Shown piece after piece: positions 1 to 64,000 of a stretch of DNA of 64,000 nucleotides. The DNA is from a bacterium. GTDB lineage: Bacteria; Bacillota_I; Bacilli_A; Acholeplasmatales; JAEDCM01. The notes under the pieces are model-generated. The model was not told the DNA's origin. It was given only the letters and a program-made list of their open reading frames with translations, and did not search any database. The stretch covers positions 1,280 to 65,279 of the forward strand of contig JAILKD010000065.1 of assembly GCA_024694145.1 (NCBI GenBank), read 5' to 3'. How positions within the stretch are numbered: the stretch's first letter is position 1; each line of letters opens with the position of its first letter. Made by a program: the position numbers and the translations under genes.

Positions 1-352
1 CATTATCTTCCATTACTTTACAGAATAAGGAGTCTACTTCATCAATACGCTCTAAGCATTTAACTCCACCAAAAGAATGACTCCATCCTTTTTTAGATGG
101 TAAAAAGTCTTTTAAAGCAAAAGGAACGCCAGCGAATAATCCGCAGTATTCGCCTTTATCAAGCCTTTTTTGAAGTTTTTCAGCCTCAATATATGCATAA
201 TCAAATTTTGTATAAACAAACGCATTAACACTATTGTTATAATTATTAATTCTATCAATAAAATAATCTAGAACTTCTTTTGGAGTAAGTTTTTTATCAT
301 TAACTAACTTACCTATTTCTAAGGCAGATAAATACTCTAATTTTAAATTCAT
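1..352 (-). CDS. Amidase-signature family amidase (GatA-like), N-terminal part; the gene runs off the window start
   Basis: ATG at 352 on the minus strand. My translation is MNLKLEYLSALEIGKLVNDKKLTPKEVLDYFIDRINNYNNSVNAFVY...LFAGVPFALKD, a typical amidase N-terminus. It lies directly downstream of the 354-1211 gene. Confidence 0.6.
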   Translation of the reverse strand, partial: MNLKLEYLSALEIGKLVNDKKLTPKEVLDYFIDRINNYNNSVNAFVYTKFDYAYIEAEKLQKRLDKGEYCGLFAGVPFALKDFLPSKKGWSHSFGGVKCLERIDEVDSLFCKVMEDN

Positions 353-353
353 T

Positions 354-1211
354 TTATTCACCCACCTTATCTAAATCTATTCTTGATGGATCTTTTTTAA
401 TTTCCATTAATCTACAGTAATCTAGGTAATCTTTACCTACACCTTCACTTTGCCACTTCTTACATATTCTATAACCAAATGGAGAGAAAATCATTTCACA
501 AGCTAGTTCTATTAATGCTCCAAGAGTAGCTATACCTATTAATGTAGGTAATGTATAAAATTTAGCAAACACACTAAAAGCTAGTGTTCCAAAAACAAAA
601 TTATCAACAAATTGACCTATTGTTGTACTTACATAACTTCTACAATAAAAGGCTGATTTCCCATCAGGATTATTTTTAAATAGTTTTCCAAACAATCCAT
701 TTACTATTGCATTAACAATACCTGAAGCTATATAAGCTATAGTTGATGATAAAAGTATTTGCCATGGTTGTGGAGCTGATAGTGCTTCAAAGCCAAATAC
801 AGTATCAAAAAATGTAGATGCTCCTTCATAAGGATATTTGGCAGGAAACAAGGCAATTAATGCTAAAAATATAACTGCAAAAGCATTGATTAAGGCTCCA
901 AGAAGCGTTAATTTGATACTTGCTTTTATACCATATGTTTTAGTAATTATATCCATAAGTAAGAATATTAACCATGATAAGAATATTCCTCCTGTTATAG
1001 ATATAAAAGGTGTACCATTAACAACTAGTCCACTCCAAACAATCTTATTTGCAGCTAGATTCATTGTTATTGTTGCCATAATAAATAACATTGTAACAAG
1101 CCCTGGAATACTTCTAAGTAACTTCTTCCAGTCCTTAAAATCAAATAGCCATTTACATGTATCAGATATCCAAAGTCCAAGTAGTTTAAATGGGTTTTTA
1201 GTTTTTTCCAT
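354..1211 (-). CDS. yhhQ: Queuosine-precursor transporter, YhhQ/VUT (DUF165) family membrane protein
   Basis: 285-aa polytopic membrane protein. It has the family motifs LMDIITKTYG and GQFVDNFVFGTLAF. SD AAGGAGG sits 7 nt upstream, and a preQ1-like leader precedes the gene. Confidence 0.65.
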   Translation of the reverse strand: MEKTKNPFKLLGLWISDTCKWLFDFKDWKKLLRSIPGLVTMLFIMATITMNLAANKIVWSGLVVNGTPFISITGGIFLSWLIFLLMDIITKTYGIKASIKLTLLGALINAFAVIFLALIALFPAKYPYEGASTFFDTVFGFEALSAPQPWQILLSSTIAYIASGIVNAIVNGLFGKLFKNNPDGKSAFYCRSYVSTTIGQFVDNFVFGTLAFSVFAKFYTLPTLIGIATLGALIELACEMIFSPFGYRICKKWQSEGVGKDYLDYCRLMEIKKDPSRIDLDKVGE

Positions 1212-1234
1212 AATTATTCCTCCTTAAGGAAATA

Positions 1235-1263
1235 AAAAAGAGTGCAACTAAAAAACACTCTTT
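1235..1263 (-). terminator. Intrinsic terminator in the yhhQ leader (likely riboswitch expression platform)
   Basis: Minus strand reads AAGAGTG-TTTTTTAGTTG-CACTCTT followed by TTTTTATTT. It lies between the aptamer-like element and the SD. Confidence 0.6.
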
Positions 1264-1270
1264 AATGGTT

Positions 1271-1310
1271 CCCTAGTTTTATTTATAGATAGGATGGTTC
1301 TCGAACTATC
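1271..1310 (-). promoter_or_regulatory. Candidate preQ1-I riboswitch aptamer
   Basis: Minus strand reads GATAG-TTCGAGAACCATC-CTATC-TATAAATAAAACTAGGG. This resembles B. subtilis queC preQ1-I (AGAGG-TTCTAGCTACAC-CCTCT-ATAAAAAACTAAGG): a 5-bp P1, UUC after P1, an A-rich tail and a CUAGG end. It is upstream of a YhhQ-type transporter, a known preQ1 regulon member. Confidence 0.5.
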
Positions 1311-1364
1311 TTATTTATTTAACAAACTTATTATAACATAATAAATATTTAAGTAAAGAGGGAA

Positions 1365-1391
1365 ACAAAAAAATCGGACGAGCCGATTTTT
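1365..1391 (-). terminator. Intrinsic terminator after the LRR lipoprotein gene
   Basis: Minus strand has stem ATCGG/CCGAT with a 5-nt loop and flanking A and T runs (bidirectional shape). It starts right after the stop at 1392. Confidence 0.7.
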
Positions 1392-4001
1392 TTATTCAGT
1401 TATCCAGATGGTTGGAATACCATCAACATAATGCCAGTAATTACCAGCTATAGTTGGTTTAGTTTCACTATAAAAATAAACTATTGCTATTGTATCATTA
1501 CTAATAGCTTCATTCCATTCAATAGATGTTCCGGTATAGAATATATCAAATATTCCACAACCTTTAAATGCAAGAAGTTCAATTCTTGTTACGGTTTTTG
1601 GGATTATTAAGTCATCTAGTGATGTGTAATTTTTAAAAGCTTCGATATCGATTTCTATAACACTATTTGGAATTATTGTGCTTTTACATCCAACAATTAA
1701 TTTATTATTTGCTATTTCAATTATTGCATTACAATTATTTCTTGAATCATATACTGTATTATTTTCATCTACAATAATACTAGATAGGCTACTACAACCA
1801 GTAAATACTCTACCATCGATACTTGTAACACTTTCTGGAATTGTTATACTTTCTAGTGATGTGCAATTATTAAATGCAGCGAATTCAATTTTTTCTAATC
1901 CATTATTCAAATTTATTGTTTTTAGCGATGTGCATCCATTAAATGCATTATTACCAATAACAGTAACACTTTCTGGAATTGTTATACTTTTTAGTGATGT
2001 GCAATCTTTAAAAGCTTCGCTATTGATTTCTATAACACTATTTGGAATTATTGTGTTTTTACATCCATAAATTAATTTATTATTTGCTATTTCAATTATT
2101 GCATTACAGTTGTTTCTTGAATCATATACTGTATTATTTTCATCCACTTTAATACTAGATAGGCTACTACAACCAGTAAATACTCTACCATCGATACTTG
2201 TAACACTTTCTGGAATTGTTATACTTTCTAGTGATGAGCAATCTTTAAATGTATAAGTTTCTATTGTTGTTATGTTATTTGGAATGGTAATATTCTTTAG
2301 TGATGTGCAGTTATCAAATGCGCTATCACCGATTCTTGTGACGCTATTTGGAATTACTATACTTTCTAGCGATGAGCAATTTTCAAACACTCTTGACATA
2401 ATTTCTGTGGTGCTACTTGGAATTACTATGCTATTTAGTGATGTGCAGCCTCTAAAAGCATACTCGAATATTGTTGTAAGACCATCTTGTATTATTACAC
2501 TCTTTAGTGATGCACAATCCATAAACGCGTTACCACAAATTTCTATAACGCTACCTGGAATTGTTATACTCTCTAATGATTTATTATTTTCAAAAGCATA
2601 CCCGCCAATTTTTGTAACACTATTCGGAATGATTGTGCTTTTACATCCAATAATTAATATGTTGTTTTCTGTATCTATTATTGCATTACAATTATTTCTT
2701 GAATCATATGCTGTATTGTTCTCATCTACTATAATGCTATATAAACTACTACAACCACTAAATGCTTTATAATAGATATTTGTAACACTTTCTGGAATTA
2801 TAATACTTTCTAGTGATGTGCAATCTTTAAATGCACTTTCACCAATTGTTTTTACTCCTTCTGGAATTGTTATACTTTTTAATGATTTACAACCATTAAA
2901 TGCATCGTAACCAACTTCTTTGATATCTTCTGGTATAATGGTATTCTTACAGCCAACAATTAATTGGTCATAATCAGTTTTTATAATTGCATTACAATTA
3001 TTTCTTGAGTCATATGCTGTATTATTTTCATCTACTTTAATACTAGATAGGCTACTACAACCATTAAATGCTCCACCATCGATACTTGTAACACTTTCTG
3101 GAATTGTTATGCTTTCTAGTGATGTGCATCCTTCAAATGCATCAGAACCAATAATTTTTATACCGTTTAATATATTTGTTGCTTTACATCCAACAATTAA
3201 TTTGTTAGTTGATTTCTCTATTATTGCATTACAATTATTTCTTGAGTCATATACTGTATTATTTTCATCCACTTTAATACTAGATAGACTATTACATCCA
3301 TTAAATGCACCACTTTTAATATATGTAGTACTCTTTGGAATAATAATTTCTTTTAAATATTTACAATCTTTAAAAGCATTACTATTAATACTTTCTACTC
3401 CATCTGGAATAGTTACTTCAGTGATGTTTTTATCTTTTACTCCATTAATAGTAGTTCCATAGTTACTATATATTAAAACTTCTTCATACATTGCTTTAAA
3501 TTCCATAGAGCTTTCTATAGTAACGTTTTTAACCGTATTTCCTTTACTATCAAAAATCAATTTACCTCTATAACTCCATCCAGCAAATATATAATCTTTC
3601 TTTTTTACATCAAAACTAAATAAAGATTTATCAATTTTATCAGTTTTGATTGTTTTAATATCACTTGTTGATGTTCCACCATCTAAATTGAAACTAATTG
3701 TATATGGCAAATCAGTTTTATCATACTGCGCAACATAAGTTGTATCAGAATGTATTTCGCTTAATTCTGGGCTCCATCCACTAAAAGTATATGAATAATT
3801 GTCATCATTACTTCTTGTTGGAGTAGTTAAAGAATAAACTGGAACATCTCCTTCTTTTACACTTGTTTTATATAGCAAAGAATCATCATAATCAACAAAA
3901 GTTGCATCAAAAAACTTTTCTTTTGTTTTGCTTTTTTTACCACATGAAAAAAGCAAAAAAGACATTAATAATATTGAAGTTACCTTACATATTTTCTTCA
4001 T
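1392..4001 (-). CDS. Surface lipoprotein with N-terminal Listeria-Bacteroides (Flg_new) repeats and a long BspA/TpLRR-type leucine-rich repeat array
   Basis: Lipobox LLFSCGKK. YTFSGWSP...TTYVAQY and FAGWSY motifs. At least 6 repeats of the pattern SLxSIxIPxSVTxIGxxAFxxCxSL...VDENNTxYDSRNNCNAII. Confidence 0.8.
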   Translation of the reverse strand: MKKICKVTSILLMSFLLFSCGKKSKTKEKFFDATFVDYDDSLLYKTSVKEGDVPVYSLTTPTRSNDDNYSYTFSGWSPELSEIHSDTTYVAQYDKTDLPYTISFNLDGGTSTSDIKTIKTDKIDKSLFSFDVKKKDYIFAGWSYRGKLIFDSKGNTVKNVTIESSMEFKAMYEEVLIYSNYGTTINGVKDKNITEVTIPDGVESINSNAFKDCKYLKEIIIPKSTTYIKSGAFNGCNSLSSIKVDENNTVYDSRNNCNAIIEKSTNKLIVGCKATNILNGIKIIGSDAFEGCTSLESITIPESVTSIDGGAFNGCSSLSSIKVDENNTAYDSRNNCNAIIKTDYDQLIVGCKNTIIPEDIKEVGYDAFNGCKSLKSITIPEGVKTIGESAFKDCTSLESIIIPESVTNIYYKAFSGCSSLYSIIVDENNTAYDSRNNCNAIIDTENNILIIGCKSTIIPNSVTKIGGYAFENNKSLESITIPGSVIEICGNAFMDCASLKSVIIQDGLTTIFEYAFRGCTSLNSIVIPSSTTEIMSRVFENCSSLESIVIPNSVTRIGDSAFDNCTSLKNITIPNNITTIETYTFKDCSSLESITIPESVTSIDGRVFTGCSSLSSIKVDENNTVYDSRNNCNAIIEIANNKLIYGCKNTIIPNSVIEINSEAFKDCTSLKSITIPESVTVIGNNAFNGCTSLKTINLNNGLEKIEFAAFNNCTSLESITIPESVTSIDGRVFTGCSSLSSIIVDENNTVYDSRNNCNAIIEIANNKLIVGCKSTIIPNSVIEIDIEAFKNYTSLDDLIIPKTVTRIELLAFKGCGIFDIFYTGTSIEWNEAISNDTIAIVYFYSETKPTIAGNYWHYVDGIPTIWITE

Positions 4002-4034
4002 AAAATCCCCCTCTTTTTTATAAAACTAATATGA

Positions 4035-5963
4035 CTATTTTCCTTTACTTGCTTTCATTTCAAGTATAATATCTCTTAACTTCGCAGCACGTTCAAAGTC
4101 AAGCTGTTTAGCTGCTTCATACATTTCTTTTTCCAAATCCTTAATTTGCATTTTTGGATTATCTTCTAACTTCTTCTTAATAGAAATAACTTCTGGAATA
4201 GATTTAATAATAGTTTTAGGTATAATATTATGAGCTTTATTATATGCTTCTTGAATGCTTCTACGTCTATTAGTTTCATTTATAGCATATTCCATAGATT
4301 CGCTATAAGTATCTGCATACATTATAACTTTACCATTAGCATTTCTTGCGGCACGACCTATAGTTTGCACTAAGCTTCTTGAACTTCTTAAGAATCCTTG
4401 CTTATCTGCATCTAAAATTGCTACTAAAGATACTTCAGGTATATCTAGGCCTTCTCTAAGTAAGTTTATACCAACTAATACATCATATGTACCTATTCTT
4501 AAATCTCTAATTATAGATATACGTTCTAGCGATTTGATTTCTGAATGAAGATAAGCTACTTTATATCCTCTTTTTCTTAAGAACGCTGTTAAATCTTCAC
4601 TCATCTTTATAGTTAAAGTAGTTACTAAAACGCGTTCGTTAGCCATTTTTCGTTTTTCTATTTCATTAATCAAATCATCAATTTGACCCTTTTCTCCTCT
4701 AACCTCTATTACTGGGTCAAGTAATCCTGTAGGTCTAATTATTTGTTCAGTTATAGGAAAATGATGGCTTAATTCATAATCACCTGGAGTTGCTGAAACA
4801 TATAATACTTGATTAATTTTAGACATGAATTCTTCTAATCTTAGAGGCCTATTATCTAAAGCACTAGGAAGTCTAAAGCCATAATCAACTAGAGTTTGTT
4901 TTCTAGATCTATCACCATTAAACATACCTCTAACTTGAGGCAATGTAACATGTGATTCATCAACTATAAGCAAGAAATCTTTAGGAAAGAAATCTATTAA
5001 TGTTGATGGTGTCTCACCAGGTCCACGCAAAGCCAAATGTCTTGCGTAGTTTTCAACCCCACTACAAGAGCCCATTTCTTTTAACATTTCCAAGTCATAT
5101 CGAGTTCTTTGTTCTATTCTTTGAGCTTCAAGTAATTTGTTATTATCTTTAAAATATTTTATTCTTTCTTCTAATTCAGCTTCTATTCTTCTTAATGTTT
5201 CTTCCATTTTTTCTTTATTAGTCATAAAGTGAGTTGCTGGAAAAAGAACCGCTAAATCTTTTTTCATAATAGATCTACCAGTTAATACATCAAAGTTTTT
5301 AATTGATTCTATTTCATCATCAAATAGTTCTATTTTTATTCCATTAGCATGCTCATTTGGTGGAATAATATCAATAATATCTCCTCTAACTCTAAAAGTT
5401 GAACGAGTAAAATCAATATCATTTCTCTTATATTGCATTTCAACTAATTTATTTATAATGTCTTTTTTATTTATTTTTTGACCTACTCTAAGTACTAGCA
5501 TACTAGCTTTATAATCCTCAGGATCTCCTATACCATAAATACATGAAACAGATGCTACTACTATTGTATTTCTATGTTCAAGTAATGATTCAGTTGCTCC
5601 ATGTCTCATTTCATCTATCTCATCATTAATAGATGCATCCTTTTCAATATATGTATCACTACTAACAACATATGCTTCTGGTTGAAAATAATCATAATAT
5701 GAAATAAAATATTCTACCCTATCATTAGGGAAGAATTCTTTAAATTCAGAGTAAAGTTGACCTGCAAGTGTTTTATTATGTGCTAAAACAAGTGTTGGTT
5801 TATTAACACTCTTAATAACATTGGCCATAGTAAAAGTCTTACCTGAGCCAGTTACACCCATTAGGACTTGTTCTTTTACACCATTATTAATATTATCTAC
5901 TATTTTTTTAATTGCCTCAGGTTGGTCACCTGTAGGACTAAAATTAGACTTTAAATCGAACAT
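4035..5963 (-). CDS. uvrB: Excinuclease ABC subunit B
   Basis: [19 protein letters not shown]-terminus, Walker A GVTGSGKT, helicase motifs, and a C-terminal UVR domain ([15 protein letters not shown]). I prefer the ATG at 5963 (GAGGTG 7 nt upstream) over the ORF-track start at 5987. Confidence 0.95.
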
Positions 5964-6210
5964 AATAAAGCACCTCAAAACCAACATTTTACATAAAAAG
6001 TATAATATTTATCTTTTAATATATTAATGATTATATAATTCAAATTTGAATCATTCTTATAATAAACTCCTTTTTCTATTATATCAAATATATACATTTT
6101 TAGCAAAAAAAGGGCATTTTGGTTAATAAAAAATTAATAAAATAGTAAAAAGCAATACTTTTCTATAAAAAAAGTCCATTTTCTATGATAAAATTAAAAC
6201 AAGAAATGAT

Positions 6211-7713
6211 GTGATATTTATGAAAAGTAAAGAAAGAATTAGGGGTGTAAGGGCTTGGATAACCTTCATTCCAACTATTATTGTAATCTTAATATTACTA
6301 ATGTTTTTAGTTGTTGTCACTGTCTTAATTAATAAAAGAAGCGAAAAAGATGCTAATGATGCTCATAAGGAAACCGAATGTATTAGTTTAGTTTCTTCTC
6401 TTCAAACAAGATCTAGTGCATCATCAGAACCTATATCTTCATTTATATATGGTCCTGCTATTCCAACAAAGTTTGAGAATAAAGAAATTCCACCAGGATC
6501 AGGCAATTATGAAAGAATTCCTGTTGAATACAAGATTAACAATATGCCTCTTTCAGGATACTTTGCTACAATAAGCAATACAGAAACTGACCCAGAAAAA
6601 GTATTTAATGAAGTTACAGATCTTATAAGAAATAATCCTATTCTTGTAAAAGATGAAGCTCAATCTGATGAGATATTAAAGCAGTTAGATGAAGTAGTTC
6701 AATATATGAAATATATGGCAAGTGTTCAAAAACAAGCAATATATGTTACATCTAAATTAGACTATAATGGTTATGTTTTCCCTAAAGAATATCTAGATAC
6801 ATTAGGAAGTTATGAATTTACTGAAAAAGAACAAGCATTAATTAATGATACTAGTGCTAATAGAAATGATGCAATAAAGGAATATGCATTAAAATTAGTT
6901 TTTGATGAAGTTTATTCAAAAGATAAAAGTTATATTGCCGATAGAATCAATACTGTTTTAGCAGAGTTAAGAGAACAAAGCGCTTCTATTGAAAATCATT
7001 CTGATAATATTGTTTGGACATTAAGAAGAACATTATGGGTATTAGTAGCTCTTATTATAATTGTTCTAATTGGATTCTTCTATTTAATGTCTAAGAAAGT
7101 TATTAGACCAATTACAAAATTTGCTAAAGATATTCAAAGAAACGAAATGCTTGATGATGAGAAGGGTTTATATGAAACTAACTTCTTAGCAAGATCATTT
7201 AATGAAATGCTTGATAAGAAGAGTGATTATGAACATAGATTAACTGCTGTTGCTGAAACTGACCCTCTTACTGGTTTTGATAACAGATATAGTTATAATA
7301 AGTTCTTAGCTAGCAAATCAGATTCTTCACATAGCACATGTATATTTATGCTAGACATTAACAATTTAAAATATGTTAATGATACATTTGGTCATGATAA
7401 AGGTGATGAATTGATTAAGAATTCTTCTCTTGCTATTAAAGAAACATTTATGACATATGAGAAAAAGAATTGTTATAGATTAGGTGGAGATGAATTTATA
7501 GCTATATTAGATAATATTAATGAAGATGAAATTGAAGGATACATTAAAAAATTCCTAGAAAAACAAAAATTATATGATGTAAGTGTTGCTATAGGTTATG
7601 CTTATACAGCTGATATTTCAAAAGTTGGTTATGAAACTTTAATGATTGAAGCGGATAAGCGAATGTATGAACACAAAAAAGAAATGAAAGCTAAAAAGGA
7701 AGAAATTTTCTAA
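6211..7713 (+). CDS. Membrane-anchored diguanylate cyclase (2 TM segments, HAMP-like linker, GGDEF domain)
   Basis: RLGGDEF active site and the DINNLKYVNDTFGHDKGD motif. Two hydrophobic segments flank a roughly 230-aa extracytoplasmic region. The start is uncertain: GTG 6211 or ATG 6220. Confidence 0.85.
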   Translation: MIFMKSKERIRGVRAWITFIPTIIVILILLMFLVVVTVLINKRSEKDANDAHKETECISLVSSLQTRSSASSEPISSFIYGPAIPTKFENKEIPPGSGNYERIPVEYKINNMPLSGYFATISNTETDPEKVFNEVTDLIRNNPILVKDEAQSDEILKQLDEVVQYMKYMASVQKQAIYVTSKLDYNGYVFPKEYLDTLGSYEFTEKEQALINDTSANRNDAIKEYALKLVFDEVYSKDKSYIADRINTVLAELREQSASIENHSDNIVWTLRRTLWVLVALIIIVLIGFFYLMSKKVIRPITKFAKDIQRNEMLDDEKGLYETNFLARSFNEMLDKKSDYEHRLTAVAETDPLTGFDNRYSYNKFLASKSDSSHSTCIFMLDINNLKYVNDTFGHDKGDELIKNSSLAIKETFMTYEKKNCYRLGGDEFIAILDNINEDEIEGYIKKFLEKQKLYDVSVAIGYAYTADISKVGYETLMIEADKRMYEHKKEMKAKKEEIF

Positions 7714-7728
7714 TTTCTTCTTTTTTTT
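7698..7728 (+). terminator. Intrinsic terminator of the diguanylate cyclase gene
   Basis: GGAAGAAAT-TTTCTA-ATTTCTTC followed by T8. It overlaps the stop codon. Confidence 0.8.
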
Positions 7729-7787
7729 GCATTTTTATCAGTAAAATCTACTTTTCAAACGTATATATAGAGTAGAGGTGATAAAAA

Positions 7788-8759
7788 ATGAATGATGTTA
7801 TATCAAATGAATATATAAATGATTTAAAACATATTAAAGAAACTATTAGACAAAATCAGAATAAAGCAATGGTTGTTGTTAATAGTGCTATGATTATGAC
7901 ATATTATGAGATTGGTACAATTATTAATAGGCGTAAAATATGGGGTAATAAATATGTACAAAAACTCTCAGAAGATCTAAAAGAGTATGGCAAAGGATAT
8001 AGTTACGACCAGTTAAAACGTATGGCTAGATTTGCAAAAGAATTTTCTGTTGATGAAATTAGGGCGCAAGCTGCGCCCCAAATACCATGGTTTACTATTA
8101 TCGAAATAATGCATAAATCTAAAAGCCACGAGGAAATATTATGGTATATTAACCAGGCACATAAAAAAGGTTGGTCTCGTTCGCAAGTTTTACATAAATT
8201 TAAGGAACAAGCATATGAACGTAACTTAATTGAACAAGACACTTCTATTTCTATCAAGAATGATTCGTCAATTAATGAGATAATAAAAGATACATATGTG
8301 TTTGATTTTTTAAACATAACTAATACTACTTCTGAAAAGAATCTAAAAGAAGCTTTATTAGATAATGTAATTGAATTCTTACATGAGCTTGGTCCTGGCT
8401 TTGCACTTATGGATAAAGAATATAAATTAGTAACTCCATCAGGCAAAACTTTCTTTATTGATTTATTAATGTATCATACAAAAATACATTGTTATATCGT
8501 TATAGAACTTAAGATTGGAGAATTTAGTCCATCTGATTTAGGTCAATTAGGATTCTATGTAAAAGCAATAGATAAACTTGAAAAAACAGATAAAGATGAA
8601 GAAACCATAGGTATATTATTATGTAAAAGTGCAGATAAAATTGTTGCAGAAACAACATTAGAATCATCTGCTATGAAAATTGGAATATCTAAATACAAAG
8701 TGTTAGAATCATTACCAGAATATTTAGAAGAAAAATTAAACAAAAAAAGAAGAGATTGA
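7788..8759 (+). CDS. YhcG-like PDDEXK nuclease domain protein (DUF1016)
   Basis: N-terminal DUF1016-like region and a C-terminal FIDLLMYHTKIHCYIVIELKIGEF core (D...ExK). Good SD (AGAGGTG). Confidence 0.75.
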   Translation: MNDVISNEYINDLKHIKETIRQNQNKAMVVVNSAMIMTYYEIGTIINRRKIWGNKYVQKLSEDLKEYGKGYSYDQLKRMARFAKEFSVDEIRAQAAPQIPWFTIIEIMHKSKSHEEILWYINQAHKKGWSRSQVLHKFKEQAYERNLIEQDTSISIKNDSSINEIIKDTYVFDFLNITNTTSEKNLKEALLDNVIEFLHELGPGFALMDKEYKLVTPSGKTFFIDLLMYHTKIHCYIVIELKIGEFSPSDLGQLGFYVKAIDKLEKTDKDEETIGILLCKSADKIVAETTLESSAMKIGISKYKVLESLPEYLEEKLNKKRRD

Positions 8760-8780
8760 GGGGTCTCTTCTTTTTCTATT
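8747..8780. terminator. Bidirectional intrinsic terminator between yhcG-like gene and rpsI
   Basis: AAGAAGAGA-TTGAGGGG-TCTCTTCTT flanked by an A-run and a T-run. Confidence 0.7.
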
Positions 8781-8825
8781 TTTAAATAACCATTTTCTAA
8801 CTTTAATTTTAATATACTGTACAAA

Positions 8826-9221
8826 TTATCTCTTAGAGAATTGAGGTGCTCTACGTGCCTTCTTAAGACCATATTTCTTTCTTTCTTTAGCACGAGGGTC
8901 TCTTGTAACCATACCAGCTGGTTTTAAAGTCTTACGTAAATCTGGATCTACTTCCATTAATGCTCTAGTAATTCCTAAACGGATTGCTCCAGCTTGTCCT
9001 GAAATACCACCGCCACATACATTAACTTCTACATCGAATTTTTCTTTTGATTCAGTTAATTCAAGTGGTTGAAGTACATCTAGTCTAATAGCTGCTGATG
9101 GAATGTAATCTTCAAATGTTCTACCGTTAATTGTAATTTTTCCCTTACCTGTAGTTAAACGTACACGAGCAATTGAGCTCTTTCTACGTCCAGTTCCTAA
9201 ATATTGAGTCTTCTTTGCCAT
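8826..9221 (-). CDS. rpsI: 30S ribosomal protein S9
   Basis: 131 aa ending in ...[12 protein letters not shown], with the [15 protein letters not shown] motif. Confidence 0.97.
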
Positions 9222-9235
9222 AATTTCTCTTCCTC

Positions 9236-9670
9236 CTACTTAATAACCTTTAATTCCTTTGGTTGTTGTGCCTTTTGAGCATAATCAGGACCTGCATAAA
9301 CAAATAAATGTCTAAAGCATTGATCACCAAGTTTTGTGTGAGGAAGCATACCTTTAATAGCTTCTTCAACCATTCTTGTAGGGAATTTCTTCATTTGATC
9401 TTTAGCAACAGTTGCTGTTAAGCCTCCGTTGTAATCAGAATGACGGTAGTAGATTTTTTGATCCCATTTCTTACCAGTTAATTTAATTTTTTCTGCATTA
9501 ATTATGATTACGTAATCTCCACAATCGCAGTTTGGAGTAAAGATTGGTTTATTTTTACCTCTTAAAACAGCGGCTACTTGAGTTGCTAGACGACCTAAAG
9601 TCATATCTGTAGCATCTACGATAAACCATTCTCTTTGTACAGTTTGGGCACTTGCCATATAAGTTTTCAT
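9236..9670 (-). CDS. rplM: 50S ribosomal protein L13
   Basis: 144 aa, with ...REWFIVDA...[13 protein letters not shown]. Immediately upstream of rpsI. Confidence 0.97.
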
Positions 9671-9768
9671 AGTTAGTTTTCCTCCTTAAATTTATTTTAA
9701 GGGCTTTTGTGGGTTTAAAAATGTACCATAAATAATAATATTATATTATTAACATAAAGTCAAGGTTT

Positions 9769-10266
9769 TTACATAAGTTTTATTTCTTTTAGATAATCTA
9801 AAAGACCATTTAGCCCTAAAATTATATCACTACTTGTCTTTTTGAAGTCTCCTGTATACCAAGGGTCACTTATAGATTTATTAGTTAATCCTGCAAAATC
9901 TAGTAGTAGTTTTATTTTATTATCTTTGTCACTACCTACAATCCTTAAAGTGTTACTTATATTATAACTATCAGCGCATATTAATAAATCAAAGTTATCA
10001 TAATCACTTCTTTTTAGAAGTTCTGCTCTTTTATTATCAAAGTTAGTATATTCTGTTTTACCTATACCTAAATTTAATAATTCTTTTCTAGCAGGAGGAT
10101 ATATTTTATTACCTATACCATTATAAATTTCTTCACTACTTGTAGCCCTAGATTCTATTATGAAATTATCTTTAATATTTAATTTTTCAACCATATCTTT
10201 AAATATAAATTCAGTAATAGGACTACGGCAAATATTACCATGGCATATAAATAATATTTTTATCAT
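9769..10266 (-). CDS. Low-molecular-weight protein-tyrosine phosphatase
   Basis: CHGNICRSP (CX5R-S/T P-loop) at the N-terminus and a DPWY motif near the C-terminus. 165 aa. Confidence 0.85.
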   Translation of the reverse strand: MIKILFICHGNICRSPITEFIFKDMVEKLNIKDNFIIESRATSSEEIYNGIGNKIYPPARKELLNLGIGKTEYTNFDNKRAELLKRSDYDNFDLLICADSYNISNTLRIVGSDKDNKIKLLLDFAGLTNKSISDPWYTGDFKKTSSDIILGLNGLLDYLKEIKLM

Positions 10267-10293
10267 AATAACTCCTTAAATACGAAAATTAAA

Positions 10294-10311
10294 CCTAGTA
10301 CAAGTACTAGG
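10294..10311 (-). terminator. Hairpin terminator after the giant helicase gene
   Basis: Palindrome CCTAGTAC-AA-GTACTAGG, followed on the minus strand by TTTAATTTTCG. It separates the helicase gene from the phosphatase gene. Confidence 0.5.
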
Positions 10312-10322
10312 CTTAATGTTTA

Positions 10323-13300
10323 TTATTTTTTTAATATTCCTAAATCAACACCAAAGTTATAAACATAATCCATTCTATCCATCACTTTTTGATTTAGAGT
10401 TTGACTCTTTGGCTTTAATGCTTGAAGTGTAAGCTTATATAAGTCTTCTCTACTTACTCCTCCTTGCATCTTAGCAACTTGGACCATACAAGCTAGTATT
10501 TCTTCTTTACAAATATCATAAATATCTAAGCCTGAATTTTCTCTAAATATATTAAGTTCTTGTTTAACCTTAAGAGGCCAGTAGAATTTTTGACTTTGGT
10601 CTAAGCTTACGTTAGGATAAGGTTTAATACAATATTCTAAACGTTGATTTGCTTTTGTTGAGAATACCTTAATATTTGAATAATCTTTAACTCTTTGTTT
10701 TATTGTTTCAAATGAAACTGGTCCTTCAACATCAATTATCTTTTGAATCATATTAGGTAATCCTTGAGAGAATCCTGTATCATTATTATAACTAATTCTA
10801 CCAAGTCCACTAGACTTTTTATATTGAACAGATTCTAATGTAATACCTTCTACTTTTTCATCCTTTTGAATTGTTGGTTTTATTTCAAATGTTTCTTTAA
10901 TGTATGGATCATCAATAGCATCAATTATTTTATCAATTGTTGCTTTTCTATCTTTGAAGTATTCTATTGCATATACATTAACAAGCTTCCATTTTAATCC
11001 ATTTAATACTGAAGATTGGACATATAATTTATCTCTAACTGTTACATCTTTATCAATACCTAGTGTATCAATTAGTATACCTAATACATAAGATTTCTTA
11101 TCTTCTGATTTAATAGCTACATCTACTTTATAAATACTTGTTCCTACATTAACAGCACAGTCATAACCACGCTCTTCTAAATCATTTTTAATGTAGTAGC
11201 AAATAGATTTTTCAAGTGTAGAATTAATATCTTTTCTATTAAAACTTGATTCTTCAGCAAATCTTAAGAATTCTTTTAATAGTTTAGGACCTTTACTCTT
11301 AGATTTAAGCTCACTAGCAAAGTCGCTATATTTAATTGTTGATATAACAATCATTTGTTCCTTACTACGGCTAACGGCAACATTTAGACGTTTTTGACCA
11401 TTTTCACGAGCAAGTGGTCCATTGATTACTGGAGTACCTAAAGCACTCTTTCTAAAGCCAATAGAAATAACTATAATATCACGTTCATCACCTTGAACAT
11501 TTTCTAGTGATTTAACAAACCAAGGTTCACCAGTTTTACTACTTGCATTATCAACAGCTTCTCTAAGCTTACTATCTTTAGCAAGTAAATCAATAATTGC
11601 TTCTTCAACTTCTTCTTGTTGCTTGATGTTAAATACAATTATACCGATAGACTTATTCATAGTCTTTTCATTAGTATAAACATCTTTGAATGTATTAATG
11701 ATTGCATCTAATTCTTCTTTTGTAATAGATGAATCTTTCTTTTCATTCTTTAAATCAACATATTTAAAATCAATCATTGAACTAGCTGCATTAGGGCTAG
11801 GGAATGTATATAAGTTAGAGTTATAGAAATAAATATTAGAGAATTGAATTAATGATTCATGTTTACTTCTATAGTGGAATGATAATCTATGACGAGGAAG
11901 TTCAATTGCAATGCATTCATCAAGTAAACTAGATGCATCTTCAAATTGAATATCTTCGCCTTCAAGCTCCAATCCTGCACTAAAATATGCAGATGGTGGC
12001 ATTTGTTCAGGGTCACCTGCAACAATTAAACTCTTACCACGAGCAATAGGTCCTACTGCTTCATGTGTTGGAATCTGACTAGCTTCATCAAATATAACTA
12101 AATCAAATTTAGATGCTTCTTTACCGTTAACATCATCAACTGCCAAGTATTGTGCAGCTGAAAGTGGTGACATTAAGAAACAAGGAAAATATGATCTAAT
12201 AATTTCATCATAATTAAGTAATGTATCTCTAATTGTTACACCACGTCCATTGCTTGAAATAGATTTTTTAAGTCTACCAATAGGGCTACTTGATGCATAA
12301 TTAATAGAATTATGATTTAAATCTTTTGTTAGTTTAGCACTAACATGTTCAATAATCAAATTAGTATATTCATTAATTAATGCTTTATATTTCTTTATTT
12401 CTCCTTCAAATTGACTTGGGTTGAAATAATTAATATTTGCATCTTTAAAATATAGCTTAATAAAGCCATTTGATATAGATAATAAGAATACATCAATTAA
12501 ATCTACATATGAGAATTTATTAGCTTTTAAGTTATCTAATAATTCAGTTAAGCCTAGTTCATTTAATTTTAATCCAAGCTTATTAATTTGAGCTATATTT
12601 AATAAATCATTAAAGTTATCCATAATTGATGCATATTTAAGTAGGGATTCAAATACATCTAAATCAAGGGTATCTTGTTGGATTATTTTATAATCTACAT
12701 CATAAGTACTATTAAGTTTTTCTTCTAATACTTTATAGTTTTTAAATTTATCATTGACCATTGTAAACATCATCTTTGTTGATGGTGTTTTAATATTAGC
12801 CAAATCTAAGAAATATTTAGATGCGTTTATTTGGTTAGTATATGAACCAAGTTTCTTTAATAAATTCATAAGTAAATATGTGTTTTCATACTTTTCCTTA
12901 ATCTTAATAGCATCTTTATATCTACTTACATAATCAATATTACATAGCTTATTGATTTCAGTTGAATTTTCTTTTAAGTAGCTAATGTATTTATTGTAAG
13001 TATCAATAACTTTATAATAACTAATTAATTCTTTCTTATTAGGTTTAAAGTCATTTTGCTTAATTGTATTGAATAGTTTTAAATACTTCTTCTTTACACC
13101 CATCTTTTTAAAGAAACCTTTAGTAGTTTCTAAATCAGCAATAGCTCTATTAGCATCTATATCTATTATTTTGTTAAAATCAATAATCTTTAAGTTCTTT
13201 GATTCAACTTCAAGCAAATCTAGAGTTTTATTAAATACTTCTCTATTTATCTCGTCATTAGCTACATTCATAAAATCAGTAGCTGTATCAATAAATAATG

Positions 13301-16124
13301 GCTTATTTAAAGCTAAATCCATTAAATCCATAAAGTAGCTAATGCTTAAATTAGATTTAACAATATCTAAATTAGTTTCTTTAATTAAATTAGAAATTTC
13401 TTTAATTAAATCTTGATATACCTTTAAGAATTCTTTAAATTCATTAACTATTTTTTCTTTATTAGAATAGTTAATATCACTAACCTTTAGTAGTTTTAGT
13501 GGATTATCGTCATAATCATTAACACCTTCAACACTTGCCATATATTCATTAAGTAGATTTTCTATTTCTTCTAATTTGTCTTTTGATAAAGATTCTAAGA
13601 ATTCTTTATTAAAATCTACTTTTGTATTTAAGGCATTGTAATATTCTATATTAACGATAGATTCATATAAGCTAAGTGCATATTTCTTTTCATGCATCTT
13701 ATTAATAACTTCTTGTAGTATTTTCTTCTTTTCTTCTAATTCCTTACACTTCTTTTCAAAGTCAGTTGGATCTACTGTAGGTCCTAGTTCCATAGAATCT
13801 CTTAATTTAGAAAAGAATTCTCCCTTATTAGCTTTATTAGAGTGTAATTCTAGACAGAATCTGCCTAAAGATATTTTGTTTAAACGATTAGCAACTACAT
13901 CTAGTGCAGCCTTCTTTTCAGCAACAAATAGTACTGTTTTACCATGATAGAATGCATTAACTATCATATTAACAATAGTTTGGCTCTTACCTGTACCTGG
14001 AGGCCCATCAAGTATAAATGACTTGCCTTTACCACAGTCAAGTATAGCTTTTAATTGTGTAGAATCATAAGGTAGTGGTGCAGCAAAATCTGTATATACT
14101 TCTTCACTATTAATATCATCATAAACTGACTCACTATCATTTAGACAGTTCTTATTAGCTAAAATACTTTCTATAACTTTATTCTTCTTTAATTCTTCTT
14201 TTCTCTTTCTAACATCCATCCACATAATATAGTGAGAGAATGTTAAATTAGCAATATAAAAATCAGATTCATGTAATTGAATAATATTACCCCAGTGTTC
14301 CTTGAATGTATGAACAATATTTAAATATCCATCACTTGCTTTAGATGCATATAATTCAGCAAAGCTAGTATCTGGTTCATCTAATATATAATATTCAAAG
14401 AATGATTGATTAAGCATTAAATCATCTAAATCATAACTCATAGTGTAAAGAGGACCTGATTTATCTTTTGTAATAGTAATTGGTAAAACCATAAATGGTG
14501 CATAACCGGTAGTTTTAGCCTTTTTTCTAGTGTAAGCTAGCTTACCACAGCATAAATAAAGTGTTGGCGAACCTGTTTCATCCATTGCTTGATTTGATTT
14601 TTTAATAAGTTGCTTTAATACCTTATCAAAACCAACAGCAATAGCCTTATCACTATCAAAATCTTCAGCAAACTTTATTGATGAAACACTTACGTTACCA
14701 TCAATATATAGTTTTTCTAAATCACCTTTAGCTTCAACAACCATAAATTTAATAGAATCTTTCTTTTCTAATAAATCAAATATTTGGCTTTGACTAATTA
14801 GTTGAAGCATACTTGATGGTTTTAATCTTAAATTGACAAGTGGATTTGATTCATTTAAGTCTAATAACTTTTTCTCCCAGAAAGAGAATCTATCTTTTTC
14901 TTCTGCTTTTAAAACATCAACATATGTTCTACTTTTTATTGAATCTAGTTTTGTTGTTCTAACATTATTTTCTTTAATTAAACTTTCAATATCTAAATCT
15001 TTTGAATTAGTTGTAATAGGTGAATAAATATAATCAAAGTTATGACATCTATTAATATCAATTGCTTCAAAAGATCCAAAGTAATTCTTTAGATGAGTAT
15101 TAGCTGCATCAATTGCATCTTGTAGTGACGCATTTTTTGTTGTATCAATAAAAGTTGATTCAATTAATAGTATATCTTTATTTCCTTCTGTTGCTCTTGA
15201 ATAAATTGAATTAGCTTCAAATGAAATACCTGAATCTAATTTAGATTTTTCATTTAAGAATACTCCGACAAATGCATGTCCTTCTATTAAAACTAAAATA
15301 GAATGGAATCCTAATTCTTCAAAGCATGAACATAAAAGAATTGCTGAATCTAAGCAAGTTGCTTTTTTATCTGTTAATACTTCATGTGGAAGTCTTATGC
15401 GTTGTGGATGATGAACTTCTTCATTGTTTTCATCAATTGCATAAGAACAACCTGCAGGTGGGTTTTGATAAACTATTCCACTTTCATGAAGTGATAAATA
15501 AACAGCCTGTATTTCATTAAGCATTGCATTATAATTAATTCCATTTTGATATGCCTTAATAACCTTGTTTTTTGCCTTAGCTATAGCATTTCTAGTTATT
15601 TTCTTTACATTATCATCACTAGGAGTAACGTATTTTGCATATAGTCTTGCATCTTTAAAAATAGCTGTTGTAGGTTGTGAAATAGGTAGTATTGTAAAGA
15701 TATAGTGATTCTTATAAATTACTTTTTCATTTTCATCTAATAATTCTATATCGAAGCTTGATGGTATTGGTTCGTTAACAGTATTAAAATAATCTCTATC
15801 AACTATTAAATCAGGAACATCAACACCAATCTCATAGTTTTCTTGTATCTCTTCACTAATTTTTATATCAGGCATTTTAAATGCTTGGCAATTAAAATTA
15901 AATCTAATTGTTAAATTCTTATATGAATTTTTAGTATAGTTTATGATAAATAATTCATTGATAAAAGAAAAAGTTCTATCATATTCTTGATTTAACTTTA
16001 TAGATTTTGCATGCGCAAAAATATCTGCTAGATATTCTGAATAAGTAAATTCAGTATCGATACTAGCACATACTCTAATTTCGTTTTCAAAATTACGGTC
16101 AATCTTAATTAATTTTTCTTCCAT
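10323..16124 (-). CDS. Giant (1933 aa) DUF4011 / Upf1-like SF1 helicase (AAA_11/AAA_12) with a Vsr/REase-like domain, a DUF3320 C-terminus and a transglutaminase-like N-terminal region
   Basis: Walker A LDGPPGTGKSQT (aa 705-716), VIFDEASQI, GDPEQMPP, HYRSKHESLIQFSN, GDERDIIVISIG, LNVAVSRSKEQ. The REase-like segment is GYDCAVNVGTSIYKVDVAI...LGILID. The N-terminal segment ATCLDSAILLCSCFEELGFHSILVLIEGHAFVGVF follows the Cys...His pattern of transglutaminase-like cysteine proteases. Confidence 0.8.
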   Translation of the reverse strand: MEEKLIKIDRNFENEIRVCASIDTEFTYSEYLADIFAHAKSIKLNQEYDRTFSFINELFIINYTKNSYKNLTIRFNFNCQAFKMPDIKISEEIQENYEIGVDVPDLIVDRDYFNTVNEPIPSSFDIELLDENEKVIYKNHYIFTILPISQPTTAIFKDARLYAKYVTPSDDNVKKITRNAIAKAKNKVIKAYQNGINYNAMLNEIQAVYLSLHESGIVYQNPPAGCSYAIDENNEEVHHPQRIRLPHEVLTDKKATCLDSAILLCSCFEELGFHSILVLIEGHAFVGVFLNEKSKLDSGISFEANSIYSRATEGNKDILLIESTFIDTTKNASLQDAIDAANTHLKNYFGSFEAIDINRCHNFDYIYSPITTNSKDLDIESLIKENNVRTTKLDSIKSRTYVDVLKAEEKDRFSFWEKKLLDLNESNPLVNLRLKPSSMLQLISQSQIFDLLEKKDSIKFMVVEAKGDLEKLYIDGNVSVSSIKFAEDFDSDKAIAVGFDKVLKQLIKKSNQAMDETGSPTLYLCCGKLAYTRKKAKTTGYAPFMVLPITITKDKSGPLYTMSYDLDDLMLNQSFFEYYILDEPDTSFAELYASKASDGYLNIVHTFKEHWGNIIQLHESDFYIANLTFSHYIMWMDVRKRKEELKKNKVIESILANKNCLNDSESVYDDINSEEVYTDFAAPLPYDSTQLKAILDCGKGKSFILDGPPGTGKSQTIVNMIVNAFYHGKTVLFVAEKKAALDVVANRLNKISLGRFCLELHSNKANKGEFFSKLRDSMELGPTVDPTDFEKKCKELEEKKKILQEVINKMHEKKYALSLYESIVNIEYYNALNTKVDFNKEFLESLSKDKLEEIENLLNEYMASVEGVNDYDDNPLKLLKVSDINYSNKEKIVNEFKEFLKVYQDLIKEISNLIKETNLDIVKSNLSISYFMDLMDLALNKPLFIDTATDFMNVANDEINREVFNKTLDLLEVESKNLKIIDFNKIIDIDANRAIADLETTKGFFKKMGVKKKYLKLFNTIKQNDFKPNKKELISYYKVIDTYNKYISYLKENSTEINKLCNIDYVSRYKDAIKIKEKYENTYLLMNLLKKLGSYTNQINASKYFLDLANIKTPSTKMMFTMVNDKFKNYKVLEEKLNSTYDVDYKIIQQDTLDLDVFESLLKYASIMDNFNDLLNIAQINKLGLKLNELGLTELLDNLKANKFSYVDLIDVFLLSISNGFIKLYFKDANINYFNPSQFEGEIKKYKALINEYTNLIIEHVSAKLTKDLNHNSINYASSSPIGRLKKSISSNGRGVTIRDTLLNYDEIIRSYFPCFLMSPLSAAQYLAVDDVNGKEASKFDLVIFDEASQIPTHEAVGPIARGKSLIVAGDPEQMPPSAYFSAGLELEGEDIQFEDASSLLDECIAIELPRHRLSFHYRSKHESLIQFSNIYFYNSNLYTFPSPNAASSMIDFKYVDLKNEKKDSSITKEELDAIINTFKDVYTNEKTMNKSIGIIVFNIKQQEEVEEAIIDLLAKDSKLREAVDNASSKTGEPWFVKSLENVQGDERDIIVISIGFRKSALGTPVINGPLARENGQKRLNVAVSRSKEQMIVISTIKYSDFASELKSKSKGPKLLKEFLRFAEESSFNRKDINSTLEKSICYYIKNDLEERGYDCAVNVGTSIYKVDVAIKSEDKKSYVLGILIDTLGIDKDVTVRDKLYVQSSVLNGLKWKLVNVYAIEYFKDRKATIDKIIDAIDDPYIKETFEIKPTIQKDEKVEGITLESVQYKKSSGLGRISYNNDTGFSQGLPNMIQKIIDVEGPVSFETIKQRVKDYSNIKVFSTKANQRLEYCIKPYPNVSLDQSQKFYWPLKVKQELNIFRENSGLDIYDICKEEILACMVQVAKMQGGVSREDLYKLTLQALKPKSQTLNQKVMDRMDYVYNFGVDLGILKK

Positions 16125-16246
16125 AATACCCTCCTATAAATATCAAACTTATAATAAAATTATAACACGAATTATATTATAATAAAATATAATTCAAAAT
16201 CATTTTACAAACAAAATAAAATGTTATAAGATATAAATAGATACTT

Positions 16247-16323
16247 TGGGGTATCGCCAAGCGGCTTAAGGCATCTGGCTCTGACCCAGACATTCGGGAG
16301 TTCGAATCTCTCTACCCCAGCCA
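16247..16323 (+). tRNA. tRNA-Gln (anticodon CUG)
   Basis: Hand-folded. Acceptor TGGGGTA/TACCCCA (the U1-A72 pair typical of bacterial tRNA-Gln). Anticodon stem TCTGG/CCAGA with loop CTCTGAC. T-arm GGGAG-TTCGAAT-CTCTC. Discriminator G and an encoded CCA. Confidence 0.85.
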
Positions 16324-16365
16324 TTAATAAAATTTGGCTTAATAAAGCCTTATATAGGAGGTCAT

Positions 16366-17907
16366 ATGAAAAAATTGTTAAGTGGAGTTTTAACACTTGG
16401 ATTATGTTTTACATTAATCGGATGTGGTAAGAAAAACTCAAAATCAACTACAAGAGAAAAGACAACTTATGATATTGATACAGACAATCCTAATTATGAA
16501 AGTAATTATAGTCCTATACTATCAGATACTTTACCTAGAATAGATATCGATGTTGCTGATGATTCTTTATCTCATGAAGAAAAAATGAAATTTGTAACAG
16601 AACCTAATAGGGATAACCCACCAGCAGATTATACAGAATGTAATGTAACTGTTAGTGAAGGATCTGATATTTCTATAGATGGTAAAAAAGCTGGAGTTAA
16701 AGTTAGAGGTAACTGGACAACTTATTATGATAAAAAGCCACTTAGAATTAAGTTTGATAAGAAACAATCAATGCTTGGCTTAAATAATGGTGAAAAATAC
16801 AAAAGCTGGGTTTTACTTGCTGCATATAAAGATTGGTCAATTCTAAGAGATGCTTCTGCTTTCTATCTAGCAAAATTAATGGGAGCTTATTATGCATCTG
16901 ACTTTAGATTAGTTAATGTATATATTAATGGTGAATACTGGGGCGTTTATTTATTAGTTGAACAACAACAAACTGGTTCAACTAGAGTAAATATTACTGA
17001 ACCAGAAAAACTAGATGATGGTACTTACTATACTGGCACTGATATTGGATATTTTTTAGAATATGATGGATATTATACTGAGGAAGATCCTAATCAAACA
17101 TTTACTGTTGAATACAAAGGTCTACCTAACTATGATAAAACAAAAGCTTTCCCTAAGAATAAATTCCAAAAAGGATTTACTATTAAAAGTGATATCTATT
17201 CTGAAAATCAAAAATTATTTATAAAAAATTACATGCAAAATGTATTTGATATATCATATAATGCAATAATTAAAAAAGAATTTTATGAATTTGATTCAAC
17301 ATATTCTACTATTACTAAAAATGATAGTCTAAACTCTTATACAGCAATAAGCAAAGTTATTGATGTTGATTCACTTGTAAATGCTTATATTTTAGCTGAA
17401 CTAACATGCGATGTTGATATAGCATGGTCAAGTATGTTTATGGATGTGGATTTTGGAGAAAATGGTAGTAAAAAATTAGTATTTGAAGCACCATGGGATT
17501 ATGATTCATCTTTAGGAAACACTAGGGGTTGCCCAGATGCAAAAGGAATATTTGCAGCTGATGTAGAAATAAATGCAATGAATGAAGAATCAGCAAATCC
17601 TTGGTACATGTTATTCTATCAATGTGATTGGTTTAGGAATTTAGTTAAAGATAAACTAAATGGAATGAAAGATAAAAAAGTATTTGAAAAAGTAGTGAGC
17701 TTTATTACTGACGCATCAACTAAATATGAAGAAGATTTTAAAAACAATTATACTAAATGGAATAACTGTGGTCATCCTGAAACAATCAATTACGAAACAA
17801 ATGAGAATTCAGCAAAATGTAAGACTGAAAAAGAAGCTGCAAACTGGTTAAAAGAATGGTTTACAATGCGTGTAGAAAATGTAATTAAAATATTTAATGA
17901 ACAATAA
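16366..17907 (+). CDS. CotH-family (spore-coat protein H-like kinase fold) lipoprotein
   Basis: Lipobox TLIGCGKK. The segment VKVRGNWTTYYDKKPLRIKFDKKQ...YKSWVLLAAYKDWSILRD...VNVYINGEYWGVYLLVEQ is characteristic of CotH. Confidence 0.75.
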   Translation: MKKLLSGVLTLGLCFTLIGCGKKNSKSTTREKTTYDIDTDNPNYESNYSPILSDTLPRIDIDVADDSLSHEEKMKFVTEPNRDNPPADYTECNVTVSEGSDISIDGKKAGVKVRGNWTTYYDKKPLRIKFDKKQSMLGLNNGEKYKSWVLLAAYKDWSILRDASAFYLAKLMGAYYASDFRLVNVYINGEYWGVYLLVEQQQTGSTRVNITEPEKLDDGTYYTGTDIGYFLEYDGYYTEEDPNQTFTVEYKGLPNYDKTKAFPKNKFQKGFTIKSDIYSENQKLFIKNYMQNVFDISYNAIIKKEFYEFDSTYSTITKNDSLNSYTAISKVIDVDSLVNAYILAELTCDVDIAWSSMFMDVDFGENGSKKLVFEAPWDYDSSLGNTRGCPDAKGIFAADVEINAMNEESANPWYMLFYQCDWFRNLVKDKLNGMKDKKVFEKVVSFITDASTKYEEDFKNNYTKWNNCGHPETINYETNENSAKCKTEKEAANWLKEWFTMRVENVIKIFNEQ

Positions 17908-18010
17908 AAAAAGTCTCAATAGTGAAGTGATATATTAAAAGTAGACAACCCTAAAAAAAAGGGCGGTCTACTTTTTTTGTTGTATAATAATTCAATAAGG
18001 AGGAATAATC

Positions 18011-18373
18011 ATGGCAAGATTAAAGGGAACAAAGAATAAAATGCGAACACCTGAAGAAAAAGAAAAATTAGTATTAGAATATTTTAAATCGGGGATTGGA
18101 TATAAAGTTTTTGCAAGGCAACATGGAATAGCACATGACCCATTTAGATTATGGATAAAGAGATATGCAGAATATGGAATTGAGGGTTTAAATAGTAATA
18201 CAGGAAAAGGATCCACTGGATGTCCAAAAAAGCCAAAGACAAGAATAGAGCAATTAGAACAAGAAAATCTAAGACTAAAAATTGAGGTAGAGCGATTAAA
18301 AAAAGGTTACTTAGTGAAAGGAGATGGGGCAAAAAAGGAATACGTTACTTCCTTAGAAAAGAATACGAAATAA
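18011..18373 (+). CDS. IS3 transposase OrfA (HTH plus leucine zipper)
   Basis: MARLKGTKNKMRTPEEKEKLVLEYFKSG...IEQLEQENLRLKIEVERLKK. SD AAGGAGG lies upstream. Confidence 0.85.
   Translation: MARLKGTKNKMRTPEEKEKLVLEYFKSGIGYKVFARQHGIAHDPFRLWIKRYAEYGIEGLNSNTGKGSTGCPKKPKTRIEQLEQENLRLKIEVERLKKGYLVKGDGAKKEYVTSLEKNTK
18331..18337 (+). other. Programmed -1 ribosomal frameshift motif A-AAA-AAG
   Basis: In the orfA frame the codons read gcA AAA AAG. After a -1 slip the reading frame stays open (KKGIRYFLRKEYEIIKSLSKKYSIHLLCKLMGINRSGYYKW) and runs into orfB. Confidence 0.7.
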
Positions 18374-18420
18374 TAAAATCACTATCAAAGAAATATTCAA
18401 TACATCTTTTATGTAAGCTT

Positions 18421-19233
18421 ATGGGAATAAATAGATCAGGATATTATAAATGGTTAAAAAGGAAAGATAATCCTAGTCAAAGAGAGATTAGTAGGGATTC
18501 AGATATAAAGCTAATATCATCAATTCATGATAAACATCCATCACATGGATATAGATGGATAAATGCCTTTATAAAAGGAAAATTTGGAATAATATATAGT
18601 AATAATCATGTGCATTTGTGCTGTAAGTACGCAGGAATAATATCAAAAGGAAAACATTATAATTATAGGAAACCAGGAGAACAATTAAAGAAATATGATA
18701 ACTTATTATTAAACAAAAAATGGTCAAGTTTAACAAGACCATATGAGGTAATAGTATCAGATATGACATCATTTTGGGCAAACAAAAAATATTATGAACT
18801 AACATTCTACTTTGATGCCTATACAAAGGAGATATTATCATATTCTTTATCTTCAAGGAAAGGAGATACAAGAACTTATTATGATGGATTAAAAATAGTA
18901 TTAGATAAAATAAAAACGGAAGCGAATATAGAACCAACAATTTTACACACAGACCAAGGTTCAGTATACGCATCCATTAGCTATAACAAGCTCATAGAAG
19001 ATTATAACATAAAAAGATCAATGAGTCGAGCAGGAACTCCAACAGATAACCCAGTAAACGAATCTTTAAATGGTTGGATTAAAGAAGAATTATTCATTGA
19101 TTTTAAACTTAATAAATCAAACGATGTATTTAAAACAATTGATGAATATGTATATTATTATAATAATGAGCGCCCAGCATATTCATTAAAATATAAAACC
19201 CCTATACAGTTTAAAACTGAACAGGGGTTCTAG
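18421..19233 (+). CDS. IS3 transposase OrfB (rve / DDE integrase core), probably expressed as an OrfAB fusion
   Basis: SDMT...HTDQGSVY...MSRAGTPTDNPVNESLNGWIKEE (DDE triad context). It is in the -1 frame relative to orfA. Confidence 0.85.
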   Translation: MGINRSGYYKWLKRKDNPSQREISRDSDIKLISSIHDKHPSHGYRWINAFIKGKFGIIYSNNHVHLCCKYAGIISKGKHYNYRKPGEQLKKYDNLLLNKKWSSLTRPYEVIVSDMTSFWANKKYYELTFYFDAYTKEILSYSLSSRKGDTRTYYDGLKIVLDKIKTEANIEPTILHTDQGSVYASISYNKLIEDYNIKRSMSRAGTPTDNPVNESLNGWIKEELFIDFKLNKSNDVFKTIDEYVYYYNNERPAYSLKYKTPIQFKTEQGF

Positions 19234-19295
19234 CCTTTTTTATTTAATTGTCTACTTTCGCTTGACTAGTTCAATAACTAGCCTCTTTTTAATTA

Positions 19296-19874
19296 TTATA
19301 TCAAGCCAAATACTACTATTCCAACAACTGCTGATATAGCTATAAGTATAATTGGCGATATTCCTTTTTTAATAAACTTTCTTGAGCCAAAATATATTAT
19401 AGCTAATCCTATAGTTATTAATAATGCTGGTAAACTAAAACTAAAACTATCAACCTTACCAAAACAATTTTGATATACAAAATATAAACCAATTGCTAGA
19501 ATTATACCAATAATACATGGTTTTAATCCATTTAATATTGCTTGGAACACTTTATTATTAACTAACTTCTTAAGTAATACCATTATTAATAATATAATTA
19601 AGAACGCTGGCAAAACTACAGCAAATGTAGCAATTAATGATCCCAAGAATCCAGCTTGTGTACTACCTATATATGTAGCAAGGTTAACCATGATAGGCCC
19701 TGGTGTAGATTCACTAACTGCAATAATATTTGATAACATTTCATCAGTCATCCAACCCTTTGATAAAACCTCATCACGAATTAATGGTATAGCACTATAT
19801 GCTCCACCAAATGAGAATAAACCTACTTTAAGGAAGGAAATAAATAATTTAAGATAAATCATTATTATCACCAT
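19296..19874 (-). CDS. chrA: Chromate transporter (CHR family), second half-size subunit
   Basis: 192-aa membrane protein with the FSFGGAYSAIPLI...ESTPGPI motifs. Confidence 0.8.
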   Translation of the reverse strand: MVIIMIYLKLFISFLKVGLFSFGGAYSAIPLIRDEVLSKGWMTDEMLSNIIAVSESTPGPIMVNLATYIGSTQAGFLGSLIATFAVVLPAFLIILLIMVLLKKLVNNKVFQAILNGLKPCIIGIILAIGLYFVYQNCFGKVDSFSFSLPALLITIGLAIIYFGSRKFIKKGISPIILIAISAVVGIVVFGLI

Positions 19875-20508
19875 CCTCTACTATTAAGTTTTCTTCATTT
19901 GTTTTTACTTCGCTATCTTGACTAACTAAATTAGAATCATCAATATCTTTATTTTTTCTTACAATAAATAATATTAAACCAATTAATGCCGCTACTAGCA
20001 TTAAGATAATTGATGAAATATTTAACGCAAATAAATCTATTAAAAACATAATAACAAATGAACATATAACTATAACAATTGCCATAGGCTTTTTATCCAT
20101 TTTTTTAAGCATCTTTATCCCGGCATCAATTATTAAAATGCCTACTGCACATTTAATCCCTAAAAACGCATTATATATCCAAGTTATTTCTAAAAATCTA
20201 TCTAAAAATAAAGAAATTATAAATAAAATGACTAGTGATGGTAAAACCATACCAATTGTAGCGACAATCGCTCCAAGAAGCCCTTTTTGCTTATATCCAA
20301 CATACGTTGCACAGTTAATAGAAATAGGCCCTGGTGTAGATTCAGCAATAATAGTTAAATTCATCATTTCATCATGTGTTATCCATTTTTTCTTTTCTAC
20401 GCAAGCATTCTCAATTAAGGGGATCATCGCATGGCCACCGCCAAATGCAAATAATCCTATTTTCATGAATGTTAAAAATAGATTAAGTAAAACCATTGAA
20501 TCATACAC
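19849..20508 (-). CDS. chrA: Chromate transporter (CHR family), first half-size subunit
   Basis: FAFGGGHAMIPLIE...ESTPGPISIN motifs. It overlaps the downstream paralogous half. Confidence 0.8.
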   Translation of the reverse strand: MYDSMVLLNLFLTFMKIGLFAFGGGHAMIPLIENACVEKKKWITHDEMMNLTIIAESTPGPISINCATYVGYKQKGLLGAIVATIGMVLPSLVILFIISLFLDRFLEITWIYNAFLGIKCAVGILIIDAGIKMLKKMDKKPMAIVIVICSFVIMFLIDLFALNISSIILMLVAALIGLILFIVRKNKDIDDSNLVSQDSEVKTNEENLIVEDGDNNDLS

Positions 20509-20576
20509 CTCCTTTTTATTACTAACATATATATTATACTACAAAAAGAGAAAATCCCTAAATATTTAGGGATTAC

Positions 20577-20790
20577 TTATCCTGTAATTATTTCTTTTAT
20601 TTTTTCAAATAAAAATCACTATTATTCAAGCAGCGTTCTAATCCTTCTTTAGTATTACAACCAAAATCATTTAATCTTTCTATTATATCCATTATTTGTT
20701 ACCAAAAAAACTTTCAAATTCATTTGCTGGGATAGTTTTAGAATAATAATAACCTTGAACAATATCACAGCCTAATATTCATTTTATAAA
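20577..20790 (-). pseudogene. Remnants of an EAL-domain gene 3' end plus a truncated Hpt-like ORF
   Basis: Minus-strand translation after an in-frame TGA reads ILGCDIVQGYYYSKTIPANEFESFFGNK* (the conserved EAL C-terminus). A TAATG overlap leads into MDIIERLNDFGCNTKEGLERCLNNSDFYLKKIKEIITG* (an Hpt-type N-terminus truncated at 38 aa). Confidence 0.5.
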
Positions 20791-20877
20791 ACGGACCTTT
20801 AATTAAATTATACATTGATAACTAAAATTAATAAATAATATATTTGAAATATAATATTTATTTTTTTATTCTTTAAC

Positions 20878-20903
20878 AAAAAAAGAGATGAAATTCATCT
20901 CTT
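20878..20903 (-). terminator. Intrinsic terminator of the 20902-22614 lipoprotein gene
   Basis: Minus strand reads AAGAGATG-AATTT-CATCTCTT followed by TTTTTTGTT. Confidence 0.75.
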
Positions 20904-22614
20904 AATTTATAGATTCTAGACTTATTGTACATGCTGGGCGAATGCAACAATTCTTAGAATGAGTTACGGTGTAGTTAGCTGCATTTTCTCCAGAAATGAT
21001 TACAACTCGATCACTAATTTCTTCTTCATATTCATCATATCTTGGGGAACGTGTCCAATATTCGCCATAATATCCATTAATATTACAACACGCACCCATA
21101 GCTCTTGCATATTCTGTTGCTATACAACCTTTTTTATTAGGATATTCAAAAATAGAATCACTTCTTGTATAATCCCTTATACTCAATATATATATTTTAT
21201 CATTTGTATTATCACAAGCATAAATATTATTCCAATCCTCATAATCATAAGTATTTGATGAATTTGAACTATTATCAACTAATACTTCCATAAGAGCATC
21301 GCTTCCTAATGCAAATGCTGTATCTATGAAGCCATGGCCATAAAAATAATTTGACTCATAATAGTTATTAAGCCACGCTCTAAGCATACTATATTGATAG
21401 TTATTATCATAAACAGTTTTATCCATAATAGTTCTATCTTCTTTTGTTCCAGATGCACCATCATCATAAAAAGTATAAGTATCCAATAATACAGTTGAGA
21501 CGAGACTAACGCTATCACTATCGCTACTATAGCATTGCCAAATAATAGGTTCACATATAAACCAACAACTATTTCCTCTTGTTATAGATGTTCCATCATC
21601 AAATGTTGTTTGTCTAATTTTATACGGAGTACATTCTTTATATACATAATATCTTCCATTATAAAGATACCAGCCTAATTCATTTTCTTGATCGTTACTA
21701 GCACATTCATTTAAACTTGAAATCAATAATTCATCAGTTACACGTGATTGTGGATATAAGCCATATGCAATGTTATTACCAACTCTTATAGGAACTTCTC
21801 CATTATATGGTGTAGTTGTATAAGTCGCTTTATATGTCATATCTTCTACACACTCACTAACTGTCTCGTCCCAGCCACTAAAAGTATAATAATATTCACT
21901 AGTAGTAGCTTTTTTAGGATTTATAGGTGGAACTACAGTTTCACCATAACGATAATCACTCTTAGTAGATATAATAGTAGTTCCATCGTCATCGACAAAA
22001 TTAATAACATATAATCTATCTGTTTTAGTATATGTTGCATAATATTCTGCATTACCATCACAATTAACGACTAAATTATTCCAACCATTAAAAGCATAAA
22101 CCGAATCATTTGTTTGAGACTTTGTTGGATCTGTTGGTGGAACAACTTCATCACCATAATGATATGTACTTGATTTAAGAATAGTTGTCTTATCATCATC
22201 AAAGAAAGTAACAGTATAATCGATATATTTATTATTATATGTTGCAGTATATGTAATATCTCTTGTAACATCCTCAATATTTGGACTCCAACCAGAGAAT
22301 TCATAAGTGTAAGTATTATCACTTTCTTTTGTTGGGTTGCTTGGCATTTCTATTAGATTAGACTTAGTACCAGAATCATATGATTTAGCCTCTTTTATAA
22401 TAGAGCCATCATAATCAACAAAAGTCACATTAAACTTATCCAATATATTATTGTTTACTGTTGTAGTAGACTCTGTTGTGGTATTTTTGCTTGTAGTTGT
22501 AGATTCAACTGTTGTAGTTGAATTATCTTTGTTTGTTTTATTATTTTTATTATCGCAAGCAAACAATGCAATAACAAATGGTATTATGAATAATCCCCTT
22601 CTAATTCTATTCAT
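20902..22614 (-). CDS. Surface lipoprotein with three or four Listeria-Bacteroides (Flg_new) repeats and a C-terminal DUF6273-like domain
   Basis: Lipobox ALFACDNK followed by a Thr/Ser-rich linker. YEFSGWSP...YTATY, YAFNGWN...YYATY and YTFSGWDE...YKATY repeats. The C-terminal part has EPIIWQ and YWTRSP motifs. I prefer the ATG at 22614 (GGGGAG 6 nt upstream) over 22641. Confidence 0.7.
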   Translation of the reverse strand: MNRIRRGLFIIPFVIALFACDNKNNKTNKDNSTTTVESTTTSKNTTTESTTTVNNNILDKFNVTFVDYDGSIIKEAKSYDSGTKSNLIEMPSNPTKESDNTYTYEFSGWSPNIEDVTRDITYTATYNNKYIDYTVTFFDDDKTTILKSSTYHYGDEVVPPTDPTKSQTNDSVYAFNGWNNLVVNCDGNAEYYATYTKTDRLYVINFVDDDGTTIISTKSDYRYGETVVPPINPKKATTSEYYYTFSGWDETVSECVEDMTYKATYTTTPYNGEVPIRVGNNIAYGLYPQSRVTDELLISSLNECASNDQENELGWYLYNGRYYVYKECTPYKIRQTTFDDGTSITRGNSCWFICEPIIWQCYSSDSDSVSLVSTVLLDTYTFYDDGASGTKEDRTIMDKTVYDNNYQYSMLRAWLNNYYESNYFYGHGFIDTAFALGSDALMEVLVDNSSNSSNTYDYEDWNNIYACDNTNDKIYILSIRDYTRSDSIFEYPNKKGCIATEYARAMGACCNINGYYGEYWTRSPRYDEYEEEISDRVVIISGENAANYTVTHSKNCCIRPACTISLESIN

Positions 22615-22718
22615 CAATATCTCCCCTTTATTAGAACACAATTCTAATACGTCCTTATTATCTCATAATAATATTTATATATCAATATTTTATAGCGTTA
22701 TTATGTTAAAAATTGATA

Positions 22719-22742
22719 AAAACGGCTAAATCTAGCCGTTTT
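22719..22742 (-). terminator. Intrinsic terminator after gltD
   Basis: AAACGGCTA-GAT-TAGCCGTTT followed on the minus strand by TTATCAATTTTT. It overlaps the gltD stop. Confidence 0.75.
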
Positions 22743-24165
22743 ATACATTATATTTTTTAATTATTTCATTAGCGCAATCAATACCATCTTTTAAGGCAAC
22801 CACAACTAAAGATTGTCCATTTTTCATATCACCACAAATAGAAATCTTATCATTATAACTAAACTTATTTAGATTAAATCTATTTCTATTCATAGTCATA
22901 TTATAACTATTTGCATCTTCCTCACTTGTTCCTAAGAAGCCCATTGCAATTATTAAATAATCACAATCTAGATAATTTCTTGTATTAGGAATATCAACAA
23001 ATCTTCCTTTTTCAAATTTAACTTTTTTAGTGTAGACTCCTACTACTTTACCATCTTTTGCTACTACCTCATCAATTGTAGTGTTATAAATTCTTATATC
23101 ACTACCCTTTAAGTAGTTAGCTTCAGCAACACCATAATCAGTTTTCTTTTTATTTGGATAGTTAGGCCAAGGAACTGTATTTTCTAGTGGTGGTTCATCA
23201 GTAATTTCTATTTCAGTTATACTTTTTGCATTTTCTCTTGCTGCAGTACCGCAGCAATCATTTGCTGTATCTCCACCACCAACAATTATTACATTTTTAT
23301 CTTTTAAGTTATATGTAAAATCAGTTTTATCAAGTAAATTCTTTGTAGTTTCTCTTAAGAAATCAACCGCATATAGCACTCCTTTAGCATCACTTCCATT
23401 ACATACTAATGGTCTAGCTTTAGATGTACCACAAGCAAATACTATTTCATCATAGTTTTTAACTAGTTCATCCATAGAAATATCTTTACCAACTTTAGTA
23501 TTAGTAATAAACTTAATACCTTCTTCTTTAAGTAGATTAACTCTTCTATCAATGATATGTTTTTCTAATTTCATATTAGGAATACCATACATTAAAAGTC
23601 CGCCAATTCTATCATTTTTTTCATAGATAGTTACATCAAAACCTGCATTATTAAGTGCTTTAGCACATGATAGCCCAGAAGGTCCACTACCAACAATAGC
23701 AACCTTTTTACCGTTTCTTTTAATATTAGTATTAGGCTTAATCCAGCCATTTTTAAATGCTTCTTCTATTAAGAATAATTCGTTAGCTTTTACGCCTACA
23801 GCCTTACCATTAATTGAGCATGTACAGCATGCTTCACATAGTGCAGGGCAAACATTCCCTGTGAATTCAGGAAATGGCGCAGTCTTTTCTAGACGCTTAT
23901 ACGCTTCATGAAATAAGCCTAGATAAATTAAATCATTTGTTTCAGGAATTAAATTAGATAGTGGACAGCCTACCTTTCTACTATTGATTGTCATTGCAGA
24001 CTGACAGAATGGAATTCCGCAGTTCATACAACGACTAGCTTGATTTATTTGTGTTTCAATATCAAAAGGTATATGGAAATCATTAAAGTTTTTTATTCTT
24101 TCTTTAATATCCACTTCTTTTTTATCTAATCTATCAAATTCCATAAATCCAGTTGGTTTACCCAT
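22741..24165 (-). CDS. gltD: Glutamate synthase (NADPH) small subunit
   Basis: 474 aa with N-terminal Fe-S Cys clusters (CMNCGIPFC, CPL) and the FAD/NAD fold VAIVGSGPSGLSCA. It is translationally coupled to gltB. Confidence 0.9.
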   Translation of the reverse strand: MGKPTGFMEFDRLDKKEVDIKERIKNFNDFHIPFDIETQINQASRCMNCGIPFCQSAMTINSRKVGCPLSNLIPETNDLIYLGLFHEAYKRLEKTAPFPEFTGNVCPALCEACCTCSINGKAVGVKANELFLIEEAFKNGWIKPNTNIKRNGKKVAIVGSGPSGLSCAKALNNAGFDVTIYEKNDRIGGLLMYGIPNMKLEKHIIDRRVNLLKEEGIKFITNTKVGKDISMDELVKNYDEIVFACGTSKARPLVCNGSDAKGVLYAVDFLRETTKNLLDKTDFTYNLKDKNVIIVGGGDTANDCCGTAARENAKSITEIEITDEPPLENTVPWPNYPNKKKTDYGVAEANYLKGSDIRIYNTTIDEVVAKDGKVVGVYTKKVKFEKGRFVDIPNTRNYLDCDYLIIAMGFLGTSEEDANSYNMTMNRNRFNLNKFSYNDKISICGDMKNGQSLVVVALKDGIDCANEIIKKYNV

Positions 24166-27100
24166 TATTTCACCTCCAAGAATTTATTGAAGGCATCTAA
24201 TTTAGGATTATTACTTCCTTTAGCTTCAAATTCAGCAATTAAGTTTTTAATTACCGCATAATCATTTGGAAGAATCTTAAAGAATTTTTCACTATCAAAG
24301 TTATCTAAGATATCTTTAACATACTTACTTTCTGTATACTTAACATGATTATTCATTAATTCTTTAACTTCCATAACATCATTTTCATCAAGTGGTAATA
24401 CTTTTACAAGTTCAGTATTAACATTTTTAATATTTTCTTTGCCATAAATATAAGCAACTCCACCACTCATACCAGCAGCAAAGTTTCTACCAACATTACC
24501 AAGTACTAATGCAACTCCACCAGTCATATATTCACAACCATGCAAACCGCATCCAAGTGAAACAACCTTTGCACCAGAGTTTCTTACTGCAAATCTTTCA
24601 CCACATACACCATCTAAATAACATTCTCCACTTGTAGCTCCATATAAACATACGTTACCACAAATGATATTCTTTTCTACATCAAATGTATGAAGAGCAT
24701 TTGTTCTAATTGATAACTTACCACCAGATAAGCCTTTACCAAAATAGTCGTTTGCATCACCAATAACATTAATTGTTACACCCTTAGTCATGAATGCTCC
24801 AAAGGAGTTACCTGCATTACCAGTTGCATTAATAGTAATTGTATCCTCAGCTAAGCCTTGATCTTTATAAACTTTTGTTATTTCATTTGATAATATTGTT
24901 CCTAAAGTTCTATTAACATTAGATATTTCTAAATCAATATTTTTCTTACTTTGATATTTAATAGATTCATAGCAAAGTGGTAATAATATTCTACTATCAA
25001 GAGTATTATCTAAGTCAATTCTCTTATAGTTTTTAAATACTCTATCACTTCTATTTACTACTTTAGAATTAAATAACAATTTAGATAAATCAAGTTTGCC
25101 TTTAAATTCATCTTTAACACTAATAAGTTCAGTATGGCCAACCATATCATCAATTGATTTAAAGCCTAGTAAAGCCATTTCTTCACGTAATTCAGAAGCA
25201 ATAAACTTCATGAAATTCATAACATATTCTGGCTTACCACTAAACTTCTTTCTCAACGCTTCATTTTGTGTAGCAATACCTACAGGGCATGTATTCATAT
25301 TACATACTCTCATCATTACACAGCCCATAGCTACAAGTGGTCCTGTAGCAAAGCCAAACTCTTCAGCACCTAGTAAAATAGCTATAGCTAAATCACGACC
25401 TGTAAGAAGCTTTCCATCAGTTTCAATTCTTACTCTATCTCTTAAGCCATTTAAAACTAATGTTTGATGAGTTTCTGATAGACCTATTTCCCAAGGAATA
25501 CCTGCGTTATTAATTGAAGTACGAGGGCTTGCCCCTGTACCACCATCATAACCAGAAATCAAAATTGTATTAGCTCCTGCTTTAACAACACCAGCAGCAA
25601 TTGTACCAATTCCTGATTCAGAAACAAGTTTTACAGAAATTCTTGCATGTCTATTTGCATTTTTTAAATCATAAATAAGTTGAGCTAAATCCTCAATTGA
25701 ATAAATATCATGATGTGGTGGTGGACTTATTAATGAAACACCAGGAGTTGAATGTCTTGCCTTGGCTATCCAAGGGAACACTTTTTGTCCAGGTAATTGA
25801 CCACCTTCACCAGGTTTAGCTCCTTGAGCCATCTTGATTTGAATTTCAATTGAATTAGTTAAGTATTCAATAGTTACACCAAATCTACCTGATGCAACTT
25901 GTTTAATTTTAGAACATCTATTTTCTTCACCATTTTCATGATAGTATCTTTCACGTTCTTCTCCACCTTCACCAGTATTAGATTTTGCGCCAAGTCTATT
26001 CATCGCAATAGCCATACATTCATGAGCTTCTTTAGAAATAGATCCATAGCTCATTGCTCCAGTTTTGAAACGTTTAACAATTTCATCAACGCTTTCAACT
26101 TCATTAATTGAAATAGGATGACTATAATCAAGCTTAAATGTGTTTCTAATATTATTACATTTTGAATTAATTAGATCAGTAAATTTCTTGTATTCACTAT
26201 AGTTACCGCTTCTACATGATGACTGTAAATAAAATATTGAAAGTGGATCATATAAGTGGTCATGCCCATTCTTTCTAAACTTATGTAAACCAATTGCATC
26301 TAGTGTGTCATCATTTCTAGATTTTGCCTTATTATAAAGCTTTATTGCATTTTCTTCGATTCTATCAATTCCAATTCCACTAATAGGATTTGGTGTATTT
26401 GTAAAATACTTTTCAATTAGTTCATCACTTAAACCAATTGATTCAAATATTTGTGCACCATTATATGATTGGATAGTTGAAATACCCATCTTAGATATAA
26501 TCTTATATAAAGCTTTAAGAGTTGCATGTCTATAGTTATTTAAAGCAACTTCTAAATCAAGTTTAATTAAACCACGCTCTTTATATTCTTTAATTGTTTC
26601 ATAAACTAAATATGGATAAATTGCTGTTACACCATAACCAATTAAACAAGCATAATGATGTATTTCTCTTGGTTCAGCAGCCTCAAGTACTAAAGAAATA
26701 TGAGTTCTTTTTGAAACCTTTGTTAAATATTGATGAACTCCACTAGAAGCAAGTAATGAAGGAATCTTTATACCATCTTTCTTATCAGAAAGAATGATAA
26801 TTGATGCTCCATTATCAATTTCAGCTTCAGTTTCCTTACAAATTCTATCCATTGCTTCACTCATAGTTTCTTGTGTGTAATCATAAGTAAAGTAAATTGT
26901 TTTAACTTTAATACCTGTTTTTTCATCTAGAGACTTAATCTTATAGAAATCACTATCAGATAATATTGGATTATCAATAGCTACTCTTAAAGCATTCTTT
27001 TCTGTAGGATTAAGTAGATTTCCTTCTCTACCTAAATATAGTCTAGAGCTCATTACAATATCTTCTCTAATAGAATCAATTGGTGGATTTGTTACTTGAG

Positions 27101-28643
27101 CAAATCTTTGTTTAAAGAATTGATATAAGTTGAATTCCTTCTTCATTAATACAGCTAAAGGAATATCAGTACCCATTGATACAACTAATTCATTATCATT
27201 TTTAGCTAGTGGTATAATGCCTTCCATTAATTCATCTTGTACATAATTTGATTCATGTTGCAAAAAGTGTATATCTCCACTAAATGGCTCAATAGCAGGA
27301 TTTTTTAATTCATTTAAGTAAATGATATTTTTATTCCATGCTTTATAATCTTGTTTCTTTGAAATACTCTCTTTAATCTCATCATTAGATATAATTCTAC
27401 CAGCCTCTGTATCAACAAGTAAAATCTTACCTGGTTCTAGTCTACCTTTAAGTTTTACATGTTTTTCTTCAATAGGTAGACTTCCTGTTTCAGAGAATAG
27501 TACTAAATAATCATCATCAGTTACATAATATCTTGATGGTCTAAGACCATTTCTATCTAGGGATGCTCCAAGCTTTATACCGTCAGTAAATAGAATTGCT
27601 GCTGGTCCATCCCATGGTTCCATAAATGTTGAATGAAATTCATAGAATGCTTTTAAATCTTCACTCATATCTTCATTTTTCATCCATGGTTCTGGTATCA
27701 TCATCATGATTACTTCTTCCATGCTTCTACCATTTAGGTATAAGAATTCTAAGAAGTTATCAAACATTGCAGAGTCACTTGATTCTTTTGGAATTAATGG
27801 AATAACTTTCTTTAAGTCTCCATTAAATACTTTAGATTCAAATAAACCTTCTCTAGCACGAACAGAGTCAACATTACCTCTAATAGTATTAATTTCACCA
27901 TTATGGCAAATAAATCTATTTGGATGTGCTCTATCCCATGATGGAAATGTGTTTGTTGAGAATCTAGAGTGAACTAATGCAATAGCACTTTCTACTTTAG
28001 TATCTTTTAAATCAAGATAGAAATCTCTAACTTGAGTTGATACTAACATACCTTTATAAACGATAGTACGAGATGAAAAACTACAGAAATATAATTTATA
28101 ATCAAGCTCTAATGCTTTTCTTTCAATTACTCTTCTAGCTATATATAGCTTTCTTTCAAAATCAATACCACTAGCTATACCTTCTGGTTTTTTAACAAAT
28201 AATTGCATCATATATGGCATTGCTTTTAAAGCAGTTGTACCAACCCCATAAGTATCTACTGGTACTCTTCTGTAGCCTAGTTTTTCTAAGTTTTCACTTT
28301 CTAAAATACTATCAATTAATTCAATTTCTTTATTTCTAATTTCTTCATTCTTTGATAGAAATAGCTGCCCTACGCCATATTCTCCTTCTTTAGGAAGTTC
28401 AAAGCCTAAAACTTCTCCTCTATAAAATTTATCTGGAATTTGAATTAAGATACCGGCCCCATCACCTGAGTTATCTTCAGCTCCAGTACCTCCTCTATGC
28501 TCTAAGTGAATTAAAATATTTAAAGCATCTTTTATTGTTTTATGTGTTTTAATACCTTTTATACTTGCGATAGCACCAATACCACAAGCATCATGTTCAT
28601 ATGAAGGATTATATAAACCACATTGATTAGGATAATTTTCCAT
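24165..28643 (-). CDS. gltB: Glutamate synthase large subunit
   Basis: 1492 aa. Ntn amidotransferase start (CGIGAIA), FMN/Fe-S central domain, and C-terminal GXGXG repeat domain. Confidence 0.95.
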   Translation of the reverse strand: MENYPNQCGLYNPSYEHDACGIGAIASIKGIKTHKTIKDALNILIHLEHRGGTGAEDNSGDGAGILIQIPDKFYRGEVLGFELPKEGEYGVGQLFLSKNEEIRNKEIELIDSILESENLEKLGYRRVPVDTYGVGTTALKAMPYMMQLFVKKPEGIASGIDFERKLYIARRVIERKALELDYKLYFCSFSSRTIVYKGMLVSTQVRDFYLDLKDTKVESAIALVHSRFSTNTFPSWDRAHPNRFICHNGEINTIRGNVDSVRAREGLFESKVFNGDLKKVIPLIPKESSDSAMFDNFLEFLYLNGRSMEEVIMMMIPEPWMKNEDMSEDLKAFYEFHSTFMEPWDGPAAILFTDGIKLGASLDRNGLRPSRYYVTDDDYLVLFSETGSLPIEEKHVKLKGRLEPGKILLVDTEAGRIISNDEIKESISKKQDYKAWNKNIIYLNELKNPAIEPFSGDIHFLQHESNYVQDELMEGIIPLAKNDNELVVSMGTDIPLAVLMKKEFNLYQFFKQRFAQVTNPPIDSIREDIVMSSRLYLGREGNLLNPTEKNALRVAIDNPILSDSDFYKIKSLDEKTGIKVKTIYFTYDYTQETMSEAMDRICKETEAEIDNGASIIILSDKKDGIKIPSLLASSGVHQYLTKVSKRTHISLVLEAAEPREIHHYACLIGYGVTAIYPYLVYETIKEYKERGLIKLDLEVALNNYRHATLKALYKIISKMGISTIQSYNGAQIFESIGLSDELIEKYFTNTPNPISGIGIDRIEENAIKLYNKAKSRNDDTLDAIGLHKFRKNGHDHLYDPLSIFYLQSSCRSGNYSEYKKFTDLINSKCNNIRNTFKLDYSHPISINEVESVDEIVKRFKTGAMSYGSISKEAHECMAIAMNRLGAKSNTGEGGEERERYYHENGEENRCSKIKQVASGRFGVTIEYLTNSIEIQIKMAQGAKPGEGGQLPGQKVFPWIAKARHSTPGVSLISPPPHHDIYSIEDLAQLIYDLKNANRHARISVKLVSESGIGTIAAGVVKAGANTILISGYDGGTGASPRTSINNAGIPWEIGLSETHQTLVLNGLRDRVRIETDGKLLTGRDLAIAILLGAEEFGFATGPLVAMGCVMMRVCNMNTCPVGIATQNEALRKKFSGKPEYVMNFMKFIASELREEMALLGFKSIDDMVGHTELISVKDEFKGKLDLSKLLFNSKVVNRSDRVFKNYKRIDLDNTLDSRILLPLCYESIKYQSKKNIDLEISNVNRTLGTILSNEITKVYKDQGLAEDTITINATGNAGNSFGAFMTKGVTINVIGDANDYFGKGLSGGKLSIRTNALHTFDVEKNIICGNVCLYGATSGECYLDGVCGERFAVRNSGAKVVSLGCGLHGCEYMTGGVALVLGNVGRNFAAGMSGGVAYIYGKENIKNVNTELVKVLPLDENDVMEVKELMNNHVKYTESKYVKDILDNFDSEKFFKILPNDYAVIKNLIAEFEAKGSNNPKLDAFNKFLEVK

Positions 28644-28654
28644 AATATCACCTT

Positions 28655-30262
28655 CTATTTTTTGTTATTGATTGTTGCATTAATGAATTCCCTAAATAAA
28701 GGGTGTGGCCTATTTGGCCTTGATAAGAACTCAGGATGAAATTGACAACAAATAAAGAATGGGTGATTCTTAAGTTCAACAATTTCAACTAAATTTTGCT
28801 TTTCATTTTTACCAACACATACTAAATCCTTACTTAATATATTTAAATATTCATTATTGAATTCATATCTATGTCTATGACGTTCTTTAATATCTTCTTT
28901 TTGATATGCTTCATATGTTTTACTAGATTTATCTATATGACAGTCATAAAGTCCTAATCTAAGTGTTCCACCCATATTTATTCCTGTGTATTGATCAGGA
29001 AGTAAATAAATAATAGGGTTCTTAGTTTCAGGATCTATTTCTGTTGAATTAGCATCCTTTAAGTTAAACACATCTCTAGCATATTCAATACATGCTAGTT
29101 GCATGCCATAACAGATTCCTAGTAGTGGAACTTTATTAAGTCTAGCGTACTTTATAGCACTAATCTTACCTTCAGCAGCACGCTTACCAAATCCACCAGG
29201 AACAAGTATACCAGCCATATCTTTTAATATTTCACTAGCGTTTTCATCATTTATGGTATTTGCATCTATATAATTAACTATTACTTTCTTATGGTAATAG
29301 TATCCTGCAGCTTTAAGTGCTTCACTTACTGATAAATATGCATCATGTAATTGTACATATTTACCAACTAAGCCAATATTAATTTCTTCTTTCGATTGTT
29401 TAATATTATTGATTAAACTAACCCATTCACTCATATCTGCTTCAGGCACATCTAGGTGGAAATGTTTAACAATAATATCATCAATATTTTGTTTATGTAG
29501 GCTTAATACTACATTAAACAAAATCTTTTCATCTTTTGCAACTATTACATTTTCTTTATGTACATCACAGAATAAAGCAATTTTTTCTTTTTGACTATCA
29601 GTAATATCTACTTCACTTCTTAAAATGATAATATCTGGTTGAATACCTATACTTCGAAGTTCCTTTACAGAGTGTTGTGTAGGTTTTGTTTTAATTTCAT
29701 CAGCAGCTCTTAAATAAGGGACTAGTGTGTTATGAATATAAAGTGTGTTTTCATAACCAAAGTCACGTCTAGCTTGTCTAATAGCTTCTAGGAAAGGAAG
29801 CGATTCTATATCACCAACTGTTCCACCAATTTCAGTAATAATTACATCAGCACCTGATTCATTTTTTGCTTTAACAAGTTGACGCTTTATTTCATCAGTA
29901 ATATGAGGAATAACTTGTACTGTTCCACCAAGGTATTCTCCTTTTCTTTCTTTATTAATTACTGATTGATAAATCTTACCTGTAGTAATATTACTTCTTT
30001 TACTTAAGTTTTCATCAATAAATCTTTCATAGTGACCTAAATCAAGGTCTGTTTCAGCACCATCATCAGTTACAAATACTTCACCATGTTGGTATGGTGA
30101 CATAGTGCCAGGATCGACATTAATGTATGGATCAAACTTTTGCATAAATACTTTTAGACCTCTATTTTTAAGAAGTCTACCAATACTTGAAGCAGCAATT
30201 CCTTTACCAAGTGATGAAACAACTCCACCTGTAACAAATATAAACTTTGTAGTTTTTTCCAT
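28655..30262 (-). CDS. pyrG: CTP synthase
   Basis: [17 protein letters not shown]-terminus and the GATase domain GICYGMQ...HRHRYEFN. Confidence 0.97.
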
Positions 30263-30264
30263 AA

Positions 30265-31446
30265 TTATTTCATCTCCTTAAAGAATTTATCTAATCTCTT
30301 ACAAGCTTCAATAGTTTTTTCTCTTGTAGAAAATGATGTTAATCTAAAATATCCATCACCACTTTTACCAAAACCAACTCCAGGAGTACCAACTATATTA
30401 GCTTCAGTTAATAATTTATCAAAGAAATCCCAACTACTCATATTATTTGGACATTTCATCCAAATATATGGTGAATTAGTTCCACCTGTGTAATAAATAT
30501 CATTTTTCTTTAATACTTCTTCAATCATTAAAGCATTGTATAAATAATAGTTAATATTATTTTCACAAGCCTTAAGTCCTTCACTACTTAAAGCAGCTTC
30601 TGCGGCCTTTTGAACAGGCCAAGCTACACCATTAAATTTAGTAGCTTGTCTACGTCCCCATATTCTATTAAATACTCCATCTAATATATCTTTTGGAACA
30701 ATACTATAACTACATCTAAGTCCTGTAAAACCTGCAAGCTTAGAGAAGCTTGAAATTTCTACAGCACATTTTCTTGCTCCTTCTATTTCAAAAATAGAAT
30801 GAGGATAATTTCCTCTAATAAATGCTTCATAAGCACTATCAAATATAATTAGTGATTTACTCTTTATCGCAAAATCAACCCACACCTTTAATTGTTCTTT
30901 TGAATAAACTGCTCCAGTTGGGTTATTTGGACTACATAAATAAATTACTGATTCTTCAAGAGTTAATCCATCAGGCATAGGTAAGAAACCATTTGATTTA
31001 TTACCTTCAAGTAATAAAATATTACGTCCAGCCATCATATTACTATCAACATATACAGGGTAAACTGGATCAGGAATAATTATTCTATTATCCCCAAGTA
31101 TTTCAACCATATTACCTAAATCTGATTTTGCTCCATCACATACAAATATTTCATCTAAGCTTAAATCTACACTATTTTTTAAATAATATTTTCTAATTGC
31201 ATCTTTAACAAAGTTATATCCAAACTCTGGTGGATAACCTCTAAATGTTTCTTTAACTCCCATTTCTAGACTTGCTTTAACTAAAGCATCAACAACTACT
31301 TTAGATAAAGGAAGAGATACATCACCAATACCAAGACTAATAACTTCTTTAGTTGGATTAGCTTCTTTATATTGTTTAACCTTTTTTGCAATTAAAGAAA
31401 ATAAGAAGTTTTCACTTAAATTTAAGAAATTTTCATTAATCTTCAT
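30265..31446 (-). CDS. dapL: LL-diaminopimelate aminotransferase
   Basis: [23 protein letters not shown]...[12 protein letters not shown], typical of DapL. SFSK carries the PLP lysine. I prefer the ATG at 31446 (AAGGGGTG 7 nt upstream). Confidence 0.85.
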
Positions 31447-32284
31447 ATTCATACACCCCTTCATAAACTAGTTCAGCAGGTCCAGTCATTAATACGTTAT
31501 AACTATTATCTATATTAATGATTAAAGTACCACCTAAAAGTTTTACATAAACATCTTCATTAAAATTACAAATTTTGTTTTTAATTGATGCAGCTACAAG
31601 TGCACAAGCACCTGTTCCACATGCATAAGTCTCACCACTACCACGTTCATATACTCTCATTTCTAAATGATTTTTATCAATCACCTTACAAAACTCAGTA
31701 TTAACCTTTTCAGGGTATATTGGATTATTTTCAAAAGATGGACCAATTTTATCTAAGTCTAAATCTTTTATTTCATCCATATATATTACTGAATGAGGGT
31801 TTCCCATAGAAACACTTGTTAAATTATATTTCTTACCCAATATTTCACATTCAGCATTAATCATTTCTTTTTCACTAAAAACAACTGGTATTTTATTAAC
31901 TTCAAATATAGCTTTACCCATATTTACAGTTACCTTATCAACCTTATTATTAGTTACGTGTAAATCTAAATATTTAATTCCACTAAGTGTTTCAATTGTT
32001 ACAAGTGTTTTAGTTATTATTTTTTTATCATATAAATATTTACCAACACATCTAATAGCATTCCCACACATCTTACCTTCAGATCCATCAGCATTAAACA
32101 TACGCATTTTAGCATCTGCGACTTCACTTCTGCATATTAATACTAACCCATCTGAACCTACTGAAAAATGTCTTTTACTCATTTTAATAGCTAACTTTGA
32201 TGGATTTTTTATAATTGTATCAAAGCAGTTAATATAAATATAATCATTTGCACAACCTTGCATCTTAGTAAAATTAATCTTCAT
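31436..32284 (-). CDS. dapF: Diaminopimelate epimerase
   Basis: FTKMQGCANDYIYI, MCGNAIRC and ACGTGACA, the two catalytic Cys motifs. Confidence 0.92.
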   Translation of the reverse strand: MKINFTKMQGCANDYIYINCFDTIIKNPSKLAIKMSKRHFSVGSDGLVLICRSEVADAKMRMFNADGSEGKMCGNAIRCVGKYLYDKKIITKTLVTIETLSGIKYLDLHVTNNKVDKVTVNMGKAIFEVNKIPVVFSEKEMINAECEILGKKYNLTSVSMGNPHSVIYMDEIKDLDLDKIGPSFENNPIYPEKVNTEFCKVIDKNHLEMRVYERGSGETYACGTGACALVAASIKNKICNFNEDVYVKLLGGTLIINIDNSYNVLMTGPAELVYEGVYEYED

Positions 32285-32294
32285 AGTATTACTC

Positions 32295-32876
32295 CTAACT
32301 ATATTTCTTTATAAACATCTCTGCACTCATTTTCTTTGTGATCCTTAAATTCATTGCATTTTGCTCAATTAATTTATGTGCTTCATTTTCATTTACGTGC
32401 ATATTTTTAACAATAAGCACTTTTGCTTCTGAAACTAACTTTATTTCATCAAGCTTATCTTTAAATGATAGATTGTTTTGTTTTACTGTAGAAATCTTAT
32501 CTCTTGTAATACTTATAATTCTAAGTGTTTGAACGAATAAATCTTCCTCTATTGGTTTTGATAAAACAAATACACCATAATTATGAAGTCTAAAATATGC
32601 TTCATCATAATCTGTTTGTTTTGCTAGAACGAGAATTCCAAATTCGTCCTTATCACAAATAGATAAAACAAAATAAAATCCTTTATCACCATTAATAGGT
32701 GAATCAACAATAACAATATCGAACTTTCTTTCAACAATTAATCTTTTTGCTTGTTCTATATTTGTAGATACTGTCAATTCTACATATATGTTACTAGACA
32801 ATAGATCAACTGTTTTTTTATTAAATTGTTCGCTTGAAGAAACAAGTAATACGTTATATCTATTTTCTTTAAGCAT
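32295..32876 (-). CDS. ANTAR-domain RNA-binding antiterminator with a degenerate (pseudo-)receiver domain
   Basis: C-terminal ANTAR helices (VSEAKVLIVKNMHVNENEAHKLIEQNAMNLRITKKMSAEMFI). The N-terminal receiver fold has LLVSSSE in place of the usual acidic DD pocket. Confidence 0.75.
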   Translation of the reverse strand: MLKENRYNVLLVSSSEQFNKKTVDLLSSNIYVELTVSTNIEQAKRLIVERKFDIVIVDSPINGDKGFYFVLSICDKDEFGILVLAKQTDYDEAYFRLHNYGVFVLSKPIEEDLFVQTLRIISITRDKISTVKQNNLSFKDKLDEIKLVSEAKVLIVKNMHVNENEAHKLIEQNAMNLRITKKMSAEMFIKKYS

Positions 32877-32891
32877 ATATGTAGTCCTTAA

Positions 32892-33959
32892 CTATTCAGT
32901 ATATTCTTTAACGAAAGCACTAGTTAAGTGTTTTTTAACAAACTTACTATTTTTTGCTAAATCTACTGCTTTAGCTAAGCTTGTAGCTTTGCCTAAACCA
33001 GTTTGATTATCAAAAATAGAATAAATTAATAAAGCATATACTAGATAAGGATTATATCCATCACTTAATCTTTCCACATAGATTTCGTTTAGATATGAAT
33101 CAAATGTAATGTCTTTTTCCGAATCGTAGTCATTATATAAGTTGTTTGTATTATTTAAGAATAAATATATTTCATCGTAATGTTTTTTGATATTTTTAAT
33201 AGCTAGTTTAAATGTTGCTGGATCAGCTGAAATAACTATTCTATGCTTGCTTACTGGCTTACCATTAATAGGCATATGAGAAAAATCTGCATACAAACCA
33301 TTCTTAACAGCAATAGTCTTTACTGCTGATATAAATGTTAGAGAATCTTCAGCAGCAACTAGTGGACTATCCTTTTGCATAAGTATTTTATTTTGTCCAG
33401 GTCCTAATGCATGAAATGATCCACATGTAGGAATATGCATCTCTGATAATGTTAGGCATATTTCTCTTCTTATATTCGCTCCTTTATCAAGTGGTGCAAC
33501 ATCCATATAGCTTGCATTATCATATGGAGTTTTTGTCACATTACCATCTTCATCAAGTTTAAATAAATAGAATTCAAATTCTGTTCTTAAGAATATTGAA
33601 GCATTCTTTTTATCTAAATAATCAACTGCCTTTTTTAAAATAGTTCTAGCTCCAAAATCAAAATCTGTTCCATCTTGATTTTTCACATCACAATACATTT
33701 TTACAACTCTTCCTGTTGAAGGTCTCCAAGGTAATACTGAAATAGTGTTTGGATCAGGATAAAGCACTACCTTCCCTTCTAATGAATCTAGGATACTTGA
33801 TGCATATATAGTGCATCCACTATTAAATACACTTTCTAGTTCACTAGGCATAATCGCAATATTTTTTTGCTTACCATATGCATCTAGAAAAAGTAATCTA
33901 ATAAATTTGACATCCTCTTCCTTTACATACTCTAAAATGTTTTCTTTTGAATAACTCAT
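32892..33959 (-). CDS. Truncated glutamine-synthetase-like protein, probably non-catalytic
   Basis: GS beta-grasp N-terminus (VKFIRLLFLDAYGKQKNIAI) and the FEFYLF motif. The metal-binding motif HHEVAPGQHE is replaced by FHALGPGQNK (33387-33416), and GSGMH by VSKHR. Only 355 aa. Confidence 0.7.
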   Translation of the reverse strand: MSYSKENILEYVKEEDVKFIRLLFLDAYGKQKNIAIMPSELESVFNSGCTIYASSILDSLEGKVVLYPDPNTISVLPWRPSTGRVVKMYCDVKNQDGTDFDFGARTILKKAVDYLDKKNASIFLRTEFEFYLFKLDEDGNVTKTPYDNASYMDVAPLDKGANIRREICLTLSEMHIPTCGSFHALGPGQNKILMQKDSPLVAAEDSLTFISAVKTIAVKNGLYADFSHMPINGKPVSKHRIVISADPATFKLAIKNIKKHYDEIYLFLNNTNNLYNDYDSEKDITFDSYLNEIYVERLSDGYNPYLVYALLIYSIFDNQTGLGKATSLAKAVDLAKNSKFVKKHLTSAFVKEYTE

Positions 33960-33983
33960 TATTTTTCACCTCGCATAAAAAAT

Positions 33984-34038
33984 AAAAATAAAAAAGGGCG
34001 CTAAAGAAACTATTAATAATTTCTTCTTGAACGCCCTT
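33984..34038 (-). terminator. Leader terminator/attenuator upstream of the GS-like/ANTAR operon
   Basis: Minus strand reads AAGGGCG-(31 nt with inner AAGAAA/TTTCTT stem)-CGCCCTT followed by TTTTTTATTTTTATTTTTT. It lies between the promoter and the SD (GAGGTG). An upstream GAAC-AAGGGC-GTTC hairpin competes for the GGGCG arm. Confidence 0.6.
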
Positions 34039-34048
34039 GTTCGCACTT

Positions 34049-34078
34049 ATTATAACATTATATTTTTTTTCGTGTCAA
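34049..34078 (-). promoter_or_regulatory. Sigma-A type promoter of the GS-like/ANTAR/dapFL/pyrG/gltBD operon
   Basis: Minus strand TTGACA (34078-34073), 18-nt spacer, TATAAT (34054-34049). Confidence 0.55.
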
Positions 34079-34220
34079 TAAGTTTTTTTGCAATTTTTTT
34101 GTTTTTTTTATTTTCCATAATTATTGTTTATATTTATTATAATTATATATAATAATAAGCACTAAAAAAATGGCTAAAAATAGGCATTTTTTATGTAATC
34201 GTTTTCATATTTTTTACGTG

Positions 34221-34249
34221 TTGACATATAAAAAAATAAGTTATACAAT
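34221..34249 (+). promoter_or_regulatory. Sigma-A type promoter of the glnN operon
   Basis: TTGACA (34221-34226), 17-nt spacer, TACAAT (34244-34249). Confidence 0.55.
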
Positions 34250-34252
34250 GAA

Positions 34253-34310
34253 GCCATAGAAAGGCAATGGCGCCTAACTTGAGAGATCAAGAAGTGCCTG
34301 CCTTTTTTTG
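34253..34310 (+). promoter_or_regulatory. glnN leader with mutually exclusive antiterminator and terminator hairpins
   Basis: GCCAT-AGAAAGGCA-ATGGC (34253-34271) shares GGC with the terminator GGCGC..CTTGA-GAGA-TCAAG..GTGCC (34269-34298), which is followed by TGCCTTTTTTTG. Confidence 0.5.
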
Positions 34311-34336
34311 TTTTATAAACTTTAGGAGGTGTATTT

Positions 34337-36421
34337 ATGAAACAGCTAGAATCGTATTTTGGATCTTTAGTCTTTGATGATAAAGTAATGAAATCAAGAC
34401 TATCATCTGATGTTTATAAATCACTAAAAAGGACAATTAGTGATGGAAAGGAATTAGACCTAAGTGTTGCTAATAGCGTCGCTCAAGCTATGAAAGACTG
34501 GGCCATTGAACAAGGTGCTACACATTACACTCACTGGTTCCAACCAATGACTGGTGTAACAGCTGAAAAGCATGATAGCTTCATCTCACCTGATGCAGAT
34601 GGTAGAGTTATTATGGAATTCAAGGGTAAAGAACTTGTTAAAGGTGAACCAGATGCATCAAGCTTCCCATCAGGTGGCTTAAGAGCAACTTGTGAAGCTA
34701 GAGGATACACTGCTTGGGATCCAACAAGCTATGCTTTTATTAAAGATAAATGCTTATGCATCCCTACAGCATTCTGTTCTTATGGTGGACAAGCTCTAGA
34801 TAAGAAAACTCCACTTTTAAGAAGTATGCAAGCTATTAACAAACAGGCTCTAAGAGTTTTAAAACTATTTGGTAATGAAAATGTTACTTCTGTTAAAACT
34901 ACAGTAGGTCCTGAACAAGAGTATTTCTTAGTTGATAAAGAAATGTATGACAAGAGAAAGGATTTAATCTATACAGGTAGAACACTATTTGGTGCAAGTG
35001 CTCCAAAGGGCCAAGAGCTTGAAGATCATTATTTTGGTGTTATTAAGCCTAGAGTACAAGCTTTCATGAATGATTTAAATGAAGAGCTTTGGAAGCTTGG
35101 TATTTTAGCTAAAACAGAACATAATGAAGTAGCTCCCGCACAACATGAGCTTGCTCCAATCTTCGCTACAACAAATATTGCAGCAGACCATAACCAAATT
35201 ACAATGGAAATTATGCAAAAGGTTGCTAAAAAACATGGTCTAGTTTGTTTACTACATGAAAAACCATTTAAGGGAGTAAATGGTAGTGGTAAACATAACA
35301 ACTGGAGTATTTCAACAAATACTGGTGTTAACCTACTTGAACCAGGGGATACACCAATTGAAAATGCCCAATTCTTGCTATTTTTAACAGCTGTTATCAA
35401 AGCTGTAGATGAATATCAAGACTTACTTAGAATTAGTGTCGCAAGTGCTGGTAACGACTTCCGTCTTGGTGCAAACGAAGCACCTCCAGCAATCATCTCA
35501 ATCTTCGTTGGTGATGAATTACAAGCTGTACTTGATGCTATTGAAACTGGTAAACCACTTACAAGCAAAAAGGATGGTTCACTAAAGATTGGTGCTGATG
35601 TATTACCTAAGTTACCAAAAGATTCAACAGATAGAAACAGAACAAGTCCATTCGCATTTACAGGAAATAAATTTGAATTTAGAGCACTTGGTTCTAGTGA
35701 ATCAATTTCATGTGCAAACATTATGTTAAATACAGCAGTTGCTGAAGAATTAAAAGAGTTTGCTGATATCTTAGAAAAATCAAAGAACTTCAAAGAAGAT
35801 TTACATGAATTAGTTAAGAAAACAATCGTTGAACATAAACGTATTATATTCAATGGTAATGGTTATGATGATTCATGGGTTAAAGAAGCTACTAAACGTG
35901 GACTATTAAACTTAAAGTCTACTCCAGAAGCTCTTCCATATTACTTACATGATAAGAATAAACAATTATTCATTAGCCATGCAGTATATAGTGAAGATGA
36001 AATTCTTGCTAGATATGAAATAGCTCAAGAACATTACCAAAAGATTGTTAATATTGAAGCTTTAACTGAATTAGATATGTTAAACAAGGATCTTCTTCCA
36101 GCTATAAGCAAATATACTAAATATTTAGCTGAGGCAATCACTGTAAAGAAAGGATTAAATGCCGAAATCCTTTATGAAAATAGTCAGTTAATAGATATAA
36201 CAAAAGGCTTAACTGAGGCATATTCTCTAAAACTTGAATTAGAAAAAGTCTTAAGTAATAAGCCTACTACTTCTGTTGAAGAAATCTCAATTTACTATAA
36301 AGATAAAGTATTACCATTAATGGATGAAATAAGAACTATTATTGATGGAATCGAGGCTAAAGTAGATAAATCATTCTGGCCTTATCCTTCTTATGGAGAT
36401 CTATTATTTGGTGTAAGATAG
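34337..36421 (+). CDS. glnN: Glutamine synthetase type III
   Basis: 694 aa. The N-terminus [15 protein letters not shown]...THYTHWFQP and the core [16 protein letters not shown] are typical of GSIII. Confidence 0.9.
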
Positions 36422-36433
36422 GAGGAATTATTT

Positions 36434-38188
36434 ATGGAAGCATTAGAAGCTGTATTTAGTGTCTGGTTTTTAATTGGTGCAGCACTAGTATTCTTTATGC
36501 AAGCAGGATTTGCAATGGTTGAAACAGGTTTTACTAGAGCAAAGAATGCTGGAAACATCATTATGAAAAACTTAATGGACTTCTGTATTGGTACAGTAGC
36601 ATTCGTTTTACTTGGTGGTGGATTATTACTTGGAGAAGATGCTCTTGCTGGGTTAGTCGGTATTCCAACTTTAGGATTATTTACTAACTTTGAGACATTT
36701 GATTGGTCAAACTTCGTATTTAACTTAGTATTCTGTGCTACAGCAGCTACAATTGTTAGTGGAGCCATGGCAGAACGTACTAAATTCATTTCATATTGTA
36801 TTTATTCTTTTGTAATTTCACTTGTTATTTATCCAATTGAAGCTCACTGGGTATGGGGCGGTGGATGGCTATCAAAATTAGGATTTATTGATTTTGCTGG
36901 TTCTGCTGCTATTCATACTGTTGGTGGTGTATGTGCTTTAATAGGTGCAATATTCCTTGGAGCAAGACTTGGAAAATATGTAAAAGATGAAAATGGTAAA
37001 GTTGTTAAAGTAAATGCTATTCAAGGTCATTCTATTCCACTTGGAGCTCTAGGATGCTTCATTCTATGGTTTGGATGGTATGGATTTAATGGTGCAGCAG
37101 CAAAGAGCATTGCTGAATTAGGTCAAATCTTTGCTACTACTACTGTTGCTCCTGCTGTAGCAACTTGTGTAACATTATTATTTACTTGGATTAAAAACGG
37201 AAAACCAGATGTATCAATGTGCTTAAACGCTAGCTTAGCAGGCTTAGTTGCAATTACTGCTGGATGCCAAGCAGTAGATATCATTGGTACAATTATAATT
37301 GGTGCTGTAAGTGGTATTTTAGTAGTTGTAGTAGTTGAAATGTTAGACTTAAAGTTACACATTGATGATCCTGTTGGTGCATGCGGTGTCCATTTAGCAA
37401 ATGGTATTTGGGGAACAATTGCTGCTGGATTATTTGCTACAGGTTCTTCTATTAATGGTGTAGATGGTCCAATCTATGCTTTAATACATGGAACAAGCTT
37501 TGCTGAAGGTATGAAAGTATTTGGAGTTCAATTATTAGGAATAATTTGTATTATTGCTTGGACAGCAGCAACAATTATTCCAACATTCATTATAATCAAC
37601 AAAACAATTGGTCTTAGAGTAGATGCTGAAGACGAATTAAAAGGCTTAGATGTTACAGAACATGGTCTAATCAATGCTTATGCAGGATTTGCACAAGCTC
37701 CTGAAGCATTAGACTATGGCGTAATAGCCGTAAATGGGGATGTACCACAAGCTGAAGCAGTCACAGTTACTCATTTGAGCGAAAATGATACTGTAATTCC
37801 ACAAACCTCGCAAAAAGCTTCAGCGGGTGCATTCACAAAGATCGAGATTATATGCAGGGAGCGTATGCTTGATTCTTTGAAGAATGCAATGGTTAAGATA
37901 GGTATAAATGGTATGACTGTAAGCCATGTAATGGGCTGCGGTGTACAAAAAGGTAAACCTGAATACTATAGAGGTGTTGCAGTTGAAGCTACACTTCTAC
38001 CTAAGATTCAAGTTGACATTGTCACTACAAGTGATAATGTAAGTAAAGCAATTGAAACTGCAAAAAAGACACTTTATACTGGTCACATTGGTGATGGTAA
38101 AATCTTCGTATATGATGTATTAAATATCGTAAAGGTTAGAACAGGTGAAACTGGTAAAGCAGCTCTTGCTGAAAGTGAATTAGAATAA
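36434..38188 (+). CDS. amt: Ammonium transporter fused to a C-terminal P-II (GlnK-like) domain
   Basis: Amt core (FFMQAGFAMVETG, AIHTVGGV, WFGWYGFN) followed by a linker. From about 37838 there is a P-II domain (KIEIICRE...GCGVQKGKPEYYRGVAVEATLLPK...GDGKIFVYDV). Confidence 0.85.
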   Translation: MEALEAVFSVWFLIGAALVFFMQAGFAMVETGFTRAKNAGNIIMKNLMDFCIGTVAFVLLGGGLLLGEDALAGLVGIPTLGLFTNFETFDWSNFVFNLVFCATAATIVSGAMAERTKFISYCIYSFVISLVIYPIEAHWVWGGGWLSKLGFIDFAGSAAIHTVGGVCALIGAIFLGARLGKYVKDENGKVVKVNAIQGHSIPLGALGCFILWFGWYGFNGAAAKSIAELGQIFATTTVAPAVATCVTLLFTWIKNGKPDVSMCLNASLAGLVAITAGCQAVDIIGTIIIGAVSGILVVVVVEMLDLKLHIDDPVGACGVHLANGIWGTIAAGLFATGSSINGVDGPIYALIHGTSFAEGMKVFGVQLLGIICIIAWTAATIIPTFIIINKTIGLRVDAEDELKGLDVTEHGLINAYAGFAQAPEALDYGVIAVNGDVPQAEAVTVTHLSENDTVIPQTSQKASAGAFTKIEIICRERMLDSLKNAMVKIGINGMTVSHVMGCGVQKGKPEYYRGVAVEATLLPKIQVDIVTTSDNVSKAIETAKKTLYTGHIGDGKIFVYDVLNIVKVRTGETGKAALAESELE

Positions 38189-38254
38189 AATTAGCGCTAT
38201 GTGTTAGGCAGAAATTGCTTAACACATATACGCATTTATAGAGAGGTAATTAAT

Positions 38255-39838
38255 ATGTGTTCAATAATGGGGTATTCTTCTCATAAAAACTATGAAGAAT
38301 TTAAAAAAGGCTTTGAAACGACAATTTCTCGTGGTCCCGATATGTCTAAAATTGTAAAAACAGAAACTGGATATTTGGCTTTTCATAGATTATCAATTAT
38401 GGGATTACACGATGAAGGTATGCAGCCATTTGAGTTAAATGGTAATATGTTAGTTTGTAATGGTGAAATATATGGATTTAGAAAAATTAAAGATGAGCTT
38501 ATTTGGGATGGATTTGAATTTAAAAGTGATTCTGACTGTGAAATACTTCTTCCACTATATGAAAAATATGGAGTAGAAATGTTTAAAATGTTAGATGCAG
38601 AATATGCTCTAATTATATATGATAGTAAGACAAAGTCTTTAATTGCAAGTCGTGATCCAATTGGTATTAGACCACTTTATTATGGATACGATAAGGAAGG
38701 AAACATTTGCTTTGCATCAGAACCTAAAAACTTAAAATATTTAGTAGAAAAAATCACACCATTTCCACCTGGAACATATTATAAGGATGGAAAATTCGTC
38801 TACTATAATAACATTACTGATGTAAAAGAAAGTGAATATAATAATGATTCTATGGAATTAATTGCTAAAAATATTCATGATAAATTAGTTGCCGGAGTAG
38901 TTAAAAGACTAGATGCAGATGCAAAAATAGGTTTCTTACTATCTGGAGGGTTAGATTCTTCACTAGTTTGTGCTATTGCGCAGAAAAACTTAAATCACCC
39001 TATAGAAACATTTGCAATAGGTATGTCTACTGATGCAATTGACTTAAAGTATGCTAAACAGGTAGCTGATTATATCCATTCAAACCATCATGAAATAATT
39101 ATTACTAAAGACGATGTATTAAATGCACTTGAAGAAGTTATTGAAGTACTTGCAACTTATGATATTACAACAATAAGAGCTTCTATTGGAATGTATTTAA
39201 TATGCAAAGTAATCCATAATACTACTGATATTAGAGTTCTATTAACAGGTGAAATAAGTGATGAATTATTTGGTTATAAATATACAGACTTTGCACCTAA
39301 TGCTAAAGAATTCCAAGAAGAAAGTTTAAAGAGAGTTAGAGAGTTACATATGTATGATGTTCTTCGTGCAGATAGATGTATATCAAGTAACTCACTAGAA
39401 GCTAGAGTTCCATTTGGTGATCTAGATTTTGTTAAATATGTATTAAGAATAAACCCAGAATTAAAAATGAACAAATACAATATGGGTAAGTACTTACTTA
39501 GAAATGCCTTTAGAGGAGATTACTTACCAGAAAGTATTCTATTTAGAGAAAAAGCAGCGTTCTCTGATGCTGTAGGACACTCTATGGTTGATTACCTAAA
39601 AGAATACGCAAATAATAAATATAGCGATAAGGAGTATAATGAAAAAATAGAAAAATATAGCTTCTCTAAGCCATTTACAAAAGAGTCATTACTATATAGA
39701 GAAATATTTGAAAAATATTATCCAAATCAAGCAGAAATGATTGTTGATTTCTGGATGCCTAATAAAAACTGGGAAAACTGTAATGTAAATGACCCAAGTG
39801 CAAGAGTTCTAAAGAACTATGGAAATAGTGGTAAATAG
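38255..39838 (+). CDS. asnB: Asparagine synthase (glutamine-hydrolysing)
   Basis: Ntn start MCSIMG (the Cys must follow the initiator Met; SD AGAGAGGT upstream). The synthetase domain has SGGLDSS. The ORF-track start at 38201 is rejected. Confidence 0.9.
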   Translation: MCSIMGYSSHKNYEEFKKGFETTISRGPDMSKIVKTETGYLAFHRLSIMGLHDEGMQPFELNGNMLVCNGEIYGFRKIKDELIWDGFEFKSDSDCEILLPLYEKYGVEMFKMLDAEYALIIYDSKTKSLIASRDPIGIRPLYYGYDKEGNICFASEPKNLKYLVEKITPFPPGTYYKDGKFVYYNNITDVKESEYNNDSMELIAKNIHDKLVAGVVKRLDADAKIGFLLSGGLDSSLVCAIAQKNLNHPIETFAIGMSTDAIDLKYAKQVADYIHSNHHEIIITKDDVLNALEEVIEVLATYDITTIRASIGMYLICKVIHNTTDIRVLLTGEISDELFGYKYTDFAPNAKEFQEESLKRVRELHMYDVLRADRCISSNSLEARVPFGDLDFVKYVLRINPELKMNKYNMGKYLLRNAFRGDYLPESILFREKAAFSDAVGHSMVDYLKEYANNKYSDKEYNEKIEKYSFSKPFTKESLLYREIFEKYYPNQAEMIVDFWMPNKNWENCNVNDPSARVLKNYGNSGK

Positions 39839-39849
39839 GAAGTGATATT

Positions 39850-41274
39850 ATGTTTGATCAAGTACATGAAGAATGTGGTGTATTTGGAATATTTGAAAAT
39901 GAATCATCTAATTTAGCCCAAGAGGTATACCTTGGGCTTTATGCCTTACAACATAGGGGCCAAGAAGCATGTGGTATTGCTATATGTGATGATGGTGTTA
40001 TATCATGCCATAAAGGAGTAGGTTTAGTTAGTGATGTATTTAATAAAGAATCTCTAAAAAAACTAGGTAATTCAAATATGGCAATAGGTCATGTTAGATA
40101 CTCTACTACTGGCTCTAATAACTTAAATAATGTACAACCATTAGTAGTAAAACATTTAAAAGGAAATCTTGCTTTAGTTCATAATGGTAACTTAACAAAT
40201 GCATCTTCTATTAGAGAAAAGTTTGAACTAGAAGGTGCAATCTTCCATGCATCTAGTGATACAGAAGATATTTGCTACTCTATAGTTAAAGAACGTTTAA
40301 CTTCTAAATCTATTGAAGAAGCTATTGAAAAAACAATGGATACTATTAAAGGAGCTTATTCATGTATTGCAATGAGCCCATCAAAATTAATTGCTTTTAG
40401 AGATCCATTTGGCTTTAGACCTTTATGTATTGGTAAAACTAGTACTAATGGTTATGTAGTATCTAGTGAATCATGTGCCTTAGATACAATAGGCGCAAAG
40501 TTTATTAGAGATATTGAACCAGGTGAAATAGTTGTAATTACAAATAATGGCTTAAAATCGATAAAAACCAAAGCTTTAGAACATAAGATTTGTATATTTG
40601 AATATATTTATTTTGCTAGAGAGGATTCTATTGTAGAAGGTTCTAGTATATACAAGTCTCGTCTTCTTGCAGGTCGTCTACTATCTCATGAAAAGGAAGT
40701 AAAGGCTGATGTAGTTATAGGTGTACCTGATTCAGGTATAACTGCTGCTCTTGGTTATTCAAGAGAAAGTGGTATACCTTTTGAATATGGATTTGTTAAA
40801 AATAAATATATTGGCAGAAGTTTCATTAAGCCTGAACAAAAGGATAGAGAATCAACTGTACAAATTAAACTTAATGTAATAAAAGAATCAGTAAAAGATA
40901 AAGTAGTTGTGTTAGTAGATGATTCTATAGTTAGAGGTACTACTTCTGCTAGAATAGTTAAATTATTAAAGGATAATGGAGCTAAAGAGGTACATTTAAG
41001 AGTAAGTGCTCCTCCTTTTAAATATCCTTGTTATTTTGGTACAGATATAGATAGTAGAGAAAACTTAATTGCTTGTAAATATGATAGTGTTGATGAAATT
41101 GCTAAAGTTATAGGTGCTGATAGTCTTGCTTATTTATCAATAGAAAATGCAAGAAAACTTCCATACAATTCTAAGTGTAGTTGTTGTGACGGCTGTTTTT
41201 CTGGAATATATCCACTGGATATTGATACAAATCAAAGAAAAAACAAATTTGAAAGCAAAAAAAATCAAAAATGA
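39850..41274 (+). CDS. purF: Amidophosphoribosyltransferase
   Basis: ECGVFGI Ntn start, PRTase motif VVLVDDSIVRGTTS, and C-terminal Fe-S cysteines. Confidence 0.93.
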   Translation: MFDQVHEECGVFGIFENESSNLAQEVYLGLYALQHRGQEACGIAICDDGVISCHKGVGLVSDVFNKESLKKLGNSNMAIGHVRYSTTGSNNLNNVQPLVVKHLKGNLALVHNGNLTNASSIREKFELEGAIFHASSDTEDICYSIVKERLTSKSIEEAIEKTMDTIKGAYSCIAMSPSKLIAFRDPFGFRPLCIGKTSTNGYVVSSESCALDTIGAKFIRDIEPGEIVVITNNGLKSIKTKALEHKICIFEYIYFAREDSIVEGSSIYKSRLLAGRLLSHEKEVKADVVIGVPDSGITAALGYSRESGIPFEYGFVKNKYIGRSFIKPEQKDRESTVQIKLNVIKESVKDKVVVLVDDSIVRGTTSARIVKLLKDNGAKEVHLRVSAPPFKYPCYFGTDIDSRENLIACKYDSVDEIAKVIGADSLAYLSIENARKLPYNSKCSCCDGCFSGIYPLDIDTNQRKNKFESKKNQK

Positions 41275-41344
41275 TTTAATGCATAAGTGTGAAATATGGC
41301 TTTATATCTAATTCATAACTACAACTTATAGTTAAAATAAGAAA

Positions 41345-41380
41345 TTATAAATTTAAAATTTATAAATATAGCACTATAAT
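41345..41380 (+). promoter_or_regulatory. Putative carAB promoter overlapped by a perfect 10-1-10 palindrome
   Basis: TTATAAATTT-A-AAATTTATAA (41345-41365) covers TTTAAA (41352-41357). A 17-nt spacer leads to TATAAT (41375-41380). Confidence 0.35.
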
Positions 41381-41415
41381 ATAATAGGAAAAAGTATTAA
41401 TTGAGGTGGTAAAAC

Positions 41416-42502
41416 ATGAATGATAAAAAACTTATATTAGAAAATGGAATAGTTTTTTATGGCAAAGGTTTTGGTTCAAAAAATAAAAAAATAGCTGAAT
41501 TAGTTTTTAATACTTCTATGGTAGGTTACCAAGAAATATTATCTGATCCATCTTATTGTGGCCAAATGGTATGTATGACATATCCTTTGATTGGAAATTA
41601 TGGATTAACCGAGGAAGATTATGAATCAAAAAATATTTATATATCTGGTTTTATAGTTAGAGAATATAATGATTTACCATCAAACTTTAGATACACTAGA
41701 ACATTAGGCGATGTTATGGAAGAAAATGATGTTGCTGGAATTAGCGAAATAGATACTAGAAATCTAACACAAATAATTAGAGATAATGGTTCTATGCTTG
41801 CTATGATTTGCGATATTGATTATGACGAAAACAAAGCTATAGATGAATTAAAAAACTTTAAAGTTGATAAAGAGGTTGTTAAAAAAGTATCAACTAAACG
41901 AATTTGGTATTCAAGAACACCAAATCCTAAATATAATATTGTTGCCGTAGATTGCGGTATGAAAATGAATATAGTTAGAAAACTAAATCAAATGAAGTGT
42001 AATGTAATAGTTGTTCCATACAATACTTCTTTTAAAGATATTATGGAACTAGCTCCTGATGGGCTATTTATATCAAACGGTCCTGGAGATCCAACAGATG
42101 TTAAAGAAGTTATCGAATTAATTAAAGAAGCTAAAGGCAAAATTCCTATTTTAGGTATTTGCTTAGGACATCAAATAATAGGTTTAGCATGTGGTGCTAA
42201 AACTTATAAAATGAAGTTTGGTCACCGTGGTGCAAATCATCCTGTTAAAAACTTAGAAACAGGTAAGATAGAAATTACTAGCCAAAATCATTCATATGCT
42301 ATTGATATTAATTCACTTAAAAATACAACATTAGAATTAACACACATAAATGAGATAGATAATGAACCAGAAGGTATGATTGATAAAGCCAATTATATAA
42401 TTTCTGTTCAATATCACCCCGAATCAGCTGCAGGTCCAGAAGATAGTGAATACATATTTACTAAATTCATTGACCTAATCGATAAGTTTGGAGGTGAAGG
42501 CA

Positions 42503-42525
<23 letters not shown>
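41416..42525 (+). CDS. carA: Carbamoyl-phosphate synthase small (glutaminase) subunit
   Basis: GICLGHQ and HRGANHPV GATase motifs. 369 aa. Confidence 0.93.
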
Positions 42526-46974
<4,449 letters not shown>

Positions 46975-47067
46975 TCATTCAATAAAACCACTACTTGTGG
47001 TATAATAGATGTTGGAAAGTTGTGATAATATGATCAAATTAACGTTACAACTAAATACAAAAAAAAT

Positions 47068-47106
47068 AAGTCATACTGAACAAAACAGTATGGCTTTATT
47101 TTTTTG
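47068..47106 (+). terminator. Intrinsic terminator downstream of purA
   Basis: AAGTCATACTG-AACAAAA-CAGTATGGCTT followed by TATTTTTTT. An A-run upstream gives it a bidirectional shape. Confidence 0.75.
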
Positions 47107-47191
47107 ATAAAAATCTTAAAAAAGGACGTGTTTAACGATAATAAAATGTGTAATTTGATAAAAACAGATTTTACAGAAAGGAGAGTTTTGT

Positions 47192-47515
47192 TTGAGCAAA
47201 AAAAAGAATTATAAATTACAAAAAAATAAATTCTATATGCGTAAAGACCAAAATGGAATTCATCCTTCTTTGGTTTATGGCTATATTGAAAATGGTGATG
47301 AAGCAAAATATAAAGCCGTTATTTTTACAAAGAAAAAAGATCACAATAGTTGGCGTTTGAAAAAAAGTATAAACAAAAAAACAAGCCCTATTTCTTGTGT
47401 TAGAAAAATTCCAGAAATCAGAGAATACGGGTATTTTATTGACGAAAAGTTAAAGGGTTATAGAGTAAAACTAGCCGATAGAAAGCTAGTGAAAAAAGTC
47501 AAAAAGAAAAAATAA
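47192..47515 (+). CDS. Orphan lysine-rich small basic protein (107 aa), function unknown
   Basis: TTG start with a strong SD (AAAGGAGAG 8 nt upstream). About 30% Lys/Arg and a KKVKKKK tail. I recognise no family. It converges on the small-RNA array. Confidence 0.55.
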   Translation: MSKKKNYKLQKNKFYMRKDQNGIHPSLVYGYIENGDEAKYKAVIFTKKKDHNSWRLKKSINKKTSPISCVRKIPEIREYGYFIDEKLKGYRVKLADRKLVKKVKKKK

Positions 47516-47566
47516 AAAAGATAAGGCACGGAGTCAAGCTTAATTGACCACTTGTACCTTATCTCT
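47507..47566 (-). ncRNA. Candidate small RNA, unit f (stem-closed hairpin RNA, homologous to unit a)
   Basis: 8-bp closing stem 47519-47526/47557-47564 (AGATAAGG/CCTTATCT). The interior contains AGTGGTCAATTAAGCTTGAC with an inner GTCAA/TTGAC hairpin. It is followed on the minus strand by TTTTTTATTTTTT. The predicted TSS is 6-8 nt downstream of the -10. Confidence 0.45.
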
Positions 47567-47572
47567 ACATAA

Positions 47573-47601
47573 ATTATAGCAATTATTATGGTTTTTGTCA
47601 A
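47573..47601 (-). promoter_or_regulatory. Consensus sigma-A promoter for unit f
   Basis: Minus strand TTGACA (47601-47596), 17-nt spacer, TGC-TATAAT (47578-47573, extended -10). Confidence 0.6.
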
Positions 47602-47665
47602 TAAAAAAGCAATAAGTAAATCGGTCGTATAGACACAGCTAGTATCCTAGTCAAGTACTTATTGC
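47600..47665 (-). ncRNA. Candidate small RNA, unit e (three-way-junction-like, homologous to unit d2)
   Basis: Perfect 10-bp closing stem 47609-47618/47656-47665 (GCAATAAGTA/TACTTATTGC). The interior has two small hairpins (CTAG-GATA-CTAG and GTC-TATAC-GAC). A U6 tract follows on the minus strand. Confidence 0.4.
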
Positions 47666-47672
47666 ATAAATA

Positions 47673-47700
47673 TAATAACATAAAAAAAAGAAAGTAAATC
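47673..47700 (-). promoter_or_regulatory. Weaker extended -10 promoter candidate for unit e
   Basis: Minus strand TGT-TATTAT (47681-47673) ends 7 nt before the unit e stem. The only -35-like sequence is poor (ATTTAC). Confidence 0.3.
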
Positions 47701-47826
47701 GGCCTAATTAAAAGCCACCTTGAAATTTCTTATTTCAAGTCAAGTACTTTCTATAAATAAGTGATTAATCCAATGACTATTGCCATAGCAACCAGGGGTC
47801 ATTAGCCTCAGTAATATTAATCACTA
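47680..47826 (-). ncRNA. Candidate small RNA, unit d (two stem-closed domains, d1 and d2)
   Basis: d1 has a perfect 10-bp stem 47760-47769/47816-47825 (AGTGATTAAT/ATTAATCACT) with inner AATGAC/GTCATT and TTGC/GCAA stems. d2 has an 8-bp stem 47689-47696/47745-47752 with an inner 8-bp hairpin CTTGAAAT/ATTTCAAG and a GGC/GCC hairpin. A U8 tract follows. Confidence 0.45.
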
Positions 47827-47831
47827 CTGTA

Positions 47832-47859
47832 ATTATAGCATAATTAGTATAATTGTAAA
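47832..47859 (-). promoter_or_regulatory. Near-consensus sigma-A promoter for unit d
   Basis: Minus strand TTTACA (47859-47854), 16-nt spacer, TGC-TATAAT (47837-47832). Confidence 0.55.
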
Positions 47860-47972
47860 TAAAAAAAGAACAGCGAGCTCCTTCGAAAGTGCTTATTAGC
47901 CGTTCAATTAATGTAGGTGCTGTTCACAGTAATTGCAATCAATTATTGTGTTCGAAACAGGCCACCTACCAA
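47858..47972 (-). ncRNA. Candidate small RNA, unit c (about 110 nt, with alternative pairings)
   Basis: Long 5' hairpin: CAATTGGTAGGTG...CACCTACATTAATTG enclosing CACAGTAATTG/CAATTATTGTG at 47925-47950. The 3' closing stem GAACAGC/GCTGTTC (47868-47874/47919-47925) competes with it and is followed by U7. Confidence 0.45.
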
Positions 47973-47977
47973 TTGAT

Positions 47978-48006
47978 ATTATATTTATTTATAAAACAAT
48001 TGTCAA
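47978..48006 (-). promoter_or_regulatory. Consensus sigma-A promoter for unit c
   Basis: Minus strand TTGACA (48006-48001), 17-nt spacer, TATAAT (47983-47978). Confidence 0.6.
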
Positions 48007-48070
48007 TAAAAAAATAGATGCTGTTCCCAGTAAACAAGTTATTGGGCGTTGAAACAGTCCATCTATTTCT
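48005..48070 (-). ncRNA. Candidate small RNA, unit b (long imperfect hairpin)
   Basis: 9-bp closing stem 48012-48020/48060-48068 (AAATAGATG/CATCTATTT) with nested CTGTT/AACAG and CCCA/TGGG stems. A U7 tract follows. Confidence 0.45.
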
Positions 48071-48076
48071 AAATAT

Positions 48077-48104
48077 ATTTTATCATATTAAAAATTTAAG
48101 TCAA
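48077..48104 (-). promoter_or_regulatory. Near-consensus sigma-A promoter for unit b
   Basis: Minus strand TTGACT (48104-48099), 16-nt spacer, TGA-TAAAAT (48082-48077, extended -10). Confidence 0.55.
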
Positions 48105-48161
48105 TAAAAAAAGATAAGCTGCGGGGTCAAGCTTAATTGACCACTATGCAGCCTATCTTTA
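48103..48161 (-). ncRNA. Candidate small RNA, unit a (stem-closed hairpin RNA, homologous to unit f)
   Basis: 13-position closing stem 48110-48122/48148-48160 with one A.C mismatch. The interior reads ATAGTGGTCAATTAAGCTTGACCCC, with an inner GGTCAA/TTGACC hairpin. A U7 tract follows. Confidence 0.45.
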
Positions 48162-48166
48162 TAAGC

Positions 48167-48195
48167 ATTATATCAATTATGTTCAATCATGTCAA
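48167..48195 (-). promoter_or_regulatory. Consensus sigma-A promoter for unit a
   Basis: Minus strand TTGACA (48195-48190), 17-nt spacer, TATAAT (48172-48167). It lies immediately downstream of the purB terminator. Confidence 0.6.
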
Positions 48196-48213
48196 TAACA
48201 TCTTACACATATT

Positions 48214-48237
48214 AAAAAGGGCCTTAAATGGCCCTTT
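48214..48237 (-). terminator. Intrinsic terminator of purB
   Basis: Minus strand AAAGGGCC-ATTTAA-GGCCCTTT followed by TTAAT. It starts 5 nt after the purB stop. Confidence 0.8.
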
Positions 48238-48241
48238 AAAA

Positions 48242-49540
48242 CTATTTACCTATTTTACATCTATCATAGATGAAATCAACATTCTTAAAGTAATATTCAA
48301 GAGTAAAGCAATTGTCTAATTCTTCTTTTGATAGAATTGACATAACTTTTTCATTTTGACTTAATAAAGTCTTATAGTCTTTTCTTTCATTATATGCTGT
48401 CATAGCAATAGGTTGAACTGTATCATATGCTTCTTCTCTAACTAAACCTTTTTCAATTAAAGCATTCATAACTCTTTGTGCAAATATTACACCATTAGTC
48501 TTATAGATATTTTCAATCATAGTTTCAGGATATACTACAACATTTTCTAGAATACCCTTAAATCTATTTAACATATAATCTAATAATTCAGTTGCATCTG
48601 GTAAAATAATACGTTCAGTTGCAGAATGAGAGATATCTCTTTCATGCCATAGGGCAACATTTTCATAGAATGTTAACATATATCCTCTCATTACTCTAGC
48701 ACATCCACAAATATTTTCTGATGAAATAGGATTTCTCTTATGAGGCATTGCACTACTTCCTTTTTGCCCTTTAGTAAATGCTTCTTCTAGCTCATGAACT
48801 TCTGTTCTTTGAAGATTTCTAATTTCAAAAGCCATTTGTTCTAAGCTTGCTGCTATACAAGCTAAAGTTGCCATATAATATGCATGTCTATCTCTTTGTA
48901 GTACTTGTGTACTTACATTAGCACTATTAATTCCTAGATGTTCACATACATAATCTTGAATGAATGGTGGAATATTAGCAAAGTTACCAACAGCTCCACT
49001 CATCTTACCACATTCAACATTTAATCTTGCTGCATTAAATCTTTCTAGGTTTCTCTTCATTTCTTCATGCCATAAAACCCATTTTAAACCAAATGAAGTA
49101 ATATCTGCATGAATACCATGAGTTCTACCAATACATGGTGTAGTTTTAAATCTTAAAGCTTGTTTTTCTAATACTTTCATAAATTCAATAATATCTTCAT
49201 ATAAAATATCATTAGCTTGTTTAATTAAGTATCCATTTGCAGTATCAACTACATCTGTACTAGTTAAACCATAGTGTACCCATTTTTTTTCTTCACCTAA
49301 AGATTCACTAACGCATCTAGTGAAAGCAACAACATCATGCTTAGTTTGAAGTTCTATTTCACTAATTCTATCGATATCAAATTTAGCATTATCTTCAATT
49401 TTATCTACATCTTCTTTTGGAATAACACCAAGTTCACTCCATGCTCTATCGGATAAGATTTCAACTTTTAAATAAGCATTGAACTTATTTTCTTCAGTCC
49501 AAACATTACGCATTTTTTCTCTTGAATATCTATTAATCAT
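48242..49540 (-). CDS. purB: Adenylosuccinate lyase
   Basis: 432 aa, [10 protein letters not shown]...LTSTDVVDT...[11 protein letters not shown], the fumarate-lyase signature. Confidence 0.96.
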
Positions 49541-49549
49541 ATGATCCTC

Positions 49550-50425
49550 CTAGAAATCTAAATCTTTACCAGTTAATAATTTATAAGCTTCTAAATATTT
49601 ATTAATTGTCTTTAGAATAATTTCATCTGGAAGATTATAGTCTGAGTTTGGATTAGCTTTTAACCAATCACGAACAAATTGTTTATCGAATGAAGGTTGT
49701 CCTTTTCCTGGTTCATATCCTTCTAGTGGCCAGAATCTTGATGAATCTGGTGTAAGCATTTCATCACCTAAAACAATAACTCCATTTTCATCTAGACCAA
49801 ATTCAAATTTAGTATCAGCAATGATGATACCTTTGCTTAATGCATAATCAGCACACTTCTTGTAAATAGCAATTGTCTTATCTCTTAAGGCAGTTGCATA
49901 TTCTAAACCTTTACCAGGGAATTTCTTTTCTAAAACTTCAATTGATTTTTCAAAGCTGATATTTTCATCATGATCACCAATTTCAGCTTTAGTACTTGGT
50001 GTATAAATTGGTTCAGGTAATTTATCTGATTCTCTTAAACCTTCAGGTAATTTAATACCACAAACTGTACCATTTTCTTTATAGCTTGCCCAACCAGAAC
50101 CTGTTATATAACCTCTAACAATACATTCAATAGGAAGCATTTGAAGCTTTTTACACATCATGCTTCTACCTTTAAATTCTTCATCATGGAAGAATGCAGG
50201 CATTTTTTCTACATCTGTAGTAATCATATGGTTAGGAATAATATCTTTAGTTAAATCAAACCAGAATTTTGACATTTGGTTTAATACTCTTCCTTTATTG
50301 TAAATCTTATTTTTTAGAATAACATCAAATGCTGATATTCTATCTGTTGCTACCATGATAATTGAGTTTCCATTATCATAAACTTCTCTAACTTTTCCTT
50401 CATAAAGTAATTTTACATTATCCAT
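49550..50425 (-). CDS. purC: Phosphoribosylaminoimidazole-succinocarboxamide (SAICAR) synthase
   Basis: LLYEGKVREVY...ATDRISAFD...ADTKFEFG motifs. 291 aa (long form). Confidence 0.93.
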   Translation of the reverse strand: MDNVKLLYEGKVREVYDNGNSIIMVATDRISAFDVILKNKIYNKGRVLNQMSKFWFDLTKDIIPNHMITTDVEKMPAFFHDEEFKGRSMMCKKLQMLPIECIVRGYITGSGWASYKENGTVCGIKLPEGLRESDKLPEPIYTPSTKAEIGDHDENISFEKSIEVLEKKFPGKGLEYATALRDKTIAIYKKCADYALSKGIIIADTKFEFGLDENGVIVLGDEMLTPDSSRFWPLEGYEPGKGQPSFDKQFVRDWLKANPNSDYNLPDEIILKTINKYLEAYKLLTGKDLDF

Positions 50426-50542
50426 AAAGACCCTCCTATTTCAGATAATATTTTCACACTAGAATTATAACATTCTACACTTTAAAATACAATATATTTT
50501 AAATGTTAATACGTTTTCAAAAAATGACTTATTTTTAGTCCT

Positions 50543-51079
50543 TTATTCTTTCTCATCTACATATGTAGCAAGCATATCTGCTGCATGTGTATATATAATT
50601 AATGGACATTCTTCTATAGCTTCACCTAAATATCCGTATAACTCTTTAGGTTCATATGCTCCCATATGCCAGCGAATAGCTAATGCTTCTTCCTTTTTTA
50701 GTCTAATAAAAGTTGAAATCATATAAACTGATTTTTCACCATGGCCAAACGCAAATGCTTCTTTTTTATGCTTATAAAAAGGAACTTGCGTCCATACTCC
50801 ATTTTCATCTTTAACATTTCTAGTTGATGCTTCATATGAACCTATTTTACAAACATCATGAAGAAGTCCAATTATCTTTACACTATCACTATCTCCAACT
50901 AATTCTTTAAGTCTTTTATACACATTTAGTGAGTGCTTTAATAAGCCACCTTCTTCTGCACTATGGTGGTTAGCACTTGCTGGATCAGTAAAAAAACTTG
51001 ATTTTTCTATCCAACTAATAAGTCTATCCATTCCATCTCTATTAATACTTCTAAGTAAATTTAAATATTCTTCTTTCAT
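50543..51079 (-). CDS. HD-domain metal-dependent phosphohydrolase
   Basis: HH...GGLLKHSL...LLHDVCK...GHGEKS motifs. I prefer the ATG at 51079 (GGAGG 6 nt upstream). Confidence 0.7.
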   Translation of the reverse strand: MKEEYLNLLRSINRDGMDRLISWIEKSSFFTDPASANHHSAEEGGLLKHSLNVYKRLKELVGDSDSVKIIGLLHDVCKIGSYEASTRNVKDENGVWTQVPFYKHKKEAFAFGHGEKSVYMISTFIRLKKEEALAIRWHMGAYEPKELYGYLGEAIEECPLIIYTHAADMLATYVDEKE

Positions 51080-51150
51080 AAAAACCTCCATATATATTGA
51101 ATCGCTATATTTATTATAGCAAAAAAAAGATGGGTTATAAACCCATCTAA

Positions 51151-53613
51151 TTATTCTACTACTAATTCTCTTATTGATACTTTTTTAATTCTTCTACTAG
51201 CAATATATGCTGATAAGTATACAATAAGTATTCCACCTAAAGTAACTATTAACATATTAGTAAACTTATTTGGACTATTTATTCTACCTAAGCCTAGGCT
51301 ATTTAATAAGTATCCTAGCATTATATCTGATAAGAACATACTCATAATGCATCCTAATACTATTCCAAGGAATGCTACTATCATAAAACGTATTGCCATA
51401 GCATTTCTTAATTTAAATGTATTAAATCCATTTGCTTTATAAATACCTAAATCAATTCTTTCTTGAATAAATGATTTAACAGTAATTAATCTAATAGTTA
51501 CTAAAGCAAATATAGATGAGAATACTAAAATAATAGCACAAATAGCAAGTGATATACCTGTATATTCTTCTAAATCATCCATTGCTGTTGCTCTAACATC
51601 ATATACTTTATATCTATTATTGTTTATTTCATTTAGTTTATTGATTACAGCATCTACTTTATTATCATCTTTAACATTTATAGTCATATAATGAATTCTA
51701 ACACTTTCATCAACCTTTTTAGCTCCATCATATGTAATAGAGAAAGTCATACCTGTATCTCTTGAGCTTTGGTATATGCCAACAAGTATAAATTCTTGTT
51801 CTCCTGTTTTAGATGCAATTCTAACTTTATCACCAATTTTTAAATCATACATTTCACAAACATTTTTAGTTGTGACAAATTCATTATCATAAATTGGTTT
51901 TCTTCCTTTATAAACACTTAGAATTGATTCAGGGTTCATTGAATATTCACCAAGTAATTGATCCCCCTCAAAAGTGAAATATTGATTTGTTTTAGCATGG
52001 TGATAATCAATTTCAGCTACTGTACTTACTTCACTAATAATATCATCAACCATTTCTTTATTTAGTGGGCATTCAGAAAAACAACTAATATATAGATTTG
52101 ATGTATCTACACCAAATGATTTAGCTACACTTTTTGCTTTTGTTATATCAACTGCTTTCATACCAGTTAACATTGCAAATGCTAAGAATGCCATAACAAA
52201 TGCAATGCCTAAGTATCTAACTGGAGAGAATAATATTTGCTTTAAAGATATAGAAAACGATAATCCCTTTTTAGTAAGTGGCGCATTAATTCTAGGTGAG
52301 AAATAAATATCATTACTATTTCCATTAATGGCTTTAATAGGCGATATTTTTCTAATCTTTAATAGTTTAATAAAGATAAAGAATAGTGATGATCCTAAGA
52401 CTATTAAAGTAACTATTAATAGATTAGAAATATTTATATAACTATATGGTGCACTACCAGTATTAGATACAAAAATTCTACCAAGTAAAACTTTTAAGAA
52501 TATTGATAATATTAGTCCTAAAACAATACCTATAGTTTCTGCTATTATGTATAACAAGCTTAATATTAATCCAATCTTAAAGTTAGAAAATCCTAATGCT
52601 TTAAGTATACCAAACTTCTTATAATCACTTTCTATTTCACCGCTTACGCTATTAGAAATAACTATTAATACTACAACTACTAATATAATAACAAATGAGA
52701 CTAATATACCACCTACAATAGCAATATATAATCCTGTATAATGAGTTGATTGACTTTGTATAATTAAACCTTCTGCTAAATCCCCTAGCTTTGTTTCTAA
52801 AGTAACTTTTTTTGATAAATTAGCATCAGACATTGAGCCATCAGAATATACTTTATAAACATAATTAACAAGACTAAAATTTGAATCTGTGCTTAATTGA
52901 TTATCTTGTATAACTTGTGTACCAGCAACACTTAATTCATATATATCATTAAAATCTTCATCTGAAATAAATATTTCTTTCCAACCAATGGAATATGATC
53001 CCATCATTGGAGATGCCACAAAGCCTTTTATTTTAAATTGATACTCCACTGATTCGTATGATTTATTACCATCTTCATCAACTTCCATAGTAACACCAAA
53101 ATCATCAACATAATAATCACCTATATTACAATGTAATTTATCTTTTAATCCAAGGGGTAAATAGATTTCACCTTTTTCAAGTGGAACCATTTCAGTATAA
53201 CCTGTTAAAGAGCTATTGAATAATTTAATATGATCTTTAACATCACTATACTTTTCAATTTCATATGTGTTTCTTTCATAAACCTTAGATAAATTATTAG
53301 GATCGTCTCCCTTACGTATTCTATGATTATTATTAACTGATTGTAGTCCTATAATTTCTCTACTATCACTTACACCTTCAACTTGTTTTATTCTATCATT
53401 TAAAGTTGAATCATAAAATGTAGAATAAATATAACATAATATATTTTCTGTATTAGTATCTTTAATTAATTTGCTTCTACCTTTTTTATATTCACTATTA
53501 ACACCAAATATTGTTAGAAATGCAGTTACAATTAGTAGTGTTAATAAAGCTATACAAATAAATATACCTTTTTTCTTTTTAATATCTTTTTTTAAAATAG
53601 TACGTATTTCCAT
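51151..53613 (-). CDS. ABC transporter permease with two FtsX/MacB-type modules
   Basis: 820 aa. The pattern of one TM, a large extracytoplasmic domain and three TMs occurs twice. FGILKALGFSNFKI and LGIYKANGFNTFKL are FtsX-type motifs. Confidence 0.8.
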   Translation of the reverse strand: MEIRTILKKDIKKKKGIFICIALLTLLIVTAFLTIFGVNSEYKKGRSKLIKDTNTENILCYIYSTFYDSTLNDRIKQVEGVSDSREIIGLQSVNNNHRIRKGDDPNNLSKVYERNTYEIEKYSDVKDHIKLFNSSLTGYTEMVPLEKGEIYLPLGLKDKLHCNIGDYYVDDFGVTMEVDEDGNKSYESVEYQFKIKGFVASPMMGSYSIGWKEIFISDEDFNDIYELSVAGTQVIQDNQLSTDSNFSLVNYVYKVYSDGSMSDANLSKKVTLETKLGDLAEGLIIQSQSTHYTGLYIAIVGGILVSFVIILVVVVLIVISNSVSGEIESDYKKFGILKALGFSNFKIGLILSLLYIIAETIGIVLGLILSIFLKVLLGRIFVSNTGSAPYSYINISNLLIVTLIVLGSSLFFIFIKLLKIRKISPIKAINGNSNDIYFSPRINAPLTKKGLSFSISLKQILFSPVRYLGIAFVMAFLAFAMLTGMKAVDITKAKSVAKSFGVDTSNLYISCFSECPLNKEMVDDIISEVSTVAEIDYHHAKTNQYFTFEGDQLLGEYSMNPESILSVYKGRKPIYDNEFVTTKNVCEMYDLKIGDKVRIASKTGEQEFILVGIYQSSRDTGMTFSITYDGAKKVDESVRIHYMTINVKDDNKVDAVINKLNEINNNRYKVYDVRATAMDDLEEYTGISLAICAIILVFSSIFALVTIRLITVKSFIQERIDLGIYKANGFNTFKLRNAMAIRFMIVAFLGIVLGCIMSMFLSDIMLGYLLNSLGLGRINSPNKFTNMLIVTLGGILIVYLSAYIASRRIKKVSIRELVVE

Positions 53614-53623
53614 AAGTTTATAC

Positions 53624-54385
53624 CTACCATTCTAATGAATTTAGCCAAGCTGCTACTTGTGCTTCTCTACTTTTTTCCATTTCTTTACTATATTTTGGCA
53701 TTTTAAATTCACCAACAATATTACCATCTGATAAATATAATAATCTATCAGCACGTAGAGCACCTTTTATATCATGAGTAACCATAATAATAGATTGCCC
53801 ATCTTGATTAAGTTCAGATAATAAATCTAATACTTCAGTTGAATTTTTCTTGTTTAGTGCACCTGTTGGTTCATCCGCAAAAACAATTTTAGGTTTATTT
53901 ATAACTGCACGAGCTATAGCTGTTCTTTGTTGCTCACCACCTGATACTTGACTAGGTAGGTGAGTTTTAACATTATCTATATTCATTCTTTTAAATAGGC
54001 TAGTTGCATATTCTTTAACGTCATTTGCTTTTTTATCTTTGTTTAAATATCCAGAGATACATACATTTTCAAACAAAGTTAAATTACTTACTAAATGCAT
54101 TTGTTGGAATACAAATCCAAAATCTGTATGTCTAAGTTTAGTAAGTTCTTTTTCTTTCATTAAATTTATATCTTGCCCATTATAGAATACATTACCACTT
54201 GTTGCCCTATCCATACCACTTAAAGCATATAGAAGTGTTGATTTACCACTTCCACTTGAACCCATGATAACAGTAAAATCTCCTTCATAAATATCAAGAT
54301 TAACATTTGTTAATACATGTACTTGACCACCATCATGAGCAAATGTTTTACATACTCCATTAGCTTTTAAAATTACATTTCCCAT
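53624..54385 (-). CDS. ABC transporter ATP-binding protein (MacB/BceA-like)
   Basis: Walker A GSSGSGKST, signature SGGEQQR, Walker B IVFADEPT. Confidence 0.92.
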   Translation of the reverse strand: MGNVILKANGVCKTFAHDGGQVHVLTNVNLDIYEGDFTVIMGSSGSGKSTLLYALSGMDRATSGNVFYNGQDINLMKEKELTKLRHTDFGFVFQQMHLVSNLTLFENVCISGYLNKDKKANDVKEYATSLFKRMNIDNVKTHLPSQVSGGEQQRTAIARAVINKPKIVFADEPTGALNKKNSTEVLDLLSELNQDGQSIIMVTHDIKGALRADRLLYLSDGNIVGEFKMPKYSKEMEKSREAQVAAWLNSLEW

Positions 54386-54441
54386 AAAATCATTCCTTCC
54401 TTTTACGATTTCATTATATTATGCCAAATATTAAGAAATCC

Positions 54442-55578
54442 TTAAGAAATGAAATCTTTTTTAAAAATTAATTTTACAAGTAGTCCGTTATCATTAATTA
54501 CTTCAATATTACCATTCATCTTTTCCATCATATATTTAACTATATATAATCCTAAACCAGTACCTTGAATACCTATTGCATTATTTCCTCTATAGAACTT
54601 TTCAAATATAAATGGTAAGTCTTTATCATCTATACCCGGACCATAATCCTTTACATTAACTATATAATTATTATTATTTTCTTCTAAATTAATATCTATA
54701 TTAGTATTTGCGTATTTAATTGAGTTATTAATTAAGTTTTCAAATACTTGGAATAATCTTTCTTTATCACCTTTAATAAAGGCACTATTAATATTTGTTT
54801 TAAAGTTGATTTTAGAATTAGCTTTAAAATCATTAGCACTAGTTTTTATAACATCAAGCAAATCAACTTTTTCTTCTCTATAGCTAATTCTATCCATATC
54901 TGATACAGAGTGTAAGAACAAATCATCAGTTAGTTTTTTAACTTCTTCTGATTTTCTAATAATGACATTTGTATATTCTACTCTCTTTTCATAAGTATCA
55001 TCCATATTAGCTTCTAGTGCTTCTGCATAAGCCATAATTGATGCAATAGGGGTTTTAATATCATGACTTAGTGAAGCAATAACTGTTTTATTATTTTCAA
55101 TAGCTTCTTTTTCACAAATTCTAGCTTTTGTGATTTCTTGTCTCATAGAATCAAAAGCCCATGTGAAATCACCAAAATAGTTTCCACGTTCATATTCTAA
55201 TGGCAAATCAAAATTACCCTTTGATATTTCACTAGCAAAACCTTTTAGCTTATCAAATGGTCTTAAAATAGAATAATAGATATACGCAAAAACAGCAACT
55301 ATAAATAATATAGAAATAGATGAAATAGTTATTAAGGATGAATAATCAACAGATTTAGATCTTGTTGATCTTAAATATTCTTGTAAATCTGTTAGCTTTT
55401 TACTTGCTAATTCACTATTTCCATTTTTATATAGTTGTTCTATTTCATTAATATCAACTATTTGATTATTGATTGTACTGTTTGAATTTAAATTATGTTC
55501 ATAAATTCCAAATATAACAGTTACAACAACAATTACTATAATAAAGAATATAGAAATTAATAATATTCTTTTTTTCAT
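54442..55578 (-). CDS. Sensor histidine kinase (2 TM segments, HisKA plus HATPase_c)
   Basis: H-box SLSHDIKTPIASI, N-box NLINNSIKY, G-box GTGLGLYIV. I prefer the ATG at 55578 (GGGGTG 6 nt upstream). Confidence 0.88.
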   Translation of the reverse strand: MKKRILLISIFFIIVIVVVTVIFGIYEHNLNSNSTINNQIVDINEIEQLYKNGNSELASKKLTDLQEYLRSTRSKSVDYSSLITISSISILFIVAVFAYIYYSILRPFDKLKGFASEISKGNFDLPLEYERGNYFGDFTWAFDSMRQEITKARICEKEAIENNKTVIASLSHDIKTPIASIMAYAEALEANMDDTYEKRVEYTNVIIRKSEEVKKLTDDLFLHSVSDMDRISYREEKVDLLDVIKTSANDFKANSKINFKTNINSAFIKGDKERLFQVFENLINNSIKYANTNIDINLEENNNNYIVNVKDYGPGIDDKDLPFIFEKFYRGNNAIGIQGTGLGLYIVKYMMEKMNGNIEVINDNGLLVKLIFKKDFIS

Positions 55579-55590
55579 AATATGCACCCC

Positions 55591-56274
55591 TTATTTGTTT
55601 TCTAGAATGTAACCTACTTTATGTACTGTTTTAATATATTTAGGATTAGCTGGATCGTCCTCTAGCTTTTCTCTAAGCCACCTTATATGTACTGTTAGAG
55701 TAGATTGTTCAACTACACTAAATGTACCCCAAACTTCACTAATTAGCTTATCTTTATTTATTGCTTGATTAATATTAAGTGCTAAATAAGCAAGTAAATC
55801 AAATTCTTTTAAAGATAAACTTACTGGCTTACCATTTTTAGTTACTGCTCTAGATGTAATGTTAACCGAAATATCGCCAAATTTAACGATTTTTTCTTCA
55901 TTGTTATTACCATAACATCTTCTAATTAAAGCATTAACAACGCTTAACATTTCACTCATAGAATAAGGTTTTGATATATAGAAGTCTCCGCCAATATCAA
56001 GCCCATCTATTCTATCAGTTACACTACTTCTAGCACTAGCAAATATTACTGGTACATTAGACCTAGTTCTTAAGTCTTTACATATTTCAAAGCCTGTAGA
56101 ATCAGGTAAGTTTATATCTAAAATTATTAGATGAAATTTAGTTGCTTCTAGCTTTTCATATGCTTCATCAGCACAAGAGGCCAAGCTTACACTATATCCA
56201 TTACGCTTTAATGCCTCACCCATTATAAAGCTTAATGATTTATCATCATCAACTATTAATATTTTATAATCCAT
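55591..56274 (-). CDS. OmpR-family response regulator
   Basis: Receiver (ILIVDDD...LIILDINLPD) plus a winged-helix trans_reg_C domain (LTVHIRWLREKLE...IKTVHKVGY). Confidence 0.92.
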   Translation of the reverse strand: MDYKILIVDDDKSLSFIMGEALKRNGYSVSLASCADEAYEKLEATKFHLIILDINLPDSTGFEICKDLRTRSNVPVIFASARSSVTDRIDGLDIGGDFYISKPYSMSEMLSVVNALIRRCYGNNNEEKIVKFGDISVNITSRAVTKNGKPVSLSLKEFDLLAYLALNINQAINKDKLISEVWGTFSVVEQSTLTVHIRWLREKLEDDPANPKYIKTVHKVGYILENK

Positions 56275-56276
56275 AA

Positions 56277-57071
56277 TTACACCCTCTTATTATAAAAATC
56301 AATTACTAATTCTTTAAAACCAATAGCTAAATCGTATAATGCATGGCCATATCCATCATAATGATAATATGTGAAATTTGGCTTATTTGTAACATTTTTT
56401 AATATTTCACTATATTTTATTAATTCATCTTTTTTATCATTAACAATTAGAATAGGAATATTAATATCATTTATATGATTTCTTATATCAAAACCTATTA
56501 AAGCATTTGCTTTTGATATAAAAGTTATTAAATCATTATAGTCTAGTGAATTAGCTAGATTAATAAACATATCATAGTTATTATCTAATACTTCTTTTGG
56601 ATATACATATTTAGCAAAGCCTAAAACAAGTTCTTCTTTTTTATTATATTTAGCTAAATCTATCCAACTATTTATTATACCTTGAGCAAATTCGTCTACA
56701 TTAAAATTAGATGAAGCCATAGCTATTTTTTTAACAAGATTTTTATCTTCTAAATATAAGCATACTGAAATCATTCCACCTTGACTTGCTCCAAGTAAAT
56801 ATAAATCTTTTAAGCCAAGATAATTAACTGCTTCTATTATATCTTTTGCCATATCTTTAATTGAATATATTTTTGGCACATCCATTCTTTCAAATAAATA
56901 TATAGTATAATCATCATTAAAAATCTTATATGCTTCAATTATAAGATCACTACTATCTATTACACTTTTAACACTTAAGCCTGGTATCATAATTATATTT
57001 TTACTACCATTTCCAAACTTTAAGTACTTTATTTCCTTATTATTTAGTTTAATAACGTTAATACTATCCAT
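56277..57071 (-). CDS. Alpha/beta hydrolase
   Basis: Nucleophile elbow GASQGG and a C-terminal GYGHALYD motif. 264 aa. It sits directly upstream of the response regulator. Confidence 0.7.
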   Translation of the reverse strand: MDSINVIKLNNKEIKYLKFGNGSKNIIMIPGLSVKSVIDSSDLIIEAYKIFNDDYTIYLFERMDVPKIYSIKDMAKDIIEAVNYLGLKDLYLLGASQGGMISVCLYLEDKNLVKKIAMASSNFNVDEFAQGIINSWIDLAKYNKKEELVLGFAKYVYPKEVLDNNYDMFINLANSLDYNDLITFISKANALIGFDIRNHINDINIPILIVNDKKDELIKYSEILKNVTNKPNFTYYHYDGYGHALYDLAIGFKELVIDFYNKRV

Positions 57072-57104
57072 AATATCACCACATATTAATTATATATTAA
57101 TTAT

Positions 57105-57140
57105 AAAAAAAATAAAATATAGCCAAATTGACTATATTTT
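57105..57140 (-). terminator. Intrinsic terminator after alsD
   Basis: Minus strand AAAATATAGTCAA-TTTGGCTATATTTT followed by ATTTTTTTT. Confidence 0.7.
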
Positions 57141-57831
57141 ATTCCTCTATTTTCTTAATTACATCTTTATCAACACTAAAATCTTTACTGTTAAATTCTG
57201 TTGTATTAGGTAGTATTAGTTTAAATTCACTATCAACTGAAATACTTACATCTAAATTATCAAACTCAAAATCTAATACATGACCACCATATAGCTTATT
57301 ACTACTAATAAAATGCATATGGAAATCTGTTGTGTTTAAATCTTTCATAAAACTTGGATTTAAAAATCCAACAATAACGCCTTCTATATTCTTATGAGTA
57401 TATACTTTTTGTTCATTATCTACTATATAGTCTAATGGTTTATAAGGTTTAGTTTGCTTAGGTATACTTCTAACAGTAATTTGCTTAAATAACCCATTTA
57501 TTTTAAGTGTAATAAACATATTATCAAAGTTTTTTAAGTATGCTTTTAATCCTTTTTTAAAACTTTTAATGTTTTTTGCGCTAATAGTTATATCTTCAAC
57601 ACTTTTAAACTTGGTTGCATTAGAAAATGGTATAAGTTCATCATCACTAGCAATAGTTATAATACCATCTACTTTTGCTTTATAAACAATATTATCAAGC
57701 ATAATCATTTCTCCATCAGCACCTTCAAAAGTACCAATGGCAGTATCAGCAATTTCCTTTAGTTTTTTTACACTAATAACTCCATCATAATAACCACTAG
57801 CTAAAGCTTGAAGTAAAGAGATTTGATACAT
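57139..57831 (-). CDS. alsD: Alpha-acetolactate decarboxylase
   Basis: MYQISLLQALASGYYDG...IGTFEGADGEMIMLD, typical of AlsD/BudA. 230 aa. Confidence 0.85.
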   Translation of the reverse strand: MYQISLLQALASGYYDGVISVKKLKEIADTAIGTFEGADGEMIMLDNIVYKAKVDGIITIASDDELIPFSNATKFKSVEDITISAKNIKSFKKGLKAYLKNFDNMFITLKINGLFKQITVRSIPKQTKPYKPLDYIVDNEQKVYTHKNIEGVIVGFLNPSFMKDLNTTDFHMHFISSNKLYGGHVLDFEFDNLDVSISVDSEFKLILPNTTEFNSKDFSVDKDVIKKIEE

Positions 57832-57832
57832 A

Positions 57833-60247
57833 TTAGCTATTTAACCTCCTTGATGATCTAATAACACTTGATGCACTTTTTTCCATATCAGTCCTTCTAA
57901 CAATTCCTTTATTTAAACCATCAAGTAGATTATCTAAATCATATTTACCACCAGGCATGAATATATCTCCACCGCCACTAATTACACCTTTAATATCCAT
58001 TACTTGGTATTTTAATTCGTCCCCTGTAAATCTATGACTTGTCCAGTCAGTCATAATTAAACCATCATAATTACATTCGTTTCTTAAATAATCTTTCATT
58101 AAACCAGGGTGTTCTGATGCATGAATACCATTAATTAAGTTATATGATGACATAATAGATTCTGGTTTAGCATCTTTAATGCATATTTCGAAACCTTTTA
58201 AATATATTTCTCTTAAAGCTCTTTCACTTAAATTAGAATTATTACACATTCTATTAGTTTCTTTATTATTACATGCAAAATGCTTTATAGTTACACCACA
58301 GTTCTTATGCTTTTGTACTCCTAATGTAATATATTTAGCAAATACTCCACTAATAAGTGGGTCTTCGCTATAATATTCAAAGTTCCTACCACATAAAACT
58401 GATCTATGAATATTTAAGGCAGGAGCTAACCAAAGCTTAATATTAAACATTTCCATTTCAGAACCAACTATATCACCTAAAGTATAAGCATAATCAGTAT
58501 TAAAGCTTTGTGCTATAGCAACACCAATAGGTATAGCAGTAGCATATTGATATTTTTCTTCTATTCCTTTAGGTGCTTTTTTCTTTGATCTAAATAAAAA
58601 CTTAAATATAAATTTTTGGAATGGAGAAAGTAATTCAACAATACTTTCAGGTATACCATTTTCTCCAATTGCATGAACACCATTTTTATCTATGTAATAT
58701 CTTCTAGCAAGTCTAAGTCCTGCAGGGCCATCAGCCATAGTAATAGGTTTTATACCTTCAAGAGATCTTGATTCACCAGCTGCACCCGCAACACTTCTAC
58801 CTGAGCTTCCTATTGCAGTTATACTGTTATCTTTTTCTCTAAATGTACCCATACACATGCGTGCTAAGTTACTATCACTTAATTTTTTAGCTTCATCCAA
58901 TATTTCTACTTCTTTAGAATAATCTTGTTCAACAAGCTTAATACTACTTAAATCAAGTTTAAATGTATCAATTCCACTTAAATTTTCATCATTAAATTCT
59001 TGATAAACTTCATCCATAAATTTAGGTTTATCAATAAGTGGTTTAACCTTTTTTAATTCTTTAACTTCATCTAATAAAAGTACTAAACATGGTTTTGTAT
59101 TTGTACTAGAATTACCAACTCTAACTATATATTTTCCACTATCTAAAATATATGTACTTGTTTTTTCATAATAGTTTGAATTATCGCATAAATCAAAGAT
59201 TATCTCTAATTCTTCACTTTCATTTTCACCAAGCATTTTAGTCTTTTTAAATGCGACTAAATCTTGGTATGGATTATCTATTAAATTACTTGGTTTAGAT
59301 AGATAAATTTCTACCACTTCCTTGCCACTAACTTTAGAAGTGTTTGTTACTAAAACTTTTATTTTAACAATATATTTATCTACTTTAAAGCCAGTGTATT
59401 TAATATCAAATGTTGAATAGCTTAATCCAAATCCAAAAGGATATAGTGCTTTTTTATTTGCTGAATCAAAATAACGGTACCCTACATATATACCTTCATT
59501 ATAATTAGTTTCATCTCTATCATAAAAATCAAGTTTATTATAATCACTAAACTTACTCCAAGTTGTTGTTAGTTTTCCACTAGGATTAACTCTACCTAAA
59601 ATTATATCTACTAATGTTTCACTAGTTGATACACCTAGTTGAGATAAAAGTAATATATTTTTAGCATTATTTACTTTACTTAAATCAACAGGACCACCAA
59701 CATTTAATACTAACATAAATTTATCATATTTATCATTAAGTTCATTAATTTGTTTAACTTCAGTATCTGTTAATTCATAGTCACCCTTAATATTTTTTCT
59801 ATCATTACCTTCACCACATATTCTAGATAATACATAAACGCAAGCATCAGCACTAAAATCTAAGTTAATATCATATTCCATTTCAGGCATAACCATGCCC
59901 ATACCATAAGCTGCGGCATTCATATGATGTGTTTTTGCTTCTTTTTTTACACTTTTTATGAATTTCTTTTTAGCTTTTTCATATAAAACATCATATTGAT
60001 CTAAAAAGTCTTTAGTGATAATATCAAATTTTTCTTCAGTTAGTACTTCTTCAATAGATTTAAAGCTTCTTGAATTAACTTCACCACTACCAGTACCACC
60101 CTTTAAAGTTTTTCTAACTCCATTACCATAGCAAGCAATCTTACAAGGACCATTAAGCGGAAATTTATCATCATGCTTTAAAAATAAAGTGCATTCAGCT
60201 AAATTTTCTCTTACCTTACTAATATTTTTTATTTCATAATCAAACAT
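57833..60247 (-). CDS. Glycoside hydrolase family 3 beta-glucosidase with permuted domain order
   Basis: The GH3 C-terminal-type domain and Fn3-like module (YPFGFGLSYSTF) come first. The catalytic GH3 N-type domain (ADGPAGLRL ... GLIMTDW nucleophile motif) is at the C-terminus. Confidence 0.8.
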   Translation of the reverse strand: MFDYEIKNISKVRENLAECTLFLKHDDKFPLNGPCKIACYGNGVRKTLKGGTGSGEVNSRSFKSIEEVLTEEKFDIITKDFLDQYDVLYEKAKKKFIKSVKKEAKTHHMNAAAYGMGMVMPEMEYDINLDFSADACVYVLSRICGEGNDRKNIKGDYELTDTEVKQINELNDKYDKFMLVLNVGGPVDLSKVNNAKNILLLSQLGVSTSETLVDIILGRVNPSGKLTTTWSKFSDYNKLDFYDRDETNYNEGIYVGYRYFDSANKKALYPFGFGLSYSTFDIKYTGFKVDKYIVKIKVLVTNTSKVSGKEVVEIYLSKPSNLIDNPYQDLVAFKKTKMLGENESEELEIIFDLCDNSNYYEKTSTYILDSGKYIVRVGNSSTNTKPCLVLLLDEVKELKKVKPLIDKPKFMDEVYQEFNDENLSGIDTFKLDLSSIKLVEQDYSKEVEILDEAKKLSDSNLARMCMGTFREKDNSITAIGSSGRSVAGAAGESRSLEGIKPITMADGPAGLRLARRYYIDKNGVHAIGENGIPESIVELLSPFQKFIFKFLFRSKKKAPKGIEEKYQYATAIPIGVAIAQSFNTDYAYTLGDIVGSEMEMFNIKLWLAPALNIHRSVLCGRNFEYYSEDPLISGVFAKYITLGVQKHKNCGVTIKHFACNNKETNRMCNNSNLSERALREIYLKGFEICIKDAKPESIMSSYNLINGIHASEHPGLMKDYLRNECNYDGLIMTDWTSHRFTGDELKYQVMDIKGVISGGGDIFMPGGKYDLDNLLDGLNKGIVRRTDMEKSASSVIRSSRRLNS

Positions 60248-60331
60248 ATTACAAGACCTCCTATATCACTTTTTTATAATTTTATTATATAATAATTTCT
60301 CTAAAATTTATATCAAGTTTATTTTAGAAAT

Positions 60332-60362
60332 AAAAAAAAGAGCAATACAAAATGTATTACTC
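60332..60362 (-). terminator. Intrinsic terminator of polC
   Basis: Minus strand GAGTAATAC-ATTTT-GTATTGCTC followed by T8. Confidence 0.7.
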
Positions 60363-63300
60363 TAAATAAAGCTAAATAAATTAGTTTCATCTTCTATTTC
60401 AGCTTCATTACTTAAATCTCCGAAGCATCCTAATTTATCCATAACTTCTGCGATTGTTTTATTAATTTTTGTTCTAGATAAGACATCACTAATAGATGTA
60501 AATGGCTTCTTATTACGTTCCTCAACTATACCTATTGCTACTGCAGCACCAAGTCCATCAATAGCAACAAATGGGCAAAGTAAGGCATTTTCGCTTTCAA
60601 TAATCTTAAATTCAGTAGCAAGTGATTCATTAATATCAACCATTTTAAACTTCATACCACGAGCAACCATTTCTAGTGCTACACGTAAACTTGATAAGTG
60701 GTCATCCATCTTAGCGCTTGATAATTCTTCTTCCTCTTCAAGCTTACCATCCATTAAGCTTAATACTCTTTTTCTAATAGTTTCTTCATCACTACACATT
60801 CTAACTACATCAAAGGCATCTACACGTTTAGAGAAATATCCAGAATAAAATAATAATGGTTTATAAACCTTAAACCATGCAATACGTAATGCCATTAAAA
60901 CGTAAGCTGTAGCATGTGCTTTAGGGAACATATATTCAATTTGACCACAGCTCCATATATACCATTCAGGTACCCCATGGTTTCTCATATATTCAACATG
61001 AGTAACCCAGTTAGCTGGTTCTTTTTTAGGCTTACCTTTTCTAACAAATTCCATAATCTTAAATGCCATAGAAGGCTCTAAGCCCATATACATTAAATCA
61101 ACCATAATATCATCACGACAACCTATGATACTACTAAATTGAATCTTACCATAATCGGCCTTTTTACCACTAACTAAGTCTTTAGCGTTATTTAACCATA
61201 CGTTAGTACCATGAGACAAACCAGATATTTTAACTAATTCAGCAAAATGCTTTGGTTTAGTATCTATTAGCATTTGCCTTACGAAATCAGTACCAAATTC
61301 AGGTATAGCCAAGCTTCCTACTTCACTTAATATTTGGTCAGGAGTTACCTTTAATACTTCTGTAGAACCAAATATTTTATAAACATTAGGATCATCAACA
61401 GGAATATCCTGTGCTCTATTAAATGGGAAGTCTTGTGGATGATCATTTACATAATTCATCAAATATCTAATAATAGTTGGATCATCGTGACCTAGTATAT
61501 CTAGTTTTAATAAATTACTTTCAAATGAGTGATATTCAAAGTGTGTTGTTCTAAATTCGTTTGTTGTATCATCTGATGGATATTGTATAGGTGTTACATC
61601 ATATATTTCAATACGCTTAGGAACTACAACTATACCACCCGGATGTTGTCCTGTAGTTCTTTTTACACCTTGGATAAAGTTAGCAACACGCTCTTTTTCA
61701 GCTTTTCTCATAGATATGTGATTATCTTCACAATAACCTAAAACATATCCATATGCAGTTTTATCTGCAACTGTTTGAAGTGTACCTGCTCTAAAGGCAT
61801 TATCATACCCCATAACATCACGAATAAAGGCATGTGCTTTACCTTGATATTCACCTGAGAAGTTTAAGTCAATATCAGGAACCTTATCTCCCTTGAATCC
61901 TAAGAATGTTTCAAATGGTATATCATGACCATCCTTCTTTAAAGGGGTTCCACATATAGGACATATTGCATCTGGTAAGTCAAAACCAGAGTCTACATCT
62001 TTTAATTTTTCTTGTAAGTCTATTTCAATAGGTCTAATACCATATTTTTCTTTTTCTTCTTCATTCATCTTAAAGCTAGAGAACTTACATCTAGGGCATC
62101 TATAATGAGGAGATAATGGATTTACTTCTGTTATATTCATCATTGTAGCTACAAAGCTACTTCCAACAGATCCACGGCTACCTACTAAGTATCCATCTTC
62201 AAGGGACTTTTTAACTAATATATGAGCCATATAATAAACACTACAGAATTTATTACTTACGATACTATTAAGCTCTTTATCTAGCCTTTCTTTAACAATT
62301 AAAGGAAGCTCATCACCATATAATTTATGAGCATTTTCATTAACCATTCTAATTAATTCTGCTTCAATTGATGGTACTCCTAATGAATCTTTAAATTCAT
62401 CATCAGCTGGGTCAAATAATCCTTTAGGGAATACTTGTACAACTTCAACCATATCAGCAATCTTATTAGTATTAGTTACAACTATTTCATATGCTAAATC
62501 TTTATCTAAGAAACTAAATTCATCTAGCATTTCATCTGTTGTACGTAAATGCTGCTTAGTCATTCCTGGGAATTTTTCTAAAGGATGTCGTGTTCCACCT
62601 AAGCCTTTAGTTCTTAAATATATATCTCTATATTTCTGTTCTTCAGGATTAACATAATGACAATCACTTGTAGCAACAACTATCTTACCTAGTTCATCTG
62701 CTGCTTTTATGATTTTCTTTATTGCTTCTTGTAATCTATAATCAGGATCTAAATATGTTCCTAATTTTAAATGTGCATAAACACTTATTGGTTGAACTTC
62801 TACATAATCATAGAACTTCATCTTATTTAATAATTCATCATAACTTCTATTTAAGGCTGTCTCAAATATTTCACCATTAATACATGCACTACCAACCAAT
62901 ACACCTTCATGGTATTTATCTATTACTTCATCTAACGCTCTAGCCTTACTGTTATACATATGAACAGTTAGTGAATCACTTATAATCTTAAATAAATTTT
63001 TATAACCTGTTTGATTCTTTGCTAATAAACAAATATGGTCTCCAAATGGCCATTTCCACCAATCATCAGGAATTAATTTATTTAACGAATTATAGTTAGT
63101 TACTCCCTTATTATATATCTCATCAAGCATTCTTTGGAAACATTCCATAGTCGCATAGGCATCGTCCTTTGCTCTATGGTGATCAGTTAATTGAATCTTA
63201 TAGAACTTAGTCATTTGATCCAAACCGAACTTCTTAAGTTCATTGAAATGAAATAATCTAAATAATTGTAATGTATCTATTACAGGGAATTCTTCAAATT

Positions 63301-64000
63301 CAATTCCATTACGCTTAAATGATTCATAAATCATACCTGAGTCAAACTTCGCATTATGAGCTACAAGTATTGTTCCCTTAATGAAATTATAGAACTCTCT
63401 AAGTACAACACTTCTATCCTCGCCTTCTTTTTCAAGCATAGAATTAGTGATGTTAGTTAATTCTACAATCTTATTAGGAAGTGGACGTTCAGTCTTTATT
63501 AATTTTTCAAATGAAGTTGTATGCTTACCATTATGTAATTTATAAGCACCAATTTCAATAATCTCATCAAATTGATTAGATAAACCTGTTGTTTCAACGT
63601 CAAATACTGTGAATGTTGCATCTTCTAAATTAATATTTTTTTCGTTTAATGCGATTAAAATATTATCTAAACTAACCTTTGATAATTCAACACCATATAT
63701 AGGTTTAATGCCCTTCTTTTCACATGCTTTAGCAAAATGAGGAAATCCATAAACTCCATCATGGTCAGTTAAGGCAATGGCTTTATGACCCCATTTTTGG
63801 GCCATATCAACATAATCTTCCACCTCTGATACGGCATCCATTTGGCTCATCTTTGAATGGACATGTAATTCTACTCTTTTAACTTCACTCTTATCCATCC
63901 TACACTCTTTTTTGGGAGCTTCAGTAAGTTCAATAGTTCTAGCTTTTAATACAACATCCTTATCATAAGATGAATATATAGCAGTTCCATCAATTTCAAC
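60362..64000 (-). CDS. polC: DNA polymerase III PolC-type (Gram-positive), C-terminal about 1210 aa; the N-terminus lies beyond the window end
   Basis: PHP domain (RVELHVHSKMSQMDA), inserted DnaQ-like exonuclease (FTVFDVETTGL...HNAKFDSGM...HRAKDDA), and the pol core. The frame stays open upstream of the M at 63898 (..VEIDGTAIYSSYDKDVVLKARTIELTEAPKKECR-MDK), so the gene continues past 64000. Confidence 0.93.
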   Translation of the reverse strand, partial: VEIDGTAIYSSYDKDVVLKARTIELTEAPKKECRMDKSEVKRVELHVHSKMSQMDAVSEVEDYVDMAQKWGHKAIALTDHDGVYGFPHFAKACEKKGIKPIYGVELSKVSLDNILIALNEKNINLEDATFTVFDVETTGLSNQFDEIIEIGAYKLHNGKHTTSFEKLIKTERPLPNKIVELTNITNSMLEKEGEDRSVVLREFYNFIKGTILVAHNAKFDSGMIYESFKRNGIEFEEFPVIDTLQLFRLFHFNELKKFGLDQMTKFYKIQLTDHHRAKDDAYATMECFQRMLDEIYNKGVTNYNSLNKLIPDDWWKWPFGDHICLLAKNQTGYKNLFKIISDSLTVHMYNSKARALDEVIDKYHEGVLVGSACINGEIFETALNRSYDELLNKMKFYDYVEVQPISVYAHLKLGTYLDPDYRLQEAIKKIIKAADELGKIVVATSDCHYVNPEEQKYRDIYLRTKGLGGTRHPLEKFPGMTKQHLRTTDEMLDEFSFLDKDLAYEIVVTNTNKIADMVEVVQVFPKGLFDPADDEFKDSLGVPSIEAELIRMVNENAHKLYGDELPLIVKERLDKELNSIVSNKFCSVYYMAHILVKKSLEDGYLVGSRGSVGSSFVATMMNITEVNPLSPHYRCPRCKFSSFKMNEEEKEKYGIRPIEIDLQEKLKDVDSGFDLPDAICPICGTPLKKDGHDIPFETFLGFKGDKVPDIDLNFSGEYQGKAHAFIRDVMGYDNAFRAGTLQTVADKTAYGYVLGYCEDNHISMRKAEKERVANFIQGVKRTTGQHPGGIVVVPKRIEIYDVTPIQYPSDDTTNEFRTTHFEYHSFESNLLKLDILGHDDPTIIRYLMNYVNDHPQDFPFNRAQDIPVDDPNVYKIFGSTEVLKVTPDQILSEVGSLAIPEFGTDFVRQMLIDTKPKHFAELVKISGLSHGTNVWLNNAKDLVSGKKADYGKIQFSSIIGCRDDIMVDLMYMGLEPSMAFKIMEFVRKGKPKKEPANWVTHVEYMRNHGVPEWYIWSCGQIEYMFPKAHATAYVLMALRIAWFKVYKPLLFYSGYFSKRVDAFDVVRMCSDEETIRKRVLSLMDGKLEEEEELSSAKMDDHLSSLRVALEMVARGMKFKMVDINESLATEFKIIESENALLCPFVAIDGLGAAVAIGIVEERNKKPFTSISDVLSRTKINKTIAEVMDKLGCFGDLSNEAEIEDETNLFSFI

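Follow-up and report, generated by a model that had tools for sequence, protein, structure and literature searches.

A ~690-bp array of six predicted small-RNA units lies on the minus strand at 47507-48196 of the 64-kb stretch of DNA analysed here (hereafter the window), which comes from a rumen Anaeroplasma-like genome. At one end the array is bounded by the intrinsic terminator of purB, and at the other it reaches the stop codon of a plus-strand gene, ORF107, whose product is identical to the MAG protein K6E87_05230. The features are listed below in window coordinates.

47192 to 47515, plus strand: ORF107, a basic protein of 107 aa; start codon TTG, ribosome-binding site AAAGGAG; candidate MazF/PemK-fold toxin and conserved partner gene of unit f.
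47507 to 47601, minus strand: unit f, partner RNA gene of ORF107; -35 at 47601-47596, -10 at 47578-47573, RNA predicted from ~47566; closing stem AGAUAAGGUAC/GUGCCUUAUCU around the invariant inner hairpin GGUCAA-UUAAGC-UUGAC; U-tract at 47519-47514, overlapping the ORF107 stop codon (47513-47515).
47603 to 47680, minus strand: unit e, paralog of hairpin d2; extended -10 TGTTATTAT at 47680-47672, no good -35; predicted RNA ~47665-47609, closed by GCAAUAAGUA/UACUUAUUGC; U-tract at 47608-47603.
47681 to 47859, minus strand: unit d; -35 TTTACA at 47859-47854, -10 at 47837-47832; two hairpins, d1 at 47824-47761 with closing stem GUGAUUAAU/AUUAAUCAC and d2 at ~47752-47690; U-tract at 47689-47682.
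47861 to 48006, minus strand: unit c; perfect promoter (-35, 48006-48001; -10, 47983-47978); hairpin c1 at ~47969-47913, a paralog of b, and a separate terminator hairpin at ~47905-47868; U-tract at 47867-47861.
48008 to 48104, minus strand: unit b; -35 TTGACT at 48104-48099, -10 TAAAAT at 48082-48077; predicted RNA ~48070-48008, a three-tier hairpin AAAUAGAUG..CUGUU..CCCA / UGGG..AACAG..CAUCUAUUU; U-tract at 48014-48008.
48106 to 48195, minus strand: unit a, the second f-family member in the array; perfect promoter (-35, 48195-48190; -10, 48172-48167); predicted RNA ~48160-48106, sharing the invariant interior with f and covarying in the closing stem.
48213 to 48240, minus strand: purB intrinsic terminator, GGGCC-AUUUAA-GGCCC followed by a U-run; it lies outside the array and bounds it at the purB side.

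The grammar of the array is real and far beyond chance. As a preliminary description of this DNA had proposed, short structured RNA units follow one another head-to-tail, each with a promoter, hairpin and U-tract that mark it as individually promoted and terminated. The three perfect TTGACA-17-TATAAT promoters (48195-48167, 48006-47978 and 47601-47573) are the sole such sites in the window, where 0.04 are expected and three or more were reached in 0/100 shuffles. The remaining promoters are weaker, namely TTTACA-16-TATAAT (47859-47832), TTGACT-16-TAAAAT (48104-48077) and the extended -10 of unit e (47680-47672), which has no usable -35. A hairpin RNA with a T-run is found 6-8 nt beyond each promoter, and the folds have z-scores of -3.2 to -6.2, with at most 1/200 shuffles as stable. 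The description of one stem-closed RNA per unit applies to six transcription units, but the hairpins number eight, since units c and d contain two each in series, of which c1 and d1 are without a U-tract of their own. The closing stem is at the same time simply the terminator stem, and each U-tract also supplies the following promoter with an A/T-rich upstream element.

A terminator scan of the array yielded 5 versus 0.5, an excess that understates the case because the scan counts simple hairpins only. A custom scanner for units of promoter, closed hairpin and T-run, which misses units c and e, flagged four units in the 0.7-kb array, compared with two compact units and two long chance matches elsewhere in the 64 kb; both compact units are 5' leaders of glutamine-synthetase genes. 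In ~140 kb of related Anaeroplasmataceae loci the scanner returned two units, one of which is a fluoride riboswitch (L016). The array RNAs would plausibly be abundant and protected from exonucleases, as the preliminary description suggested.

The array had initially been regarded as a feature of the purA-purB intergenic region, a view that comparison with relatives does not sustain: in these, purB is followed directly by guaA or other genes and does not neighbour purA. The insertion after purB is absent in 11 Anaeroplasmataceae relatives, in which purA is not syntenic. The array together with ORF107 is a lineage-specific insertion of mobile-element origin. Further arrays are located in an AbiE / tRNA-Arg island (L002 and L003), and units are gained and lost as cassettes between these two near-identical strains. 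A WYL-like gene that flanks the island has a 98% copy in the same MAG; a functional link between the array and this gene was rejected, as no arrays follow its more distant homologs (L093 and L096). Contig L097 stops 75 nt beyond the WYL-like gene, suggesting that assemblies break at these arrays.

No recognised RNA family had been assigned to this layout, and the Rfam search produced nothing at gathering score. Searches of the window region (gathering threshold; E<=10), and of L002 and the ORF107-family locus L098 (E<=1), gave sub-threshold chance matches to rli28, MicF and ctRNA_pT181, with best scores of 20-28 bits for the units of the three loci against thresholds of 45-79, while the fluoride riboswitch of L016 was recovered as a positive control. 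No tRNA, tmRNA or tRNA-like RNA was detected. A CRISPR array and a ToxI-type tandem repeat had both been excluded beforehand, and we concur: there are no identical 28-37-nt direct repeats with unique spacers, the conserved parts being inverted, and TRF finds no unit-size repeat. Nor does the array represent a decayed gene, since it holds no credible ORF or small peptide genes. A blastn search of phages and plasmids in distant mode gave one 64-nt chance match and nothing else, scans of IMG/VR with three unit motifs gave no match or chance matches, and a third metagenome match (L001) was discarded as a chance match in unrelated high-GC DNA. The a-loop motif had 0 matches among genomes sampled at one per species, and the source lineage is therefore absent from the GTDB representatives.

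The interiors of the units had been described as mostly different, yet the units form three pairs of paralogs (a/f, b/c and d2/e), and the contrast initially drawn with paralogous clusters of the LhrC and csRNA type is thus overdrawn. Alignment of the a/f family (7 distinct copies) comprises 20 pairs, with 100% of cells paired and 4 compensatory pairs, values that were reached by 0-4/500 shuffles. The b/c family, for which a close copy of unit b is present at L002 2902-2965, is 93% paired, also with 4 compensatory pairs, and the d2/e pair has a common AAGTACTTGAC...CCGATTTACTT motif (0 expected by chance). Within the a/f family, the apical hairpin has 20 invariant nt and identity across the interior is 84-96%, compared with 24-53% for the promoter spacers between independent copies and 54-66% for ORF third codon positions in the same comparisons. 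These alignments indicate that the RNA structure of both the a/f and b/c families is under selection and that the a/f apical hairpin is, in addition, under selection at the sequence level. No second site complementary to the a/f hairpin was found in the ORF107 mRNA, and a kissing-loop target of the apical hairpin in the same mRNA was rejected, none being conserved.

The plus-strand ORF beside the array, previously termed an orphan, is no bystander but the partner of unit f. A facing unit of promoter, stem-closed RNA and U-tract abuts or overlaps the stop codon of ORF107-family genes in 9/9 independent lineages (27-86% identity to ORF107), a count that refers to nine sampled lineages of a family of 292 clusters. 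Homologs with 86% and 65% identity (L004-L008) have an f-type unit behind the gene in the same place, and facing units are likewise present in other subfamilies with 27-43% identity (L106, L108, L098, L099-101, L102-105 and L107). The contexts of these homologs are unrelated, including an element with Rep_trans, PcfJ and PcfK, positions beside uvrA and beside thrS, and a position near prs/tgt. On the strand opposite the gene, at its stop codon, each facing unit consists of a -35/17/-10 promoter, then 6-10 nt, a hairpin and a U-run. The hairpin has a closing stem of 8-14 bp, a 5'-side internal loop of 3-6 nt with 0-2 nt opposite (up to 5 in unit 2 of L098, a locus with four facing-type units in tandem) and an inner hairpin of 3-7 bp. 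The terminator of the facing unit is complementary to the Lys-codon tail and the stop codon of the gene. In 9/9 lineages the stop codon is covered by the U-tract and the closing stem; a plus-strand terminator 3' of ORF107 was not found.

The closing stem of d1 is similar to that of the AGUGAUUCRC-type RNAs that partner distant members of the ORF107 family. The resemblance that d1, d2/e and b/c bear to the partner RNAs found in other subfamilies was judged by eye on short stems in AT-rich sequence. The a-type units in L002 and L003 stand away from any ORF107-like gene, and these RNAs can therefore function, or at least persist, alone. The last unit of the L002 array abuts abiEii, such that convergence on a gene end may partly reflect use of a bidirectional terminator.

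The ORF107 family comprises unannotated basic proteins of ~107 aa from gut and rumen Bacilli. Sequence searches with ORF107 (Pfam, NCBIfam, PADLOC, PHROGs and PDB) gave no match. An AF2 model with pLDDT 91.9 and pTM 0.84 was obtained from a 14-sequence alignment, which was required for confidence, as a 3-sequence input gave a pLDDT of 50. The model predicts a beta-barrel with a C-terminal helix, and the protein is Lys-rich and without a hydrophobic segment. In a Foldseek search of the PDB the best 9 matches are all MazF toxins, aligned over the full length (TM 0.52-0.59, probability 0.96-1.0) with borderline E-values of 0.01-0.2; CcdB is also present, other SH3-like barrels (chromo, BAH and WYL) appear lower down, and no ToxN, AbiQ or CptN descriptions are among the 50 PDB matches listed. 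The top matches in BFVD include an 'Endoribonuclease' and a PemK/MazF toxin. Homology to MazF at the sequence level was rejected as not significant by Pfam and by hhalign, which gave a probability of 0.4-0.6% against MazF/Kid/EndoA, although hhalign pairs GGHPSLIY of ORF107 with the MazF GGxRPxLVI motif; the family also has a conserved T/S after a beta-strand (FT[S/K]). The family is thus predicted, on the basis of the model, to adopt the MazF/PemK (MazF/CcdB) fold, an SH3-like barrel with a C-terminal helix of ~100-120 aa in total. Neither a short same-strand upstream gene of the MazE/PemI type (none called in the window, L004/L005, L098, L099, L102, L106 or L107) nor a second family member within the 64-kb window was found. 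Instead of a toxin, ORF107 could be a protein that binds RNA or has a regulatory role; many of its family stand alone in housekeeping neighbourhoods, a placement that also fits a non-toxic function.

With a probability of roughly 0.55, we favour a reading in which a mobile toxin-like gene is accompanied by an RNA antitoxin or antisense partner and by a series of further RNA genes, spare or orphan. Six small-RNA genes, each transcribed on its own, would have been inserted together with ORF107 of mobile-element origin, where ORF107 and unit f would constitute a toxin/RNA-antitoxin-like module and the strong, constitutively produced hairpin RNA of unit f, as the cognate RNA, would keep the ORF107 protein in check. 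This could occur in a type I-like manner, with the RNA pairing to the 3' end or read-through part of the ORF107 mRNA, or in a type III-like manner, with direct binding of the RNA to the protein; the latter is slightly favoured, given that the apical hairpin contains 20 nt of invariant sequence. Unit a would provide a second copy of the unit f RNA, whereas b/c, d1 and d2/e may be partner-type RNA genes for which the window holds no toxin gene; in their closing stems, d1 and d2/e are reminiscent of partner RNAs of other subfamilies. Such a bank of spare and orphan RNAs could act as a buffer for the resident protein or counter related toxins brought in by mobile elements.

The proposed module is similar to, but distinct from, known toxin-antitoxin (TA) systems. 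The type III toxin ToxN is structurally related to Kid/MazF, and its antitoxin consists of tandem short direct repeats upstream on the same strand, with one promoter and a terminator before the toxin (PMC3401426). Like type III systems (ToxIN, CptIN, TenpIN and AbiQ), the locus would combine a Kid/MazF-related endoribonuclease fold, here predicted, with a small structured RNA made in excess, and it shares multiple tandem RNA units and an association with mobile elements and defence islands (PMC3401426). In contrast, the array RNAs lie 3' of the gene, are encoded convergently on the other strand with separate promoters and terminators, and form hairpins of different sequence families rather than 34-36-nt repeats processed by the toxin to pseudoknots. 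ORF107 is also shorter than ToxN (107 versus ~170 aa) and matches no ToxN/AbiQ model in Pfam, PADLOC, PHROGs or NCBIfam. A convergent antisense RNA that overlaps the 3' end is known from type I systems, among them txpA/RatA and bsrG/SR4 of B. subtilis and CD2517.1/RCd8 and others of C. difficile (PMC6563280), and ORF107 and unit f are similarly convergent, with 3' ends that meet, a strong predicted antisense promoter and a mobile-element setting. By analogy with type I systems, degradation of an RNA duplex by RNase III is plausible. Type I toxins are usually hydrophobic membrane peptides of <60 aa, whereas ORF107 is 107 aa long, soluble, highly basic and beta-rich. Unless the mRNA reads through, the demonstrable overlap between ORF107 and unit f is confined to the U-tract and stop codon, and neither a sequence-invariant apical hairpin nor arrays of non-identical RNAs, both present here, is characteristic of type I systems. 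The predicted fold and size, with GGHPSLIY at the position of the MazF motif, are shared with the type II systems MazEF, PemIK and Kis-Kid, but ORF107 lacks an upstream gene of the MazE/PemI type and significant similarity in sequence, and the partner is a non-coding RNA gene.

An unlikely alternative, though the most probable of the rivals, is an ordinary island of trans-acting sRNAs of the LhrC, csRNA or Qrr type that base-pair with host or mobile-element mRNAs, in which case adjacency to ORF107 would reflect shared mobile ancestry and the hairpin a convergent terminator. Head-to-tail sRNA genes with their own promoter and intrinsic terminator are indeed seen for LhrC1-4 in Listeria, the streptococcal csRNAs and PrrF1/2 in Pseudomonas, and the independent promoters and terminators, paralogous pairs and structural covariation of the array all agree with such an island, as do the a-type and other units of the L002/L003 arrays without an ORF107-like gene, several of which in L002 are two-hairpin sRNAs that are not stem-closed. 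The LhrC, csRNA and PrrF clusters each repeat a single family whose seed motifs are exposed and whose regulons are known, and lie in the core chromosome. Here, by contrast, at least 3-4 families are mixed in a mobile insertion, one of them is tied to a protein gene, and the conserved bases are mostly buried in helices, with no exposed seed or conserved target site found. The gene-RNA pairing across 9/9 lineages, in unrelated contexts and down to 27% identity, is hard to explain without a functional link.

Improbable to a greater degree is that the RNAs are countertranscripts for copy control, incompatibility or immunity (pT181/pMV158 ctRNA or FinP type), with the chromosomal arrays as captured copies that interfere with related elements on entry. 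A single a/f unit does reside within the element encoding Rep_trans, PcfJ and PcfK, antisense to the ORF92-pcfK intercistronic region and to an operon transcript, and the units resemble ctRNAs in size (50-90 nt), hairpin, U-tail and strong, predicted constitutive promoter. However, that unit is located ~2.3 kb from the rep gene and is antisense neither to the rep leader nor to a traJ-like leader, and the weak match of one distant unit to ctRNA_pT181 (28 bits) is far below the gathering score of 56. Moreover, in the 9 lineages sampled the RNA goes with the ORF107-family gene and not with rep or transfer genes, and distant members are chromosomal, in housekeeping settings without a replicon, where no replication or transfer gene was called in the fetched flanks (3-6 kb where the contig allows; 1.3 kb for L108).

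We give somewhat less credence still to a purely cis-acting insulator or collision wall at a mobile-element junction, which would block read-through between ORF107/purA and purB and leave the RNAs as by-products. The array is placed exactly where plus-strand carB, purA and ORF107 meet minus-strand purB and purC, and both the missing plus-strand terminator after ORF107 and the second role of the U-tracts as upstream promoter elements would suit this function. For insulation, however, a single terminator would be enough, and there would be no need for 20 invariant apical nucleotides, compensatory stem changes or distinct RNA families common to several loci. Least probable are DNA hairpin elements with incidental promoter hexamers (REP/BIME-like, MITE-like, attC-like, or single-strand origins or nick sites of Rep_trans), since the inverted repeats with conserved ends and variable interiors, the cassette-like units and the link to a rolling-circle-type element are outweighed by three perfect and several near-perfect -35/17/-10 promoters in register 6-8 nt before every hairpin, a U-run on the promoter strand only, G-U stem pairs that pair only in RNA of this strand, no dispersed multicopy distribution in the window and no adjacent integrase, HUH or RAYT gene.

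The reading of ORF107 as a toxin-like gene held in check by the RNA of unit f leads to a bolder and rather tentative proposal, that of an undescribed TA-like class in uncultured Bacilli/Mollicutes, in which a minimal MazF-fold protein without a protein antitoxin would be controlled by a convergent, separately transcribed, stop-covering hairpin RNA, and chromosomal arrays of orphan RNAs with several specificities would act as an anti-addiction or immunity bank against mobile elements that carry related toxins. If so, the combination of a MazF-fold toxin with a self-contained hairpin sRNA gene would be a new RNA-antitoxin architecture, in which the sRNA gene takes the place of the protein of type II systems and of the processed repeat array of type III systems. 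The locus would also be a first case of chromosomal orphan RNA-antitoxin arrays, would bear on how genomes defuse mobile-element addiction modules, and would place an unannotated protein family (~290 clusters, gut and rumen Bacilli) in a functional context. The units themselves are natural promoter-RNA-terminator cassettes of very compact size (~95-180 bp each). Should ORF107 prove not to be a toxin, its family's invariant pairing with an RNA gene still defines a new protein-associated RNA motif.

Within window positions 48196-47507, on the minus strand, lies a series of head-to-tail cassettes that resemble transcription units (units a to f, running from the purB side toward ORF107, the gene for a basic protein of 107 amino acids). 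Their promoters are as follows:

48195-48167, minus strand: perfect promoter, TTGACA-17-TATAAT, consensus match
48104-48077, minus strand: near-consensus promoter, TTGACT-16-TAAAAT
48006-47978, minus strand: perfect promoter, TTGACA-17-TATAAT, consensus match
47859-47832, minus strand: near-consensus promoter, TTTACA-16-TATAAT
47680-47672, minus strand: sixth promoter, just an extended -10, TGTTATTAT
47601-47573, minus strand: perfect promoter, TTGACA-17-TATAAT, consensus match

A hairpin starts 6-8 nt downstream of each -10, and 6-8 consecutive T come after it. In single-hairpin units the first base pairs with the last, and units c and d contain two hairpins apiece (d1 and d2 in unit d). The folding energies of the hairpins beat those of dinucleotide shuffles by 3.2-6.2 SD. 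At the junctions the U-tract, an A and the -35 of the next unit are contiguous, so that the terminator T-run also constitutes an A/T-rich upstream element for the following promoter. The three perfect promoters are the sole TTGACA-17-TATAAT sites in the 64-kb window, where 0.04 would be expected, which bears out the view of the preliminary description that they exceed chance. Its anatomy of six promoter, hairpin and U-tract units is likewise correct, and the feature is real and of high quality. As it had also stated, the array contains no credible ORF. Unit-sized tandem repeats and tRNAs are likewise absent, and an Rfam search of the region yielded no match above noise. The interiors, described as mostly different, in fact share family motifs, namely GTGGTCAATTAAGCTTGAC in a and f, TGGMCTGTTTC...ACTGKGAACAGCA in b and c, and AAGTACTTGAC...CCGATTTACTT in d2 and e. 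The array units are very likely genuine sRNA genes, as predicted from these features.

A scanner for the array grammar, run on the window and on ~140 kb of related genomes, returned two compact units and two long chance matches from the rest of the window, and two matches from the related genomes, one of which is a fluoride riboswitch. Both compact units are 5' leaders immediately upstream of glutamine-synthetase genes (33995-34078, minus, and 34221-34304, plus). Two divergent promoters of consensus type, TTGACA-18-TATAAT and TTGACA-17-TACAAT, each precede a terminator hairpin, which in turn precedes a GS-like gene (32892-33959, minus) and a type III GS gene (34337-36421, plus), respectively. 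These leaders match no Rfam family, look like attenuators and are possibly nitrogen-responsive. In Anaeroplasma bactoclasticum (locus L016, 4889-4962) a perfect promoter and a fluoride riboswitch (RF01734, 43.5 bits), the positive control of the Rfam search, follow purB upstream of a membrane protein gene, and the riboswitch occupies the same place in L018.

The window PurB is 81-88% identical to PurB of Anaeroplasma/Anaeroplasmataceae MAGs. In eleven such relatives guaA or other genes directly follow purB, and both the array and an adjacent purA are absent; array and ORF107 are therefore a lineage-specific insertion, and the placement of the feature in a purA-purB intergenic region does not carry over to relatives. 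Separately, PurB (purB, 48242-49540) is 77-80% identical to that of >60 MAGs (L019-L088) labelled Bacteroidales, Rikenellaceae or Muribaculaceae, the Anaeroplasmataceae proteins being barely closer (79-88%), which suggests inter-phylum transfer of purB, or systematic mis-binning. A MAG whose sole label is 'bacterium' encodes a hypothetical protein identical to ORF107 (K6E87_05230).

Searches of GTDB (one genome per species) and IMG/VR gave no exact match to the a-loop motif, which is present in the metagenome contigs L002 and L003. Two more arrays built on this grammar (L002 631-1030 and 2640-3540) hold a-type, b-type and d1-like units together with at least seven other types; they flank an AbiEi/AbiEii pair and adjoin a tRNA-Arg gene with a duplicated 3' fragment. 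The cassette content of L003 differs from that of L002, with a nearly identical flanking WYL-like gene; units are gained or lost as cassettes between these contigs. A 98% copy of the WYL-like gene in the window's own MAG (P0006, K6E87_04865) suggests a locus of the L002/L003 type in the source genome, which may then have more than one array.

Other features of these loci deserve mention. The tRNA-Arg(CCT) gene lies at L002 3891-3965 (minus), and its 3' part with the downstream flank is directly repeated over ~70 nt at ~3541-3612; this arrangement (L002 3541-3965) is a scar left by integration of an element at the tRNA, and just beyond it stand the second array, AbiEi/AbiEii (1037-2472) and the WYL-like gene. 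A 184-nt RNA is predicted from a perfect promoter divergent from abiEi (L002 2645-2857), with no Rfam match and a weak folding signal (z = -1.7). Both loops of the two-hairpin unit j (L002 858-920) carry the same 11-nt UGCAACAAAGC, which resembles a repeated motif for binding protein or RNA. In L093 (9130-9330 and 9618-17020), the region downstream of a WYL-like gene with 61% identity has no sRNA array; it has four GCATACCC(C)TA and two GTAGACACTA repeats and an IS3-type transposase fragment, followed by a defence island of GmrSD, a Cap4-type nuclease and an AlwI restriction-modification system.

Unit f faces the stop codon of ORF107 (47192-47515, plus strand; TTG start, RBS AAAGGAG). The close homologs P0002 and P0003 (86% and 65% identity over the aligned region) are encoded on small contigs of an element that also encodes a large P-loop membrane protein, PcfK, PcfJ and a Rep_trans initiator or relaxase, and on each contig a single opposite-strand a/f-type unit with a perfect promoter follows the ORF, in the layout of unit f. 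L004, which bears an ORF107 homolog, has a non-coding stretch at 2690-2935 that precedes two small ORFs and the Rep_trans gene. It contains GC-rich hairpins, GGGCCGTATGGCCC and CACGTGCATGTGCACGT, and is probably where replication or transfer of the element starts. A profile search extends the unannotated family to 12 clusters at 50% identity, and 292 clusters in a larger collection, with a length of exactly 107 amino acids in most members. Six further lineages were fetched (proteins ~27-43% identical to ORF107), in which the family gene stands alone, each time in a different, mostly housekeeping neighbourhood:

L098: family gene near prs/tgt
L099-101: family gene adjoins uvrA
L102-105: family gene adjoins thrS
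L106: family gene adjoins glmU-like genes
L107 and L108: the other two of the six lineages

All six carry a -35/17/-10 element on the strand opposite the family gene, then, 6-7 nt beyond the -10 (10 in L108), a stem-closed hairpin with a U-run complementary to the last Lys codons of the ORF. The facing RNAs have a common architecture: the closing stem has 8-14 bp, the inner hairpin 3-7 bp, and the internal loop 3-6 nt on its 5' side and 0-2 nt on its 3' side (up to 5 in unit 2 of L098, where four facing-type units stand in tandem). The stop codon lies within the closing stem in 6/9 lineages (for example GTGATTC, AAGTAAGT and AAGTAGTCA) and just before it in the a/f lineages (window, L004, L007) and L107. 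Its position in the stem is evolutionarily labile, since the reading frame of some members (P0026, L098 6001-6357; P0022; P0024) continues into the facing hairpin, adding 6-17 residues such as VHRPVGLWVNH or WHPRVA. In the RNA gene facing P0019 (L106 634-681), the palindrome CTAGTATATACTAG occurs twice across the promoter; the copies look like an operator, which suggests that this promoter is regulated in the L106 lineage.

The association of the protein family with a facing hairpin-RNA gene, found in all nine independent lineages sampled, is the most solid new result, and unit f and ORF107 are likely to be a functional pair that has been conserved. The preliminary description, right about the anatomy, had left the ORF aside as an orphan; the interpretation improves once it is included. 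An ordinary island of trans-acting sRNAs is possible and would agree with a-type units that lack an ORF in L002 and L003, but leaves the 9/9 pairing unexplained. Plasmid countertranscripts would agree with the Rep_trans element, but not with the chromosomal family members.

In the a/f-type family (seven distinct copies, from the window and metagenome loci L002-L008) all 20 predicted pairs form in each sequence, with compensatory double changes at four pairs; the observed values are reached in 0-4 of 500 shuffles, and pairing collapses to 28-53% in slid controls. Only five central base pairs of the closing stem vary; the stem base (AAAGAUA/UAUCUUU) and 20 nt of the apical hairpin are invariant. 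At the same loci, independent copies share 24-53% identity in their promoter spacers, and the neighbouring ORF 54-66% at third codon positions, so the apical hairpin is under selection for its sequence as well as its structure. The b/c family (three sequences) is 93% paired, with four compensatory pairs. An insulator acting purely in cis would leave this sequence-level conservation unexplained, and a role as DNA hairpin elements conflicts with the G-U pairs, with U-runs on one strand only and with the register of the promoters.

ORF107 has no match in sequence libraries. An AlphaFold model from a 14-sequence alignment is confident (pLDDT 91.9, pTM 0.84) and comprises six or seven strands and a C-terminal helix. 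The best nine Foldseek matches in the PDB are MazF toxins, aligned over their full length (TM 0.52-0.59, probability 0.96-1.0, E 0.06-0.2), with CcdB further down the list, and the best matches among viral models include an 'endoribonuclease' and a PemK/MazF toxin. The family motif GGHPSLIY aligns with MazF GGxRPxLVI in hhalign, not significantly. H24 and T46 are putative counterparts of MazF catalytic residues. A MazF fold is thus predicted for ORF107 at the level of fold, with borderline statistics.

We suggest, at a probability of roughly 0.55, that ORF107 and unit f represent a putative toxin/RNA-antitoxin module accompanied by an array of orphan RNAs. This reading draws on the MazF-fold prediction, the lack of any protein-antitoxin-like gene upstream of the ORF in the loci inspected, the constant presence of a strongly promoted facing hairpin-RNA gene, and the occurrence on a mobile element and at non-syntenic chromosomal sites. 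Unit f would be the cognate RNA of ORF107 and unit a a second copy. In a type I-like mode, the RNA would be antisense to the 3' end of the mRNA, covering the stop codon; it may cover the whole read-through region, since no plus-strand terminator was found after ORF107, and the facing RNA of L004 lies antisense to the region between the ORF92 and pcfK cistrons. Firmicutes are known to have convergent antitoxin RNAs that overlap at the 3' end, as well as cleavage of toxin-antitoxin RNA duplexes by RNase III (PMC6563280). In a type III-like mode, the RNA would bind the protein directly; the type III toxin ToxN is structurally related to Kid/MazF (PMC3401426). Because the apical hairpin is invariant, the asymmetric loop is conserved and the ORF107 mRNA has no second site complementary to the hairpin RNA, we lean slightly toward protein recognition.

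Among known systems, the locus may function most like an RNA-antitoxin system, by analogy. It lacks the upstream same-strand repeat array, the single promoter and the ToxN-family toxin of type III systems, the small hydrophobic toxin of type I and the MazE partner of type II MazEF. In the open-access literature we found no description of a MazF-fold toxin with a convergent sRNA partner, or of arrays of such RNAs; both the RNA family and its pairing with the gene are new in their own right.

The array would then be a stack of partner-type RNA genes of several specificities, one of which alone retains its protein gene. By eye, and as weak evidence in AT-rich DNA, the closing stem of d1 (AGUGAUUAAU...AUUAAUCACU) resembles the AGUGAUUCRC type beside the proteins of L098, L099 and L102, and those of d2/e (AAGUACUU...UUUACUU) are like the AAGUAAGU and AAGUAGUCA types that accompany P0019 and P0021. 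Read by eye on their antisense strands, a, b, d1, d2 and e can also give '...K K (R/Q/K) stop', as in the C-terminus of the family. The extra units may be spares that increase the amount of RNA, as in L098, relics of modules that lost the toxin gene, or orphan antitoxins retained for neutralising related toxins on incoming elements; their intact consensus promoters would point to retention by selection.
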